A stretch of 64,000 nucleotides of DNA, taken from NCBI GenBank assembly GCA_934756675.1, contig CAKVLG010000005.1, positions 24,543-88,542 of the forward strand, given 5' to 3'. The translations under genes and the position numbers were made by a program. Positions 1 to 64,000 of the stretch are shown here, one piece after another. Position 1 is the first letter of the stretch. Each line of letters starts with the position of its first letter. The DNA comes from an uncultured Clostridia bacterium (GTDB lineage Bacteria; Bacillota; Clostridia; Christensenellales; UBA1242). Below the pieces are notes generated by a model that saw nothing but the letters and a program-made list of their open reading frames with translations, did not search any database and was not told the DNA's origin.

Positions 1-2150
1 AGAATAATGGTATTAATGCGACAGCGAGGAAAGTAACCATTTCTGGCGACGCTACAATATCTAATTGTGAATTTGGTATCCAAACCAATGCAGATGTGGT
101 TATGACTGGTGGCACAATCATAAGTTGCAAACAAGGTATTAAAGATACAAATTCAGCTACTTCTACAGCCACAATTGATATTAGTGGTGGTAGTATTAAC
201 CAATGCACAGAATATGGTGTTAATAGTCTTTATTCAGCTGTCAAATTATCTGGAAGTGCCAAATTAGAATCTAATTCAGTTGGTGTCCTTGGTTTTGTAA
301 CCATGGAAGGCGGTGCAATCAGAGATTGTGCAACTGGTATTTCTGGTGGCGCTGTTATGTCTGGTGGATCTATAACAGGTTGTAATATTGCTATTAGTTC
401 ATCCACTTCTGTAACCATGACAGGTGGTACAATTTCTAATGCTGGAAGTGGTACTGGTATAAAAGCACTAAGCACAGCAACAGGTGATATAACAATCTCT
501 GGCAATGCCACAATTAGTGGTTGCGAAAAAGCTATAGAAGCACTTAGAAATAATGTAATCATGACTGGTGGTAACATTGAAACTTGTGCAAAAGGTATCG
601 TTGGTATAACTGATGCAGTTCTAACTCAATCAATTGAAGTTAGTGGCGGTCAAATTTTAAATGGTACATATGGTGTTAATGCGGCATTTTCAACTGTAAC
701 AATCTCTGGAACAGCTAAAATTGATGGTTATGCAACCGGTGTCTTTGCCGGAACGGCTAAGATGCAAGGTGGTACAATTTCTAACTGTACTACAGTAGGT
801 ATTTCCGGCGGAGCAATAACGATGACTGGTGGTACATTGCAAGATAACACAATTGGTATTAATTCAGTTGGTGGCGCAACAATGTCTGGCGGTACAATCA
901 CCAATACAACGACTGAAAATATCGGTAAAAATATCGGTATTAAAGGGGTATCTTATGGTGCAACAATCTCTGACAATGCAACAATTTCTTATTGTTACGT
1001 TGCTATAGATTGCCCTGGTAAAGTTGTTATGACTGGCGGTAAACTCAGACACAACACAACAGGTATTAAAGCTACTGGCACGGTTGAAATAAGTGGATCT
1101 GCATATTTTGACAGTTGCACAATAGGTATTAATAATGCAGGAACATTGACAATGACAGGTGGAACAATTAGTAGTTGTACACCTGGGATTCTAACAACTG
1201 ACACAGCAACAATCACTGGTGGTACTATTGGTGGTAGTGACATTAATGTTAATGCGGGAACGCTTAACTTTGGTGGAACTGCCTATATGACTGGTAGTAA
1301 TACATTGAATTGTGTTAGCGGAGCAACTGTAAATATTACTGGTGGAAATATTGGTGGTGGCGGTATTGCCAATGGTATTATTGCTGGTGGAACTGTTAAT
1401 ATTTCTGGTGGTGTAAATGATAGCTATATTGGTGTTAAAGTTACGACAGGTACATTAATTATGACTGGTGGAAAAATAACAAATTGTATAGGTGGTGGTT
1501 TAAACATCACTGCAAATGCAACAAAGATTACACGCAATGGCAAAACAGCTGCTGCATTCCTAGAAGGTGGCGAGATTAGTAATTGTGGCTTGACTGATGG
1601 TGGCAATGGTGCTGGTGTTTACACAGCTAGTGACATTTATATGTCTGGCACAATTATTAAAAATAATAATATAGTAGGAAAAAAGGCAACTAAAGGTGGC
1701 GGCATGTACGTTGTTTCTGGTGCGACAGTAACAATGGACGGCGGCGCAATCCTTAATAATTATGCAACAGAGGCTGCAGGCGGTGTTTATGTAGAGTCAG
1801 GAGCTACATTCACATTCAACGGTGGTACAATTGCAGATAACGGCATTGCAGCAAACGACACCGAAATCGCTGAAACTCAGTACTATATTATTAATTTTAA
1901 TGCGAATAACAGCTCTGCTACTGGTAAAGTTGCAAGCATTTGGGCAAACAAGGCAGAGTCGTCTACGGTTCTTCCTGTTAACCAATTCGCTGTAAGCGGC
2001 AAAACCTTTGTAGGTTGGACAATTTCTTATCAAAATGCTTCTGGCACGACAGTCACAGTTAATATTGATGACGGTGCAACATTTGAGTATAACTCTTTGA
2101 TGGCTAACGCGAACGGGGAGATAACGCTTTACGCTAGATGGAGTGCATAA
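1..2150 (+). CDS. Surface/secreted beta-helix repeat protein, 5'-truncated by the window edge, with a C-terminal Listeria-Bacteroides (Flg_new-type) repeat domain
   Basis: Frame 3 is open from nt 3 (NNGINATARKVTISGDATISNCEFGIQ...), so the M at 96 is internal. Roughly two dozen ~20-aa units of the form V.MtGGtI..C..GI. The last ~90 aa (YYIINFNANNSSATG...GKTFVGWT...ITLYARWSA) fit the Flg_new signature. No LPXTG motif. Confidence 0.7.
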   Translation, partial: NNGINATARKVTISGDATISNCEFGIQTNADVVMTGGTIISCKQGIKDTNSATSTATIDISGGSINQCTEYGVNSLYSAVKLSGSAKLESNSVGVLGFVTMEGGAIRDCATGISGGAVMSGGSITGCNIAISSSTSVTMTGGTISNAGSGTGIKALSTATGDITISGNATISGCEKAIEALRNNVIMTGGNIETCAKGIVGITDAVLTQSIEVSGGQILNGTYGVNAAFSTVTISGTAKIDGYATGVFAGTAKMQGGTISNCTTVGISGGAITMTGGTLQDNTIGINSVGGATMSGGTITNTTTENIGKNIGIKGVSYGATISDNATISYCYVAIDCPGKVVMTGGKLRHNTTGIKATGTVEISGSAYFDSCTIGINNAGTLTMTGGTISSCTPGILTTDTATITGGTIGGSDINVNAGTLNFGGTAYMTGSNTLNCVSGATVNITGGNIGGGGIANGIIAGGTVNISGGVNDSYIGVKVTTGTLIMTGGKITNCIGGGLNITANATKITRNGKTAAAFLEGGEISNCGLTDGGNGAGVYTASDIYMSGTIIKNNNIVGKKATKGGGMYVVSGATVTMDGGAILNNYATEAAGGVYVESGATFTFNGGTIADNGIAANDTEIAETQYYIINFNANNSSATGKVASIWANKAESSTVLPVNQFAVSGKTFVGWTISYQNASGTTVTVNIDDGATFEYNSLMANANGEITLYARWSA

Positions 2151-2196
2151 CCCACAAGGTATTGCACAAAGCTAATATGCAAAAAATATGCAAAAA

Positions 2197-2227
2197 AGAA
2201 CTAAACAATCGTTTAGTTCTTTTTTTA
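2197..2227. terminator. Bidirectional intrinsic terminator between the convergent surface-protein gene and hipA
   Basis: Perfect 10-bp stem agaactaaac/gtttagttct (2197-2206 / 2211-2220) with a 4-nt loop. An A-run precedes it and T7 follows. Confidence 0.8.
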
Positions 2228-2238
2228 TGTTCAAATGT

Positions 2239-3339
2239 TTATTTTATAATAGATTTTATCTGTTTAATTATATCTTTACATCTTTTTTGTGACAAAGAAA
2301 ATGTTTTTGCTATCTCTAGTAAATCGGCTTCTGTTGGGTTGCTGTTACCATTGACTGTCATCTCGTGTTCTGGTTTTTGGGGTATACTTGTTATGTCGTA
2401 TGCTGGTGATAGTTTGTAACCGCCTAAATCTTCATCGTACAAAAATGAAAAGTTTTTGCTGTGGTCATCGCGGTTGTTATAAAACACATTAAAGCACATT
2501 CTTTTAAATGCTTCGTACATGTCTTCTGTGTCCACACAAATATTTTGTATAACTTGGAACAAGTGTCCATAGTCAAGGTTTGGTATTCTGTGAGTTGTTT
2601 CGAGAATAGCGGCTAATGAAATCATGTGAAGTTTTTTGCCGTTTTGTCTATCGAATCTTTTTGCCCCAAAATAACCTTTGCAGATGTTTGATTTGAATAG
2701 CTTAAATTCATTCACATTGATGCCGCACTCTTTTGCGAGTTTATTTGCAATAAACTCTTTCTCGCCAATATCTTTTGGGTCTATTAAACAAGGAAATTTA
2801 ACAATCCACTCTTCATTGTCAATTGTTATGTGTGCCTTTGGCCTTGCACCACCACTTGAACCACCAAGGTTAAATATTCTGTCTAGGTCGATGTTTGTTG
2901 TATTGTTGTTTAATATTTTTTCACACTCTTTTGCGATTTCGTCAAGCCCCAAGTTAGTGTTTTGTGCTTGCATGCTGGTGTGTGGTTTATATTCCAAAGC
3001 GCCAAGACCATTTTTACTTAAGATAGACAATTTTTGCAAAGAAGTTAATTTGTCAAAATCTATACCGTGCTCGCTTAACATTCTGCGAACTAAGAGTTCG
3101 CCCCAACCGTCTGGTAAACTATCCCAAAACACACCAAATAGACCACCAAACATTGTTGGTTTATTGCTAATATATATCTCGCTAGAAAGTGGCAGAGAAA
3201 ATGGTGAGATAGAAAAACCATTTTTTATCCATTCGTCAGCATACTGAAAAGCAATACTTTTATTTTTGAGTTCTGCAAGGTAACCAACAATTTTTCCATT
3301 GTATTCAACGGTTAGTTTTTTTACATCTTCTATTTTCAT
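2239..3339 (-). CDS. hipA: HipA-family serine/threonine kinase toxin (type II TA)
   Basis: 366 aa. GGSSGGARPKA loop and NNRDDHSKNFSF...LSPAYD catalytic region are typical of HipA_C. 4-nt start/stop overlap with the upstream HTH gene. Confidence 0.85.
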   Translation of the reverse strand: MKIEDVKKLTVEYNGKIVGYLAELKNKSIAFQYADEWIKNGFSISPFSLPLSSEIYISNKPTMFGGLFGVFWDSLPDGWGELLVRRMLSEHGIDFDKLTSLQKLSILSKNGLGALEYKPHTSMQAQNTNLGLDEIAKECEKILNNNTTNIDLDRIFNLGGSSGGARPKAHITIDNEEWIVKFPCLIDPKDIGEKEFIANKLAKECGINVNEFKLFKSNICKGYFGAKRFDRQNGKKLHMISLAAILETTHRIPNLDYGHLFQVIQNICVDTEDMYEAFKRMCFNVFYNNRDDHSKNFSFLYDEDLGGYKLSPAYDITSIPQKPEHEMTVNGNSNPTEADLLEIAKTFSLSQKRCKDIIKQIKSIIK

Positions 3340-3623
3340 TTGTACTCCTTTAAATTGTGCACAATTTCTGTGGTGAAAATTGAATCGAAATCTGTTAGCA
3401 TGTTTAATGCTTTAGCAATTTTTAAAAGTGAAGTGAAAGAGATTTCGCCAGTTGATTCAAACCTTTTGATAGATGCATAGCTTACGCCAGATTTTTTCGC
3501 CAAGGTTTGTTGAGTTAATTTGGCTTCTTTGCGGCGTTGTTTTAATCTTTCTATTATTCCGCACAAAACACTTTGCTCGGTTGTTGCATGTATAAAATTG
3601 TTAATATCATATTTGTTTTTCAT
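3336..3623 (-). CDS. hipB: Xre-family HTH antitoxin (HipB-like)
   Basis: 95 aa. HTH segment LTQQTLAKKSGVSYASIKRFESTGEISFTSLLKIAKAL. Overlaps hipA by ATGA. Confidence 0.8.
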   Translation of the reverse strand: MKNKYDINNFIHATTEQSVLCGIIERLKQRRKEAKLTQQTLAKKSGVSYASIKRFESTGEISFTSLLKIAKALNMLTDFDSIFTTEIVHNLKEYK

Positions 3624-3627
3624 ATTA

Positions 3628-3681
3628 CTAAAATATTAGCAATTTTATATAAAAAAGTCAAGTAATTGCTAAAATATTAGC
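3628..3681 (-). promoter_or_regulatory. hipBA promoter with two copies of a 13-nt near-palindromic operator-like repeat
   Basis: Minus strand reads TTGACT (3661-3656), 17 nt, TGcTAATAT (-10 at 3638-3633), 9 nt, ATG (3623). There is no SD. CTAAAATATTAGC occurs at 3628-3640 (over the -10/TSS) and at 3669-3681 (just upstream of the -35). The second copy forms GCTAA-N4-TTAGC. Confidence 0.55.
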
Positions 3682-6250
3682 TATTTTTTTTCTTCCCGTT
3701 CACGATTAGCTTTGTGAGTTCGACTAGTGGAATGATTGAAATGCTGGCGATAATTGTTATTAACCATTGTGTTAAGTTGAGCGATGTTAAACTAAACATT
3801 TTTTGGAGTGGGGCAATGGTGCTTACGCCAACAATTGAAAGCATGAGAACGACAAATGAAATATTGAATGCTGGGTTATTAAACACTTTAATTTTGAAAA
3901 CACTTTGGTTTGTTTTGCAATTTATTGCATGAATTATTTGCATAAAGCAGATGATTAAAAAACAAATGGTACTTGCAACCATGTTGCCATATGCGTGGCA
4001 TGTGCAAGTGAATACGGTTAGAACTAGCAAACTTTGTACGAACGCTTGGAGCAAGATGTGCCAACCCGTGTTGCCGGCAAAAATAGATTCGCTAGATTTG
4101 CGTGGCGGGATGTCCATAATATTTTTTTCTGGTTTTTCGAGCCCCAAGGCAAATGCTGGCAAGCTATCTGTTATAAGGTTAATAAACAGCAATTGGGAAG
4201 GCAGCAGCATTGCCGCGTCACGAATTAGTAGTGACGAAACAAAAATGCAAATAACTTCTACCGCGTTGGTACTGATTAAGAATTGCAAGGTCTTACGCAA
4301 GTTTGCATAAATTGTTCTGCCTTGTTTGACGGCAAGCACAATGCTTGTGAAGTTGTTGTCAGAAAGAACAAGGTCGGCAACGCTCTTTGTTACATCACTG
4401 CCGCTGCCCATACATACGCCAATGTCAGCTTGCTTTACGCTTGGAGCATCGTTAGCTCCGTCACCTGTCATTGCAACGATGTTGCCTTTCTTTTGAAGCA
4501 ATCGCACAAGTCTGTTTTTGTCTTCGGGCGTGACCCTTGCAAACACGCTTAACGAATCGATAATTTGCAACAGCTTTTCATCGCTAAGGTGGTGCATTTG
4601 CTCGCCAGTCAACACTTCCTTATAAGATTTTGCAAGCCCCAACTGTTTGCTTATTGCAAAAGCTGTTTCGGGGTGGTCGCCTGTTATCATAACGGGTTTC
4701 ATATGCGCGCGTTTACATGTTTTTATTGCAGATATTACTTCTTTGCGCGGTGGGTCGGTTATGCCAACAAGTATTTTTAATGTTAAGCCGCTACAATTTT
4801 CTATATTTGATGTTTGTTTGACGGCAAAGGCGATTACGCGTTCGCCCCTTGATGCCATTTTAGAGTGTTCTAGCTCCAAGTTTTTTAAAAGTTCTTTGCT
4901 AGCTGGCACTTGTTTGCCGTCTATTTCGATATTTGAGCAAAAAGGCAAAATATAGTCCATTGCACCTTTCATAATCAGCCAAGGCTCGCCATTAATCAAG
5001 TTCAAGGTGGACATTTTTTTATCTTTGCTGTTAAATGGAACTTCTGCCAGGCGTTTGCATGCCTGTTTACATACATTTATATTGATTTGAGGCGAAATAT
5101 AATTCAAAATCGCCGTTTCGGTTGCGTCACCAATTATTTTATCATTATTTGCTTTTGCGTTTGTGCAAAGGCACAAAATTTGCTTTGAAAACTCATCAAG
5201 CTTGTTTGCAGTGGATAGATGATTGCCGCTTACAAAAATTGATGTGACAGTCATTTTGTTTTCGGTCAGTGTTCCAGTTTTGTCTGAACACAAATAGTTG
5301 CAGCAGCCAAGAGTTTCGACAGAGCTTAGGTTTTTTATTATCGCGTTGTGTTTTGCAAGCTTTTCTACACCGAGCGCCATGATTATTGTTATGACTGCGG
5401 GTAAACTTTCGGGAATGGCAGCAACTGCCAAGGCAACTGCAACCATAAATGAATCAAGCATGTTTAATCGTTTTGAAAATAGCAGTTCTATTGCAAACAC
5501 TAGGGCAGAAATAATCAGCACGCTAATTGTTATTACTTTGCCGATTTGGTCAATTGTGTTTTCTAGCGGTGTCTTTTCTTTTTTGCTGTTATTAATCAGC
5601 CCCGCAATCTTGCCAATTTTAGCGTTTTTGCCGGTAGCAATAACAATGCCTGTGCCACTGCCGCTTGTGATTATTGTGCCAGAAAAACATATGTTTTTAT
5701 CTGTTATTTTGTTGTTATCAGTTGCAAACTTTTCGATATTGTCGCTTTCGCCAGTTAGTGTACTTTCGTTACACTTTAGACTACTGGCGGCAGACAAAAC
5801 AATATCCGCGGGGCAAAAATCGCCGTTTTTTATGTGCACCACATCACCAACAACAAGCTCTGAAGTGTCTATAACAAGTTCTTTTCCGCCACGCGTGACG
5901 ACAGCTTTTGGAGATGTCTGTTTTTTCAGTTTTTCGATGGCGTCTTCTGCCTTTTGTTCTTGTAACACACCAATAAAAGCGTTTACAATAACGATTACAA
6001 AAATTATGACCGCTTCAAAAATGTTGCCGCCGCCAGGTTCACGAACATTTATAATTAAAGAAATAGTGGCACTTAGCAGCAATACTATTACCATTAAGTT
6101 TTTAAATTGCAACAAAAAACGAACCAGAAAAGGTTTGCGTTTTTGTTTTTCCAGTTCGTTTGTTCCGTGCTGCTCGCGGCTCTTTGCGACTTGTTCGTCT
6201 GTGAGCCCGCCAGCACTTGTGTTATATTTTGCAAATATGTTTTGTTCCAT
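3677..6250 (-). CDS. Cation-transporting P-type ATPase (Ca2+-type, P2A-like)
   Basis: 857 aa. CSDKTGTLT phosphorylation site, LTGESD actuator motif and MTGDGANDAP hinge. N-terminus (GLTDEQVAKSREQHGTNEL) is typical of Ca2+ pumps. SD ggagag lies upstream. Confidence 0.85.
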   Translation of the reverse strand: MEQNIFAKYNTSAGGLTDEQVAKSREQHGTNELEKQKRKPFLVRFLLQFKNLMVIVLLLSATISLIINVREPGGGNIFEAVIIFVIVIVNAFIGVLQEQKAEDAIEKLKKQTSPKAVVTRGGKELVIDTSELVVGDVVHIKNGDFCPADIVLSAASSLKCNESTLTGESDNIEKFATDNNKITDKNICFSGTIITSGSGTGIVIATGKNAKIGKIAGLINNSKKEKTPLENTIDQIGKVITISVLIISALVFAIELLFSKRLNMLDSFMVAVALAVAAIPESLPAVITIIMALGVEKLAKHNAIIKNLSSVETLGCCNYLCSDKTGTLTENKMTVTSIFVSGNHLSTANKLDEFSKQILCLCTNAKANNDKIIGDATETAILNYISPQININVCKQACKRLAEVPFNSKDKKMSTLNLINGEPWLIMKGAMDYILPFCSNIEIDGKQVPASKELLKNLELEHSKMASRGERVIAFAVKQTSNIENCSGLTLKILVGITDPPRKEVISAIKTCKRAHMKPVMITGDHPETAFAISKQLGLAKSYKEVLTGEQMHHLSDEKLLQIIDSLSVFARVTPEDKNRLVRLLQKKGNIVAMTGDGANDAPSVKQADIGVCMGSGSDVTKSVADLVLSDNNFTSIVLAVKQGRTIYANLRKTLQFLISTNAVEVICIFVSSLLIRDAAMLLPSQLLFINLITDSLPAFALGLEKPEKNIMDIPPRKSSESIFAGNTGWHILLQAFVQSLLVLTVFTCTCHAYGNMVASTICFLIICFMQIIHAINCKTNQSVFKIKVFNNPAFNISFVVLMLSIVGVSTIAPLQKMFSLTSLNLTQWLITIIASISIIPLVELTKLIVNGKKKNS

Positions 6251-6282
6251 GTTCTCTCCGCTAGTTAATCTTACGAGAGAAC
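6251..6282 (-). promoter_or_regulatory. Hairpin able to sequester the ATPase Shine-Dalgarno sequence
   Basis: mRNA sense reads gttctctc-N16-gagagaac-ATG. The 8-bp inverted repeat is 6275-6282 / 6251-6258. The 3' arm contains the SD (ggagag) and abuts the start codon. Confidence 0.4.
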
Positions 6283-6290
6283 GTGGCGAT

Positions 6291-7070
6291 TTATGCGTCT
6301 AGTGCGTCGTTTTTGTATTCAGCTTGTGGTTGTGCAAGTTTTTGCATGTTATATTCCTTGGTTACCGCTTCAAACGCGCTTTCTTCTATTGCGCTCATGA
6401 TTTGGTGTTCGACCATACTATATGCGTCAATGTCGGTAATAATTATGTGATCAAGCACCTTTATGTCGTTGAGCAGACAACTGCAGACTAGTGCTCTTGT
6501 AAATGCAATGTCTGGGTCGCTAGGTGAACATTCGCCAGCTGGGTGATTGTGAGCAACGACAATGCGTTCGCTTTTGCATGCAATACAATAGTTAGTTATG
6601 TCGCGTATTGATGCGTTGACAGAATGAGCCGTGCCAACTGCAAGCACTTTTCTTGCCATAACGCGGTTTTGTGCATCAAGACACACAACAGCAAAGCCTT
6701 CTTCTTTTCTGCCAAGTAGCATGCGTTGGGTATATTGTTTTGCAATAGACGTACTACTAAGCGTAATCTCGCGGCCGTGACTGCCATAGCTTTCGATAAC
6801 CGTGCCAAGCGAGTTTAAAAATATTGCCGCATGCTCGCCAATGCCATTGATACTCATAAGTGCATCGACAGGTGCGTGCACAACATCTTCGAGAGAACCA
6901 AACTCTTTGAGTAATTTGTGTGCAAGCAAGTTTGTGTCCTTTTGTGGGCAAGCAAAAAACAACAAAAATTCAAGGCGTTCGACTTCACTAAAATTGTCGA
7001 ACTCGCTTCTCAGATATGTTTCTTTCATACGCTGCCTGTGACCAGTATGCACATTCTTATCTTTAATCAT
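6291..7070 (-). CDS. radC: RadC-family JAB/MPN-domain protein
   Basis: HNHPAGECSPSDPD JAMM motif. The listed ORF begins at a TTG (7085). The ATG at 7070 (MIKDKNV...) lies 6 nt downstream of a TACAAT box. Confidence 0.8.
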   Translation of the reverse strand: MIKDKNVHTGHRQRMKETYLRSEFDNFSEVERLEFLLFFACPQKDTNLLAHKLLKEFGSLEDVVHAPVDALMSINGIGEHAAIFLNSLGTVIESYGSHGREITLSSTSIAKQYTQRMLLGRKEEGFAVVCLDAQNRVMARKVLAVGTAHSVNASIRDITNYCIACKSERIVVAHNHPAGECSPSDPDIAFTRALVCSCLLNDIKVLDHIIITDIDAYSMVEHQIMSAIEESAFEAVTKEYNMQKLAQPQAEYKNDALDA

Positions 7071-7148
7071 AGAGATATTGTACAATAATTTTGCAAAATA
7101 ATAAACTCTTTGATATTGTTTTTTTAATTTTTATGCTATAATGCATGT
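7071..7148. promoter_or_regulatory. 78-bp divergent promoter region; both genes appear leaderless
   Basis: Plus strand: TGcTATAAT 7134-7142, 6 nt, ATG 7149. Minus strand: TACAAT 7082-7077, 6 nt, ATG 7070. Neither side has an SD. Confidence 0.5.
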
Positions 7149-8534
7149 ATGAGTGAACTTAAGAAAAACCAAAAATTTAACGCAGAGATTATAGATTTGT
7201 CGGCAAGTGGCAACGGTGTTGCAAAAATAAATGGCGAGGCAGTGTTTGTTCCGGGCACGCTCCCTGGCGAAGAGATAGAAGGCGTTGTTATTAACTGTAA
7301 ATCTAAATTTGCTATTGGAAAAATGCAAAAAATAACGCGTGAAAGTGAAAACAGGGTAGTGCCTAAATGTAAATATTTTTTGAAGTGTGGTGGCTGCGGC
7401 TTGCAACACTTAAATTATAAAAGTCAACTAGAATTTAAACGTGAACAAGTAGAGCGATTGCTTGGTGGCAGAGTAAAGGTGCAAGGCACATTTTCTACTG
7501 GCGAATATTTTTATCGTAACAAAGTGGCATTTCCAGTTTCGGACGCGGGCGAGATTGGTATGTATCGCACGGGCACGCACACTGTCGTTCCGCTGGACGA
7601 TTGCGTTATTGGCAAACCATTTGCAAAAAAATTGCTTGCTGCTGGCAAAGAAATAATTGCTGGTGGTGCTAAAATCAAGCATGTCTTAGCGCGTGAATTA
7701 TCTGGCAAAATATTAATAACGTTTGTTACAGAAAATGAGAAAAATGTCGACACGAGAATGGCGATAAAAGTTCTAGATAATTATTTTGATGACTATCAAT
7801 TGAATTTAAATATCAATACTCTTGGTAACAACGTTATTTTGTCTGACAAGTTTGTCGACATAAAAGGCAATGGCGAAATCGAACATGATGCACTTGGTGT
7901 GCGTGTGAAGGTTTCTAACGGTAGTTTTTTCCAAGTTAACGAAATGGTTAGTGAAGAGATTTATCGCCGCGTTTTGCAACTGATAGATAACAACTCTGTT
8001 GTTGTCGATTGTTATAGCGGGGCGGGGCTATTAACTGCTATTCTTTCTAAACGTGCAAAGACGTGTTATGGTATAGAAATTGTTAAAAGTGCAATTGCCG
8101 ATGCCGATAAACTCAAAGCAGAGAACCATATTTACAACATGAAGAACATTAATGGCGACTGTAAAATAGAGTTGCCAAAACTTGCAACTAAGCTTGCAAA
8201 AGAAAAGGTGAACATTGTTGTCGACCCGCCACGTAAAGGGCTAGATAAAAGTGTAATACTTACAATTGCGAGCGCAAAACCCGTTAGAGTGATTTATATC
8301 TCTTGCGGGCCAGCAACACTTGCACGCGATGTTGCTATTTTCGAAGAAAACGGATATAAGCTTGTGTCTGCGCAGACCTTTGATATGTTTCCGCAGACTC
8401 CGCATGTCGAAACGCTTGCAGTGCTTGAACCGCAAAGTAAGACATTGCCTGCGAAACGAAAAGAAAATGCAGCTAAAAACAAATACTTTGCTTTTTATGA
8501 CGATGTGAAAATTGCGTCTGATGACGAGTGGTAA
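7149..8534 (+). CDS. 23S rRNA (uracil-5-)-methyltransferase, RumA/RlmD family
   Basis: 461 aa. N-terminal TRAM domain, Fe-S cysteines (CKYFLKCGGCGLQH), SAM-MTase core (VVDCYSGAGL, VDPPRKG), and a ~35-aa extra C-terminal tail. Confidence 0.85.
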   Translation: MSELKKNQKFNAEIIDLSASGNGVAKINGEAVFVPGTLPGEEIEGVVINCKSKFAIGKMQKITRESENRVVPKCKYFLKCGGCGLQHLNYKSQLEFKREQVERLLGGRVKVQGTFSTGEYFYRNKVAFPVSDAGEIGMYRTGTHTVVPLDDCVIGKPFAKKLLAAGKEIIAGGAKIKHVLARELSGKILITFVTENEKNVDTRMAIKVLDNYFDDYQLNLNINTLGNNVILSDKFVDIKGNGEIEHDALGVRVKVSNGSFFQVNEMVSEEIYRRVLQLIDNNSVVVDCYSGAGLLTAILSKRAKTCYGIEIVKSAIADADKLKAENHIYNMKNINGDCKIELPKLATKLAKEKVNIVVDPPRKGLDKSVILTIASAKPVRVIYISCGPATLARDVAIFEENGYKLVSAQTFDMFPQTPHVETLAVLEPQSKTLPAKRKENAAKNKYFAFYDDVKIASDDEW

Positions 8535-8584
8535 ATTGCTTGCATGGACGTGCAAAATATTGTAGAATGCTATTAGGTGAATAA

Positions 8585-9598
8585 ATGGAAAACAAATGTG
8601 AAAATTGTGGCGCGCGCATAGCCTTTGACCCTAAAAGTGGAATGCTTAAGTGTGACCATTGCGAAAGTAAATTTTCGATAAAAACTAGCCTTCAAGGCAA
8701 CAGAAAACGTGAGTATACTGGCGAGTTTTCTTCTAGCGGCGAAAATAAAGACATGTTTGGTTATAGATGTGGAATTTGTGGCGCGCAGATTAGTGTTGGC
8801 AGTGGGGAAGAAATAAAACGTTGTCCATCATGCGGCAATGTTTCGCTAACACCTTGTGGTGATTATAGTAAATCTCCAGATGCTATCGTTCCTTTTTCGA
8901 TAACAAGAAAACAGGCTGCGGGTATTTTTAAGGAGTGGATAGCAAAACGTAAGTTTGCCCCTCGTGACCTAAAGGCTATGGCAAGACTCGAAAAGATTTC
9001 GGGATACTATACACCTGTGTATAACTTTTCGTACGATACCTATTGTGATTATTATGGCGTTGCTGTGAAAACTGAAAGAGATTTCGATGGTGAAGAACGC
9101 AGCCATTCATACATTATTAACGATACATTGTATAGACGAATAGACAACATTTTGTATAGTGCAAGCAAAAATGTTACGGACGATTTCTTGAGTAATTTTG
9201 GTGCTTATCCGCTTGATGAAATGAAGACTTTTAGCCCAGAATTTTTGTTTGGTTACACAGCAACAGATGCAAGCCGAGATATTACTAAAGCATATAATCA
9301 AATCGTAAGAGATGAAAAGAATATTAACGAACGTTTGGTTCATAGCCGCATAAGTTCTAAGTATGACTCAATCGATTCGCTCGACTGCAAAACATCGCTA
9401 AAAAATGTTAAGTTTAACTATTTGTATGTTCCAGTTTGGGCAAACCACTATACATATAAAGGCAAAATCTATCACTGTTTTATCAATGGTGCAACGGGCG
9501 CGGTGTGTGGCAAATCGCCTAAATCAATAGGTAAGGTGCTCGCAATTACTTTTGGCGTGCTAGCAGCTGCCGCGGCAATCGTGTTATTATTAATTTAA
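8585..9598 (+). CDS. Double zinc-ribbon protein with a C-terminal transmembrane anchor; function unknown
   Basis: 337 aa. CENCGA...CDHCES and CGICGA...CPSCGN cysteine pairs. The C-terminus (VLAITFGVLAAAAAIVLLLI) is hydrophobic. SD aggtg sits 6 nt upstream. Confidence 0.6.
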   Translation: MENKCENCGARIAFDPKSGMLKCDHCESKFSIKTSLQGNRKREYTGEFSSSGENKDMFGYRCGICGAQISVGSGEEIKRCPSCGNVSLTPCGDYSKSPDAIVPFSITRKQAAGIFKEWIAKRKFAPRDLKAMARLEKISGYYTPVYNFSYDTYCDYYGVAVKTERDFDGEERSHSYIINDTLYRRIDNILYSASKNVTDDFLSNFGAYPLDEMKTFSPEFLFGYTATDASRDITKAYNQIVRDEKNINERLVHSRISSKYDSIDSLDCKTSLKNVKFNYLYVPVWANHYTYKGKIYHCFINGATGAVCGKSPKSIGKVLAITFGVLAAAAAIVLLLI

Positions 9599-9616
9599 TT
9601 ATTTTTGTAAAATGCC

Positions 9617-9645
9617 TTGCAATTTTTTAAAATTTATAGTATATT
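9617..9645 (+). promoter_or_regulatory. Sigma-A-type promoter for tRNA-Ser
   Basis: TTGCAA (9617-22), 17 nt, TATATT (9640-45). The ~20-nt tRNA 5' leader contains the hairpin cagttcc/ggaactg (9650-9668). Confidence 0.55.
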
Positions 9646-9671
9646 AAAACAGTTCCGAGTTGGAACTGTAT

Positions 9672-9759
9672 GGAAGGATGGCTGAGCGGTCGAAAGCGGC
9701 GGTCTTGAAAACCGTTTTAGTGAGAGCTAACTGGGGTTCGAATCCCTATCCTTCCGCCA
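9672..9759 (+). tRNA. tRNA-Ser(UGA): tRNA-Ser (anticodon UGA), class II with a long variable arm and encoded CCA
   Basis: Acceptor GGAAGGA/TCCTTCC, anticodon loop CTTGAAA, variable-arm stem TTAG/CTAA, T-loop GTTCGAATC, 3' GCCA. Confidence 0.95.
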
Positions 9760-9768
9760 ATAGTGAAT

Positions 9769-9811
9769 AATACGAACCCTGACGATAAGTTGGAGTTCGT
9801 ATTGTTTTTTT
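9769..9811 (+). terminator. Intrinsic terminator after tRNA-Ser
   Basis: 9-bp stem aatacgaac/gttcgtatt (9769-77 / 9795-9803) followed by gTTTTTTT. Confidence 0.8.
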
Positions 9812-9862
9812 CTAACGAATATTTCGGCATAAAAGTCGATTTAGACGGCAAAAAAAAGAATC

Positions 9863-9976
9863 AGCCGGGCGCTTCCGCCCGGCTTTAAGTTGACCTTTTT
9901 ATCCGAGTTTAAAGAGTTTGTTTGGCGGGCTTGACCGCGACGCGAAGCGACGCACTTGTATAGTCAAGCACCCGCT
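9863..9976. other. GC-rich structured non-coding island (candidate small RNA or relic); strand unresolved
   Basis: Perfect 9-bp GC hairpin agccgggcg-cttc-cgcccggct (9863-9884). Second composite stem gcgggcttgac / gtcaag(ca)cccgc (9925-35 / 9964-76) enclosing the direct repeat gcgacgc-gaa-gcgacgc. No ORF on either strand. It lies between the tRNA terminator and the next promoter (10031-10059). Confidence 0.3.
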
Positions 9977-10130
9977 AAAGTGCCATTTGAAGTTTTTTCA
10001 GATTTTCTACGTCCGCAAACTTAATAGTGGTTGAAAAATTTAGAAATTTATGCTATAATAATAAACAGGCAAGACAAGTGTGTCAAAATGCATAATTCAG
10101 TTTTGCCAAAAATGTAAAAAGGTTAATTCA

Positions 10131-10643
10131 ATGGAAAAGAAAAATTTTAATCACGGAACTATGGTTGGTGGTATTGTAAGAATTGCAATCGCGTTAATTG
10201 CTGTGCTAATTGCTATTATTGTAATTAGTTCGGGAATCAAGTCATACGACCCTGAAGATAAACTTGGAACAATATTTATGTGCCTAATTGGCGGAATAAT
10301 GATTATTGCGGCAATAGGTTTCATTGGCAACGGAGCAAAAATGATTATCGACGGCAAAAAGTCACTTGAGGTTGCCCATAAAGGTCATTCCGAAAATGGT
10401 AGAATAACAGACTTAACCGAAACGGAAGTGACTGAAAATAATAACGGTTGCGTTTCTAATTACACTATATATAACTTAAAGTTTGAATACACGGACGATT
10501 CCGGCAATTTATGCGAAAGTCAAGAGCAAGTTAGTCAAAAAATTTATGAAAAATTACAACAAATGACGCTTGTTCCTATTCTTGTATACGGTGAACGTGC
10601 AATATTTGATAAAAAAAGATTCGATGACGAAAATAATATGTGA
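10131..10643 (+). CDS. Membrane protein with two N-terminal TM helices and a DUF3592-like beta domain
   Basis: The likely start is the ATG at 10131 (MEKKNFNHG), preceded by aaaaagg. Upstream promoter is TTGAAA-17-TATAAT (10031-10059). Hydrophobic segments are IVRIAIALIAVLIAIIVI and IFMCLIGGIMIIAAIGFI. Confidence 0.55.
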   Translation: MEKKNFNHGTMVGGIVRIAIALIAVLIAIIVISSGIKSYDPEDKLGTIFMCLIGGIMIIAAIGFIGNGAKMIIDGKKSLEVAHKGHSENGRITDLTETEVTENNNGCVSNYTIYNLKFEYTDDSGNLCESQEQVSQKIYEKLQQMTLVPILVYGERAIFDKKRFDDENNM

Positions 10644-10895
10644 TGAATTCACATTTAGATTGGTTAGTGTTGAGTGACTATTATCCGATTTACGTTGCTA
10701 ACTCTCTGCCAAGTAAATAAAAAGAAAAGTCAGATTGATGTTTCTTTTTTGTGCAAAAAATTTGGATCTTGTGGTTCAAAGATATTAATTAATGCGAATG
10801 ATGTGCTAATGTAACGATATTTTCGCTATTTAACGCGATAGTTGGCATTAAGAAGTTAATAAAAAGACTCAGGCAAAGAACAAAAACAAGCAAAA

Positions 10896-10923
10896 TAAAA
10901 ATACCCAAGTTGGGTATTTTTTT
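10896..10923. terminator. Bidirectional terminator
   Basis: aaaaataccca-agt-tgggtattttt, with a flanking A-run and T-run. It overlaps the stop codon of the minus-strand gene. Confidence 0.7.
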
Positions 10924-11218
10924 ATAGCTCAAGTACTGCGGTCATTGTGGCATCTTCACATGCTGCTAGGTAGTGCATAATCAAGTATTCAGCTTCTGCC
11001 ATTTCATCTTCGTTATATTTGCCAGCTTCAATATTTTGCATTATTTCTGTGGCTCTGGCAAAAAGTTTTTCTGGGTTTTTAAGAGTAAGCTTTTCATGAA
11101 GTGATTGTTGGTTTCTGTTACGCATAAGCTTGTTAAATTGTTGCGTTTCTTCTGGTGTGAAAAATGCATCTCTAACTTGTTGAATTTCTTGGTTTACATT
11201 TAATCCTTCTGTTGCCAT
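10922..11218 (-). CDS. Hypothetical small helical protein (98 aa)
   Basis: Good SD (aaggag, 7 nt spacing) and a terminator. No recognisable motif. Confidence 0.5.
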   Translation of the reverse strand: MATEGLNVNQEIQQVRDAFFTPEETQQFNKLMRNRNQQSLHEKLTLKNPEKLFARATEIMQNIEAGKYNEDEMAEAEYLIMHYLAACEDATMTAVLEL

Positions 11219-11328
11219 AATTGTATCTCCTTTTTTGCTCGATTATTCTACCATAAAAAGGTTATTAGTGCAATAGTATTTTTAAAAAAACTCTTTTCTT
11301 TTTTACCATGCTTTGCTATAATATTTTT

Positions 11329-12477
11329 ATGAATAGCGAGATAAAATTTGAAGAGCTAAAAAACAAAAATTGTGACAGTTTTGTCATCATTGATATTCGC
11401 GATGCGACATCGTTTGACTATGGCCATGTGCCAGGCAGTTTAAACATGCCAGAAAACAAAGTTTTAGAAAGGGTAAAACAATTTAAACAACCAAAAGATG
11501 TATACATTTATTGCAAAAGTGGAACCGTGTCTAGACAAGTGGCAGAAGAACTGCGTGATAATGGAATAAACGCTTTTAGCTTATCTGGTGGGTATTTGGC
11601 GTGGCTTAAATCACACATTCACGATAAAGATACCAAAGAGGTCGCTTTGCGCGCGGAAGAGAGTATACGCAAAAAGTTTCACAAACAACTTTTTAGTAAG
11701 TTTGCAAAAGCAATAACAATTTATGATCTAGTTAAACCTGGCGACAAGATTGCCGTATGCATTTCTGGCGGAAAAGATAGTATGCTCATGGCTAAACTTT
11801 TTCAGGAACTAAAAAAACATAATAAGTTTGATTTTGAGCTTGTATTTTTGGTTATGGACCCAGGCTATAGCCCAGCTAACCGCGAGCTGATTGAACACAA
11901 TGCAAAAATTTTGAACATTCCGATAACAATTTTTAATAGCACGATTTTTGAAAATGTGTTTAATATCGAAAAATCGCCATGCTACATTTGTGCGCGTATG
12001 CGTCGTGGGTATTTATATAGCAAGGCAAAGGAACTCGGGTGTAATAAAATCGCGCTTGGGCATCACTTTGACGACGTCATTGAAACGATTTTAATGGGTA
12101 TGCTTTTTGGCGCGCAAGTGCAAACCATGATGCCAAAACTTCATAGTACAAACTTTGAAGGTATGGAACTTATCCGTCCGCTATATTTGATTCGTGAAGA
12201 CGATATAAAAAAGTGGCGCGATTATAACGATTTGTATTTTATTCAATGTGCATGTAAGTTTACAGATAATTGCTCGAGCGAGTCATGTTTGACTGGTGCG
12301 GTAACTGCATCTAAGCGCAAACAAGTAAAAGAACTGATAAAAAACCTAAAACAAAACGACCCACAAATCGAAGATAACATTTTTAGAAGTGTCGAAAATG
12401 TCAACCTTGGAACGATAATTGCCTATAAAGATAAACAAGGAACTAAACACAATTTCCTTGATGATTATGACAAATAA
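11329..12477 (+). CDS. ttcA: Rhodanese domain fused to a TtcA-family PP-loop tRNA thiolase
   Basis: N-terminal ~100 aa rhodanese with active-site loop YCKSGTVS. This is followed by the PP-loop SGGKDS and cysteine motifs CYICARMRRG and IQCACKF. Start chosen at ATG 11329, 6 nt after TGcTATAAT (11314-22). The listed start at 11308 would place the -10 inside the coding sequence. Confidence 0.75.
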   Translation: MNSEIKFEELKNKNCDSFVIIDIRDATSFDYGHVPGSLNMPENKVLERVKQFKQPKDVYIYCKSGTVSRQVAEELRDNGINAFSLSGGYLAWLKSHIHDKDTKEVALRAEESIRKKFHKQLFSKFAKAITIYDLVKPGDKIAVCISGGKDSMLMAKLFQELKKHNKFDFELVFLVMDPGYSPANRELIEHNAKILNIPITIFNSTIFENVFNIEKSPCYICARMRRGYLYSKAKELGCNKIALGHHFDDVIETILMGMLFGAQVQTMMPKLHSTNFEGMELIRPLYLIREDDIKKWRDYNDLYFIQCACKFTDNCSSESCLTGAVTASKRKQVKELIKNLKQNDPQIEDNIFRSVENVNLGTIIAYKDKQGTKHNFLDDYDK

Positions 12478-12509
12478 AAAATCACCATAAATTGGTGGTT
12501 TTTTATTTG

Positions 12510-13217
12510 CTATTTTTTTAGTTTACGCAGTTCGGTTTTAGAAATGGTATCTAGGCGGAAGCTTTCTGTTGCTTTTTGTATTGCTTTGTTTATCACAAAG
12601 TCCGAAAAATTGTAGTTATTTATAATGGTTTTCATAATAGAAACTGCGTTTTGCGGATTTTTAACCAAAATTTCGCAAAGTAGCCACGATATTGCCATGT
12701 TTACATAGTATTTATCGCATTTAATGTTATTTAAAAGCGTAATTAATGGGTAAAAATCATCAGTGATAAAATACTTCATTAGGCAAACTATGCCAAAACG
12801 ACACACAAATTGTGAATTAGACTTAGTTAAGTTTGCAAAATAGTTGTATGATAATTGTTTGTGCTTTTTCACAAAATTAAGGTTACAGCAAATGGTGTCG
12901 GTTTCTGCCCATGTGTCAAATTGCGGAAGTAAATCATCTAGCATAGAAGTCGCTAAAACAAAGTCGCTTTGCTTTGCAATAAAAAAGCCTTTAATAAGCA
13001 CTTCTTCATAAATTTTATTATCGCCAAAAGTTAAAAGGGCAAAATTGTTTTTGTCTATCGATTTTGCAATCTTGCGGAGCACGGGCGTGCGAACGCCAAT
13101 AATCTCTTTTTGGGTGTTAATTATTTTCTTTTGAAAATTAATATAATCTACACCGTCAGATTTTGACCTTAAAAGATTTATCAAGTTATTATAGTCTTGA
13201 ATGGTTTGAATTTTCAT
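12510..13217 (-). CDS. DNA alkylation repair protein (AlkC/AlkD-like HEAT-repeat family)
   Basis: The pattern ...NFQKKIINTQKEIIGVRTPVLRKIAKSI... is typical of the DNA_alkylation family. Start at ATG 13217 (MKIQTIQ), 6 nt after TGcTATAAT (13232-13224, minus strand). Confidence 0.7.
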   Translation of the reverse strand: MKIQTIQDYNNLINLLRSKSDGVDYINFQKKIINTQKEIIGVRTPVLRKIAKSIDKNNFALLTFGDNKIYEEVLIKGFFIAKQSDFVLATSMLDDLLPQFDTWAETDTICCNLNFVKKHKQLSYNYFANLTKSNSQFVCRFGIVCLMKYFITDDFYPLITLLNNIKCDKYYVNMAISWLLCEILVKNPQNAVSIMKTIINNYNFSDFVINKAIQKATESFRLDTISKTELRKLKK

Positions 13218-13295
13218 GAGTGTATTATAGCATGTTGCTTTCAAAACTTTAAACAAATTATTGCTTTTAACAATATTTTTTGCTAAACTTTAGTT
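13218..13295. promoter_or_regulatory. 78-bp divergent promoter region; both genes appear leaderless
   Basis: Plus strand: TTGCTT (13261-66), 17 nt, TGcTAAACT (13281-89), 6 nt, ATG 13296. Minus strand: TGcTATAAT (13232-24), 6 nt, ATG 13217. No SD on either side. Confidence 0.5.
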
Positions 13296-14162
13296 ATGGA
13301 TAAACAGAAATTAATTGAACAGATAAAAAATAATTCTATTTTGTGTGGCATTGCGTCAGATGACGTTGCTTTGGTAAAATCGCTTGTGGAAAACAAGTGT
13401 AAAGATAAGTCATTGTTTGTGACCGAAGGTCTTTGGGCTACCAGCAAGCTTATTCAAAAAGATTTTGAAGTTACTCACTTTTTTTATAATCAAGAGAAAC
13501 TTGAAAGTTTAGACGAGCAAACCTTAGAAAAAATTGCTAGCATGGTAAAGTATGCAAAAAAGACGCTTGCAATAAGCGAAAAGGCGTGCAAAAAAATTAG
13601 TGACCGCGAAGGGTATGACGAATATTTTGTTGTTGCAAAACTAAAATCGTACACATTGTCTGACATCGAAAAAGCGATTAGCGGTAAAGATAATGTAATG
13701 GCAATTGTTATGGACGGATTGGAGCAACCTGGCAACATTGGAGCAATATTGCGTTCGTTTGATTGTGCGGGTGGCGACTTTGCAATTAGCACAAACAGAC
13801 AAGCAAGGTTGTCTAATAGCAGACTTATAAGATCGAGTCTTGGTGCAAGTTTTATGCTTCCAGTTTTAGAAGCTGACATAAAAGAAGTTCAAGACTGGCT
13901 CGTTAAAAACAACTTTAGATGCATTGTAACTGACTTGCAAGCAAAAAAGAGTTACAGGGAAGCAGACTATTCTGGAAGAATTGCTATCATTGCAGGTAAC
14001 GAACATACGGGCATATCAGACTCGTGGCGAAAAGTAAAAAATGCTCAACCAATAATAATACCAATGCTTGGTTCGTGCGAATCACTTAATGTTGGTTTTG
14101 CTTCAACACTTGTGGCGTACGAGGCGGGCTTGCAAAAATTTGGTAATAAAAAAACAAACTAG
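13296..14162 (+). CDS. TrmH/SpoU-family RNA 2'-O-methyltransferase
   Basis: 288 aa. Motifs QPGNIGAILRSFDCAGG, IIAGNEHTGIS and ESLNVGFASTLVAYE. Confidence 0.8.
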   Translation: MDKQKLIEQIKNNSILCGIASDDVALVKSLVENKCKDKSLFVTEGLWATSKLIQKDFEVTHFFYNQEKLESLDEQTLEKIASMVKYAKKTLAISEKACKKISDREGYDEYFVVAKLKSYTLSDIEKAISGKDNVMAIVMDGLEQPGNIGAILRSFDCAGGDFAISTNRQARLSNSRLIRSSLGASFMLPVLEADIKEVQDWLVKNNFRCIVTDLQAKKSYREADYSGRIAIIAGNEHTGISDSWRKVKNAQPIIIPMLGSCESLNVGFASTLVAYEAGLQKFGNKKTN

Positions 14163-15130
14163 GCGTTGCCTAGTTTTTGTTTTTGCAAAATAAAATCTTT
14201 TAGTTTTTCTTTTGGTGATGTGAAAAATCTTACATTGCCATTTTTTTCGTGAATGCACACTAAATACCCAACCATGCATGGTTTGAAACAAGCGTAAAAT
14301 TGTTTAGAATAGGTGCTATCAGCAACAATTGTTTTTACAGAATGTAAATGAAAAATCGAACGAATAACTAGCTTTGTTTTTGAGTTTTTAAGTATCCCTG
14401 CAACGCTTTTATGTATGACTTTTGCATCGTAGCTTGTAATTAATCCGAGCTCACTGTACGATAAATTACAAATAGTTTTTGAGTTTGCGATTTTTGGGTT
14501 GATTTGTTTTATGCCACAAATGTCTGTAAAATTCTCGTATTCGTTAGCTTGCAATGCCTTAGCAATAATGGCTCCCGATACATCGCCGCCACCACGGGTA
14601 AATAGTTTTATACCGCCGTTATAATCAAAATAATAAAAACCCGGAACGACAATTTGTTTGTACTTTTTTATATAATAAATAAGTTGTTTTCGCGTTTTAT
14701 TTTCATCGAGTTTGCCGTTTTGCATAAAAATAACATTTTCCGCTGGAACAAAATGCAAATTTAGCATTTTAGCCATGATTAAACTTGTAAAAAACTCCCC
14801 TCGAGAGATAAACCATTCTGCATTGTAAGTTTTGTTATATGTATCTATTGCTTTATCCACAAGCAATTTTATATTAATTTTTGTTTTGGTTAATTTTTTT
14901 AGAAAAGTTAATTTTCGAACAATAAGACTTTTTATTTGTTTTTTTTGAGGGCTTTTAGCTGAAAGATAATTGATTAATAAATCGGTTAGTTTTGTGTCGT
15001 GGTTATTGCATTTTCCAATGGCACTAAACACTAAAACTTTTCTATTTGGGTGCTTGCAAATCTTATAAACGTTAGAAATTGCGTGAGCAGAGCTTGTGCT
15101 TGTGCCACCAAACTTTGCAACTTTTATCAT
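14159..15130 (-). CDS. Aspartate kinase-like amino-acid kinase (short, 323 aa, no clear tandem ACT domains)
   Basis: N-terminus MIKVAKFGGTS. 4-nt overlap with the upstream asd gene. Confidence 0.6.
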   Translation of the reverse strand: MIKVAKFGGTSTSSAHAISNVYKICKHPNRKVLVFSAIGKCNNHDTKLTDLLINYLSAKSPQKKQIKSLIVRKLTFLKKLTKTKINIKLLVDKAIDTYNKTYNAEWFISRGEFFTSLIMAKMLNLHFVPAENVIFMQNGKLDENKTRKQLIYYIKKYKQIVVPGFYYFDYNGGIKLFTRGGGDVSGAIIAKALQANEYENFTDICGIKQINPKIANSKTICNLSYSELGLITSYDAKVIHKSVAGILKNSKTKLVIRSIFHLHSVKTIVADSTYSKQFYACFKPCMVGYLVCIHEKNGNVRFFTSPKEKLKDFILQKQKLGNA

Positions 15131-16092
15131 AATAATTGCTCCAAGATCTGAACTCCATTTTGCGCGGCGCCTTTGCGTAAATTATCTGAGCAAACAAAAA
15201 TATCAAATGTGTTTTTTTGATAGCTTTGACGAATTCTGCCAACAACAACTTTGTCTTGTTCGCTTGTGAAAAGTGGCATTGGCAGACCATTTTTGGCTAT
15301 GATTACGCCAGGTGTTATTTTTAACAAATGCTTAATAATTGAAAGGCTTGCCGCTTTTTTTGTTTGAAAGTGAATGCTTATCGAGTGCGACACCTTAACT
15401 GGCACGCGTACGCATGTGGCGGCGATTTTGATTTTATCATCGTCTAAAATTTTCTTTGTTTCATAAATCATTTTGTTTTCTTCGGTCGAAATGCCACTTG
15501 GATCGAGTGAACCAATTATTGGGATAAGGTTATTGTTTATTGGGTAGCAAAGTTTTTTTAGTTTAGATTTATCTTTTACATAAAAGTCTTGCAGAGCAAG
15601 TTTGCCCGCGCCGCTAACAGCTTGATATGTTGAATATACAATGTTTTTTAGCCCAAGATTTTTGCTTATTAAGTTTAGTGCTGTACATGCAGCAATTGTA
15701 GAACAGTTCGGGTTGCAAATAAGTTTTTCTTTTTTATTAATTTTGTTGATTTCTGGCACTATAAGTTGATATGTGTGTCTGTAATGTGAAGAAAAATCTA
15801 TGCAATAAATATCTTTTTGCAAAAGTGCTGGCACAAGTTCTTTTGACACATTTTCTTTTGTGCAAAGCATAACAATATCGGGGTTTGTTTGCAAAATGTT
15901 TGGCAGCGTTGCGGTTTGCACAATCTTTATTTTGTGGCAGCAAGAAAGTTTTTTTCCAGCGCTAGAGATTGATGCGAACAAAAAATAATTATGACAGCCT
16001 AAATTTTTCTCTGTCAATATCTTTAGTACCTTTCTACCAACAATGCCAGTAGCTCCAACTATTGCTATATTTTTTTTGATAACTTTTTCCAT
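15127..16092 (-). CDS. asd: Aspartate-semialdehyde dehydrogenase
   Basis: IAIVGATGIVGRK NAD(P)-binding fold and NPNCSTIA active-site cysteine motif. Confidence 0.85.
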   Translation of the reverse strand: MEKVIKKNIAIVGATGIVGRKVLKILTEKNLGCHNYFLFASISSAGKKLSCCHKIKIVQTATLPNILQTNPDIVMLCTKENVSKELVPALLQKDIYCIDFSSHYRHTYQLIVPEINKINKKEKLICNPNCSTIAACTALNLISKNLGLKNIVYSTYQAVSGAGKLALQDFYVKDKSKLKKLCYPINNNLIPIIGSLDPSGISTEENKMIYETKKILDDDKIKIAATCVRVPVKVSHSISIHFQTKKAASLSIIKHLLKITPGVIIAKNGLPMPLFTSEQDKVVVGRIRQSYQKNTFDIFVCSDNLRKGAAQNGVQILEQLL

Positions 16093-16173
16093 ACAATATA
16101 GTTTATGAATAATATTTTTAAATTGGTAAACAAAAGGTGAAAAAATGGAATAATTTAATATTGGAGGCGCAAT

Positions 16174-17076
16174 ATGATTAACGTTGGTGTTGTTGGTATG
16201 GGAAATCTTGGCAAGGCAGTTTGCGAAGAAGTAAAAAGAAATAAAGAGTTTAAACTTGTTGCTAAATTTTCGAAACGCGACTTGCCCGGCTGTGAAGATT
16301 ATAAAAATATAAAAGATTATGCGGGTAAAATAGAATTGCTATTTGTCTGTGGTGGGTCAAAAACAGAACTCGAAAAACAGACAAACTATTTAATTGACAG
16401 CTTTAATATTATAGAAAGTTTTGATAACCACGCAAAAATAAAATCACACATGGAAAAAAGTGACAAGCTTGCAAAAGAATACAAAAAAATTATGCTTTGT
16501 TCGTTTGGGTGGGATCCCGGACTGTTTAGTTTAATGCGTGGATTAATTAGTAGTCTTGGGTTCACTCCATACACGTTTTGGGGGCGTGGACTGAGCCAAG
16601 GGCACACTGAAGCAATAAAAAAACTCCCAGGTGTTGTTGATGCACTGCAGTTCACCATTCCTAATAAAAAAATAATGCAAAAAATTAAACATGGCGAAGA
16701 GATGTCAATTGATAAATCTTTCCACAAGCGTGATTGTTTTATTGTGGCACGCAAGCAAGACCGAAAGCAAATAGAAGAGCAAATAAAAACTATGCCAGAC
16801 TATTTTTGTGGCTATGAAACATCTGTAAATTTTGTTTCGCAAAATGAGCTTGATAAAATGAAAAGCTTTTCTCACCGTGGGACAGTGTTAACTGCAAAAA
16901 ATATTATAAATTTTAGCTTAAATTTGCCAAGTAACCCAGCGTTTACCGCAAAAGTGTTATGCGCTTTTGCAAAAAGCTATAAAAAACTTAAAGAAAATAA
17001 AAATTTTGGTGCGTTTAGTATATTCGACTTGCCACTAGGATATATTTTAGACAAAGAAAAATATTATTATTTATAG
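16174..17076 (+). CDS. ddh: meso-Diaminopimelate D-dehydrogenase
   Basis: 300 aa. VGVVGMGNLGKAV and GWDPGLFSLMR motifs. SD ggagg. Confidence 0.75.
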   Translation: MINVGVVGMGNLGKAVCEEVKRNKEFKLVAKFSKRDLPGCEDYKNIKDYAGKIELLFVCGGSKTELEKQTNYLIDSFNIIESFDNHAKIKSHMEKSDKLAKEYKKIMLCSFGWDPGLFSLMRGLISSLGFTPYTFWGRGLSQGHTEAIKKLPGVVDALQFTIPNKKIMQKIKHGEEMSIDKSFHKRDCFIVARKQDRKQIEEQIKTMPDYFCGYETSVNFVSQNELDKMKSFSHRGTVLTAKNIINFSLNLPSNPAFTAKVLCAFAKSYKKLKENKNFGAFSIFDLPLGYILDKEKYYYL

Positions 17077-17083
17077 GTAATTT

Positions 17084-17758
17084 ATGAGATTATTGATTAT
17101 TGGTGCCCTTGGTAAAATGGGCAGGCAGACAAATGAAGTCGCAAAATGTTATGGTGACGAATGTGTACTTTTAGACAAGATCAGTTTATCTGAGCCTAAT
17201 TTTGTTATAAATGATATAAACTTAACTGGCGAAGTCGATGCTATTATCGATTTTTCTGTAGCAGAAGATAGAAGCACATTTTATGATTACGCGGCAAAAC
17301 ATAAGATACCATATGGTATGTTTTCGACATTCCTTTCTAAAAAAGATTATGAAGGGCTAGAGTTTGTATCAAAAAAAGTGCCAGTGTTAATATGTACAAA
17401 TACAAGCATGCAGGTAAATTTATTATATAAAATGGTTGACGATGCGGCAAAAAAGCTTGATGGAGCAGATGTTGTTTTAACAGAATATCACCACAAAACT
17501 AAAAAGGATATACCAAGTGGTACAGCAAGAACGATTATAAGTATTTTGGAAAACGACAACCAAAACCCATATATCAATTCTTTGCGTGTTAAAGATGCTC
17601 TAGGCACTCACAGTGTGAAGTTTTTTTGCGATGGCGAAATGTTGGAAATCAAACATATGGCTCAAAACAGACAGGTGTTTGCAAAAGGGGCGATTGAGGC
17701 TGTGCATAAGCTCATAAACAAAAAACCGCAAATTTACCACAGTATTTTAGAACTTTAG
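17084..17758 (+). CDS. dapB: 4-hydroxy-tetrahydrodipicolinate reductase (short form)
   Basis: MRLLIIGALGKMGRQ and the EYHHKTKKDIPSGTA signature (E.HH..K.D.PSGTA). Confidence 0.8.
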   Translation: MRLLIIGALGKMGRQTNEVAKCYGDECVLLDKISLSEPNFVINDINLTGEVDAIIDFSVAEDRSTFYDYAAKHKIPYGMFSTFLSKKDYEGLEFVSKKVPVLICTNTSMQVNLLYKMVDDAAKKLDGADVVLTEYHHKTKKDIPSGTARTIISILENDNQNPYINSLRVKDALGTHSVKFFCDGEMLEIKHMAQNRQVFAKGAIEAVHKLINKKPQIYHSILEL

Positions 17759-17957
17759 CGTACAATTTACTTTTATTTTAATAAAAAATGTGATAATATA
17801 TTTATAGTTTTTGCTATGAATATATTTTTTATTTTGTGAAAAATATTGAAAATTAATTAATAAAGTGTAAAAATTTACCCGCAAATGTGTAAAAAATTAC
17901 ATAAATTAATTTAAAATATAGCAATTAACAATAAATGCGATTTTTGGAGGATAAAAC

Positions 17958-18725
17958 ATGATAGGATCAATAATTGGAGATTTAGCAGGGTCGATTTATG
18001 AATATAATCAAATAGATTTTGTGTCGCCTGTTAAAATGAAAAATGTAATAGAGGATAATGCGTTTTATAGTGACGACACAATTTTAACTGTGGCAGTTAT
18101 GGACGCTGCGTTAAATTGCAAAAACTTTGAACAAACTATAAAAGAATACGCTTTGGCAAACGAAAAATATAAGCCTAAATTTTCGCCATATTTTGCTACG
18201 CCATTTTCGCCTGGGTTTTTAGCTTGGGTGCATGGTAAAAAAGCGGGAACAAGCAATGGTAATGGTGCACTCATGCGTGTTTGTCCTGTTGGCTATTATT
18301 ATAAAAACGCAAAAGAAGTGAAAAAACAAGCAATTCTTGCAACAAAATGCTCGCACAACTCGCAAGAAGCAATAAAAGATGCTGTGACAGTTGCTATGAT
18401 TGTTTATTATGCTAAAAAGGGTTTAACAAAAGACCAAATAATATCAAAGTTAAAACTTGAAATTAAAAAGCCAAAACTTAAAGCGTTTAATATGACATGC
18501 GAAAGCACCTTAGATTTATGTTTATATTCACTTTTCACAAGCGATAGCTTTGAAGACGCAATACGCTTGGCGCTTTCTTTTGGCGGCGATACTGATACAA
18601 ATGCTGCAATTGTTGGTGGCATGGCAGAAGCTTTGTATGGTGTGCCTCAAGAATATATCGACAAGGCGATGAAAAAGTTGCCATCAAACTTCAAAAAAAT
18701 AATCGAAGAGTTTTATGCAAAATAA
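17958..18725 (+). CDS. ADP-ribosylglycohydrolase family protein
   Basis: N-terminus MIGSIIGDLAGS and C-terminal GGDTDTNAAIVGGMAEA metal-binding motif. SD ggagg. Confidence 0.8.
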   Translation: MIGSIIGDLAGSIYEYNQIDFVSPVKMKNVIEDNAFYSDDTILTVAVMDAALNCKNFEQTIKEYALANEKYKPKFSPYFATPFSPGFLAWVHGKKAGTSNGNGALMRVCPVGYYYKNAKEVKKQAILATKCSHNSQEAIKDAVTVAMIVYYAKKGLTKDQIISKLKLEIKKPKLKAFNMTCESTLDLCLYSLFTSDSFEDAIRLALSFGGDTDTNAAIVGGMAEALYGVPQEYIDKAMKKLPSNFKKIIEEFYAK

Positions 18726-18729
18726 TCTT

Positions 18730-18758
18730 TTGACAAGATAATATTAGATCAATATAAT
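18730..18758 (+). promoter_or_regulatory. Consensus sigma-A promoter
   Basis: TTGACA (18730-35), 17 nt, TATAAT (18753-58). The ATG at 18773 is only 14 nt downstream and has no SD. Confidence 0.6.
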
Positions 18759-18772
18759 AAACTAAATAAAAT

Positions 18773-19516
18773 ATGGAAAAAATGCAACGAAAAAACTTAA
18801 TTATTTCACTTGTGATGAACCTGGTTACTGCTGTGTTCGTCCTTGTTGGTGTGATAATTAGTTATGGCAAGCATGGCATTGGTTGCTTGCAGTTTTATAC
18901 GGTGGATAGTAACTTAATTCTTGCCATTTCTTGCATTGCAATGGCTATTAACGAGGTTGTTTGTCTTAGCCGCAAAAACGTAAAAATTGCACAAGCGATT
19001 ACGACATTTAAGTATATTTCAGTGTGTTTAGTCGCTGTTACGTTTTTGGTGGTGGCATTTTTGCTTGCACCTGGCACGGGAAGTTTTGCGGGATATGTAA
19101 AAACAATGTTTTATGACTCAAAACTATTTCATCACTTTTTGTGCCCAATTCTTGGGTTTGTGTCTTTTATATTTTTTGAAACAGATAATGATGTTTCGTT
19201 GTCAGATGCATTTTTTGCACTGATACCAACAATTGTATATGCTATTGTTGCCGTGGTGTTAAATGTTGTTTATGTTATTTATGGTCCATATCCATTTTTG
19301 CAAGTAAACGAGCAACCCGTGTATATTTCAGCTATTTGGGGCGTTGCAATTATTGGCAGTGCATACCTGTTTGCATGGGCAATATATAAGTTTCGCAATT
19401 TATATAAGAAAAAGATGCTAATAAAAAGTAGACAGGAAAAACAGCAAAAAAATAAAGAAAAATCTGAAAAAATAGTGAAAAAGGAAAAGAAAAATGAAAA
19501 TATCGACAAGGGGTAG
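18773..19516 (+). CDS. Multi-pass membrane protein with a Lys-rich C-terminal tail
   Basis: About 6 hydrophobic segments. Tail is KKKMLIKSRQEKQQKNKEKSEKIVKKEKKNE. 23-nt overlap with the next gene. Confidence 0.55.
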   Translation: MEKMQRKNLIISLVMNLVTAVFVLVGVIISYGKHGIGCLQFYTVDSNLILAISCIAMAINEVVCLSRKNVKIAQAITTFKYISVCLVAVTFLVVAFLLAPGTGSFAGYVKTMFYDSKLFHHFLCPILGFVSFIFFETDNDVSLSDAFFALIPTIVYAIVAVVLNVVYVIYGPYPFLQVNEQPVYISAIWGVAIIGSAYLFAWAIYKFRNLYKKKMLIKSRQEKQQKNKEKSEKIVKKEKKNENIDKG

Positions 19517-19898
19517 GTATGCGGTTCGCATTATGGCAGAACTTGCAAAAAACTATGGCACACTTTTGTCTAGTGCTGAACTTTGTGAAAAACAAGATAT
19601 ATCGCAAAAATATGCCGAAAAGATTTTAGCACTTTTAAAAAAGGCAAATCTTATTAAAAGTGAAAAGGGGGCAACTGGAGGATACACTTTGTCTTCTAGT
19701 GCAAAAAAAATTAATGTTGCACAAATATTAAAAGCAACTGGCGATTTGCCAGAACTTGTTCCATGTATAGAAAACAAAACCAACTGCCCAAGAAAAATGC
19801 AATGCGATAGTATTGGTTGTTGGGAAAAACTCAACTCGTTAATTGTTGAATATCTTTCGAAATTGACATTATTTGATTTGATAAACAAAAATTATTAA
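19494..19898 (+). CDS. Rrf2-family transcriptional regulator (IscR/CymR-like)
   Basis: MKISTRGRYAVRIMAELA winged-helix N-terminus. Cysteine cluster CIENKTNCPRKMQCDSIGC. Confidence 0.85.
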   Translation: MKISTRGRYAVRIMAELAKNYGTLLSSAELCEKQDISQKYAEKILALLKKANLIKSEKGATGGYTLSSSAKKINVAQILKATGDLPELVPCIENKTNCPRKMQCDSIGCWEKLNSLIVEYLSKLTLFDLINKNY

Positions 19899-19923
19899 GA
19901 TGGCTAGCCCCATCTTTTTTTAT
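19898..19923 (+). terminator. Intrinsic terminator after the Rrf2 gene
   Basis: agatgg-ctagcc-ccatct followed by T7. Confidence 0.6.
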
Positions 19924-19941
19924 TATTTATTTTTTTAGTGA

Positions 19942-19970
19942 TTGACAAAAACGTAATTATGCTATATATT
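19942..19970 (+). promoter_or_regulatory. Sigma-A promoter for nifS-mnmA-nifU
   Basis: TTGACA (19942-47), 17 nt, TATATT (19965-70). Confidence 0.6.
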
Positions 19971-20012
19971 AATATCACACCAAAATGGTAGGAATTAAAA
20001 ATCGGAGGATTT

Positions 20013-21191
20013 ATGATATATCTAGATAATGCTGGAACGACAAAAGTTTCGGAGCATGTTAAAAATGTTATGTTGCCTTATTTTGATGAAATTTATGGCA
20101 ACGCAAGTAGTTTGCACACAAGTGGACAAATTGCAAAAGAAAAACTAGAAGAAGCGAGAGAAAAAGTTGCAAAAAGCTTAGGCGTTGAACCAAGAGAAAT
20201 TTATTTTACTTCTGGTGGCAGCGAAAGCGATAACTGGGCAATTGAAAACGCATGTACCATTGGTGCTAAAAATGGCAAAAGACACATAATTACCTCAGCT
20301 ATTGAACATCACGCCATACTTAACACCCTAAAAAAGAAAGAAATGGAAGGTTTTTCGGTTACGTATTTGCCAGTTTATGAAAATGGTATTATAAAAGTTA
20401 GCGACTTAAAATCTGCTATAAAAGAAGATACTTGCCTTGTTACAATCATGTATGCAAATAACGAAATTGGTACCATTCAACCAATAGAAGAAATAGGTAA
20501 AGTTTGCAAAGAAAAGGGCGTTTTGTTCCACACAGATGCTGTTCAAGCTGTTGGGCATATTGCTGTTAATTTGGCAAATGTAGACATGCTTTCGGTTTCG
20601 GGACACAAGTTCCATGGGCCAAAAGGTGTCGGAATTTTCTATTGCAAAAAAACTGTGCCACTTTACCCGTTTGTTAATGGTGGGGCGCAAGAAAGAGGCA
20701 AGCGTGCCGGAACAGAAAACCTAGCTGGCATTGTTGGCATGGCAACGGCGCTTGAAGACGCTATAAACGAAATGGACAAGGTTGCTAAAACAGAAATTAA
20801 ACTTAGAGATAAACTTTTTGCAGAGCTTTCTAAGATTTCACATTCGAAGATAAATGGCGACACGAAAAATCGTTTGCCAAACAATTTTAATATGTCGTTT
20901 GAAGGTATAGAAGGTGAAAGTTTACTTTTACTTTTAGATAATGCTGGCATTTGCGCGTCTAGTGGTTCAGCTTGCACATCTGGTTCGCTTGACCCTAGTC
21001 ACGTTTTGCTTGCAATCGGTTTGCCACACGAAATAGCACATGGCAGTTTAAGATTGACGCTTTCGAAATATACAACAGAAGAAGAAATAGATAAAACTAT
21101 TGCCGAAGTTCCAAAAATTGTTGAATATTTAAGAAAAATGAGCCCAGTTTGGGACAAGCTTGAAAAGGGAAAAATAAAACATGTTATCTAA
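20013..21191 (+). CDS. nifS: Cysteine desulfurase (NifS/IscS class I)
   Basis: 392 aa. SGHKFHGPKG PLP-lysine motif and SSGSACTSG active-site cysteine loop. Confidence 0.9.
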   Translation: MIYLDNAGTTKVSEHVKNVMLPYFDEIYGNASSLHTSGQIAKEKLEEAREKVAKSLGVEPREIYFTSGGSESDNWAIENACTIGAKNGKRHIITSAIEHHAILNTLKKKEMEGFSVTYLPVYENGIIKVSDLKSAIKEDTCLVTIMYANNEIGTIQPIEEIGKVCKEKGVLFHTDAVQAVGHIAVNLANVDMLSVSGHKFHGPKGVGIFYCKKTVPLYPFVNGGAQERGKRAGTENLAGIVGMATALEDAINEMDKVAKTEIKLRDKLFAELSKISHSKINGDTKNRLPNNFNMSFEGIEGESLLLLLDNAGICASSGSACTSGSLDPSHVLLAIGLPHEIAHGSLRLTLSKYTTEEEIDKTIAEVPKIVEYLRKMSPVWDKLEKGKIKHVI

Positions 21192-22275
21192 AAAAGCATT
21201 AATTGCTATGAGTGGTGGCGTAGATTCGAGTGTGGCGGCACTTTTGACAAAAGAAAAGGGTTATGATTGCATTGGTTGTACTATGAAACTTTATAACAGT
21301 GAAAATGTCGATGTATGCCAGTTGCACACATGTTGCTCACTTAGTGATGTCGAAGATGCGAGAAGCGTGGCATATAAACTTGGAATGCCATATTATGTGT
21401 TCAATTTTGCAGACGAGTTTAAGGAAAAGGTAATTGATAAGTTCATTTGCTATTACGAATGTGGTTTGACGCCAAACCCTTGTGTAGACTGCAACAGATA
21501 TATGAAGTTTGATAAACTTTATAACCGTGCAAAAGTGCTTGGTTGTGATTATATTGTGACGGGGCATTATGCAATTATTGATTTTGACGGTAAAAAATAT
21601 CATTTGCGAAAAGCTAAAGACGACACAAAAGACCAAAGTTATGTGCTTTATACAATGACGCAAGATCAGCTTGCACATACAATGTTTCCGCTAGGAAAAC
21701 TAACAAAAATACAGACGCGAAAAATTGCAAGTGAAAACGGCTTTGTAAATTCTTTAAAACCAGACAGTCAAGATATTTGTTTTGTACCAGATGGTGACTA
21801 TGCTGCAGTGATAGAAAAATACACAAACAAAAAGAGCAAAAGTGGAGATTTTGTTGACACAAACGGCAACAAAATTGGCACGCACAAAGGAATAATAAAT
21901 TACACAATTGGGCAAAGAAAAGGGCTCGGTATTTCGAGCAAAATGCCGCTTTATGTCTGCGGCATTGACAAAGAGAAAAACCAGGTAGTTTTGGGACATA
22001 GTGACGATTTATTAGAAACTACACTTTTTGTAAAAGATTTTAGCTGGGTTTCTGGCGAAATAGTAACACAACCGCTTGAATGCTGCGTGAAAATTCGATA
22101 CAGACAAAAAGAGCAGCCAGCAAAGTTAATTCCACAAGAAAATGGAACGGTTAAAATTGTATTTAACTCGCCACAACGAGCAATTACCCCAGGGCAAATT
22201 GCGGTTGCATACAAGGGCGATGAAGTTTTAGGCGGCGGAGTTATTATGAAAAAAGGAGAAAATTATGTTATATAG
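21181..22275 (+). CDS. mnmA: tRNA 2-thiouridine(34) synthase
   Basis: 364 aa. PP-loop AMSGGVDSSVAA, and NPCVDCN and DQSYVL motifs. Confidence 0.9.
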   Translation: MLSKKALIAMSGGVDSSVAALLTKEKGYDCIGCTMKLYNSENVDVCQLHTCCSLSDVEDARSVAYKLGMPYYVFNFADEFKEKVIDKFICYYECGLTPNPCVDCNRYMKFDKLYNRAKVLGCDYIVTGHYAIIDFDGKKYHLRKAKDDTKDQSYVLYTMTQDQLAHTMFPLGKLTKIQTRKIASENGFVNSLKPDSQDICFVPDGDYAAVIEKYTNKKSKSGDFVDTNGNKIGTHKGIINYTIGQRKGLGISSKMPLYVCGIDKEKNQVVLGHSDDLLETTLFVKDFSWVSGEIVTQPLECCVKIRYRQKEQPAKLIPQENGTVKIVFNSPQRAITPGQIAVAYKGDEVLGGGVIMKKGENYVI

Positions 22276-22696
22276 TGAAAAAGTTATGGATCATTTTTTA
22301 CACCCAAGAAATGTTGGTGAAATGGAAAATCCAGATGCTGTTGGTGAAGTAGGTAACGCAAAATGTGGCGACATTATGCGTATGCAATTAAAAGTGAAAG
22401 ACGGAATTATTACCGATGCAAAATTTATGACTTTTGGTTGTGGGAGTGCAATTGCAACAAGTTCCATGGCGACAGAATTAATAATTGGAAAACCACTTGA
22501 AGACGCATTAAAGATTACTAACCGCGCCGTGGTTGAAGCGCTAGACGGTTTGCCAGCACACAAGGTACATTGTTCTGTTTTGGCAGAAGAAGCAATAAAA
22601 GCTGCAATTAGCGATTATTATACAAAAAACAACATTCCTTTCGACAAAGAAAAGTACGCACCGCACCCTGTTTGCTGTGAAATTCATAAAAAATAG
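22265..22696 (+). CDS. nifU: Fe-S cluster assembly scaffold (IscU/NifU N-terminal type)
   Basis: 143 aa. Motifs NAKCGDIM, FGCGSAIATSS and HCSVLAEEA. Confidence 0.9.
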   Translation: MLYSEKVMDHFLHPRNVGEMENPDAVGEVGNAKCGDIMRMQLKVKDGIITDAKFMTFGCGSAIATSSMATELIIGKPLEDALKITNRAVVEALDGLPAHKVHCSVLAEEAIKAAISDYYTKNNIPFDKEKYAPHPVCCEIHKK

Positions 22697-22747
22697 TTTG
22701 CTAAAAATTTTTTAGTGGACTATAATATTGCCAAGGAGGATAGAAAC

Positions 22748-23323
22748 TTGGTAAAAGAATTTTTAAAAAGAATTAAGTGGGAATCTTTGATCACAGCTAT
22801 ATTGGCAATTTTAATTGGTGTTGCTTTTGTAGTTTGGCCACAAAATACTGGTAATGTTCTTTGCTATATCTCGGGTGTAATTTTTATTATCCTTGGTGTG
22901 TCTGCAATTATCCGCAGCATTGCTATGGGGCTTGCAATTAGTGCCGAATATATGGTATTTGGTTTAGCATTACTTCTTGGTGGCATCTTTTGTCTTGTTA
23001 GACCAGATGCGGTTAAAGGTATCATTACAGTAATCTTTGGCGTATATCTTGTTGCAGATGGTATAAGCAAAATGCGTTATGGTGTTATTTGCTCTAGATC
23101 GCAAGTACGCGGTAGTTGGGTTTTGTACATTATCTCTGTTTTGACAGTTGCTCTTGGTTGTGTTGTAATGTTTGGCTCATTTGATAGTGTTATGCTTATT
23201 GCTGGTATTTCACTTATCGTTGATGGTGTGTTTGATATTATCACAACACTTGTTTTCAGCTCGCATATTCGCAAGTTTGAAAAAACAATGAAAGATTATT
23301 TGCAAGAAACAATTGAATACTAA
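22748..23323 (+). CDS. HdeD/DUF308-family membrane protein
   Basis: The listed ORF starts at GTG 22715. However, aaggagg (22733-39) followed by 8 nt and an in-frame TTG at 22748 (LVKEFLKRIKWESL as encoded; the initiator TTG is read as Met) is a better start. Repeated DUF308-type TM hairpins. Confidence 0.65.
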   Translation: MVKEFLKRIKWESLITAILAILIGVAFVVWPQNTGNVLCYISGVIFIILGVSAIIRSIAMGLAISAEYMVFGLALLLGGIFCLVRPDAVKGIITVIFGVYLVADGISKMRYGVICSRSQVRGSWVLYIISVLTVALGCVVMFGSFDSVMLIAGISLIVDGVFDIITTLVFSSHIRKFEKTMKDYLQETIEY

Positions 23324-23327
23324 AATG

Positions 23328-23355
23328 TGCTGCCACAGTGGCAGCATTTTTTTTG
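23328..23355 (+). terminator. Intrinsic terminator
   Basis: tgctgcc-acagt-ggcagca followed by T8. Confidence 0.8.
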
Positions 23356-23451
23356 TTTTTTTAATCAAACTATTTATATATTGTTATATTTATTTGACAG
23401 AGTGGTAGTAAATTTTATATTATGTAAACATATAATAAATAGGGGTAAATT

Positions 23452-24816
23452 ATGAATAATAAATTTTTTAATTCCAAAAAGAATGTTATTGCTTTTTCGG
23501 TTGCTGTTATTGTTTGTATTGCAATTATTGTTACAACAATTTGCTTGGTTTTTATAAAGAGACCAAAAGCAGAATATGTCTCGGCAACTGTTGGAGAATA
23601 TGAAGTTAATTACGACAAAAATGGTGTGGACAAGGGGTTGTCAATCAATAAATACACTGGCTCTGCTAGTGGCGGCAATGTTGAAGTTCCAGAAACTATT
23701 ACAATTGAAGAAAAAGTTTATACAGTTACCACACTTGGTGCAAAAAGTTTTTCTTATGAAACAAACGAAAATTTGGGGTTAATCACATCGCTTACACTTC
23801 CAAAGACTATTACAAAAATTGGTGACGAAGCTTTTACGAGAACACAATTTTTAACCGAACTTGTTATTCCTGGCAAGGTTGAAAGTTATGGCAAACAGAT
23901 TTTAAAGGGAAGTGGTGTTAAGAGATTGGTTATCGAAAACCTAACACCTGGCTATGGTTTGTTAACATTTGATGGTTGTGAACTTAACGAGTTTGTTGTT
24001 GAAACAATTTGTGGCAACACTCAAGACTATAACCACCAATATTCTAACAATATTAGAGCAGCAAAGCTTACACTTGGTCAAGGTGTAAGTGACGCAACAA
24101 TGCTTTCGGAAATGGCTAATAAAATCACAAGTTTGTCTGTTTATTCTGGAACAAAAATGTTTGCATTTACAGAAGATGCTATGATAAATGAAATTGAAGT
24201 AAATTGTACTTCTACTCAAGAGCAACTGAAACAAACCGAACTTACAAAAGAAAAAACAGATGTAATTAATGATGTTGCAAAAAAGAAAATAAAAACTTTC
24301 CACGTTGGCGAAGTTGTGGATACAATTCGCGCTAATGCTTTTGCTGGCTATGACAACTTGGAAACGATTTATATCTCTGGCAAAAACTCAATTTCTATTG
24401 GTAATTCATTTACTATTGATGTTGCAAGTTTTGACGGGCTTAGCTCTTCTTGCAAAGTATTATTCACAGAAGATCTTGATGGATACGAATTCTTCATCAC
24501 TGCTAAAACTGAAAAAACCGTTGTTTTAAGAAGCTTGATGAATAGATTTGATAAACTTGCTTATATTAAATCAGTTACACTTGATGCTAACATTACAGAA
24601 ATTAAAGATGGTGCATTTTCTGGTTTGACTGGTCTTGAAACTTTTGAATTCAACAACCAATCGGTTATTACAAACATCGAAAAAGGTGCATTTAGAGATA
24701 ACGCACAAATCGCTTTCCGTGGTCCACAAAACACAGATTCTTACATCTATAAGATTATGACAAGTGCTGACTATAAGGGAACTATTGCTAAAACATATAA
24801 TAATGAAGTTTTATAA
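23452..24816 (+). CDS. BspA-like leucine-rich-repeat (LRR_5) surface protein with an N-terminal TM anchor
   Basis: 454 aa. N-terminal VIAFSVAVIVCIAIIVTTICLVFI. Repeated ...I.IP..VT.IG..AF... units. Confidence 0.7.
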   Translation: MNNKFFNSKKNVIAFSVAVIVCIAIIVTTICLVFIKRPKAEYVSATVGEYEVNYDKNGVDKGLSINKYTGSASGGNVEVPETITIEEKVYTVTTLGAKSFSYETNENLGLITSLTLPKTITKIGDEAFTRTQFLTELVIPGKVESYGKQILKGSGVKRLVIENLTPGYGLLTFDGCELNEFVVETICGNTQDYNHQYSNNIRAAKLTLGQGVSDATMLSEMANKITSLSVYSGTKMFAFTEDAMINEIEVNCTSTQEQLKQTELTKEKTDVINDVAKKKIKTFHVGEVVDTIRANAFAGYDNLETIYISGKNSISIGNSFTIDVASFDGLSSSCKVLFTEDLDGYEFFITAKTEKTVVLRSLMNRFDKLAYIKSVTLDANITEIKDGAFSGLTGLETFEFNNQSVITNIEKGAFRDNAQIAFRGPQNTDSYIYKIMTSADYKGTIAKTYNNEVL

Positions 24817-24825
24817 GGAGTAGAT

Positions 24826-25605
24826 ATGAAAAAGATTGCGGTTGTAACAGGTGCAAGTTCGGGCATGGGGCAAAAGTTTTGCATTAAACTCGATACTATC
24901 GGTGCAGATGAGATTTGGGGCATTGCTCTTGAAAGTGACGGTCTTGACCAAACGGAGCAAATGTTAAAGACCCCTATGCGTAAATTTCCACTTGACTTAT
25001 CGAAGGACGAAAGTTTAAAGGTTATAGAAGACGCTTTAAAAGAGAGCGATGTAGAAATTGTATGGTTGCTTTGTGCGTCTGGTTTTTGCAAAATTGGTAG
25101 ATATGACGAAATTCCACTTGCTCAAACTCTTGGTATGATTGATGTTAACTGTAGGGCGCTAGTTGCCGTCACACAACTTTGCTTGCCATATATGAAAGAA
25201 GGGGCAAGAATAACAGAAATTGCTTCGAGTGCTGGTTTTCAACCATTGCCATATATCAATGTATATTCGGCAACAAAGGCTTTTGTATTAAATTATTCAA
25301 GAGCACTTAATGTAGAACTTAAAAACAGAAAAATAAGCGTAACTTGTGTTTGCCCATATTGGACAAATACACCATTTATTAAAAAGGCAGAAGAACAGAG
25401 CAGGGCTATTAATTACATAAAACTATATAACCCAGATGACGTTGTAGAAAAAGCATTTAAAGACACATTAAAACGCAAAAAGATTTCTATTTGCGGTTGC
25501 TTTGCAAGGTTCTATACAGGGCTTTCGAGATGCTTGCCTAAAAACCAAGTTATGCGTATTTGGACTCGCCAACAAAAGTTCAATAAAAAATATAAAAACA
25601 AATAA
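24826..25605 (+). CDS. Short-chain dehydrogenase/reductase (SDR)
   Basis: VVTGASSGMG cofactor motif and YSATKAF catalytic motif. Confidence 0.85.
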   Translation: MKKIAVVTGASSGMGQKFCIKLDTIGADEIWGIALESDGLDQTEQMLKTPMRKFPLDLSKDESLKVIEDALKESDVEIVWLLCASGFCKIGRYDEIPLAQTLGMIDVNCRALVAVTQLCLPYMKEGARITEIASSAGFQPLPYINVYSATKAFVLNYSRALNVELKNRKISVTCVCPYWTNTPFIKKAEEQSRAINYIKLYNPDDVVEKAFKDTLKRKKISICGCFARFYTGLSRCLPKNQVMRIWTRQQKFNKKYKNK

Positions 25606-25615
25606 AAAAGTAGCG

Positions 25616-26962
25616 TTAAGCTACTTTATTTTTTTCAAATTTATTTTTTTCAAATGGTTTTATAGAATAAATATAAAATCCAAGTATCACGGCAAAAAAT
25701 GGCATGACGTGTGGCATTGTGTTACCAAAGAAAGCTGAGATTAAATATCCATACACACTGCAACCAAGTAAAAACGATAAGTCACATGTTTGTTTTCGGT
25801 TTTTGCATGCACGAACAAACATGGTTACAAGTGCTGCGATGTAGATTAGTGCTCCGATTATGCCAATATTTGCAGCATATTGCAAGTATTCATTGTGCGG
25901 GCGGTCGTATGCACCATTGTGCATCATACAACCAAGTCCAGTGCCAAATATTGGGTTACTTAGTGCAACTGATATTGCTGATTTCCAAAGACCAATACGG
26001 TCAGTGCCAAAAGTGTTTATATCTAATTCTATTCCGTCAGAACCCATGCCTGATGGATTTAGTATTCCAATTAACATTAAAAATTGTTTGCCAGCAGTGT
26101 ATAAATCAGAATAGAAATTACCTTTATTAATAAATAGAGCAAGAATTAAAAATACGCTCAAGGGAACAAAGTTTTGCCAAGAATAATCACTTTTGAAAAA
26201 TATTTTAGCAAATGGTAAAAGCAAAAGAATGATGAAGACTGCAAGCTGTGGCCCAGTTGAATACGTTAAAAATAATTGAATAAACAAAACAATAGTGATT
26301 GCTGAGTATAAGATTTTTTTGTAAATGTTTTTTTCGGATAGTGAAAGCCCTGTTGCAATTAATGAAACAAGCGTTAAATAATAACCGTAATGATTTGGGT
26401 TAACAAACATTGCGGAGTATGGGTACGATTTTAAAAAAGCGGGGAAGAATTTGCTGTCTGGGTCTATAAATACTAAAATAGAAATTATTAAGCTAAAGTA
26501 CATAAGCACTTTTAAAAGCAAGATTGTTTTGTTTTCATCACGTAAGGTGTAGGCAAAGATAAACATACAACCATAAAAATAAAATTGAGTTAAACCTTCT
26601 TCGACAAGTTCGTTATTGCAACTAATGCCAAATAGTGAGCGGACAGGCTCTATTGAAAAAAAACAAGATATTGTCATCCATAGCAAAAAACAAGCGAGAA
26701 TTATAAGTTCCGGTTTTCCAAGAATATCGTTTTTTATATTTTTTAGACATTGCTTTTTATTTTTCTCGTTAACAAGCCACAAGATAAGAATAATTAAAAA
26801 ATAAGTAAGAATAATAAATAGAAATATAGTATTAAAAGTAATAGTTATTGCTCTAGTAAAGAAATATAAAATAAACCTTATAAGTGGCCAAGCGAAAACG
26901 ATTAAAATTGCACTAAAGTTGATTTTAGTGTAAGTATTTGGTTTATTAAGCGAGCTTTCCAT
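25616..26962 (-). CDS. O-antigen ligase / Wzy_C-family polytopic membrane protein
   Basis: 448 aa, many TM segments. RPHNEYLQYAANIGIIGALIY motif is typical of Wzy_C. A hairpin (25607-25627) plus T-run overlaps its 3' end. Confidence 0.7.
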   Translation of the reverse strand: MESSLNKPNTYTKINFSAILIVFAWPLIRFILYFFTRAITITFNTIFLFIILTYFLIILILWLVNEKNKKQCLKNIKNDILGKPELIILACFLLWMTISCFFSIEPVRSLFGISCNNELVEEGLTQFYFYGCMFIFAYTLRDENKTILLLKVLMYFSLIISILVFIDPDSKFFPAFLKSYPYSAMFVNPNHYGYYLTLVSLIATGLSLSEKNIYKKILYSAITIVLFIQLFLTYSTGPQLAVFIILLLLPFAKIFFKSDYSWQNFVPLSVFLILALFINKGNFYSDLYTAGKQFLMLIGILNPSGMGSDGIELDINTFGTDRIGLWKSAISVALSNPIFGTGLGCMMHNGAYDRPHNEYLQYAANIGIIGALIYIAALVTMFVRACKNRKQTCDLSFLLGCSVYGYLISAFFGNTMPHVMPFFAVILGFYIYSIKPFEKNKFEKNKVA

Positions 26963-27062
26963 GCGAAAAGTATAATAAATAGATAATGTTTTGTCAACTA
27001 AGCGATTGACAAAGGGTAGATAAAAGATTATATTTTATTATATTAAAACTATGGAGAAAAAC

Positions 27063-28346
27063 ATGAAAAAATGTATTGCTAATTTAAAACCTGGTAAAGT
27101 TCAATTTCAAGGCTGGATCGAAAATATTCGCGATAAAAAATCTATGCAATTTATTGTTATCCGCGACTTATCGGGAAAAATTCAATTAACTGTTATAAAA
27201 GCCGAAAATCCAGAAGTTGCAGAAGTCTTTTCAAAAGCAACACTGGAATCAACTGTTAAGGTAGAAGGCGAACTTGTAAACAACGAATTTGTTAAACTTG
27301 GTGGCAGGGAAGTATTGCCAACAAAGGTTGAACTCACAAGCATTGCCGAAGCATTGCCTATTGCCGAAGATAGCTCAATTGACCAAAGAATAGATAATCG
27401 TTGGGTTGACCTTAGAACAGAAAGAAACACACTTATCTTTGCCTTCCAAAGTTATCTTATTAACGCAATGCGTGAATATTTGATTGATAATGATTTCATT
27501 GAAATTCACACACCAAAGTTTATTTCTACCGCTTCTGAAAGTGGTGCAGAAGTGTTTGAAGTTAAGTATTTTGATAGAAAGGCATATCTTGCACAAAGTC
27601 CACAATTCTATAAACAAATGGCTATGGCAGGCGGGTTAGAGAGAATTTTTGAAATTGCTCCTTGCTTTAGAGCTGAAAAATCTCACACAAAAAAACATGC
27701 GACAGAATTTACAAGTTTTGACGTAGAATTTAGTTATATTGATTCATTCCAAGATGTTATGAATTTGGAAGCTGAAATGATTGAATATGGCCTTAGAAAA
27801 ACAAAAGAAAAGTTTGGCGACAAGGTCAAAGAAGTTTTTGGCGTGGACATTGTTGTTCCAACTCTTCCTTTCCCACAAATGAAGCTTCGCGATATTTATG
27901 ATGAGCTTGAATCTCGTTATGGCTACACTGTTCCAGAAGAAGAAAAAACAGACCTTACAACCGAAGCTGAGAGGCTTTGCGAAAGGTTAGCAAAAGACAA
28001 GTTCAATCACGAGTTTATGTTTGTTACCGATTATCCACCAGATAAAAGAGCATTCTACCATATGCGTCTTAATGGTATTCTTCAAGGCTATGACCTTATT
28101 TGGAAAGGTATTGAAATTACATCTGGTGCACAAAGAGAACACAGAATCGAAGAATTAAAGAAAAACGTTGCCGAAAAAGGATTAACAAATGATGTTAAAA
28201 ACTATCTTAAATTCTTTGAAAACGGTATTCCACCACATGGCGGATTTGCTATTGGTGTAGATAGATTGACAATGCTTTTGTTAAACTTGGCATCACTGAA
28301 AGAAGCACAATTCTTGTTCCGCGGACCAGACAGACTTGATCCATAA
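27063..28346 (+). CDS. aspS: Aspartate--tRNA ligase, archaeal/type-2 form (AsnRS not fully excluded)
   Basis: Class IIb aaRS with FRAEKSHTKKHATEFTSFDVE and GGFAIGVDRLTMLL. About 427 aa from the ATG at 27063, which has GGAG 7 nt upstream. Promoter TTGACA-17-TATATT lies upstream. Confidence 0.75.
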   Translation: MKKCIANLKPGKVQFQGWIENIRDKKSMQFIVIRDLSGKIQLTVIKAENPEVAEVFSKATLESTVKVEGELVNNEFVKLGGREVLPTKVELTSIAEALPIAEDSSIDQRIDNRWVDLRTERNTLIFAFQSYLINAMREYLIDNDFIEIHTPKFISTASESGAEVFEVKYFDRKAYLAQSPQFYKQMAMAGGLERIFEIAPCFRAEKSHTKKHATEFTSFDVEFSYIDSFQDVMNLEAEMIEYGLRKTKEKFGDKVKEVFGVDIVVPTLPFPQMKLRDIYDELESRYGYTVPEEEKTDLTTEAERLCERLAKDKFNHEFMFVTDYPPDKRAFYHMRLNGILQGYDLIWKGIEITSGAQREHRIEELKKNVAEKGLTNDVKNYLKFFENGIPPHGGFAIGVDRLTMLLLNLASLKEAQFLFRGPDRLDP

Positions 28347-28361
28347 TACATGACAAAAAAT

Positions 28362-28388
28362 CCACCAGACAGTCTGGTGGTTTTTTTT
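28362..28388 (+). terminator. Intrinsic terminator after aspS
   Basis: ccaccagac/gtctggtgg stem followed by T8. Confidence 0.8.
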
Positions 28389-28396
28389 AGGCAAAT

Positions 28397-28427
28397 AAAA
28401 AATCAGACCAAGACGTCTGATTTTTTG
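28397..28427. terminator. Bidirectional terminator serving the minus-strand small gene
   Basis: A-run, tcagac-caagac-gtctga, then T6. Confidence 0.7.
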
Positions 28428-28436
28428 TTTTGCTAG

Positions 28437-28649
28437 TTATGCAAGGATTGTTAGGTCTTTGTTAATAATCATTGTAACAAGGTCAATAACGTAAAATACT
28501 GGAGCTAAAACAATGTTTAAGATTAAACCAATCCAGTTCTTTCTTTGAGCTCTTGTAACCCAGCCAAGAATTACGTTTGTTACTGGGATAATAGCAAGAA
28601 TTAAAGAAACGATCCAATCAAGACCAAAATATGCTCTTTGACGTGCCAT
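28437..28649 (-). CDS. Small two-TM membrane protein (70 aa)
   Basis: Two hydrophobic helices. SD gggagg upstream on the minus strand (aaagggaggaactttt-ATG). Confidence 0.55.
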   Translation of the reverse strand: MARQRAYFGLDWIVSLILAIIPVTNVILGWVTRAQRKNWIGLILNIVLAPVFYVIDLVTMIINKDLTILA

Positions 28650-28737
28650 AAAAGTTCCTCCCTTTATTTAACTATATTAGATTATAAACAGATTTAGTAC
28701 TTTTGTAAAGAAATATTAACGGTTAGTTCGCTAAAAC

Positions 28738-28767
28738 GAATAAAAATTTTGTGCATGCGTCAAACTA
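28738..28767 (+). promoter_or_regulatory. Possible forespore (sigma-G/F-type) promoter for the germinant receptor operon
   Basis: GAATA (28738-42), 18 nt, CAAACTA (28761-67), 6 nt, ATG 28774. One mismatch to the CATnnTA -10. No SD. Confidence 0.3.
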
Positions 28768-28770
28768 TTT

Positions 28771-30210
28771 TTGATGAATACACTAGTAGAAAAAATAAAA
28801 AAATGCTTTGGTAAAAATGCGGATATAACATATCAAAAGGTTATGAGTAGCAACAAATCTGCTACGCTTATTTTTATTAAATGCATGGTCGATAACAAAC
28901 TGCTAAACAGTGGAATTATGGAAGAAGTTAGCAGTTTTTTAGATGGTAATAATGGCGGTGCAAAAGGACTTTGTAACAACTTAAAAATGTTTGGAAACAT
29001 AATAGAAAAAAGCAAAACTCAGGTTTCACAAATCGTGTCGCAAATACTTAGCGGTTCGCTTATCGTTTGTTTAGATGATGACGATAATGTTGTCGCCTTG
29101 TCCATGAAAGGCGTCGAGAAACGTGCAATTGCAGAGCCTCCAACAGCGGCGGTTATAAAGGGCCCGCGAGAAGGCTTTGTCGAAGATATAAACACAAACC
29201 TTGGACTTATTCGCAAACGATTAAAAACCCCAGACTTTTCTGTTATAAAAACAAACATGGGCAAGCGTACGCAAACAGAAATCGCAATATGTTATATAAA
29301 AGGAATTGCGGATAAAGAGATTGTTCAAGATATTTTAAAAAAGCTTAAAAGTATTGAGATAGATGGTATAATCGATTCGTATTATGTTCAAAACATGCTA
29401 GAAAGCAAAAATAACAAAATATTTAAGCAAGTAGGTAACACCGAAAAACCCGATGTAGCCGTTGCCAAAATGCTAGAAGGAAGAATTGTTTTAATTGTCG
29501 ATGGTTCGCCAATTGTTTTGACCGTGCCATTTATATTGCTCGAAAGTTTGCAGACAGCCGATGACTATTATATGTTTTCTGTTAAGGCAAGTTATGTCAG
29601 AGTCATACGCTTTTTGGGGCTAATTATCGCGATTAGTTTGCCGGGCATTTATGTGGCGTTGCAAAGCTACCACTATAGCGTTTTGCCAATAAACTTTTTA
29701 ATCACGCTTATGAGTAGCATTCAAGGTATTAGCTTTCCACCGCTAATGGAGATTTTGTTTGTTTTGTTTTTGTTTGAAATTTTAAACGAAGCGAGCATTA
29801 GAATGCCAAAATACTTGGGCATGGCACTCAGCGTTATTGGCGCGCTTATTCTTGGCAACACCGCCGTACAAGCGGGGCTAATTACGCCGCCAAGTATTGT
29901 GGTTGTGGCGATTTCTGGCATAACGCTCTATATTGTTCCAGACCAAGCAAACGAAAACAGTTTGCTCCGCGTTATCTTTACACTCGCTGGTGGTATTGCG
30001 GGCTTTTTTGGTATATGTTTGTGTTTTATGATTGTTACAACATTTTTGGCAGACATTACAAGCTTTAAGGCGCCATACTTGTCGCCATACGCACCAATCG
30101 TGCCACAAGACAAACAAGACGGGCTTGTTAAAAAAGATTTAATGGACTTAAAAAATCGACCAAAGACAATACCGAACCACAATAAAATAAGGTTAAAGGC
30201 GGAAAAGTAG
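28771..30210 (+). CDS. Spore germination protein, GerA family (A subunit)
   Basis: 479 aa. EPPTAAVIKGPREGFVEDINTNLGLIRKRL is the GerA signature, followed by a C-terminal TM bundle. The start is TTG 28771 or ATG 28774. Confidence 0.85.
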   Translation: MMNTLVEKIKKCFGKNADITYQKVMSSNKSATLIFIKCMVDNKLLNSGIMEEVSSFLDGNNGGAKGLCNNLKMFGNIIEKSKTQVSQIVSQILSGSLIVCLDDDDNVVALSMKGVEKRAIAEPPTAAVIKGPREGFVEDINTNLGLIRKRLKTPDFSVIKTNMGKRTQTEIAICYIKGIADKEIVQDILKKLKSIEIDGIIDSYYVQNMLESKNNKIFKQVGNTEKPDVAVAKMLEGRIVLIVDGSPIVLTVPFILLESLQTADDYYMFSVKASYVRVIRFLGLIIAISLPGIYVALQSYHYSVLPINFLITLMSSIQGISFPPLMEILFVLFLFEILNEASIRMPKYLGMALSVIGALILGNTAVQAGLITPPSIVVVAISGITLYIVPDQANENSLLRVIFTLAGGIAGFFGICLCFMIVTTFLADITSFKAPYLSPYAPIVPQDKQDGLVKKDLMDLKNRPKTIPNHNKIRLKAEK

Positions 30211-31302
30211 ATGGAACTAACTGGAAGACAGGCAACATTTTTAGTGATTATTTGTTCGCTGGCAACAAAGATGCAAAGATTACCATGTTTAATAGCATCT
30301 GACCTAGGTCGATTTGGGTATTTATATTTCTTGTTCCTTGGCTTAATTGATTTGATGTTTATTTTCATCGCGCTTTGGATAGGCAAGCTTGCTGGCGGCA
30401 GAACACTTTATGAAGTGTTAGAAGAAAGGGTAAGTAAAATCGTTGCAAAAACAATATCGTTTATTTTGTTTGTATATTTTTTTGCGCAAATAATTTTGCC
30501 ATACGAGGCTTTGCATGATGTGTTTGCAAATATCTTGTTTGATGATTTGCCATGGACATCATTTAGCTTAATTTTAGTTGCTGCCGTTGTATATCTTGGT
30601 AGTCGCGGGCTTAAAACAATTGGCAGAATAGGTGACTTATATTTTGGCGTTATTACTCTTTCGTTAATTGGACTTATTGCAATATCTGGTGGAACATCGG
30701 CACTTGCAAAAATTTTGCCTTTTGCAGAGTTTGAACCAAACAAACTATTTAGCACGGCATTTAATTATTCGTTTTGGTTTGGTGACTTTTTAATAGTTCT
30801 TATGTTTATGGGCAAGGTGAAACCAAACGATAAACTTGGGCTTAGACTTGGGATTTTTTATAGCATTACAATACTTGTGCAAGTGTGCGCGTACATTGTT
30901 TTCTATGGCGTGTATCAAGAACTGAGTGTATATCAGTCTAACCTGATTACAGAAATAAGCGAGTTTTCGCTTTTGACGCTAGATATTGGGCGAATTGATT
31001 GGTTTTTGGAACTTGGTGTTGAAATGAGCACGATTATCGCTTGCGGGCTGTATTTGTATTTAGCAAGCTATAATTTTTCTAAGGTGTTTGGCATAAAGCA
31101 AAGCTACAAGACAACTATATACCTAATTGCGGGCATCTACATTGTTGATATTTTCGTGTTAAAAGACTTGACCGTTGGCGCGGCAATTGTTGCAACCTAC
31201 ACAAGGTGGCTAGCTTTGGTAGTTCAAGTTGCGTTGCCATTATTTTTGCTTGTGTATGGATTGTTCGACCAAAAACGATTAAAGGAGAAAAAGCATGTTT
31301 AA
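30211..31302 (+). CDS. Spore germination protein, GerAB-type permease (B subunit)
   Basis: 363 aa, ~10 TM, APC-like. Starts immediately after the A-subunit stop codon. Confidence 0.75.
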   Translation: MELTGRQATFLVIICSLATKMQRLPCLIASDLGRFGYLYFLFLGLIDLMFIFIALWIGKLAGGRTLYEVLEERVSKIVAKTISFILFVYFFAQIILPYEALHDVFANILFDDLPWTSFSLILVAAVVYLGSRGLKTIGRIGDLYFGVITLSLIGLIAISGGTSALAKILPFAEFEPNKLFSTAFNYSFWFGDFLIVLMFMGKVKPNDKLGLRLGIFYSITILVQVCAYIVFYGVYQELSVYQSNLITEISEFSLLTLDIGRIDWFLELGVEMSTIIACGLYLYLASYNFSKVFGIKQSYKTTIYLIAGIYIVDIFVLKDLTVGAAIVATYTRWLALVVQVALPLFLLVYGLFDQKRLKEKKHV

Positions 31303-32575
31303 GTTTATAAAAAAGCACACATGGCTACTTATTTTAATTGCTCTTTGCATTCTTTTTCCACAGAGTTTGTCTAACCAAGCAAAATTAAACATGAAGTCTA
31401 TTGTAACAGGTCTAGCTATCGATAGAAAAGCAAACGGATTTGAAGTGACAGCACAAGTTGTTATGCCAAACAAGGGCAGTGAATCTGGTGGCGGCGAAAC
31501 GCAAGTTATATTCATTACAGACAGTGGAAAAACAGTTGCAGAGGCTGTTGAACGTATTGGCTTTACGCTTGGCAAAACTGCGGGACTTGGGCACATCAAT
31601 TTTGTATTAATTGGCGAAAGCATGCTCGAAAATAATGTTGCAGGTCAACTAGATTATTTTATGAGAGATAAAAAGATTAACAATTCGGTACTTGTTTTGG
31701 CTTGTGACGGGGCTGCCAAAGACGAAATAAAAAAGACGGCCAATCTTGAAGCTAGTTCTGCAATGGGAATGCAAAAAGTGTTTTTATATAAGCAGCAAGA
31801 AACAAATGCATACGTTTTGCCAATGCTAGAACTTGCAAACTCGGTTTATTCAAAGTCTGGCGTGTGTTTGATGAGTGGACTCAAAATTCAGAGCGGCGAA
31901 GACGAAGAAGAGAACTCGGGTACATCAAGTGGCGAGTCTGGCGGTGGCGAATCGGCGGCTAGTTCCGGGACAGAAAACTCGTCTAGCGAGTCGTCTGCTG
32001 GGGCTGGTAGCGGTGCAAAGCAAAATGCAAAGATAAAATATCTAAACAAAATATATTTATTAAAAAAAGGCAAGAAAGTTGGTGTGCTTGAAAGCGAAGA
32101 TGAAATTGTTGGGCTGTTAATTCCAAACCGTTATAGTAAAGATGCGTCTATGGATATTGGACAAATTGAGTTTGCAAATCAATTGGCACAAGACTTTAAT
32201 GTGAAATACTACAAGAAAAAGTCTAAAATGAAATTGAAGTTTGAAGATGGCAAAATTATTGCTGTGTTTGATATATCGCTCGGCGATGTAAAAATAAGAT
32301 GCCTTAATTCAAAAGAAGAGCCAGCAATAGATTATTACAACGAAGACAATGACGAGTTCAATGAAAAAATTAGGCAAAAAACTGCCGAAAAAATAACAGA
32401 ACTTATAACCACATGTTTCAATAGCGGAAAATCGCAAAATGTTGATGTTTTTATGATTGCAGATTCTGCATATCTATATAATTACAAAGATTATAAAAAA
32501 TATATCGAAAATAATCCAAATTATATTCAAAATGCAACTGTGCAAGTAAATGTTAAAATAGAAAAATTAACATAA
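31295..32575 (+). CDS. Spore germination protein, Ger(x)C family (C subunit), with a low-complexity insertion
   Basis: 426 aa. N-terminal hydrophobic signal (WLLILIALCILF) and third position in the operon. Carries a Ser/Gly/Glu-rich insert (nt ~31889-32020). Confidence 0.7.
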   Translation: MFKFIKKHTWLLILIALCILFPQSLSNQAKLNMKSIVTGLAIDRKANGFEVTAQVVMPNKGSESGGGETQVIFITDSGKTVAEAVERIGFTLGKTAGLGHINFVLIGESMLENNVAGQLDYFMRDKKINNSVLVLACDGAAKDEIKKTANLEASSAMGMQKVFLYKQQETNAYVLPMLELANSVYSKSGVCLMSGLKIQSGEDEEENSGTSSGESGGGESAASSGTENSSSESSAGAGSGAKQNAKIKYLNKIYLLKKGKKVGVLESEDEIVGLLIPNRYSKDASMDIGQIEFANQLAQDFNVKYYKKKSKMKLKFEDGKIIAVFDISLGDVKIRCLNSKEEPAIDYYNEDNDEFNEKIRQKTAEKITELITTCFNSGKSQNVDVFMIADSAYLYNYKDYKKYIENNPNYIQNATVQVNVKIEKLT

Positions 32576-32602
32576 AAAAATCCCCCAAGTGGGGGGACTT
32601 TT

Positions 32603-35335
32603 TTATAGCCTTATTTTATCCATCAATTTATAAAGAATATTCAAAAGTGTTGGAGCAACAATGATTAATATTATTGCAAATAGTTGGTCAGAAAGTGAAA
32701 GTGTACCGATTGAGAGTTTAAAGAAGTCTGATAAAGCGAACACGCCAATAAAGCACAAACTAAGCATTGCAAAGAACAATAGACCTGTTAAAAGTGTGAT
32801 AGGTTTGCAAAGTCTATAAAGAACTGCAAGACCAGTAAAAGTTAAGGTAATAGCAACCATTGTGCTAAGAATTTCTGTGCTAGGAAGAGCACCTGTTCCA
32901 AAATAGAAGAATGCATAAATAGCAATTGAATTGATGATTAATGCAAGTGCACCAGGCAATGCGTTTTTGATAAGGTTATAGATGAACTTACCTTGTATTC
33001 GTTTGGTGTTCGGCAAGAATGCCAGGAAGAACGAAGGCAAGCCAATTACAAGCGATTCAAGAAGAATCATTTGTATTGGTTCTAGTGGGTAAGGTTCCAT
33101 AATCGCAAGAACGAATATACTAAACACAATTGCAAATATCGTTTTCATAAAGAAGAGTGCAGATGCACGTTGAACGTTATTTATAACTCTTCTTCCTTCG
33201 AGCACGGTTTCTGGCATGCTGCCAAAGTCCGAATTTAAAAGCACCATGTGTGATACGCTACGTACAGCTTCGCTACCACTTGCCATGGCGATAGAACAAT
33301 CGGCTTCTTTTAGCGCCAAAATATCGTTGACACCATCGCCAGTCATGGCTACGGTGTTGCCGTTAGCTTTTATTGCTTTTACAAGTATTGCTTTTTGTTC
33401 TGGTGTAACTCTACCAAAAACCGTATATTTGTTTGCAGCAGCAATTACTTGTTTTTCGTTTAAACCTTCTAGGCTTATAAGTTTGTCGGTATTATCGACA
33501 CCTACACGTTTTGCAATTTCTGCAACGGTAAGTGGGTTATCACCAGAAATAATTTTAACTTCAACATCGTTTTCTTTGAACCATTTGATAGTGCTTGCGG
33601 CATCGTCACGAATACGGTCTTCAAGAATAAGCAATGCAACAGGTGTTCTGTTAGATGGTGGGTTGTCTTTTATTATATTTGATGGAGAGTAGGCAAGAAG
33701 TAAAACTCTGTAGCCATCTTTCGAATATTGCTCCACCATATTTTGTGTTTTTTCGTCAAGTCCACTTGGTATAACAAAGTCAGGTGCACCCATGATGTAA
33801 GTTCCAGCATTCTCAAAAGAAACAGCACTTAGTTTTCTAGCTGATGAAAATGGAACAGTCGCAACAGGTTTTAATTCTTTGTTGTAACCAAAATAGTTTA
33901 TCAATGCTTGACTTGTTTGATTATTGTCGCCAAGGGCAGATAAAAGCGAACCCATAATGCGTTTTAGTGTGTAATTTGTATTATTTAATTGAATACAATT
34001 ATAAACCTTCATTGTGCCATCGGTAATTGTTCCTGTTTTATCAAGGCACAAAACATTTACTCTTGCAAGCATTTCAACGCAATACAAGTCTTGAACCAAT
34101 GCTTTTCTGCGAGCAAGTTTGATAACAGATACAGTTAGTGTTACCGAACAGAGTAAGAACATGCCCGCTGGTATCATACCAATGATGGAACCAGCTGTCT
34201 TTTCGACAGTTGTTTTTATGTTGCCAAATTGTGTGTAGTTGTTAATGTACATTAAAATTGCAATAGGGATTAAGATAAATGCAATTACTCTGATTATTTG
34301 TTTTAATGAATTAAATAGTTCTGATTGTGGTTTTTTGTATTGCTTAGCTTTGCTTGCAAGTTGTTGAATATAATTATTTGAGCCAACCTTTTCTACACGA
34401 ACGTGGCACGAACCACTAACAACAAAGCTACCAGCAAGCACTGTATCGCCAACTTTTTTCTTAATTGGTAAACTTTCACCAGTAAGCATACTTTCGTTAA
34501 CTTCAATTGCACCTTCGATAATAATGCTATCGGCAACGATTTGTTTACCGTTTGTTAAGATAACGACATCATCGATAACAACTTCGTCAACCGAAATTGT
34601 TTGTTCTTTGCCATCACGCACAACTTTAACGGCGGGTGCGGTTAACAGCGAAAGTTTTTCGATTGTCTTTTTCGCTTTTATCTCTTGAATAATACCAATT
34701 GTGATATTTGCAAGAATAATTGCCATGAAGAGAAGGTTAGAAAATGAGCCAACGACGATTAAACTAACAGAAACGGCAAAACACAAGATGTTAAAGAATG
34801 TAAAAATATTTTCGAAGAAAATAGCTCTATACGTTTTTACATTGGTGTTTGGAGTCTTGTTTGTTTGACCTTTCTCCACCCTTTCTTTTACTTGGTCACT
34901 TGTAAGGCCTTGCTCGTAGCTAGCTTTAACGCGTTTTACCCTTGTTGGCTTTTTAACTTCTTCCGCTTGACCTTTGATTTTTTTGTTAGTTTCGGTTTTT
35001 TTGCCATTTTTTGTAGCAGTTTTTTGTTGTTTTTTGTCTATTTTTGTGGCAGCGGCCTTTTTAATTTTTTCTATTTTTTTATTAGAAACAGCTTCTTCTG
35101 GCTTTGGAAATTCAAGTTCAGCAGTTGCTTCTGCTTTGGTTTGATTTTCCAGAACTATTGGTTGTTCTGTTTCTTTTTTTATATCTTCTTTAGATTGGAC
35201 TTCTTTTGTAACGGCTAATTTTTTATCTTCTTTTTTATCTTTCTTATTGTCATCTATAGTTGGTAGAATAGTTGGTTTTTCGCCATTATCAATAACTTCT
35301 TCAATCTTTATTTGTTTTGAATTTTTAGGAGCCAT
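32603..35335 (-). CDS. Cation-translocating P-type ATPase with a ~140-aa Lys/Glu-rich N-terminal extension
   Basis: 910 aa. Motifs CLDKTGTITDG, LTGESLP and MTGDGVNDILALKEADCSIAMA. SD gaggtg lies 5 nt upstream of the ATG at 35335. Confidence 0.85.
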   Translation of the reverse strand: MAPKNSKQIKIEEVIDNGEKPTILPTIDDNKKDKKEDKKLAVTKEVQSKEDIKKETEQPIVLENQTKAEATAELEFPKPEEAVSNKKIEKIKKAAATKIDKKQQKTATKNGKKTETNKKIKGQAEEVKKPTRVKRVKASYEQGLTSDQVKERVEKGQTNKTPNTNVKTYRAIFFENIFTFFNILCFAVSVSLIVVGSFSNLLFMAIILANITIGIIQEIKAKKTIEKLSLLTAPAVKVVRDGKEQTISVDEVVIDDVVILTNGKQIVADSIIIEGAIEVNESMLTGESLPIKKKVGDTVLAGSFVVSGSCHVRVEKVGSNNYIQQLASKAKQYKKPQSELFNSLKQIIRVIAFILIPIAILMYINNYTQFGNIKTTVEKTAGSIIGMIPAGMFLLCSVTLTVSVIKLARRKALVQDLYCVEMLARVNVLCLDKTGTITDGTMKVYNCIQLNNTNYTLKRIMGSLLSALGDNNQTSQALINYFGYNKELKPVATVPFSSARKLSAVSFENAGTYIMGAPDFVIPSGLDEKTQNMVEQYSKDGYRVLLLAYSPSNIIKDNPPSNRTPVALLILEDRIRDDAASTIKWFKENDVEVKIISGDNPLTVAEIAKRVGVDNTDKLISLEGLNEKQVIAAANKYTVFGRVTPEQKAILVKAIKANGNTVAMTGDGVNDILALKEADCSIAMASGSEAVRSVSHMVLLNSDFGSMPETVLEGRRVINNVQRASALFFMKTIFAIVFSIFVLAIMEPYPLEPIQMILLESLVIGLPSFFLAFLPNTKRIQGKFIYNLIKNALPGALALIINSIAIYAFFYFGTGALPSTEILSTMVAITLTFTGLAVLYRLCKPITLLTGLLFFAMLSLCFIGVFALSDFFKLSIGTLSLSDQLFAIILIIVAPTLLNILYKLMDKIRL

Positions 35336-35429
35336 TTACACCTCGCTAGTTATTACTTATAATACATTTATATTATATCAATATCTACTTTCATGTCAAT
35401 TACTAAGCAAATAAAACTGAAAAAATGAC

Positions 35430-35524
35430 TTGCAAAATAAAAAAAATGATGTTATAATCATTGCATAATTCCTTGCTAGGGGCACTCTGCTCTTAGCCGA
35501 ATGAGTCCAAAAGGAGGTAAAAGT
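35430..35524 (+). promoter_or_regulatory. rpsF promoter plus ~60-nt leader (candidate S6:S18-binding leader)
   Basis: TTGCAA (35430-35), 17 nt, TATAAT (35453-58). The leader is ...ccttgctaggggcactctgctcttagccgaatgagtccaaaaggagg. Confidence 0.4.
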
Positions 35525-35806
35525 ATGAAAAATTACGAGCTTATGTACATTGTTGACACAGCTGTCAGTGACGAACAAAGAGAAAACATTATTTCCAAGT
35601 TCAAAGCTTTAGTTGAAAACAACAATGGCAAAATTGTTAGTGAAGAAAAGATGGGCGTTAAAAAATATGCTTACCCAATCAACTTCAAAACAGAAGGGTA
35701 TTATGTGTTGCTCAATTTTGAAGCAGACGCAACTCTTCCAGCTATAATCAAACAACAAATGTTAATTACTGATGGCATTGTTAGACATATGATAGTAGCA
35801 AAATAA
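35525..35806 (+). CDS. rpsF: 30S ribosomal protein S6
   Basis: MKNYELMYIV... AGGAGG lies 8 nt upstream of the ATG at 35525. The listed start at 35501 would overlap the SD. Confidence 0.95.
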   Translation: MKNYELMYIVDTAVSDEQRENIISKFKALVENNNGKIVSEEKMGVKKYAYPINFKTEGYYVLLNFEADATLPAIIKQQMLITDGIVRHMIVAK

Positions 35807-35816
35807 GGAGAAAAAT

Positions 35817-36248
35817 ATGAACAAAGTAATATTAATAGGAAATTTGGCAAGAGATCCAGAACTCATTACTACAAATAATGGTGTTTCACTTTGCAAATTT
35901 AGCTTAGCCGTTCAAAGAAACTTTTCTGCTAGCGATGGCGAAAGAGAAGCTGACTTTTTGTCTATTGTTGTATGGCGTGGTCAAGCTGAAAACTGCTACA
36001 AATACCTTAAAAAAGGTAGCAAAGCTGCTGTATCTGGTTCTATTCAAACTCGTTCTTACGAAGGTACAGATGGAACAAAAAGATATATAACAGAAATTGT
36101 TGCAGATAATGTTGAATTCTTGTCTAGTAAAAATACTGGCAGTGATGGTGATGATGAAAGATCTATTCCTAGCGAATCAGTTAAGAAAGAAAACAAAGAA
36201 GTTGTTGATAAGTTCGAGCCAATCGATGACGACAACCTTCCATTTTAA
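35817..36248 (+). CDS. ssb: Single-stranded DNA-binding protein
   Basis: [18 protein letters not shown] fold and an acidic tail ending DDDNLPF. Confidence 0.95.
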
Positions 36249-36256
36249 TTAGGAGA

Positions 36257-36535
36257 ATGAAAATGAAAAAGCAAAACAATAAGGTAGATGCTCAATACGA
36301 CGACAAGAACCCTAAAAAAGTTCACAAGACTGTTCGTAAGAGTTGTGCTTTCTGTTCTGATAAAATTGAAGTTATCGACTATAAAGATGTTGCTAAACTC
36401 AAGAGATATATGACAGAAAAGGGTAAGATTATCCCAAGACGTACAACTGGTGTTTGCGCTCGTCACCAAAGAGAGCTTACAAACGCTATTAAAAGAGCAA
36501 GAGTTATGGGTTTACTTCCATACAAAAACGCATAG
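36257..36535 (+). CDS. rpsR: 30S ribosomal protein S18
   Basis: [16 protein letters not shown]...[35 protein letters not shown]. Confidence 0.95.
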
Positions 36536-36544
36536 TAAAAATGG

Positions 36545-36567
36545 TCCACCAATTTGGTGGATTTTTT
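36545..36567 (+). terminator. Intrinsic terminator after rpsR
   Basis: tccacca-att-tggtgga followed by T6. Confidence 0.8.
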
Positions 36568-36631
36568 ATTCTTTGTTATTGACACCATTTTGAATTATGC
36601 GTATACTTAATATTATTATAGGGGGAAAGCT

Positions 36632-38107
36632 ATGCCAAAGACAAACGAAGAAAAAACTTCAAGAATTTTACCAAACAATCTAGAAGCAGAACAATCTGTT
36701 TTAGGTTGTGCTATGATTGATCAAGAAGCTGCTCTTGAAATTGTGAGCAAGCTTAACCCAGAAGATTTTTATAGCGAATCGCATCAAATTATTTTTGATG
36801 CAATGAAAAGTTTGTATGAAAAGAATTCACCAATAGATATTATTACTCTTTCTGATGAACTTGAAAAACGCGACAAACTTGCAGGCGTTGGCGGAATGGG
36901 GTATTTAACAACACTTTCGACAATTGTTCCAAGTGCCGCATACTATGCTCATTATGAAGAGATTGTTAAGCGTGATTCTGTTTTAAGACAATTAATATCC
37001 GCTTGCGGAAAAATCACAGAACATGCATTTACCGATGCCGAAAGTGACGATGCTTTGGGTTTTGCCGAAAAAACTATTTATGAAATTGCCGAAAAAGGGC
37101 AAGTTTCATCTCTCGAAAAAATTCAAAAGTCACTCGAAGAAGTTATGGACAAGTTCGAAACTATCCACAAAAATGGTGGCAATGTTCAAGGTCTTAAAAC
37201 TGGATTTTATGCACTAGACCAAATTTTGAACGGTGGATTTAATAAGGGAGACCTTGTTATTATTGCCGCACGTCCTGCCGTTGGTAAAACTTCGCTCGCG
37301 ATGAACATTGTATCGAACGCGGCTATTGACTATGGCAAAAAATGTGCGGTATTCTCGCTTGAAATGAGCCGCGACCAATTGACTCAAAGAATGCTTTGCT
37401 CTATTGCAAATGTAGATATGAAAAAGGCACTCCGCGGTGAACTCACCGAAGCTGATTGGACAAAACTTTGGAAAGCGAATAAAAAACTTCAAACTGCAAA
37501 TATTTTTATCGATGATTCGTCACTCAATAGACCATCTCAAATTTTGTCTAAGTGCCGAAAACTTAAACGTGAAAAAGGTCTGGACTTAATCATGGTCGAC
37601 TATTTGCAACTTATGTCATCTGATGTTAAAAAATCAGATAACAGACAAACTGAAATTTCTGATATTTCACGTAGAATGAAGATTTTGGCAAAAGAAATTG
37701 GTGTGCCAGTTGTGGTTCTTTCACAATTGTCACGTGCTGTTGAACAAAGAACTGGCAAAAAACCAGTGCTCTCTGACCTTCGTGAATCTGGTGCAATTGA
37801 ACAAGACGCAGATATTGTTATGTTCATTCACAAAGAGCCACCAGAAAATGCTAGCGAGCAAGAAGATAAAAATGCCGACTATAATGCGGAAATTATCCTT
37901 GCTAAACACAGAGCTGGTGAATGTGGCAGTGTATTCCTTGGTTGGAAAGGATCGAGAGTTAGCTTTGTTAACTTGCCAAAAGATGCTGAAGCTAAAAGTT
38001 TGGTTGAATCATATGTGGAGCCTTCAGTCCAAGCCCCTGAGGAGGGGAATATTGAAGAAGTCTTTATGACAGATGATATAAAACAAATTTTTAATGAAGA
38101 GGAATAA
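36632..38107 (+). CDS. dnaB: Replicative DNA helicase (DnaB family)
   Basis: 491 aa. PNNLEAEQSVLGC N-terminus, Walker A ARPAVGKTS, and SQLSRAVEQR/LRESGAIEQDAD motifs. Acidic ~45-aa C-terminal extension. Confidence 0.95.
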   Translation: MPKTNEEKTSRILPNNLEAEQSVLGCAMIDQEAALEIVSKLNPEDFYSESHQIIFDAMKSLYEKNSPIDIITLSDELEKRDKLAGVGGMGYLTTLSTIVPSAAYYAHYEEIVKRDSVLRQLISACGKITEHAFTDAESDDALGFAEKTIYEIAEKGQVSSLEKIQKSLEEVMDKFETIHKNGGNVQGLKTGFYALDQILNGGFNKGDLVIIAARPAVGKTSLAMNIVSNAAIDYGKKCAVFSLEMSRDQLTQRMLCSIANVDMKKALRGELTEADWTKLWKANKKLQTANIFIDDSSLNRPSQILSKCRKLKREKGLDLIMVDYLQLMSSDVKKSDNRQTEISDISRRMKILAKEIGVPVVVLSQLSRAVEQRTGKKPVLSDLRESGAIEQDADIVMFIHKEPPENASEQEDKNADYNAEIILAKHRAGECGSVFLGWKGSRVSFVNLPKDAEAKSLVESYVEPSVQAPEEGNIEEVFMTDDIKQIFNEEE

Positions 38108-38108
38108 T

Positions 38109-39779
38109 ATGAAAAAAGCAGAGCCTATCGAGGCAACTAATTTTATTGAAAATGAAATTAATAAAGATATAATAAATGGAAAAATCCATGGTGGTATTCA
38201 AACCCGTCATCCACCAGAACCAAGTGGATATTTGCATATTGGCCATGTAAGAAATATTGTGCTTAACTATGGCACAGCTGAGAAATATGGTGGCATTTGT
38301 AACCTTAGATACGATGACACCAACCCAATCAAAGAAAAACAAGAGTTTGTTGATGCTCTTCAAGAAGATGTTTTGTGGCTTGGATATAAGTGGAATCATA
38401 TTTACTATGCCACAGATTACTTTCAACAAAATTATGAGATAGCAGTTAAGCTTATTAAAGAAGGTAAAGCTTATGTTTGTGACCTATCTCCAGAAGAACT
38501 TTCTAAGTCGCGTGGAACATTAACAGAACCAGGAACAAACAGTCCATACAGAAATCGTAGTGTAGAAGAAAACCTTGACCTTTTTGAACGCATGAAAAAT
38601 GGCGAGTTTGAACAAGGTTCAAGATGTTTGCGTGCAAAAATAGACATGGCGTCACCAAATATGAACATGCGTGACCCTGTTATCTATAGAATCCAATATC
38701 TAAATCACCAAAGAATTGGTAGAAGTTGGAATATTTATCCTTCATATGATTTTTCGCACCCACTTGACGACTGTTTGGAAGGCGTTACACATTCTATTTG
38801 CGGTTTGGAGTTCGAAGACCACAGACCACTTTATAATTGGGTAGTTGAAAACAGTGGACTTAGCAACCATTCGCGTCAGATTGAATACTCTAACCTTATG
38901 ATTAAAAATACAATTTCTGGTAAACGTAATATTAAAAAGCTTGTAGAAGAAGGTGTTGTTTGGGGCTTTGATGATCCAAGGCTTATCACTCTTCGTGGGC
39001 TTAGAAGAAGAGGTGTGCTTCCAGAAAGTTTGATTGATTTTGTACGTGCTGCTGGCTTTGGTAAAACAACAACAGTATGTGAACCAAGCATGCTTGATTA
39101 CTTTATTCGTAACACATTAAATGAAAAAGCGAAACGTGTTATGGCAGTTCTTGACCCACTAAAACTTGTTATTACAAACTATGAGGGCGAAGACGAAGAA
39201 ATCGAACTTACTGACTATCCACAAAAAGAAGAATCGACTAAACGTAAATATTATTTTGGCAGAGAACTTTATATCGAAAGAAGTGACTTTGAAGTTACTC
39301 CACCACCAAAATATTACCGTATGTATGTTGGTAACACGGTCCGTTTATTTGGAGCATATGTTGTTAAATGTACTGGCTATGATGTAGATGAAAACGGCAA
39401 AGTAACTTGCGTTTATGCCGAATATGACAAGTCGACAAAATCTGGTTCTGGCAGTCAGGTTAAGGTTAAAGGAACTATCCACTGGCTTAACCAAAAACAT
39501 GTAAAAGAAGTTGAAGTAAGAACATTTTTCAACTTGCTTGCAGATGAAGAAAGTGCATCTACAAACGAAAGAACTGTTCAAGATGAAATAAAAATCAATC
39601 CAAATAGTGTAGACATCAACACAAACGCTTTAGTTGAAGATGGTGTAAACTATAATTTGGAAGATAGATATCAATTTATGAGAAACGGTTATTATTGCCT
39701 AGACAGTAAAGATAGCAAGCCAGAAGCTTTGGTATTTAACCGTGTTGTTGACCTAAAAGGTAGTTACAAACCACAATAG
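38109..39779 (+). CDS. glnS: Glutamine--tRNA ligase
   Basis: TNFIENEINKDIINGKIHGGIQTRHPPEPSGYLHIGH...CNLRYDDTNP closely parallels the GlnRS N-terminus. The ATG at 38109 follows the dnaB stop by 1 nt. Confidence 0.9.
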   Translation: MKKAEPIEATNFIENEINKDIINGKIHGGIQTRHPPEPSGYLHIGHVRNIVLNYGTAEKYGGICNLRYDDTNPIKEKQEFVDALQEDVLWLGYKWNHIYYATDYFQQNYEIAVKLIKEGKAYVCDLSPEELSKSRGTLTEPGTNSPYRNRSVEENLDLFERMKNGEFEQGSRCLRAKIDMASPNMNMRDPVIYRIQYLNHQRIGRSWNIYPSYDFSHPLDDCLEGVTHSICGLEFEDHRPLYNWVVENSGLSNHSRQIEYSNLMIKNTISGKRNIKKLVEEGVVWGFDDPRLITLRGLRRRGVLPESLIDFVRAAGFGKTTTVCEPSMLDYFIRNTLNEKAKRVMAVLDPLKLVITNYEGEDEEIELTDYPQKEESTKRKYYFGRELYIERSDFEVTPPPKYYRMYVGNTVRLFGAYVVKCTGYDVDENGKVTCVYAEYDKSTKSGSGSQVKVKGTIHWLNQKHVKEVEVRTFFNLLADEESASTNERTVQDEIKINPNSVDINTNALVEDGVNYNLEDRYQFMRNGYYCLDSKDSKPEALVFNRVVDLKGSYKPQ

Positions 39780-39788
39780 AGGGAATTT

Positions 39789-41630
39789 ATGAATAAAATT
39801 ACAGGAAAAGAATTAAGAAATGCTTGGTTGAAGTTTTATGAAGACCGTGGACATTTGAACATTGGGGCTGTTTCGCTTATTGGTGACGGTACAACAGGTG
39901 TTATGTTTAACGTTGCTGGTATGCAACCACTTATGCCATATCTTTTAGGTGCAAAACACCCAAGCGGAAAAACTAGACTTTGCAACGTTCAAGGTTGTGT
40001 TAGGACAAACGATATAGAGTCTGTTGGTGACGAAAGTCACTGTACATTTTTCGAAATGATGGGTAACTGGAGCCTTGGTGATTATTTTAAGGCAGAAAAA
40101 ACTCAATGGACTTTTGATTTTTTAACAAAGGTTTTGGGTTTTGATTCAAACAAAATCTGTGCGTCTGTTTTTGCTGGTGACGAAAATGTCCCACGCGATA
40201 CGGAAACAGCTGAATATTTGCAAAAGGCTGGAATAAAGAAAGAAAACATTTTCTACCTTCCAAAAGAAAATAACTGGTGGGATTTACCTGGAACAGTTGG
40301 AACACCTTGCGGCCCAGATAACGAATGGTTCTATCCACGCCATGACAACCCATGTAGTGACCATTGCGACATTACTTGTGAATGTGGCAGATGGGTAGAA
40401 ATTGGTAACGATGTTTATATGCAATACAAAAAGCTTGAAGACGGAAAAGTTGAAACGCTTAAAAATAAAAACGTTGACACTGGTTTCGGGTTCGAAAGAT
40501 TACTTATGTATATTAATGGTCTAGATGACGTATATCTCACAGACGTGTTTAAACCTGTTATCGATTGTTTGTCACAAGCATGCAAAATAGTGTATGGTGC
40601 AGATGAGAAGCAAACATGTTCTATGCGTATTATTGCAGATCATATGCGTACATCTGTTATGCTCATTGGAGATATAAACGGCATTCTTCCAAGCAACGTT
40701 GGTGCTGGCTATGTTTTAAGAAGAATCATGCGCCGTGCAATTAGACATGCGAAAAAAATTAATGCTAGCAAAGAAACTCTTTTAAATATCGCTAAGATTT
40801 ATATCGAAGAGATTTATAACGAAGCTTATCCACTTTTAAAAGAAAAAGAAGAGTACATTCTTCAAAGTATTGACAATGAAATTGCTAAGTTTAACAAGAC
40901 TATCGAAACCGGGAACAAAGAGTTCGAAAAACTTGCTAGTGGCATAGATAGAAAGATTGAATTTTTAAAGAAAAATAATCCAGAATACAAAGAAACAGAA
41001 CAAGACAAAACAATTAGCGGCAAAGCAGCTTTTAGACTTTATGAAACATATGGTTTCCCAATAGAAATGACGGTAGAAATGGCTGCGGAAAAAGGACTTA
41101 ATGTTGATGAAGAAGACTTTAAAAAAGCCTTCGAAGAACATCAAGAGCTTGCACGTGCAACATCTTCTGTTGCAAAATCGGGGCTTGCAACATCTGGCGA
41201 AATGGAAACAAAATATCACACAGCAACACACTTGCTCAATGCTGCTCTAAAAAGAGTGCTTGGTGAAGATACCCACCAAATGGGGTCTAATATCACAGCA
41301 GAAAGGTTGCGTTTTGACTTTAACTGTGACCACAAAATGACAGACGAAGAGCTAAAGAAAACAGCTGAACTTGTTAATGGTTGGATTGCGGCAGACTTGC
41401 CTGTTACCAAAGAAGAAATGAACAAGATTGATGCGGTTAAAGCTGGCGCTGAACATCAATTTATCGAAAAATATCCAGACATTGTATCTGTTTATACAAT
41501 TGGTGATGCAAGCAAGGAAATTTGCACTGGCCCACACATAAAACACACTGGCGAACTTGGTAAGTTTAAGATTAAAAAAGAAGAAGCTTCTTCTAGTGGT
41601 GTACGTAGAATAAAGGCTATTCTTGAATAA
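39789..41630 (+). CDS. alaS: Compact alanine--tRNA ligase-like protein (613 aa): catalytic and tRNA-recognition domains plus a minimal AlaX-like editing core
   Basis: Catalytic-core motifs FFEMMGNWSLGDYF, GFGFERLLM, IADHMRTSVMLIGD..PSNVGAGYVLRRIMRRA and FRLYETYGFP. Editing-core motifs HTATHLLNAAL and CTGPH. Ends at GVRRIKAILE. Confidence 0.75.
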   Translation: MNKITGKELRNAWLKFYEDRGHLNIGAVSLIGDGTTGVMFNVAGMQPLMPYLLGAKHPSGKTRLCNVQGCVRTNDIESVGDESHCTFFEMMGNWSLGDYFKAEKTQWTFDFLTKVLGFDSNKICASVFAGDENVPRDTETAEYLQKAGIKKENIFYLPKENNWWDLPGTVGTPCGPDNEWFYPRHDNPCSDHCDITCECGRWVEIGNDVYMQYKKLEDGKVETLKNKNVDTGFGFERLLMYINGLDDVYLTDVFKPVIDCLSQACKIVYGADEKQTCSMRIIADHMRTSVMLIGDINGILPSNVGAGYVLRRIMRRAIRHAKKINASKETLLNIAKIYIEEIYNEAYPLLKEKEEYILQSIDNEIAKFNKTIETGNKEFEKLASGIDRKIEFLKKNNPEYKETEQDKTISGKAAFRLYETYGFPIEMTVEMAAEKGLNVDEEDFKKAFEEHQELARATSSVAKSGLATSGEMETKYHTATHLLNAALKRVLGEDTHQMGSNITAERLRFDFNCDHKMTDEELKKTAELVNGWIAADLPVTKEEMNKIDAVKAGAEHQFIEKYPDIVSVYTIGDASKEICTGPHIKHTGELGKFKIKKEEASSSGVRRIKAILE

Positions 41631-41740
41631 AAAACGAGTAAAAATAAAGGTTAAAGCGGATACGTTTTAACCTTTTTTATTTGAGTGCTTGCCAAAGCTG
41701 CGGGGGTGTGATATAATCGAATAACAAAAGGAGAAAAATT

Positions 41741-43279
41741 ATGAAAGGAAGACTTGTTGCCTGGATAATAATTTTATTTATAGGATTGCCACTTTTGTTT
41801 TGTAGTGGGGCAATGCTCATTATGTATCTTGCACCTGGGTTCGAAATTTTTGGTATAAGATATGTCGCTAATGGCACATGTGATTTTTCGGACACAAAAG
41901 CATTCACAATTTCCCGCGGGGATATTATTATTGAGTGTGAAGATGTTCCAGTTATTATTGACTATTCAACAATCACAAACGCGCAAGTTTCTTTCAGAGA
42001 AAAATTTATTGGTTTCACAGCTTCAAAGGCTAAACAACCAAGCTTGAATATTGCAACAGACCAATCTGGGAATGTTAAAATCGTTACAGAAGAAATTACA
42101 AAATTTTTGTTTGAAACAAAATTAGAAAATGCTAAATTCTTAAAAATTAGTTTACCATACACCAGCAGAAATATAACAGTTAAAGCCAAAAATTCGCCAG
42201 TTACATTCGAAGGTAATATTGCTCAAGCTGGCAAGGTAAACATTGCCACCGCTGGCGAAGTTAAAATCAACAACTCAATGACAATCGGTACTCTCACAAT
42301 TAACACAAACTCCAACGTTGAAGTTGGCGAAAACGTTAAACTTTCGAACGCAACAATTACTACAAAAAATAAATACATAAAAATAGCACCAGCTGTTAGT
42401 GGTGACCTTAATTTGACAACAACTAGCGGCAATATCGAAATCAACTCTTGCAACAACTTAAAAGCAACAACATCATCGGGCGTAATTAAAAGTATTAATG
42501 ATAAAAAAATTACAGTTAGTGGCAAAGCTGAACTTTCGAGCAAATCTGGCTCTATTACAATTGGCAAAATCTTAGGTTCAAAAGAAACATCAACAATTAC
42601 AACAAAGTCTGGAACTATCAATATTGATTATGTTAATGACATCAGTATCAATTCTTCAAGGGGGCCAGTAAACATTGGTCAAGCAAAAAATGTTGATATC
42701 GAAGGTGGTTCTGGCACAATAAATATTACATCTGTCGCTGGAAAAGTTGATATAAATGCACGTAACGGTGCTGTTAACCTTGGCAAAGACGGCAGTGGTT
42801 CGGTTAATAACCCAACAGTAACAACAACTACTGGTAGAATAACAGTATATAACACACTTGGCACGGTTAACCTTACAAGTAACAATGCGGCAATTTTTGT
42901 TCGCAATACAAAGGGTGTTGGTGCGTCTGAATTTAAACTCTCTGCCGGGAAAGGTTTGACTTGTGAAAACTTGGAGGGTGCGGTAGAAGCTTATGCAAAT
43001 GGCGAAACAAATATGCATTTCCAAAACATTTCTAAAGATATTAGGGTTTCGGTTGGTACAAAATGCAAAGTTGTAAACATTGATGCTACTTGCAAACTAT
43101 ATGACGAAGTTAACTATGAACTTAAGTCTACAAAAAACAAAGAAGCATCTGTTTATGCGGGCAATTTGTTAATAGCAAAAAAGAATCCAATTGTCAGCAA
43201 AAACTTGGTTGCAGCTCCATTTATTTCGGTAACGGGCGCTTACCAAGTAACAACGCTTTATTTGAAAGCAGAAGACTAA
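41741..43279 (+). CDS. DUF4097-type beta-strand repeat protein (putative adhesin) with an N-terminal TM anchor
   Basis: 512 aa. N-terminal IIILFIGLPLLFCSGAMLIMYL, then repeated ..SG.I.I.. beta units. Confidence 0.6.
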   Translation: MKGRLVAWIIILFIGLPLLFCSGAMLIMYLAPGFEIFGIRYVANGTCDFSDTKAFTISRGDIIIECEDVPVIIDYSTITNAQVSFREKFIGFTASKAKQPSLNIATDQSGNVKIVTEEITKFLFETKLENAKFLKISLPYTSRNITVKAKNSPVTFEGNIAQAGKVNIATAGEVKINNSMTIGTLTINTNSNVEVGENVKLSNATITTKNKYIKIAPAVSGDLNLTTTSGNIEINSCNNLKATTSSGVIKSINDKKITVSGKAELSSKSGSITIGKILGSKETSTITTKSGTINIDYVNDISINSSRGPVNIGQAKNVDIEGGSGTINITSVAGKVDINARNGAVNLGKDGSGSVNNPTVTTTTGRITVYNTLGTVNLTSNNAAIFVRNTKGVGASEFKLSAGKGLTCENLEGAVEAYANGETNMHFQNISKDIRVSVGTKCKVVNIDATCKLYDEVNYELKSTKNKEASVYAGNLLIAKKNPIVSKNLVAAPFISVTGAYQVTTLYLKAED

Positions 43280-43292
43280 AAGAAAAAATAAA

Positions 43293-43315
43293 AGGGGCAA
43301 AGTTGCCTCTTTTTT
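43293..43315 (+). terminator. Intrinsic terminator
   Basis: aggggca-aagt-tgcctct (one G-U pair) followed by T5. Confidence 0.75.
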
Positions 43316-43364
43316 CGTGTGCAAAATTGCTGGCAATAATATGATGTTATTTTTAAAATTGGTA

Positions 43365-43407
43365 TTTACAAATAGTCAGTTTGATGGTAAAATATAGTTA
43401 CAAATAG
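43365..43407 (+). promoter_or_regulatory. Promoter with a duplicated 10-nt motif for the three-gene operon
   Basis: TTTACA (43365-70), 17 nt, TAAAAT (43388-93). TTACAAATAG occurs at 43366-75 and 43398-407. Confidence 0.45.
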
Positions 43408-43486
43408 AATAGTTGGCAAAAACGTTTTACATTTTGGTTTTTTATGTGTTAAACTAACCATGAAAAATTATTTTGGAGAAAACTAA

Positions 43487-43819
43487 ATGGAAAAATATGT
43501 TTACCCAATGGTTTTATTTGCAAGTAGCGAAGGACAAGGCTACACTGTGCTTTTCCCAGACCTTGATATTGTTACAACTGGCGATACGGTTGAAGAAGCA
43601 TATTTAAGAGCGCAAGATTATTTACAATCGTTTTTGGACATGGCAACAAAGTTTGAATCCGCACTAAGTGAAGCATCTACATATGATGAAACAAAAGGGT
43701 TAAATCCAAAACGTATTGTTTTGCTTACAGATGCAAATGCTCAAAACGATAACCTTGTGCTTACAAAAAGAGAAAAAAAATACAAAAACTTTATGAAAAA
43801 TTTTTTGTATGATGATTAG
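43487..43819 (+). CDS. HicB-like (UPF0150) domain protein without a DNA-binding tail
   Basis: 110 aa. MEKYVYPMVLF...GYTVLFPDLDIVTTGDTVEEAYLRAQDYLQSF fits the HicB N-terminal fold pattern. SD ggag. Confidence 0.55.
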   Translation: MEKYVYPMVLFASSEGQGYTVLFPDLDIVTTGDTVEEAYLRAQDYLQSFLDMATKFESALSEASTYDETKGLNPKRIVLLTDANAQNDNLVLTKREKKYKNFMKNFLYDD

Positions 43820-43829
43820 GGGGTAAGTT

Positions 43830-44363
43830 ATGGCAAGACAATTTAAACCTGGCGAAATTGATTATAGCGAAAAGAGAAAAGCTATGGATATAATTACGGC
43901 TGTAAACTCATTATATTTTGCTAATGCTATTAATAGCAAAAGAATGAATGGTAAAACAGAGAAGAGCTTAATATTCGCTTGTAATGATCGTGGTTCAAAC
44001 CTCATGCAAGCAATCTTTATTCCACTTGATCCAGAATTTATTTATGCTTCACCTGAAAATCAAACCATTGCAACGTTAAATGGTTTAAAGTTTCAAAAAA
44101 GTTTAGGTATTGAAGGCGAAGATTATAATCAACCACTTGTCCGCGTGAGAAGTGCACAATATATTAATAGTATAAAAGATGAAAAATTAAAGGAAATAGC
44201 CTTGAGTGTTTGGAAAGACAACTTTGAATATATTAATGAGCTTTCTAGACAATATCCAGATTCAGAGTGCTTGAGATTAGCAGTTGACGCTTTAGAGCAA
44301 ACTGACAATTATAAACAAATTCAAGCATTATATCCGGAATATCAAGCTGTTAACCACAATTAG
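43830..44363 (+). CDS. Hypothetical protein (177 aa), no recognisable family
   Basis: SD aggggg lies 10 nt after the upstream stop codon. Soluble, no TM segment, no motif recognised. Confidence 0.5.
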   Translation: MARQFKPGEIDYSEKRKAMDIITAVNSLYFANAINSKRMNGKTEKSLIFACNDRGSNLMQAIFIPLDPEFIYASPENQTIATLNGLKFQKSLGIEGEDYNQPLVRVRSAQYINSIKDEKLKEIALSVWKDNFEYINELSRQYPDSECLRLAVDALEQTDNYKQIQALYPEYQAVNHN

Positions 44364-44370
44364 GGAAATT

Positions 44371-44907
44371 ATGTCAGCAAATTTGCAAAATATAGCAACA
44401 CTAGTTGGATATGAAGTTGTCAATGTTGATGACGGGTTCACCAACTATGAATATCATCAAAAACTCGCAAGTTTCGAAAGTTTGTCTTATTTGATTACAA
44501 TCAAAGACGAGCTTTCTTTTGATGAGATGAAAATTACCCTTTATGCAATTATCGATGTTTTGCCAAAGGATTTAAAGAAAAAGATATATAAGCTCACAAA
44601 GAAGTTCGATAAAAACAATAAGCAAAATATTCTCGACCTTGTGTATTATACAATCGAAGAGTATAAGATGAAAACACCATACCAAAAACTTTATGAATAT
44701 GGGCAACTTGTGGGTGTTGATCTCGAAAAACACAATTATTGTTTTGATTACAATTTGTCGAAGAAAGAGCAAAAGCAAATTTTGGCATTAATCGAAAGTT
44801 CTTTGCCACTTGAACTTGCGCCAGTGCTTGGCAAAATCAAGAAAATTGACTACAAAATTGGGTTTATGAAAAATCGTAACAGATTTCTTGAAAAAGACAA
44901 TGGTTAA
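44371..44907 (+). CDS. Hypothetical protein (178 aa), no recognisable family
   Basis: SD taggga lies 7 nt after the upstream stop codon. Soluble, Lys/Tyr-rich, no motif recognised. Confidence 0.5.
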   Translation: MSANLQNIATLVGYEVVNVDDGFTNYEYHQKLASFESLSYLITIKDELSFDEMKITLYAIIDVLPKDLKKKIYKLTKKFDKNNKQNILDLVYYTIEEYKMKTPYQKLYEYGQLVGVDLEKHNYCFDYNLSKKEQKQILALIESSLPLELAPVLGKIKKIDYKIGFMKNRNRFLEKDNG

Positions 44908-44942
44908 TTTACTAAAAAGTAAAAAATATTTTATAAAACTTA

Positions 44943-44971
44943 TTGACTTAAAGTTCGAATAATGTTAGAAT
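44943..44971 (+). promoter_or_regulatory. rpsL (str operon) promoter
   Basis: TTGACT (44943-48), 17 nt, TAGAAT (44966-71). The predicted TSS at ~44978 gives a ~134-nt leader. Confidence 0.55.
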
Positions 44972-44973
44972 AG

Positions 44974-45008
44974 GCAAGCATGGATTATCATGTTTGCTTT
45001 TTATTTTG
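44974..45008 (+). terminator. Terminator of the upstream three-gene operon, overlapping the rpsL promoter/TSS
   Basis: 9-bp stem gcaagcatg/catgtttgc (44974-82 / 44989-97) followed by TTTTTATTTT. Confidence 0.65.
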
Positions 45009-45111
45009 TTAATTTTTAAAAGTGTGTACAAAAGATTGCAAAAGCGGGAGCAAGAATTTCCTCGAAATGGGGCAGTAGAGGAGTTCACCAAAACTTTTAG
45101 GAGGTAGAACT

Positions 45112-45489
45112 ATGCCAACCATTAACCAATTACTTAGACATGGTAAAGGGCGTGAGCAACAAACATACAAGGCAAAATCTCCAATCTTGGAGCAATGCCC
45201 ACAAAAAAGAGGCGTATGTTTGTCAGTTACCACAACATCTCCAAAGAAGCCTAACTCAGCTATGCGTAAAATTGCCAGAGTAAGACTTTCTAATAAGATG
45301 GAAGGTACTGTTTATATTCCAGGTGAAGGTCACAACTTACAAGAACACTCGGTTGTTCTTATTCGTGGCGGCCGTGTAAAGGACTTGCCTGGTGTTCGTT
45401 ATCATATTATTCGTGGTACACTTGATACTGCTGGTGTTAAGGATCGTAAACAAGCCAGAAGTAAGTATGGTGCTAAAAGACCTAAGTAA
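45112..45489 (+). CDS. rpsL: 30S ribosomal protein S12
   Basis: [15 protein letters not shown]...[10 protein letters not shown]. Confidence 0.97.
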
Positions 45490-45513
45490 AAAATAAATTA
45501 AGGAGAGGAAATT

Positions 45514-45984
45514 ATGTCAAGAAGAAATAGTGCAGAAGTTCGTGATGTATTACCAGATCCAGTTTATGGATCTAAAGTTGTTACTAAACTTATTAACAAC
45601 GTTATGCTCGATGGTAAACACACAACAGCACAAACTATAGTTTATGATGCTTTGAATATCGCTTCTGAAAAACTTGGCGTTGCACCTATGGACCTTTTTA
45701 ACCAAGTGCTTGAAAACTTAAAGCCAGTACTTGAAGTTAAAGCTAGAAGAGTAGGTGGTTCAACATACCAAGTACCTATTGAAATTAGACCAGCAAGAAG
45801 ACAAACATTAGCTCTTAGATGGTTAGTTGCAGCTGCTAGAAACAGAAACGACAGAACTATGGCTGCTAAGCTTGCAGGTGAAATGATGGATGCTTACAAT
45901 AGCACCGGAAACGCTTTCAAGAAGAAGGAAGATGTTCATAGAATGGCAGAGGCAAACAAAGCGTTTGCATCTTACAGATGGTAA
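45514..45984 (+). CDS. rpsG: 30S ribosomal protein S7
   Basis: [20 protein letters not shown]...YQVPIEIRP. Confidence 0.97.
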
Positions 45985-46080
45985 GATTATTCTAAGGGGT
46001 GCGAGATTGAGATTTTGGCTCAAATTTTCCGCCCTTTTTTGATTTTTAGACTAGAAAAATCTAAAAATGGTTAAAATCAT

Positions 46081-46109
46081 TTGATACATTAACAAAAAAT
46101 CACTATAAT
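46081..46109 (+). promoter_or_regulatory. Internal promoter ahead of fusA
   Basis: TTGATA (46081-86), 17 nt, TATAAT (46104-09), within the 169-nt rpsG-fusA spacer. Confidence 0.5.
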
Positions 46110-46153
46110 AATATAGTAATTTACAAATAAATTAAGGAGAAATTTAATATTTT

Positions 46154-48229
46154 ATGGCAAGAGACACAGTAATTGATATTACAAGAAACATTGGTATTAT
46201 GGCTCATATTGATGCTGGTAAAACAACAACAACTGAGCGTATTTTGTACTTTACTGGTAAATCTCATAAAATTGGTGAAGTTCATGATGGTCAAGCTACC
46301 ATGGACTGGATGGCGCAAGAACAAGAACGTGGTATCACAATCACTTCTGCAGCTACCACAACTTTCTGGAAAGGTCACAAGATTAACATTATTGATACAC
46401 CAGGACACGTTGACTTTACCATTGAAGTTGAGAGAAGCTTAAAGGTACTTGATGCTGCAATCGAACTCTTTACTGCGAAAGAAGGCGTTCAAGCCCAATC
46501 TCGTAAAGTTTGGAACCAAGCTAATAAATATCATGTACCAAGAATTGCGTTCATTAACAAAATGGATAACCCTGGCGCTGACTTCTATAACGTTGTTGCT
46601 TCTATCAAAGAACAACTTAAAGCTAACGCCGTACCTCTTCAATTACCAATCGGTAAAGAAGAATCATTTATTGGTGTTGTAGACCTTGTAGAAATGAAAG
46701 CTTATGTTTATCATGATGACAAAGGCGAACACTATGACACTGTAGAAATTCCTGCTGATATGAAGGATTTAGCTGAAGAATATCATTCAAAGATGATCGA
46801 ATCTGTTGCTGAAACAAACGATGAATTACTTGAAAAATATTTTAACGGCGAAGAATTTACAATTGCAGAAATCAAAAAAGCTATCAGAGAAGCAACTATC
46901 GAATTAAAGATGACACCAGTTCTTTGTGGTTCATCACTTAGAAACAAAGGTGTTCAAATGTTGCTTGATGCCGTTATTGATTATTTCCCAGCTCCTGTTG
47001 ATATCCCACCTGTTAAAGGTCACGATATGGACGGAAACGAAATAACAAGAGAAGCGTCATCTGAAGCTCCATTCTCTGGCTTAGCATTCAAGATCGCTAA
47101 AGATCCATTCGGAACACTTACATTCTTCCGTATCTATAGTGGTAAGATCGAAGCTGGTTCTTATGTTTACAACTCAACAAAGGACGAAAGAGAAAGAGTT
47201 GGTAGACTTGTTCGTATGCATGCTAACACAAGAACAGAAGAACAAGTTGCTTACGCTGGCGATATCGTAGCTATCGTAGGTTTGAAAGATACAACAACAG
47301 GTGATACACTCTGTGATGAAAAGAATCCAGTTATCCTTGAGAAAATGGATTTCCCAGAACCAGTTATCCAAGTTGCTGTTGAACCAAAAACAAAAGGCGA
47401 CCAAGAAAAGATGGCTAACGCTCTTGCAAAACTTGCAGAAGAAGATCCATCATTTAGAAGAGAAACCAATACAGAAACTGGTCAAACAATCATTTCTGGT
47501 ATGGGTGAACTTCACCTCGACATCATCGTTGATCGTATGAGAAGAGAATATAAAGTTGAATGTAACGTAGGTGCTCCTCAAGTTGCTTACCGTGAATCTA
47601 TCACAAAGCCAGCTAGAGACATCGAAGGTAAATTCATTCGTCAGTCAGGTGGTAAAGGTCAATATGGTCATTGTATTATCGACCTTGAACCAAGACAACC
47701 AGGCGAAGGTTATGAATTTGTCGATAAAGTTGTTGGTGGTGCTATTCCAAAAGAATATATCCCAGCAGTTGATAAAGGTATTCAAGAAGCTGCTGCTAGT
47801 GGTTTCTTAGCAGGATACGAAATGGTAGATTTTAGAGCTATCTTAAAAGATGGTTCTTACCATGAGGTCGATTCATCAGAAATGGCCTTTAAAATCGCAG
47901 GTTCTATGGCTTTTAAAGAAGCTTGCAAGAACGCCGGAGCAGTATTACTCGAACCAATCATGAACGTAGAAATCACTGTTCCAGATCAATACCTCGGTGA
48001 CGTTATGGGTGATGTATCTAAACGTAGAGGTCAATTACAGGGTACAACTTCTAATGCGGGAGTTCAAATAATAAGAGCACAAATTCCACTTGCTGAAATG
48101 TTTGGATATATTTCAGACCTTCGCAGTAAGACTCAAGGACTTGGTGACTTCAATATGGAACCTTCACATTATGCTGAAGTACCTAGAAATGTAGCCGAAA
48201 AAATTATCGGCGAAAGAGCGAAAAAGTAA
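46154..48229 (+). CDS. fusA: Elongation factor G
   Basis: 691 aa. [20 protein letters not shown] and DTPGHVDF. Confidence 0.97.
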
Positions 48230-48252
48230 ATTAATAAAAGGAGAAAAAATAA

Positions 48253-49470
48253 ATGGCAAAACAAAAATTTGACAACTCAAAACCACACGTTAACATTGGT
48301 ACAATCGGCCACGTTGACCACGGTAAAACAACTCTTAGTGCTGCTATTTCTTTCATCGAAGGCCACTTCAATCCTATTGACGATAAAGAAGTTAAGGACT
48401 ACGATCAAATCGACTCAGCACCAGAAGAGAAAGCTAGAGGTATTACAATTAATACAGCTCACATTGAATACCAAACAGCAAACAGACACTATGCACACGT
48501 TGACTGCCCAGGACATGCTGACTATGTTAAGAACATGATCACAGGTGCAGCTCAAATGGATGGTGCTATCCTTGTAGTTGCTGCTACTGATGGTCCTATG
48601 CCTCAGACACGTGAGCACATCCTTCTTGCTCGTCAGGTTGGCGTTCCGTACATTGTTGTATTCATGAACAAAATGGATCAACTTGGTGGCGATACCGAAC
48701 TTGCAGACCTTGTTGAGATGGAAATCAGAGATCTTCTTACTCAATATGGTTTCGATGGTGACAACACACCAGTAATCAGAGGTTCAGCTCTTGAAGCTCT
48801 TGAAGCTGCTAAAGCTGGCAAATGGGACGACCCAGCAATTAAACCTATCCTTGAACTTATGGATGCTGTTGATACTTATATCCCAACTCCAAACAGAGAT
48901 AGTGACAAACCATTCTTGATGCCTATCGAAGATGTATTCACAATCACAGGTCGTGGTACAGTTGTTACAGGTAGAGTTGAAAGAGGTGTATTAAAAGTTA
49001 ACGATACAGTTGAAATCGTTGGTATGAACAACAAACCACAACAAACAGTTGTTACTGGTATTGAAATGTTCAGAAAGACACTTGACGAAGCTATTGCAGG
49101 ATACAACGTTGGTGTTCTTCTTCGTGGTACAACACGTGACCAAGTTGAAAGAGGTCAAATCCTTTGCAAACCTGGTTCAGTTCACCCACACACTGATTTC
49201 GAAGCTCAAGTTTATGTACTTACAAAAGATGAAGGTGGTCGTCATACTCCATTCTTCAACAACTATCGTCCACAATTCTATTTCAGAACAACAGACGTTA
49301 CAGGTACAATTGAACTTCCAGCAGGCGTTGAAATGGTAATGCCTGGTGATAACACAAAGATGACAGTTAAACTTATCACTCCTATCGCTATCGAAGAAGG
49401 TCTTCGTTTCGCTATTCGTGAAGGTGGTAGAACAGTTGGTTCTGGTGTTGTTACTAAGATCGACAAGTAA
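48253..49470 (+). CDS. tuf: Elongation factor Tu
   Basis: 405 aa. [18 protein letters not shown] and NKMD. Confidence 0.97.
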
Positions 49471-49484
49471 TCAGATTACCTTTT

Positions 49485-49516
49485 ATCAGACAGAGAAATC
49501 TGTCTGATTTTTTTTG
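49485..49516 (+). terminator. Intrinsic terminator after tuf
   Basis: atcagacag-agaaat-ctgtctgat followed by a T-run. Confidence 0.85.
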
Positions 49517-49653
49517 TTTAAAATTATTATTTTTGATAAAACCTTTATTTTTTTGAATTTTTGTAAGGAATGTCAAAGTTTTGTGGTTTTGAATATTTTG
49601 TGTAAAAATGCTTGACAAATAGCAAAAAAATTAGAAATTTTTAAAAATATGTG

Positions 49654-49682
49654 TTGACTAGCCGATTTTACTATGTTATTAT
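49654..49682 (+). promoter_or_regulatory. Candidate rpoBC promoter
   Basis: TTGACT (49654-59), 17 nt, TATTAT (49677-82). This gives a ~166-nt leader before the ATG at 49855. Confidence 0.4.
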
Positions 49683-49854
49683 TATGTAGTTTACTATGAG
49701 TATTATCGCCATTTTGCCGTTTTATGTGAGTAGAATTGGTGAGATAAATTAATTTATCTAATATTTTTTTATTCAAAGTACTTGTATTTGGGCTTTGGGC
49801 CCACTCTTTTGTAAACGACATAATATTTTTTTTTATAACCCAAGGAGGGGTAAG

Positions 49855-52800
49855 ATGAATTCAAAAAATCTTAACGTAAAAAAAGTAAAGTATGGAAAGA
49901 GGGAGAGGTACAAATTCGGCAAGATTGACGAAGTGTTAGATATTCCTTATTTGGTTGAAATCCAAAAGGACAGTTATAACAACTTCTTAACAAAAGGTAT
50001 TCGCGACGTGCTTCGCGATTTTTCGCCAATCACAGATACCGACAATCTTCAACGTGATGTTAAAGACGAAGACAAAGATTGTAGAGTTGAACTTCATTTC
50101 TTGGACCATAGCGTATCGGGCACTCCTAAGTACACAGAAGCTGAGTGTAAAGCGAGAGATGCTACATACAGTTTACCTTTAAAAGTTAAAATCCGTCTTG
50201 TATATCGTGAGACGGGCGAAGTTGTCGACCAAGAAGTTTTCATGGGCGATATTCCTATTATGACCGATAACGGATCATTTATCATCAATGGTGCAGAACG
50301 TGCCATTGTTTCTCAGCTTGTAAGTAGCCCTGGTATTTATTGCAAAAAATCTGTTAATAAATCAGGTAACCTTGTAACTACAACCAACATTAAGCCTGGT
50401 CGTGGTGCATGGATTGATTTCGAAGAAGACCAAAATGGTGTTTTGTGGGTTCATCTAGACAGAACTAGAAAAATGGTTGCCACAATCTTTTTAAGAGCTC
50501 TTGGTCTTGCTACTAATGAGCAAATTTTGGATATGTTTGATCACCATCCAATTATTGTTAAAACTCTTGAAAAAGACTTTACAACAAACGAAGATGAAGC
50601 TTTAATCGAAATTTCTAAAAGATTACGTCCTGGCGAAGTTTTAAACTTTAAAGCTATTAAGAAAAACTTGGAAAAAACATTCTTCTATACAAGAAGATAT
50701 GATTTGACAACTGTTGGTCGTTATAAATATAACCAAAAACTTTGCTTAGCCACACGTATCGCCGGTCAAACTCTTGCAGAAGATATTAAAGTTAAAAATA
50801 AACTTATTGCTTCTGCTGGTGAAGTTATTAGCGAAGAAACAGCTAAAGCTATTATGAATTCTGGTATAAACAAAGTTTATGTTGCAACCAAAAACGGCAC
50901 TTTTGGTATTCTTGGTAACAACAGAGTTGACTTAAAGGCATACCTTGGCATCAACCCACCAGAAGCTGAAATTGATGACTATGTTCATCTTCCTTCTCTT
51001 CTTGAAGTTATTAATGGCTGCAAGACAGACGAAGAAAAGAAGCAAGCTATTATTGCAAATAGAGATTTATTAATGGGTAGACATATCTATCTTGATGATA
51101 TTATGGCTGCTATTAACTATCACTTGTCACTTTCTGAAGGCCTTGGTAACCTTGACGATGTTGACCACCTTGGTAACCGTCGTATTAGAACAGTAGGCGA
51201 ATTGCTTGTTAATCAATTCTTTATTGGTATGGCTCGTCTTGAAAAAGTTATTTCAGAAAAAATGCAAGTACAAAACGTTAACGAAGTTTCTCCAAACAGT
51301 TTGATTAACGTTCGTCCTATTTCTGCTGCTATCCGTGAATTCTTTGGTTCGAGCCAAATGTCACAATTCATGGAACAAACAAACCCAATCGCTGCTCTTA
51401 CTCATAAGAGAAAAGTATCGTCTATTGGACCTGGTGCTTTGACTCGTGAAAGAGCGGGCTTTGAAGTTCGTGATGTGCACTATACACACTATGGTCGTTT
51501 GTGTCCTAACGAAACTCCAGAAGGTCAAAACATTGGTCTTATCAACAGTTTGGCAACATACGCAAGAATTAACAAATATGGTTTCCTTGAAGCTCCATAT
51601 AAAAAGGTTAACAAAGAAACTGGCGTAGTTACCGACAAAGTTGAATATATGACTGCCGATGTCGAAGAAAAATATGTTATCGCTCAAGCGAACGAACCTC
51701 TCGATAGCGAAAACAAATTCGTTAATAAGAAAGTTATTTGTAGAAAGAAAGGGGAAATCGTCGAACTTCCAGCTAGTTATACAGACTATATGGATATTTC
51801 TCCAAAAGAGCTTGTTTCTATTGCTACAACACTTGTACCATTCATCGAACATGATGATGCTACCCGTGCGATGATGGCATCTAACCAACAACGTCAAGCA
51901 GTTCCACTTCTCAAAACAGAAGCTCCTATTATTGCCACTGGTACAGAATATAGAATTGCAGTTGATAGTGGTGTTGTTATCGTTGCTAAAAACGATGGTG
52001 TTGCAAAATATGTAAGTGGTGAAAAGATTATTATTCAAACAGCTACTGGTGACGACACATACGAATTAACAAAATTTGTACGTTCGAACAACGGTACATG
52101 TTTGCGTCAAAAACCTATCATTAACACTGGCGACAAGATTAAGAAAGGTGATGTTATTGCCGATGGTCCATCAACAAATCAAGGCGAGCTTTCAATTGGT
52201 AAAAACATTCTCGTAGCATTCATGCCATGGGAAGGTTATAACTATGAAGACGCTGTCATCATTTCTGAAAAACTTGTACGTGATGATGTTTTAACATCTA
52301 TTCACATTGAAGAGTATGAAACTGATGCAAGAGATACAAAACTTGGACCAGAAGATATTACTCGTGATATACCAAACCTTGGTGAAGAAGCACTTCATAA
52401 CCTTGATGAAAATGGTATTGTTAGAATTGGTGCAGAAGTTGAACCTGGCGATATTTTAGTTGGAAAGGTAACTCCAAAGGGTGAAACAGAATTGACACCA
52501 GAAGAAAGATTACTCCGTGCTATCTTTGGTGAAAAAGCACGTGAAGTTAGAGATACATCTCTCCGTGTACAACATGGTGAAGGTGGTGTCGTTGTTGACG
52601 TTAAAGTATTTACTCGTGAAAACAAAGACGAGCTTGGTACTGGCGTTAATAAAGTTGTTAGAGTTTACATTGCTCAAAAGAGAAAGATGAGCGTTGGTGA
52701 TAAGATGTCTGGTCGTCATGGTAACAAAGGCGTTGTTTCTATTATCGTTCCAGAAGCAGATATGCCATTCATGCCAGACGGTAGTCCTATCCAAATCGTA

Positions 52801-53580
52801 CTTAACCCACTTGGCGTTCCTTCTCGTATGAATATTGGTCAGCTTTTCGAAACACACTTAGGCTTGGTTGCAAAAGCTCTTGATTGGAAGATTGCAACTC
52901 CTGTATTCGATGGTGCTACTGACCAAGAAATTAAACAAATGCTTGTTGATAATGGTTTCCCAGCAGATGGCAAGATGCAACTTTATGATGGACGTACTGG
53001 TGAACCTTTCGAAAACCGTGCAACAGTAGGTTATATGTACATGCTTAAATTGCATCACCTTGTTGATGATAAGATGCATGCTCGTTCTACTGGTCCATAC
53101 TCACTTGTTACACAACAACCTCTTGGTGGTAAAGCTCAATTTGGTGGCCAAAGATTTGGTGAAATGGAAGTTTGGGCTCTTGAAGCTTATGGCGCTGCTA
53201 ACACACTTCAAGAAATGCTTACCGTTAAATCTGATGATGTTGTTGGTAGACTTAAAACTTACGAGTCAATTGTTAAGAATGAAACAGTTGCTGAACCAGG
53301 CATACCTGAATCGTTCAAAGTATTAATCAAAGAACTTCAAGGCTTGGCTCTTGATATTAAAGTTCTTACAGAAGATAAACAAGAAATTGGTTTGAAAGAC
53401 TTAACAGATGATGACCGTGAACTTGAAACAATCAAACCAGACAAACGTAAACTTCAAGATGAAATTGATGTTAACCTTGAAGAAATAGAAGAACCAGTAC
53501 TTGAAGAAGAAACTGTTTTCGACCCTAATGAAGACAATGATGCTGGAAACTTATTCGATTTCGACGATGATTTTGAATAA
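49855..53580 (+). CDS. rpoB: DNA-directed RNA polymerase subunit beta
   Basis: AAGGAGGGG lies 5 nt upstream of the ATG at 49855 ([24 protein letters not shown]...). The listed start at 49795 is an upstream in-frame artefact. Confidence 0.97.
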
Positions 53581-53606
53581 TAAATAAAAGAAAAGAGGAA
53601 TAAAGA

Positions 53607-56600
53607 ATGTTTGAATTAAATAATTTTGACTCGATTCAAATCGGACTTGCAAGTCCAGAAAAAATACGTGAATGGTCTTATGGCGAAGTTACAAAGCCAG
53701 AGACCATCAACTATCGTACTCAAAAACCAGAAAGAGATGGTTTGTTTTGTGAACGTATTTTTGGACCTACAAAAGACTGGGAGTGTCATTGTGGCAAATA
53801 CAAGAGAATAAGATACAAAGGCGTTATCTGTGATAAATGTGGCGTAGAAGTTACCCGCGCAAAGGTAAGAAGAGAAAGAATGGGTCACATTGAACTTGTT
53901 ACACCAGTATCTCATATCTGGTATTTTAAGGGCGTTCCTTCTAGAATTGGTACACTTCTTGATATGTCACTTAAAGCTTTGGAACAAGTGCTTTATTACA
54001 CATCTTATGTTGTTACCGATCCGGGCGACACTGACCTTGAATTTAAACAAATTTTAAACGATAGAGAATATCGTGAAGCTATTGATAAGTTTGGTTCAAA
54101 AGCATTTAAAGCTGGCATGGGTGCTGAAGTAATCAAAGAATTGCTTAGCCGTGTTGATATTGAAGCTGAAGCTGCTGAATGCAAAAAAATTGTAGAAACA
54201 AGCAAAGGTCAAAAGAAACTTAAAGCTGCCAAAAAACTTGGTTTGCTTGAAGCCTTTAGACGCAATAATGCTAAACCAGAATGGATGATTCTTGATGTGG
54301 TTCCTGTTATTCCACCAGACCTTCGTCCTATGGTTCCACTTGATGGTGGTCGTTTCGCAACAAGCGATTTGAACGATTTGTATAGAAGAGTTATTAACAG
54401 AAATAATAGACTTAAAAAATTACTTGAACTTGGAGCTCCTGATATCATTATTAGAAATGAAAAGAGAATGCTTCAAGAAGCTGTCGATGCATTAATCGAC
54501 AACGGCCGCAGAGGCAAAGCTATTACTGGTGCTGGCGGACGTGAACTTAAATCACTTTCTGGATTACTTCGTGGTAAACAAGGTAGATTCCGTCAAAACT
54601 TACTTGGTAAACGTGTTGACTATTCTGGTCGTTCGGTTATCGTTGTCGGACCAAACCTCAAGATTTATCAATGCGGTCTTCCAAAAGAAATGGCACTTGA
54701 ACTCTTTAAGCCATTTGTTATGAAACGTTTGGTTGATTTGAACCAATCACATAACATTAAGAGTGCTAAACGTGTCGTTGAAAGAGCTAGACCAATCGTT
54801 TGGGACGTTCTTGAAGATGTTATTAAAGACCACCCAGTTCTTTTGAACCGTGCGCCTACACTTCACAGACTTGGTATCCAAGCGTATGAACCTATCCTTG
54901 TAGAAGGTAGAGCTATGAAACTTCACCCACTTGCATGTCCTGCATTTGGTGCGGACTTCGATGGTGACCAAATGGCTATCCACCTTCCACTTTCGATTGA
55001 AGCTCAAGCTGAAGCAAGATTCTTGATGATTGCTTCTAACAACATATTAAAACCAAGCAGTGGTGAACCTATCACTGTTCCAAACCAAGATATGATTTTT
55101 GGTAACTATTACCTTACTTATGCAAAAGAAGGTGATAAGGGTGAAGGTAGAAACTTTATTAACAAAGAAGAAGCTTTGCTTGCTTATAACAATGGAGAAA
55201 TTACACTTCATTCTATTATCAACGTTCGTGTTACAAAAACTATCGATGGTAAAGTATATAGCACAAGACTTAAGACTACGGTTGGTAGATTAATCTTTAA
55301 CGAGATTATTCCACAAAATCTTGGATTGCTCGAAAGAAAAACTCCAGAAGACCAATTGAAACTCGAAGTTGACTATTCTATTGCTAAAAAGCAAATTAAG
55401 AGCATTATTCAAGCTGCATACGACAACCTTGGTCCAACAGCTACAGCAAAATTGCTTGATGACTTAAAAGATTTAGGCTTTAAATATTCTACAAAAGCAT
55501 GTTTAACAGCCAACCTATTTGATATTCGTGAAACAAGTAAGAGAGACGAAATCATCGAAGAAGCTAACGAACTTGCTAAGACAACAGAACAACAATACAG
55601 ACGTGGTCTTATAACTGGCGATGAAAAGAGTATTAAACTTTTAAACATTTGGAATGGTGCCATGAACAAGATGCAAAGCGAAACAATGCTTGCATACGAA
55701 GAAGGTAACCCACTCCGCATGATGGTTGACTCTTCTGCCCGTGGTTCTGCTGGTAACATGAACCAACTTTCTGGTATCCTTGGTCTTAAGGTATCTACAT
55801 CTGGTAAGGTTATCGAAGTTCCTATTCGTGCAAGCTTTAAGAAAGGTTTGTCTGTCGTTGAATACTTTATTGCTACACGTGGTGGTAGAAAAGGTATGGT
55901 TGATAAGGCGCTTAAGACTGCCGATGCTGGTTACTTAACACGTCGTCTTGTCGATGTTGCTCAAGAAGTTATTGTTGGCGAAGAAGACTGTTATGCTGCA
56001 CTTGGTGAAAAACCAAAGGGAATGAAAATTTCTGCTCTTTATAACGAAGGAAACGTTATTGAGCCATTGTCTCAACGTATTTCTGGTCGTTGCCCAGTTG
56101 GCGACATTGTTAACCCTACAACTGGTGAAGTTATCGCAAAAGATAACGAAATGATTACTCCAGAACAAGCTAAAGCTGTTGAAGCTGCTGGCATTAAAAC
56201 TGTTGAAATCAGAACAATCTTTACTTGTAAGTCAAAGACGGGAGCATGTGCTAAATGTTATGGCCGTGACATGGCATCTCGTGGTATGGTTAATGTTGGT
56301 GAAGCTGTTGGTACAATCGCAGCTCAATCAATTGGTGAACCTGGTACACAGCTTACAATGAAGGTCTTCCAATCTGGTGGTGCTTCGAACGCGGACGATA
56401 TTACTCAAGGTCTTCCAAGAGTTGAAGAAGTCTTTGAAGCTAAGAAACCAAAGGGTGTTGCTGTTATTAGTGAAGTTAATGGTAAAGTTACAAACATTGA
56501 CGAAGCTAAACAAGTTATCGACATCATGGCTGACACTGGTGAGGAAGTACAATACAATGTTTCTTATGGTTCTAAGTTTAAAGTTAAGAAAGGCGACGTT

Positions 56601-57188
56601 GTTGAACCTGGTACACAACTTACCGAAGGTCCACTTAACCCACACGATATCTTAAAGACAAAAGGTATCAAGGGAGTTCAAGACTATATGCTTAGTGAAA
56701 TTCACAAAGTTTATAAGAACAACTCAGTTGATGTTAACGATAAACACCTTGAAATTATTATTCGTCAAATGCTTAGAAAGGTTAAAGTTGAAGAGTCTGG
56801 CGATACAGAATTCTTACCTGGTGACCTTGTTGATATCTTTAAGTATGATGAAGAAAACGAAAGAGTACTTGCAAATGGTGGCGAACCAGCAACTGCAAAA
56901 CGTATACTTCTTTCTGTTACAAAATCTGCACTTGCATCTGATGGCTTCCTTGCTGCTGCTTCCTTCCAGGAAACAGTTAGAGTATTGACTGATGCTGCAA
57001 TCAAAGCAAAAGTCGATGACCTTGAAGGCTTGAAGGGTAACATTATTATCGGTAAACTTATTCCTGCCGGTACTGGTGTTAGAAAATATAGAGAAGCTTC
57101 TCCACGCTATGCAAAAGCAAGTGGTGTAGAACCAGCAACTGCTATAGATTCATCTATTCTTGAAACATCTGATGAAACAGAAGGATAA
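53607..57188 (+). CDS. rpoC: DNA-directed RNA polymerase subunit beta'
   Basis: 1193 aa. NADFDGDQM catalytic motif (here GADFDGDQM) and an N-terminal zinc-binding CHCGKY...CDKCGVEV. Confidence 0.97.
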
Positions 57189-57192
57189 CAAT

Positions 57193-57222
57193 AAAAAATC
57201 ACGCTAAATGCGTGATTTTTTT
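57193..57222. terminator. Bidirectional terminator between rpoC and the convergent HD gene
   Basis: A-run, atcacgc-taaat-gcgtgat, then T7. Confidence 0.85.
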
Positions 57223-57241
57223 GTGTTTATTTTTTGTATAA

Positions 57242-57838
57242 CTAATTATCTAAGTCAGTTTCGTCAAGATATGTTGCTTCCATATCTGCAATGTGCACCA
57301 AAAAAGCCATAGGGTATTTTTTAAATGCGACAGAGTATGTTGTGTCGCCACCAACGGCACGCTTGTCGGCAAGCCCCATGTGCCAGTTAATAGCCATAGC
57401 TTCTTCACGAGTTAAGCGCATAAAGCCGTTAATAATATAAACACTTTTTTCGCCATGACCATATGGCAAAGCGTCTTCTATTGTATAATATGGTTTTTGC
57501 ACCCAAACGCCGTCTTCTTTGACATTTCTGTAATCTGTTTTATAGAAGTTTGCCTTGCAAATATCATGAAATAAGGCGATGATTGCAACTGTTTCGGGAT
57601 TATATCCGCTTTCGCCATATTCTGTCAGGCAAAGTTGTTCTAGCCTGTAATATACATTAAGAGAATGAGCGCAAAGCCCACCTTCTTCGCACAAATGGTA
57701 CCTTGAAGATGCTGGCGCGGTGAAGAAGTCTGTGTTTTCGAGATATTTTAATAATTCGTCAATGCCGTCGCGTTTTATATTTGTTTTGGCAATTGTGATA
57801 AAATCTTGTTTGTTTTGTTCAATTAAATCTTTTTCCAT
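57242..57838 (-). CDS. HD-domain phosphohydrolase
   Basis: 198 aa. The H...HD pattern is present (CAHSLNVY ... ALFHDICK). Leaderless-type promoter. Confidence 0.7.
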   Translation of the reverse strand: MEKDLIEQNKQDFITIAKTNIKRDGIDELLKYLENTDFFTAPASSRYHLCEEGGLCAHSLNVYYRLEQLCLTEYGESGYNPETVAIIALFHDICKANFYKTDYRNVKEDGVWVQKPYYTIEDALPYGHGEKSVYIINGFMRLTREEAMAINWHMGLADKRAVGGDTTYSVAFKKYPMAFLVHIADMEATYLDETDLDN

Positions 57839-57844
57839 GCCAAA

Positions 57845-57873
57845 ATTATAGCAAACCGCATATCGTTTTGCAA
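57845..57873 (-). promoter_or_regulatory. Consensus promoter placing the TSS on the HD-gene start codon
   Basis: Minus strand: TTGCAA (57873-68), 17 nt, TGcTATAAT (57853-45), 6 nt (tttggc), ATG 57838. No SD. Confidence 0.6.
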
Positions 57874-57965
57874 TAAAATAGCACTTTATTGTTGCAATTT
57901 TTACAATTTGACAAAGATTTAGTCTATGTTGTATATTAAATTAAAAGAGAAAGGAGGGGGAAGAC

Positions 57966-59528
57966 ATGATAACTGTTGATAAATTATCTATTGAAACGCT
58001 TGATGGTAGAAAGTTAATAGAAAACCTTTCTTTTCAACTTAGTGATGGTGACAAGCTTGCGGTTATCGGTGAAGAAGGTAATGGAAAATCTACACTTTTA
58101 AAAGCCATTATTGATTTTTCGCTTGTTAACTCTTATTGTAATGTGTCTGGGGTTGTGAAAAAAGACAGCACTAATATTGGATACTTAGAGCAAAAATTAA
58201 ATTCTGGTTGGTATGATTGCAGTGTATTAGAGTTCTTTTTGAGAGATAACTATTATAGCGACATAGATTATGAAAAATATGGCGAAATAAACCTTTTTGA
58301 ACGCACACTTAAAAGGCTCGATTTTAATCCAGAATATTTGCATAAGGATATGAAAATAGGAAATCTATCTGGTGGCGAACAGGTAAAATTGCAGATTGCA
58401 AAACTTTTTATAAACAAGCCAGATGCAATTTTCTTAGATGAACCAACTAACGATCTGGACATCGATACGTTAAAAATTCTAGAGCAATATATTCTTCAAA
58501 CAAAGCAGCCTATAATGTATATTTCGCATGATGAAACATTGCTCGAAAGAACAGCTAACAGAATTTTGCACATAGAACAATTAATAAGAAAATCTAAACC
58601 TAAATTTACACTTGAAAGATGCGGGTATGATGAGTATGTTTCTGCAAGAAAAAGAAGTATAGAACATCAAACTCAAGTTGCTTATAATGAACGCCGCGAG
58701 CATGAGAAAAAAGAAGAGATTTTAAGACAAATAAAGCAAAAAGTTGAAAATGCCTTGGTTGCAGCTAAAAAAGACCCATCTTCTGGCAGAATTATTGCTA
58801 AAAAAATGGCAAATGTAAAAGCCTTGGAACATAGATATGAAAATGAAGAATTAACAGAAGTTCCAGATGTTGAAGAAGCTATTAATATTATTGTAGATAA
58901 ATCTGTCACTGTCCCAAACCAAAAAAGAGTGTTAGATTTGCACATGGATTATTTGGGCGTAGGCGACAAGTTGTTATCTAAAGATGTTGATTTGCAAATT
59001 TATGGGCCAAAAAAGGTGGCAATTATTGGTAAAAATGGTTGCGGTAAAACAACATTGCTAAGAGAAATTGTACCAATTTTAGATGAAACGCCAGGTTTAA
59101 GAGTTGGATATTTTTCACAGAATTACTATGAAGTGCTCGATTATAACGCTACAGCATGTGACCAAATTTTTGAATCTAATAGCGAATTTAACCCACGAAC
59201 ATTACTCGGAAGTTTAAAATTTACGCGTGATGAAATGCTTAAAAAAGTAAAAGACTTAAGCGAAGGGCAAAAGGCAAAAATAGCACTTATGAAGCTTGTT
59301 ATAGAAAAGAACAATATACTTGTTCTTGATGAACCAACACGTAATCTTAGCCCACTATCTAATCCTGTTATAAGAGAAATGTTAAAGACTTATAATGGTG
59401 CAATCATTACAGTATCGCACGATAGAAAGTTTATTAAAGAAGTTTGTGATGAAGTGTATTCTTTGGATAAAAATGGCCTTACAAAAATTCCCATGCGTGA
59501 GTTAGAAAGTGATGAAATAATATATTAA
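57966..59528 (+). CDS. ABC-F family ATPase (two ABC domains, no TM domain)
   Basis: 520 aa. Walker A GEEGNGKST and GKNGCGKTT, signature motifs LSGGEQ and LSEGQK, and a ~90-aa charged inter-domain linker. SD aaaggaggggg. Confidence 0.8.
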   Translation: MITVDKLSIETLDGRKLIENLSFQLSDGDKLAVIGEEGNGKSTLLKAIIDFSLVNSYCNVSGVVKKDSTNIGYLEQKLNSGWYDCSVLEFFLRDNYYSDIDYEKYGEINLFERTLKRLDFNPEYLHKDMKIGNLSGGEQVKLQIAKLFINKPDAIFLDEPTNDLDIDTLKILEQYILQTKQPIMYISHDETLLERTANRILHIEQLIRKSKPKFTLERCGYDEYVSARKRSIEHQTQVAYNERREHEKKEEILRQIKQKVENALVAAKKDPSSGRIIAKKMANVKALEHRYENEELTEVPDVEEAINIIVDKSVTVPNQKRVLDLHMDYLGVGDKLLSKDVDLQIYGPKKVAIIGKNGCGKTTLLREIVPILDETPGLRVGYFSQNYYEVLDYNATACDQIFESNSEFNPRTLLGSLKFTRDEMLKKVKDLSEGQKAKIALMKLVIEKNNILVLDEPTRNLSPLSNPVIREMLKTYNGAIITVSHDRKFIKEVCDEVYSLDKNGLTKIPMRELESDEIIY

Positions 59529-59529
59529 A

Positions 59530-59560
59530 AAACCCACCAGATTATCTGGTGGCTTTTTTA
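59530..59560. terminator. Bidirectional terminator between the ABC-F gene and cwlD
   Basis: ccaccag-attat-ctggtgg with a flanking A-run and T-run. Confidence 0.8.
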
Positions 59561-59563
59561 TTG

Positions 59564-60277
59564 TTAGTTTGCTTTAGAAATAAATTCCATTATACCTTCA
59601 AATATACAAGTTGTGACTTTGTCTTGATAGTCGGCGTTTAATAAGTTTGCTTCGTCTTCTGCGTTAGATAAAAAACCACATTCAGCAATTATAGCTGGTG
59701 CATTTGAGCACTTTAACATAAAATAATCACCCTTAGACACTTCTGGTTTACTTGCGGGCAAACGTTCGTAAAATAATTTTTGTATGGATTTTGCAATCAT
59801 AAGAGAGGTGTCACTTTTGCCATCAAAAAACACTTGTGCACCGCGAAGTGTGTGGTTTGTGTAGCTGTTCATATGTACACTTACAACAAGGTTAGGGTTT
59901 GCTTTTTCTATTATCTCTTTGCGTTTTTGCATGTCACGCTTTTTGTAGTTTGCGGTAGAAATGCCATATAACCCGTCAGAAGTTTCACGCGTTAAAACCA
60001 CCCTTATACCAGCGTTCTCTAGTTTTTGTTTAAGGAGTAAGGTATATTTCAAATTAAGCTCGCTTTCGGGCGTTTTTGTCTTGTAACCAATACTTCCAGG
60101 GTCAAGACCGCCATGCCCAGCGTCCAACACAATTGTATAGTCTAGTTTTGTTTTATTTTCGCTTGCGTCTACCACTTTTGCAAACGTGAAAGAAGAGATA
60201 ATCACAAAGCACATGATTATCGAAAATATTATTATTTGTCCTTTTGTTACAGCTTTTATTAAATGTTGTTTTCGCAT
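59564..60277 (-). CDS. cwlD: N-acetylmuramoyl-L-alanine amidase, CwlD-like (germination-specific)
   Basis: Amidase_3 domain with VLDAGHGGLDPGS, SVHMNS and ECGFLSN. Start taken at MRKQHL (60277), followed by a TM/signal segment as in CwlD. The listed 5' extension to 60388 has no support. Confidence 0.8.
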   Translation of the reverse strand: MRKQHLIKAVTKGQIIIFSIIMCFVIISSFTFAKVVDASENKTKLDYTIVLDAGHGGLDPGSIGYKTKTPESELNLKYTLLLKQKLENAGIRVVLTRETSDGLYGISTANYKKRDMQKRKEIIEKANPNLVVSVHMNSYTNHTLRGAQVFFDGKSDTSLMIAKSIQKLFYERLPASKPEVSKGDYFMLKCSNAPAIIAECGFLSNAEDEANLLNADYQDKVTTCIFEGIMEFISKAN

Positions 60278-60358
60278 ACTAAAAGTTACGCTAACATTTT
60301 GCAAAATATGTATCAGCCGTTCTATTGAATAAATTATCAAGCTCCAAAAGTAGAAAAT

Positions 60359-60632
60359 ATGGCAATAGAAGAATTTATGCGTGGGCACAATAAAACGTTG
60401 GAGATTTTAGAGCCAAGTATCATAATGCTTTTAAAAGGTGGACTTTGCAGATTAGAAAGGGTGAATATGAAAATTAAAAAATGCGATGTTTGTGGTAAAG
60501 ATATAAAAGTTGACGCTCTAGAGACTATCAATTTTTAAATCGTTACAAGAATTAAAAAACAATACTAAAATTGATAACAGTTATCTAAAAGATATATGGC
60601 AAGAAATAAGTGACATAAGTTACAATTATTGA
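60359..60632 (+). other. Small ORF interrupted at a T5A3 run (59 codons, or 24 from the internal ATG at 60467, then 31 codons in the +1 frame)
   Basis: The 0 frame runs 60359-60538 and ends ...CDVCGKDIKVDALETINF-TAA. The +1 frame from 60537 reads KSLQELKNNTKIDNSYLKDIWQEISDISYNY-TGA (60630-32). The ORF falls below the 60-aa cut-off of the supplied track. Confidence 0.25.
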
Positions 60633-60699
60633 TTTTTCTTTTCTTTGCCACTTGAAAATTAACGGCAAGTGGTGTTAAAATGCCAGGTAGGAGAAGTGT

Positions 60700-61077
60700 A
60701 TGGCGATAAGAGAAATTGAAAACGGTAGACTTAAGAATAAAATTTATTCAGATGAAGAATTTATGGACATTGCACTAGAATCTTGCATTATGAATGATTT
60801 GATAATGACGCCAAAATATAAACAATTAATGGCAGAAAAGAAAATGCAAAAGAAAGATTTGCAAATTTATTTTAGTTACGTGGCATCGCTTGGTGATTAT
60901 TTAAAATCTTTATATTTATCTCAGGTTGAACTGATGCAAGAGATGCAAAAAGTGGAAGCATATTACAGGTTGGTAAAAGGTTCGAGAAAAGAAAAAGAAT
61001 TAGTGCAAGATTTCAGCAAAATAATAGATGAAGAAATCGAAAAGTTTGTGCCAAATGGCGGAGAACCAATAAATTAA
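60700..61077 (+). CDS. Hypothetical helical protein (125 aa)
   Basis: SD aggagaag. Promoter TTGAAA-18-TAAAAT (about 60651-60680) overlaps the hairpin ccacttg/caagtgg. Confidence 0.5.
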   Translation: MAIREIENGRLKNKIYSDEEFMDIALESCIMNDLIMTPKYKQLMAEKKMQKKDLQIYFSYVASLGDYLKSLYLSQVELMQEMQKVEAYYRLVKGSRKEKELVQDFSKIIDEEIEKFVPNGGEPIN

Positions 61078-61147
61078 CACATAGCAATTTGAACATTTCA
61101 AATTGCTATGTTTTTTCTTTGTTTTTTTTAAAAACCATGTTCACTCC

Positions 61148-61176
61148 TTGCAAGTGCGGTGGCAGTTTGGTATAAT
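61148..61176 (+). promoter_or_regulatory. Consensus promoter abutting the mrnC start codon
   Basis: TTGCAA (61148-53), 17 nt, TGgTATAAT (61168-76), then agat-ATG-ATG (61181/61184). No SD. Confidence 0.6.
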
Positions 61177-61180
61177 AGAT

Positions 61181-61579
61181 ATGATGGAAAAGACGGATAA
61201 TTTATCTGAAATGCAAGTTTTTGAAAAACAGCCGCTGGTGCTCGCCATTGTTGGCGATGCGGTGTATACTTTGTATGTGCGCGAAAGATTGGCGAAAGAA
61301 ACAAACTTAAAAGTCAATGAGCTTAGCCGTAGAGTTTCGAAAAATGTTAATGCAAAAGCTCAGCATGACAGTTACTTTTTGATAGAGCCAATGCTAACAG
61401 ATCGCGAATTGCAAGTGGCAAAGCGTGCACGCAACACAAACATTCATAGTCATGCAAAAAATTATTCAATTGAAGAATATATTTATGCGACAGCGTTTGA
61501 ATCATTGCTTGGCTACTTAAAGTTGCTTGGCAGGGAAGATAGATTAAAAGAAATATTTGATAAATTGGAGTTATTATGA
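61181..61579 (+). CDS. mrnC: Mini-ribonuclease III
   Basis: LVLAIVGDAVYTLYVRERL...AKAQ...RARN...YATAFESLLGYL is the Mini-III pattern. The listed start at 61103 lies upstream of the promoter. Confidence 0.85.
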   Translation: MMEKTDNLSEMQVFEKQPLVLAIVGDAVYTLYVRERLAKETNLKVNELSRRVSKNVNAKAQHDSYFLIEPMLTDRELQVAKRARNTNIHSHAKNYSIEEYIYATAFESLLGYLKLLGREDRLKEIFDKLELL

Positions 61580-62298
61580 ATATAGAAGGTAAAAATGCAG
61601 TTCAAGAAGCACTTAGATGCGACAAGACAATAGATAAAATTTATATAACAGACGGTACAACGGATAATGAAGTTCGTGACTTGCTTGCTCAAGCAAAAGC
61701 AAAGGCAATAAGAGTTGAATTTGCAGACAAAAAGCGTATGGACAAACTTAGTGAAACGGGAAAACATCAAAACATTATTGCGATTGTTTCGGATTTTGTT
61801 TATTCTGACTTAAAAGATGTTGTGAATAACGCACGCGAAAAAGGCGAAGATATTTTGCTCATTCTTCTCGACGGAATCGAAGATCCACATAACCTTGGCA
61901 GCGTTATAAGAGTTGCCGAATGTGCTGGCGCGACAGCTGTTGTTATACCAAACCGCAGGTCTGCCGTTGTTAACGAAACAGTTGTTAGGGTTTCGGTTGG
62001 TGCAAGTATGTATGTGCCTGTTTGCAAGGTTAATAATCTCAACCAAGCAATTGAAGAACTAAAGGAAATGGGTATATGGGTTTATGCAGCCGATATGGAC
62101 GGCACACCTATGTATGATGTTAATCTTAAAGGTGACATAGCGCTAGTTATTGGCGCAGAAGGTGATGGCGTTTCTAAGCTTACAAGAAAGGTTTGTGACG
62201 GCATTATTTCTATTCCTATGAAAGGAAAAATTAATTCATTAAATGCTAGTGTAAGTGCGGGCATTGTTACTTATGAAGCAATAAGACAAAGGGGTTAA
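61576..62298 (+). CDS. rlmB: 23S rRNA (guanosine-2'-O-)-methyltransferase RlmB
   Basis: 240 aa. EDPHNLGSVIRVAECAGA, VIGAEGDGVS and SLNASVSAGIVTYE. 4-nt overlap with mrnC. Confidence 0.85.
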   Translation: MNIEGKNAVQEALRCDKTIDKIYITDGTTDNEVRDLLAQAKAKAIRVEFADKKRMDKLSETGKHQNIIAIVSDFVYSDLKDVVNNAREKGEDILLILLDGIEDPHNLGSVIRVAECAGATAVVIPNRRSAVVNETVVRVSVGASMYVPVCKVNNLNQAIEELKEMGIWVYAADMDGTPMYDVNLKGDIALVIGAEGDGVSKLTRKVCDGIISIPMKGKINSLNASVSAGIVTYEAIRQRG

Positions 62299-62300
62299 AA

Positions 62301-62861
62301 TTGAAGAAATTTGACGACGAATTAGAAGATATTATCAGTTCTTATTCAAAGATAATTCGCAAAGTTTGCCGAAGATACTATTTGGCAGGCGCGACTCAAG
62401 ATGACCTTTTTCAAGAAGGTATGATTGGCGTGCTTGAAGCTTATAACAAGTTCGATGGCAAGCCAAAAGACGAAGAGTTTAAGAAGTTTGCAATTATTTG
62501 TGCAAAACATAAAATCTTTGATGCGATACGTAAGTCAAATAACAAAAAAAATCAGCCGCTTAATAACTATGTTCCAATCGTGTACCGCAACGAAGACGAA
62601 AACTCTGAATTTGAACTTCACGATGTAAGCATAGCAAGTAACGCCGAAAACGACCCAGCCATTTTGTTTTTAAAACAAGAGCTTGTGGAAGAACGTGTAA
62701 AAAAACTCAGCGAAAAATTGAGCGATTATGAAAAACAAGTGATTGATATGTATCTTGATGGCGAGTCGCAGTCCGAAATTGCAATCAAGCTTGGTAAAGA
62801 TAAAAAATCGATAGATAACACATTGCAGCGCGTGAAAAACAAACTGCGGGAGGATAAATAG
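62301..62861 (+). CDS. sigH: RNA polymerase sporulation sigma factor SigH
   Basis: 186 aa. DLFQEGMIGVLEAYNKFD (region 2) and KKNQPLNNYVPI, which is SigH-typical. C-terminal HTH is ESQSEIAIKLGKDKKSIDNTLQRVKNKL. TTG start with SD aagggg. Synteny mrnC-rlmB-sigH. Confidence 0.8.
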   Translation: MKKFDDELEDIISSYSKIIRKVCRRYYLAGATQDDLFQEGMIGVLEAYNKFDGKPKDEEFKKFAIICAKHKIFDAIRKSNNKKNQPLNNYVPIVYRNEDENSEFELHDVSIASNAENDPAILFLKQELVEERVKKLSEKLSDYEKQVIDMYLDGESQSEIAIKLGKDKKSIDNTLQRVKNKLREDK

Positions 62862-64000
62862 ATGTATTTAGCATTATATAGAAAATACAGACCACAAACA
62901 TTTAATGAAGTTGTTGGGCAAAGACATATTGTTAAAACGCTTATCAACCAAATAAAAACAGACAAAGTGGGGCATGCATATTTGTTTTGTGGTAGCCGCG
63001 GAACTGGTAAAACAAGTATTGCTAAAATCTTTGCACGAGCTATTAATTGTCCAAATACTAAAGACGGTATCCCTTGTGGCACTTGCGATATTTGCAAAAA
63101 CTTAGAGAAAAACAACATGGACATTCTTGAAATTGATGCCGCTTCAAACAATGGTGTTGATGAAATCCGTGATTTAAGGGAAAAAGTAAAATACCCACCA
63201 GTTGTCGGCAGATATAAAGTTTATATTATAGACGAAGTCCACATGCTTTCGCCTAGTGCATTTAACGCATTATTAAAAACATTGGAAGAGCCACCAAAGT
63301 ATGTTGTTTTCATTTTGGCAACAACCGAAGTGCACAAGCTTCCAGCAACCATACTTTCACGTTGTATGCGCTTTGATTTCAGTTTACTTTCAAACGAAGA
63401 CTTGTCTGGCCTAGCGAAAAAAGTTTTGACGAATGAAGGCATAACATACGAAGACAAAGCTATTGAACTGATTGTTCGAAGTGCAGAGGGTAGTGTGCGT
63501 GATATGTTGTCGCTTGCCGATATGTGCATATCTTTTTCGGGCGAAAAACTCACATATAAAAATGTTCTTGATGTTCTTGGTACAACCGAACGCGAAACGC
63601 TTGCCGGCATTGCTGAAAATGTTTTAAACAAAAACATGGGCGAAGTTTTGGCGAGTCTAGATTGCGCCCTTGCTAGTGGCAAACGTCCAATCGTTCTTGC
63701 AAAAGATTTGATTGGTTATTTTAGAGATTTACTTGTAATTTTAACAATTCCAGAAAAAAGCAGAGAATTGGTTGTTGTTCAAGACGATATATTCGAAAAG
63801 ATGAAATCGCAGGCAACAGACAAAAACTTCAACTTGATTGTCGAAGCAATAAAAGACTTGAGTGAAGTTGAACAAAATCTTAGATATTCGAGCAACCCAC
63901 GTATTGTGCTCGAAACGGCACTAATTAAAGTTGTAAACAATCTTTCACTTTTAGAGCGTATCGAAAACCTAGAAAGGGGAATAATTACAACGCTTCCAGC
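62862..64000 (+). CDS. dnaX: DNA polymerase III subunit gamma/tau, 3'-truncated by the window edge
   Basis: Absent from the supplied ORF track because no stop codon is reached. ATG 62862 follows GGAGG. MYLALYRKYRPQTFNEVVGQRHIV...GSRGTGKTSIAKIFARAINC...IDEVHMLS...LKTLEEPP...SRCMRFDF. The frame stays open to nt 64000. Confidence 0.95.
   Translation, partial: MYLALYRKYRPQTFNEVVGQRHIVKTLINQIKTDKVGHAYLFCGSRGTGKTSIAKIFARAINCPNTKDGIPCGTCDICKNLEKNNMDILEIDAASNNGVDEIRDLREKVKYPPVVGRYKVYIIDEVHMLSPSAFNALLKTLEEPPKYVVFILATTEVHKLPATILSRCMRFDFSLLSNEDLSGLAKKVLTNEGITYEDKAIELIVRSAEGSVRDMLSLADMCISFSGEKLTYKNVLDVLGTTERETLAGIAENVLNKNMGEVLASLDCALASGKRPIVLAKDLIGYFRDLLVILTIPEKSRELVVVQDDIFEKMKSQATDKNFNLIVEAIKDLSEVEQNLRYSSNPRIVLETALIKVVNNLSLLERIENLERGIITTLP

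What the first reader, a model, noticed from the sequence alone, without database searches (positions are those of the whole stretch)
43365..44907. Terminator-insulated three-gene operon: orphan HicB-like protein plus two unplaceable proteins, with an operator-like repeat
Three ORFs at 43487-43819 (110 aa), 43830-44363 (177 aa) and 44371-44907 (178 aa) are spaced by only 10 and 7 nt. Each has its own SD. Strong terminators lie upstream (43293-43315) and downstream (44974-45008), so this is an autonomous unit wedged between a DUF4097 gene and the rpsL operon. The first product shows the HicB/UPF0150 N-terminal pattern. It has no RHH/HTH tail, and no HicA-sized ORF is adjacent on either strand. 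I cannot assign the other two proteins to any family. The promoter (TTTACA-17-TAAAAT) is bracketed by an exact 10-nt direct repeat, TTACAAATAG, at 43366-75 and 43398-407 (32 nt apart). One copy sits on the -35 and the other just past the -10. That layout is typical of autoregulated toxin-antitoxin or defence modules. This is my best candidate for an undescribed system in the window.
Basis: partly seen in the sequence, partly recalled or inferred. Interest (0 to 1): 0.6.

Follow-up and report, generated by a model that had tools for sequence, protein, structure and literature searches.

The report
Clade-specific HicB-like three-gene operon
This is a real three-gene operon, inherited vertically in one group of uncultured gut Clostridia, that encodes a HicB-like protein with no DNA-binding domain and two proteins with no detectable relatives; it behaves like a core gene set, not a mobile toxin-antitoxin or defence module, and its function is unknown.

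Summary
The ORFs, their 10- and 7-nt gaps, the upstream terminator, the promoter and the exact 10-nt repeat are all present. A (110 aa) carries a HicB N-terminal domain and no DNA-binding domain. B and C match nothing in Pfam, PHROGs, NCBIfam or PADLOC. C's confident model (pLDDT 93) has no Foldseek match in PDB or BFVD.

Comparative data change the interpretation:
- A lies upstream of C in 32 of 32 testable loci, one locus per genome in 20 species of uncultured gut/rumen Clostridia.
- Neighbours are always housekeeping genes, in three different arrangements.
- A and C identities track alaS. C was not found on viral contigs, plasmids or phages.
- All three genes are under purifying selection, but B diverges 3-6 times faster than A and C.

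Two tandem near-consensus promoters and a strongly conserved leader drive the operon. The direct repeat is not above chance and is absent from sister species. The "downstream terminator" belongs to a conserved rpsL leader.

Best reading: a chromosomally fixed module built around a HicB-fold protein, resembling DBD-less hicBA pairs, in which acidic A binds basic C. There is no HicA and no evidence of toxicity. Interest is moderate.

The parts
43292..43315 (+). Intrinsic terminator of the upstream DUF4097 gene (8-bp stem AAGGGGCA/TGCCTCTT, loop AAGT, T-run). It insulates the operon on its 5' side.
   Evidence: RNAfold -10.1 kcal/mol followed by a T-run. An equivalent terminator sits upstream of gene A in most related loci.
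43365..43393 (+). Promoter P1: TTTACA, 17 nt, TG-extended TAAAAT, preceded by an A/T-rich TTTTTAAAA tract.
   Evidence: 10 of 12 matches, TG present. The same architecture is matched 117-172 nt before the ATG in 14 of the 21 loci scanned, and similar near-matches are visible by eye in most of the others. The element is invariant in the four-species alignment.
43363..43375 (+).
   Evidence: It is conserved because it is the -35 element and its flank.
43395..43407 (+). Copy 2 of the direct repeat (TAGTTACAAATAG), at about +1 to +13 of P1. It is specific to this species.
   Evidence: Sister species have TTTGTAAGTAAAT at this position. The chance of such a repeat is 13-25%.
43426..43455 (+). Promoter P2: TTTACA, 18 nt, TG-extended TAAACT, about 61 nt before the ATG of gene A.
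   Evidence: A P2-type promoter (17-18-nt spacer, TGn extension) starts 56-65 nt before the ATG in 17 of the 21 loci scanned by the regex; the window's own copy, found, fell outside that pattern. Conserved.
43475..43478 (+). Shine-Dalgarno sequence (GGAG) of gene A.
   Evidence: Sequence. Invariant in alignment A6.
43487..43819 (+). Gene A: 110-aa acidic (pI 4.6) HicB-like protein. It has a HicB N-terminal domain (about residues 3-80) and a conserved C-terminal tail (LTxxExxYKNFxxxF plus an acidic end). It has no DNA-binding domain.
   Evidence: PF15919 E 4e-5, and 20 of 21 orthologues hit it. PHROG 497 E 1.6e-11. PDB profile hits are HicB chains 5yrz, 6u0i, 6hpb and 6g1c over residues 3-65. 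dN/dS is 0.04-0.12.
43830..44363 (+). Gene B: 177-aa protein with no family. It evolves fast between species and is constrained within the species. A weakly conserved N-terminal LAxLxG...V.IP motif is followed by a variable helical part.
   Evidence: No Pfam, PHROG, NCBIfam or PADLOC hit. Only one near-identical cluster was found among 5.8 billion sequences. A positional orthologue is present in every locus. Within the species there are 7 synonymous and 0 nonsynonymous differences; between species dN is 0.36-0.81. The AF2 model is poor, pLDDT 50.
44371..44907 (+). Gene C: 178-aa basic (family median pI 8.7) conserved protein. It has an N-terminal alpha-beta-beta-beta-alpha domain (residues 5-61) and a helical domain (66-177), with an invariant C-terminal GKIKKIDYKIG motif.
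   Evidence: The family has 31 members in the word-indexed search. Only 41 hits, 9 with E below 1e-30, appear among 1.84 billion representatives. AF2 pLDDT is 93. There is no Foldseek match in PDB or BFVD. dN/dS is at most 0.09.
44943..44971 (+). rpsL (str operon) promoter, TTGACT-17-TG-extended TAGAAT. It starts only 35 nt after the stop codon of C.
   Evidence: Conserved upstream of rpsL in all related genomes.
44972..45008 (+). It is the first element of the conserved rpsL leader and is the only terminator-like signal after gene C in this genus.
   Evidence: -13.6 kcal/mol. Conserved with compensatory changes, also in loci where the trio is not adjacent to rpsL.

Best explanation
The locus is a genuine three-gene operon (A, B, C). 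It is a vertically inherited, single-copy, clade-specific core gene set of an uncultured gut/rumen Clostridia lineage, not a mobile TA or defence cassette.

Shown:
- All three genes are under purifying selection.
- The gene order A, variable middle ORF(s), C is kept in every testable locus, in three different housekeeping neighbourhoods.
- The operon has two conserved tandem sigma-70-type promoters with TG-extended -10 boxes, and a leader far more conserved than synonymous sites.

Inferred: the three soluble proteins work as a complex built on the HicB fold. Acidic protein A lacks a DNA-binding domain. It would use the beta-sheet face of its HicB-like domain, as HicB does with HicA, to bind and hold in check or chaperone the basic, conserved protein C. 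C has an alpha-beta-beta-beta-alpha N-domain plus a helical domain. The fast-evolving B would act as an adaptor or modulator.

In other words, the module works like a DBD-less (class 2) hicBA pair that has become fixed in the chromosome, with a partner that is not a HicA RNase. High constitutive transcription from P1 and P2 is inferred. No product is predicted to bind DNA.
For: Real genes:
- Within the species, synonymous/nonsynonymous differences are 3-4/1 for A, 7/0 for B and about 14/3.5 for C.
- Between species, dN/dS is at most 0.12 for A and C and 0.2-0.6 for B.

Co-occurrence and vertical descent:
- A is upstream of C in 32 of 32 loci.
- The genome scan gave 20 loci in 20 species genomes, one per genome.
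- Pairwise identities of A and C track alaS, Spearman 0.87 and 0.75.
- Three contexts were seen: alaS-DUF4097 | trio | rpsL; rpoC | trio | rpsL; folD | trio | serS/dnaB or other genes.
- C is absent from IMG/VR, PLSDB and the phage records.

HicB fold of A.

Charge complementarity and solubility: A has pI 4.1-4.7 and C has median pI 8.7. No protein has a transmembrane segment.

Fold of C: the confident model has alpha-beta-beta-beta-alpha order followed by helices. That is the same element order as the HicA dsRBD described in PMC10865869.

Precedents: DBD-less HicBs, and HicAs with extra C-terminal helices, are described in PMC10865869.

Promoters and leader.
Against: - No interaction between the proteins was tested; structure jobs were exhausted and are monomer-only.
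- C and B show no sequence or profile similarity to HicA. The Pfam scan of 31 C and 21 B members at E<=10 gave no HicA family. hhalign against five PDB HicA sequences gave probability of 1.2% or less.
- No HicA chain appears among the 50 Foldseek PDB matches shown (402 had E<=10), and no histidine is invariant in C.
- The window's own A scores below Pfam's gathering threshold.
- Tight linkage and an acidic/basic pair are also compatible with many unrelated complexes.
- The function of the module remains unknown.
Confidence: 0.45

Rival explanations
1. It is a functional, chromosomally fixed tripartite toxin-antitoxin or abortive-infection system. C would be a toxin with a new fold, A the HicB-like antitoxin, and B a rapidly evolving specificity or sensor component. 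The promoter-region repeat might provide autoregulation.
For: - A is HicB-like and precedes its putative partners, as in hicBA class 2, which also lacks a DNA-binding domain.
- The genes are tightly packed.
- A is acidic and C is basic.
- B evolves 3-6 times faster than A and C, as in arms-race components.
- C is an orphan family.
Against: - Inheritance is vertical, single-copy and syntenic, among housekeeping genes in three contexts.
- There is no PADLOC hit.
- C was not found on viral contigs, plasmids or phages.
- No mobile-element or defence gene was seen among the neighbours that were annotated.
- A evolves as slowly as C, which is unusual for antitoxins.
- None of the three proteins matched a DNA-binding family, and the repeat is not conserved.
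- Two strong constitutive-type promoters are conserved.
- C shows no nuclease, toxin motif or fold match.
Confidence: 0.2
2. The trio encodes lineage-specific housekeeping factors for RNA, the ribosome or the transcription-translation machinery. The HicB-like (partial RNase H-like) fold of A and the alpha-beta-beta-beta-alpha domain of C would bind RNA or a ribosomal component, not each other.
For: - The trio always lies next to translation or transcription genes: alaS, rpsL-rpsG-fusA-tuf, rpoC, rplQ, serS.
- It has strong tandem promoters like those of highly expressed genes.
- C is basic.
- It behaves as a core gene set.
Against: - It has its own promoters and terminators, so it is not co-transcribed with its neighbours.
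- The neighbours differ between sub-clades.
- No RNA-binding or ribosomal family is detected by sequence or fold.
- Core regions of small genomes are dense in such genes anyway.
Confidence: 0.25
3. One reading: a product of the operon binds the two TTACAAATAG copies bracketing P1 and autoregulates transcription.
For: - The 13-nt copies (12/13 identical) are 32 nt apart, about three helical turns, over the -35 and the start region.
- The -35 flank TATTTACAAATA is quasi-palindromic, and sister species carry a related inverted-looking TTTGTAAGTA at the second site.
Against: - A direct repeat of at least 10 nt arises by chance in 13-25% of simulations.
- The motif is not enriched in the window.
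- The direct copy exists only in this species; 5 of 13 positions differ in sister species although the flanks are about 80% conserved.
- No product has a recognisable DNA-binding domain.
- Copy 1 is conserved simply because it is the -35 box.
Confidence: 0.1

Closest known systems
Class 2 hicBA modules (Gerdes 2024, mBio, PMC10865869): small HicB without a DNA-binding domain, encoded upstream of hicA
   Same: - The first gene encodes a HicB N-terminal-domain protein with no RHH, HTH or Phd domain.
- The genes are tightly linked and on the same strand.
- How expression is regulated is unknown in both cases.
- The next protein, at low model confidence, and the third, at high confidence, start with alpha-beta-beta-beta-alpha element order, like the HicA dsRBD.
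   Different: - No HicA is present. There is no Pfam HicA hit, hhalign probability is 1.2% or less, there is no conserved catalytic His, and no HicA chain is among the Foldseek matches shown.
- There are three genes instead of two.
- The partners are about 177 aa with long helical extensions.
- The module is vertically inherited in housekeeping context, not in defence islands.
- A is 110 aa with a conserved extra tail, against 60-90 aa for class 2 HicB.
Class 6 and class 8 HicA toxins with C-terminal helical extensions (PMC10865869)
   Same: An N-terminal alpha-beta-beta-beta-alpha domain is followed by additional alpha-helices. The partner of a HicB-fold protein is larger than a minimal HicA.
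   Different: - Those proteins are recognisable HicA by sequence, and their extensions are 2-3 helices (about 30-60 aa).
- C has about 115 aa with seven helical segments (five of at least 10 residues) and no detectable HicA signature.
- The class 6 'Shared Domain' was not tested for directly.
Tripartite type II TA systems (for example toxin-antitoxin-chaperone TAC, PMC5105189; paaR-paaA-parE)
   Same: A three-gene operon with a small acidic antitoxin-like protein and a third accessory protein.
   Different: - There is no SecB-like chaperone, no regulator with a DNA-binding domain and no known toxin family.
- The distribution is vertical, not patchy.
Stand-alone HicB-like / UPF0150 domain proteins annotated in phages (PHROG 497)
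   Same: This is the best family-level match of A (E 1.6e-11). The N-terminal 50 residues are 40-44% identical to HicB of Clostridium and Mannheimia phages.
   Different: A's orthologue group is chromosomal and clade-restricted. It has a conserved C-terminal tail and two fixed partner genes.

Membership tests
HicB antitoxin family (protein A) | Sequence match to the HicB N-terminal (partial RNase H-like) domain | tested here: met
   PF15919 is hit by 20 of 21 orthologues, best E 2.4e-8. The window copy scores E 4.4e-5 at 24.1 bits, below the 27-bit gathering score. PHROG 497 'HicB-like' gives E 1.6e-11. The PDB profile hits are HicB chains 5yrz, 6u0i, 6hpb and 6g1c over residues 3-65, with weak E of 0.05-0.3.
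HicB antitoxin family (protein A) | An adjacent hicA gene encoding a ~55-95-aa dsRBD-fold RNase | tested here: not met
   There is no HicA-sized ORF on either strand next to A. B and C give no HicA Pfam hit across 21 and 31 family members at E<=10.
HicB antitoxin family (protein A) | A C- or N-terminal DNA-binding domain (RHH, HTH or Phd/YefM). This is absent in classes 1, 2, 7 and 8 of PMC10865869, so it is not strictly defining. | tested here: not met
   No DNA-binding family appears in Pfam for any of the 21 orthologues. The tail LTxxExxYKNFxxxF is about 25 aa.
HicA toxin family (proteins B and C) | Sequence or profile similarity to HicA (Pfam HicA_toxin) | tested here: not met
   Pfam scans gave nothing. 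hhalign of five PDB HicA sequences gave probability 0.3% against the C N-domain, 1.2% against short-B and 0.2% against long-B.
HicA toxin family (proteins B and C) | [quoted passage not shown] | tested here: inconclusive
HicA toxin family (proteins B and C) | Conserved catalytic histidine (the Gly-Ser-His region of solved HicAs; 4c26 is the H24A mutant) | tested here: not met
   There is no invariant or nearly invariant His in the C family and none in B. The position aligned by hhalign reads VDDGF in C.
Type II toxin-antitoxin module (generic) | Patchy, horizontally mobile distribution, often multi-copy or in mobile or defence regions | tested here: not met
   There is one locus per genome in 20 species. 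Synteny and co-divergence with alaS are seen. The annotated neighbours are housekeeping genes. C was not found in viral, plasmid or phage collections.
Type II toxin-antitoxin module (generic) | Toxicity of one product neutralised by another | not testable with these tools
   This needs expression experiments.
Type II toxin-antitoxin module (generic) | Autoregulation through a conserved operator in the promoter | tested here: inconclusive
   The direct repeat is species-specific and not above chance. The leader as a whole is strongly conserved, but this is explained at least in part by two promoters. No DNA-binding domain was found.
Known anti-phage defence systems (PADLOC-DB v2) | Match of any component to a defence-system model | tested here: not met
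   There are no hits for A, B or C at E<=1.

The most novel reading that the evidence does not exclude
C would be the effector of a previously undescribed kind of module: a new protein fold held by a DBD-less HicB-like partner. This would be a hicBA-type cassette whose toxin was replaced or remodelled and which was then domesticated as an essential, highly expressed core function, for example control of RNA or translation. It would be restricted to one uncultured Clostridia lineage, with B co-evolving rapidly as a specificity subunit.
Probability: 0.15. Interest if true: 0.7.

Novelty: new variant of a known kind. Interest (0 to 1): 0.42.

Why it matters
If the inferred mechanism holds, this would be an example of a HicB-fold 'antitoxin' that has lost both HicA and its DNA-binding domain. 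It would have been retained for a very long time as a core, strongly expressed gene together with two proteins of unknown fold. That bears on how TA components are domesticated.

It also defines two orphan protein families, one with a confident but unmatched structure model. They occur in a group of abundant but uncultured gut and rumen Clostridia.

For the scan itself, the result shows that 'HicB-like plus unknowns plus promoter repeat' is not sufficient to call a defence module. Synteny and co-divergence data reverse that reading here.

Tried and rejected
1. Family assignment of B and C. Pfam, PHROGs, NCBIfam and PADLOC were searched with single sequences and with all family members at lax thresholds. 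Only scattered noise came back.

2. Remote homology of C. The profile search against 1.84 billion representatives found only the same clade, fragments, assembly chimeras and low-complexity giants. The profile search against PDB sequences found only designed armadillo repeats.

4. Structure of B. The alignment was shallow and pLDDT was 50, so the model was not used for fold search.

5. B/C paralogy.
- hhalign probability was 4% or less.
- hmmsearch scores of the C profile on B sequences equal those on shuffled controls.
- The idea was rejected as unsupported; only the order of secondary-structure elements is shared.

6. HicA-likeness of B and C by profile comparison against five solved HicA sequences was unsupported.

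7. The operator hypothesis for the 10-nt repeat was rejected. The repeat is at chance level and not conserved.

8. A small RNA or known RNA family in the leader or intergenic regions: no Rfam match with E below 0.02 and none near gathering score.

9. A hairpin between P1 and P2. It is present with differing sequence in several distant loci but absent from the window's genus, so it is not a general feature.

10. C as a free-standing AlaRS C-Ala domain, considered because alaS here is short. I rejected this: no AlaRS chain is among the Foldseek matches shown.

11. The metagenome scan added only 6 loci, all with the same arrangement.
Full report
**What is in the sequence**

The gaps are 10 and 7 nt, and each ATG is preceded by a purine-rich Shine-Dalgarno motif. 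Upstream lies a 512-aa membrane-anchored DUF4097 'toastrack' protein. Its gene ends in a hairpin plus T-run at 43292-43315 (-10.1 kcal/mol). Downstream lie rpsL, rpsG, fusA and tuf.

The promoter TTTACA-17-TAAAAT (43365-43393) carries a TG extension. The 10-nt repeat TTACAAATAG occurs exactly twice in this spacer and extends to 13 nt at 12/13 identity, 32 nt apart.

**Identity of the three proteins**

A is a HicB N-terminal-domain protein:
- Pfam PF15919 gives E 4.4e-5, slightly below the gathering score.
- PHROG 497 'HicB-like' gives E 1.6e-11.
- In an alignment of 21 orthologues, 20 hit PF15919.
- A profile of that alignment finds only HicB chains (5yrz, 6u0i, 6hpb, 6g1c) as coherent PDB matches, always over residues 3-65.
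- No DNA-binding family is detected. After the domain comes a conserved short tail, LTxxExxYKNFxxxF, with an acidic end.

B and C match nothing in Pfam, PHROGs, NCBIfam or PADLOC. This holds for the single sequences and for all family members at lax thresholds.

C has 31 relatives at 47-98% identity in the 5.8-billion-sequence collection. An exhaustive profile search of 1.84 billion cluster representatives returned 41 hits. Only nine have E below 1e-30. The rest are fragments, assembly chimeras or low-complexity giants. The family is therefore confined to one clade.

B has only one near-identical relative by word-indexed search. Its AF2 model is unreliable (pLDDT 50).

**Comparative genomics**

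Contigs encoding C homologues came from several sources: a scan of one genome for each of 185,579 species (20 loci in 20 genomes) and a metagenome scan (6 loci). All named genomes are uncultured 'Clostridia bacterium' MAGs from human, ruminant, rabbit and other guts.

In every locus with at least 1.1 kb upstream of C (32 of 32), an A orthologue lies 394-892 nt upstream on the same strand. The interval is always filled by one ORF of 121-226 aa. In the most divergent sub-clade it holds two ORFs, of about 100 aa and 53-76 aa.

These middle proteins are positional orthologues of B but are barely alignable. Mean column identity is 16%, and only an N-terminal LAxLxG...V.IP pattern is shared. Short-B against long-B gives hhalign probability 47%, E 2e-4.

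The flanks fall into three arrangements:
- (glnS)-alaS-DUF4097 | trio | rpsL operon, in most loci;
- rpoC | trio | rpsL, in L016;
- (rplQ...)folD | A-B-B'-C | serS/dnaB/alaS or DUF6273, in L020, L025 and L026.

The annotated neighbours were housekeeping genes; none of those examined was a mobile-element or defence gene. C was not found on IMG/VR viral contigs, PLSDB plasmids or GenBank phages. Pairwise identities of A and C between ten genomes track those of alaS (Spearman 0.87 and 0.75). The trio is therefore vertically inherited, single-copy and functionally linked, independently of its neighbours.

**Selection**

Against two conspecific contigs the differences are almost all synonymous: A 3-4 synonymous and 1 nonsynonymous, B 7 and 0, C about 14 and 3.5.

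Against three sister species, synonymous sites are saturated (pS 0.6-0.8). dN is 0.09-0.17 for A, 0.10-0.20 for C, 0.36-0.81 for B, 0.29-0.44 for DUF4097 and about 0.01-0.02 for rpsL. All three are real genes. A and C are well constrained. B is constrained within the species but diverges 3-6 times faster between species.

**Regulatory region**

Two promoters, not one, precede gene A.
- P1 (43365-43393) has an upstream A/T tract. The regex scan matched it in 14 of the 21 loci scanned, and near-matches are visible by eye in most of the others.
- P2 (43426-43455) starts about 61 nt before the ATG. The regex matched a P2-type promoter in 17 of the 21 loci; the window's own copy was found but fell outside that pattern.
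- Both have 17-18-nt spacers and TGn-extended -10 boxes.

Among four species whose synonymous sites are saturated, the ~125 nt from P1 to the Shine-Dalgarno sequence remain about 80% identical. This fits a strongly and probably constitutively transcribed operon.

- Copy 1 is simply the -35 box and its flank.
- Copy 2 reads TTTGTAAGTAAAT in the three sister species and TTTGTAAGT in many other loci.
- A direct repeat of at least 10 nt appears in 13-25% of simulated spacers of this composition.
- The motif is not enriched in the window.

The -35 flank TATTTACAAATA is quasi-palindromic, so the sister-species sequence can be read as an inverted copy. I regard this as unresolved, not as evidence for an operator. 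None of the three proteins has a recognisable DNA-binding domain.

**The 3' boundary**

The hairpin plus T-run at 44972-45008 is real. However, it starts right after the -10 box of a near-consensus promoter (44943-44971). It is the first block of a ~150-nt leader found upstream of rpsL in all related genomes, including seven in which the trio is not adjacent to rpsL.

In distant species the trio has its own terminator immediately after C. In the window's genus only 35 nt separate the stop codon of C from the rpsL -35 box. Transcripts of the trio must therefore either stop at the leader hairpin or read into rpsL. The unit is insulated, but the downstream signal is shared with, and primarily belongs to, the str operon.

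**Is there a hidden HicA?**

The N-domain of C, and B at low confidence, have the alpha-beta-beta-beta-alpha order of the HicA dsRBD. Gerdes (mBio 2024, PMC10865869) describes hicBA classes with DBD-less HicB (class 2) and HicAs with extra C-terminal helices (classes 6 and 8). I tested the idea in five ways:
- Pfam scans of all 31 C and 21 B sequences at E<=10 list no HicA family.
- hhalign of five solved HicA sequences against the C N-domain, short-B and long-B gives probabilities of 0.3%, 1.2% and 0.2%.
- No histidine is conserved in C or B.
- No HicA chain is among the 50 Foldseek PDB matches shown.
- B and C are not detectably related to each other; hmmsearch scores equal shuffled controls and hhalign probability is 4% or less.

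Membership in HicA is therefore not met. The resemblance is limited to the order of secondary-structure elements.

**Interpretation**

The evidence supports a clade-specific core operon and argues against a mobile TA or defence cassette. The mechanism I consider most likely, which is inference and not a demonstration, is a protein complex organised by the HicB fold.
- Acidic A (pI 4.1-4.7) would bind basic C (median pI 8.7) through the surface that HicB uses for HicA.
- B would be a rapidly diverging adaptor.

All three proteins are soluble. In this sense the trio works like a DBD-less hicBA pair that has been fixed in the chromosome with a non-HicA partner.

The rivals are:
- a true tripartite TA or Abi system with a novel toxin; vertical inheritance, housekeeping context, slow evolution of A and strong constitutive promoters argue against it;
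- lineage-specific RNA-, ribosome- or RNA polymerase-associated factors, suggested only by the neighbourhood and the promoters;

**Novelty and score**

A is a new member of the HicB-like superfamily. B and C are undescribed, clade-restricted families, and C has a confident model without a detectable structural neighbour. As a system, the trio is closest to class 2 hicBA but fails the defining HicA test. I rate it a new variant of a known kind. There is a modest probability (about 0.15) that it is something categorically different: a domesticated HicB-centred module with a new effector fold.

Interest is moderate (0.42). The unit is real, conserved and unexplained. However, there is no evidence for the defence or TA function that motivated the finding, and no mechanism can yet be tested in silico.

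Noticed in passing
window 44943-45111 (also L008 8820-9047, L011, L015, L017, L018, L022, L023 upstream of rpsL): A conserved ~150-nt rpsL (str operon) leader. It has these blocks:
- a near-consensus promoter;
- immediately after it, a hairpin plus T-run with compensatory changes between species;
- a GTGGTGTG block;
- an invariant AAGAATTTCCTC box that RNAalifold pairs with the Shine-Dalgarno AGGAGGT (7 pairs, invariant);
- a proposed alternative helix between the 3' arm of the hairpin and the sequence preceding AAGAATTT, in which 5 of 8 pairs show double changes.

There is no Rfam hit with E below 1. It is a candidate undescribed ribosomal-protein leader or attenuator.
   Followed up: partly
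window 39789-41630 (and alaS in L001, L002, L008, L011-L013, L017, L023, L024): The alanyl-tRNA synthetase is only 612-613 aa in this whole clade. It ends right after the editing/tRNA_SAD domain (...SSGVRRIKAILE). From my own knowledge of AlaRS, it therefore lacks the coiled-coil and C-Ala domains of typical ~870-aa bacterial AlaRS.
   Followed up: no
L002 4640-4715, L004 1150-1225, L008, L010, L011, L012, L014, L015, L024 (between P1 and P2 upstream of gene A): In several distant loci the P1-P2 spacer is 33-80 nt, longer than the 31-32 nt of the window's genus. It contains an inverted repeat or hairpin near the predicted 5' end of the P1 transcript. Its sequence differs between species: CGAACAA/TTGTTCG, ATAAGCAA/TTGCTTAT, TGTAAGT/ACTTACA, ACAAATTAAG/CTTAATTTGT. 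The z-score reaches -5.4. It is absent from the window's genus.
   Followed up: partly
L020 4421-4985, L025 4479-4985, L026 4432-4985: In the most divergent sub-clade the interval between A and C holds two small ORFs instead of one B gene. One is about 100 aa (family P0034-P0046, well conserved within itself) and the other is 53-76 aa. Either B is split there or it has been replaced by two genes.
   Followed up: partly
window 41741-43279: The upstream 512-aa DUF4097 'toastrack' protein has an N-terminal hydrophobic segment. It is syntenic with the trio in most loci but evolves fast (dN 0.29-0.44; 27-55% identity) and is absent from the rpoC and folD contexts. It has its own terminator, so it is probably not part of the unit.
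   Followed up: partly
proteins P0055, P0061, P0065, P0066, P0072, P0078, P0080 (representative library): Apparent 'fusions' of C fragments to unrelated sequences (to my eye, Clp-ATPase-like, ABC-ATPase-like, collagen-like and membrane segments; none was scanned against a family library). They look like assembly chimeras or frameshifts from short-read contigs, not true domain fusions, and should not be used for Rosetta-stone inference.
   Followed up: no
L025 6133-9327: Downstream of the trio in L025 lie a 661-aa DUF6273 protein and a 342-aa protein with a weak bAvd-like C-terminus (27.8 bits, below the 40-bit cut-off). bAvd is, to my knowledge, an accessory protein of diversity-generating retroelements, so this may be such an element. 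It is unrelated to the trio.
   Followed up: no
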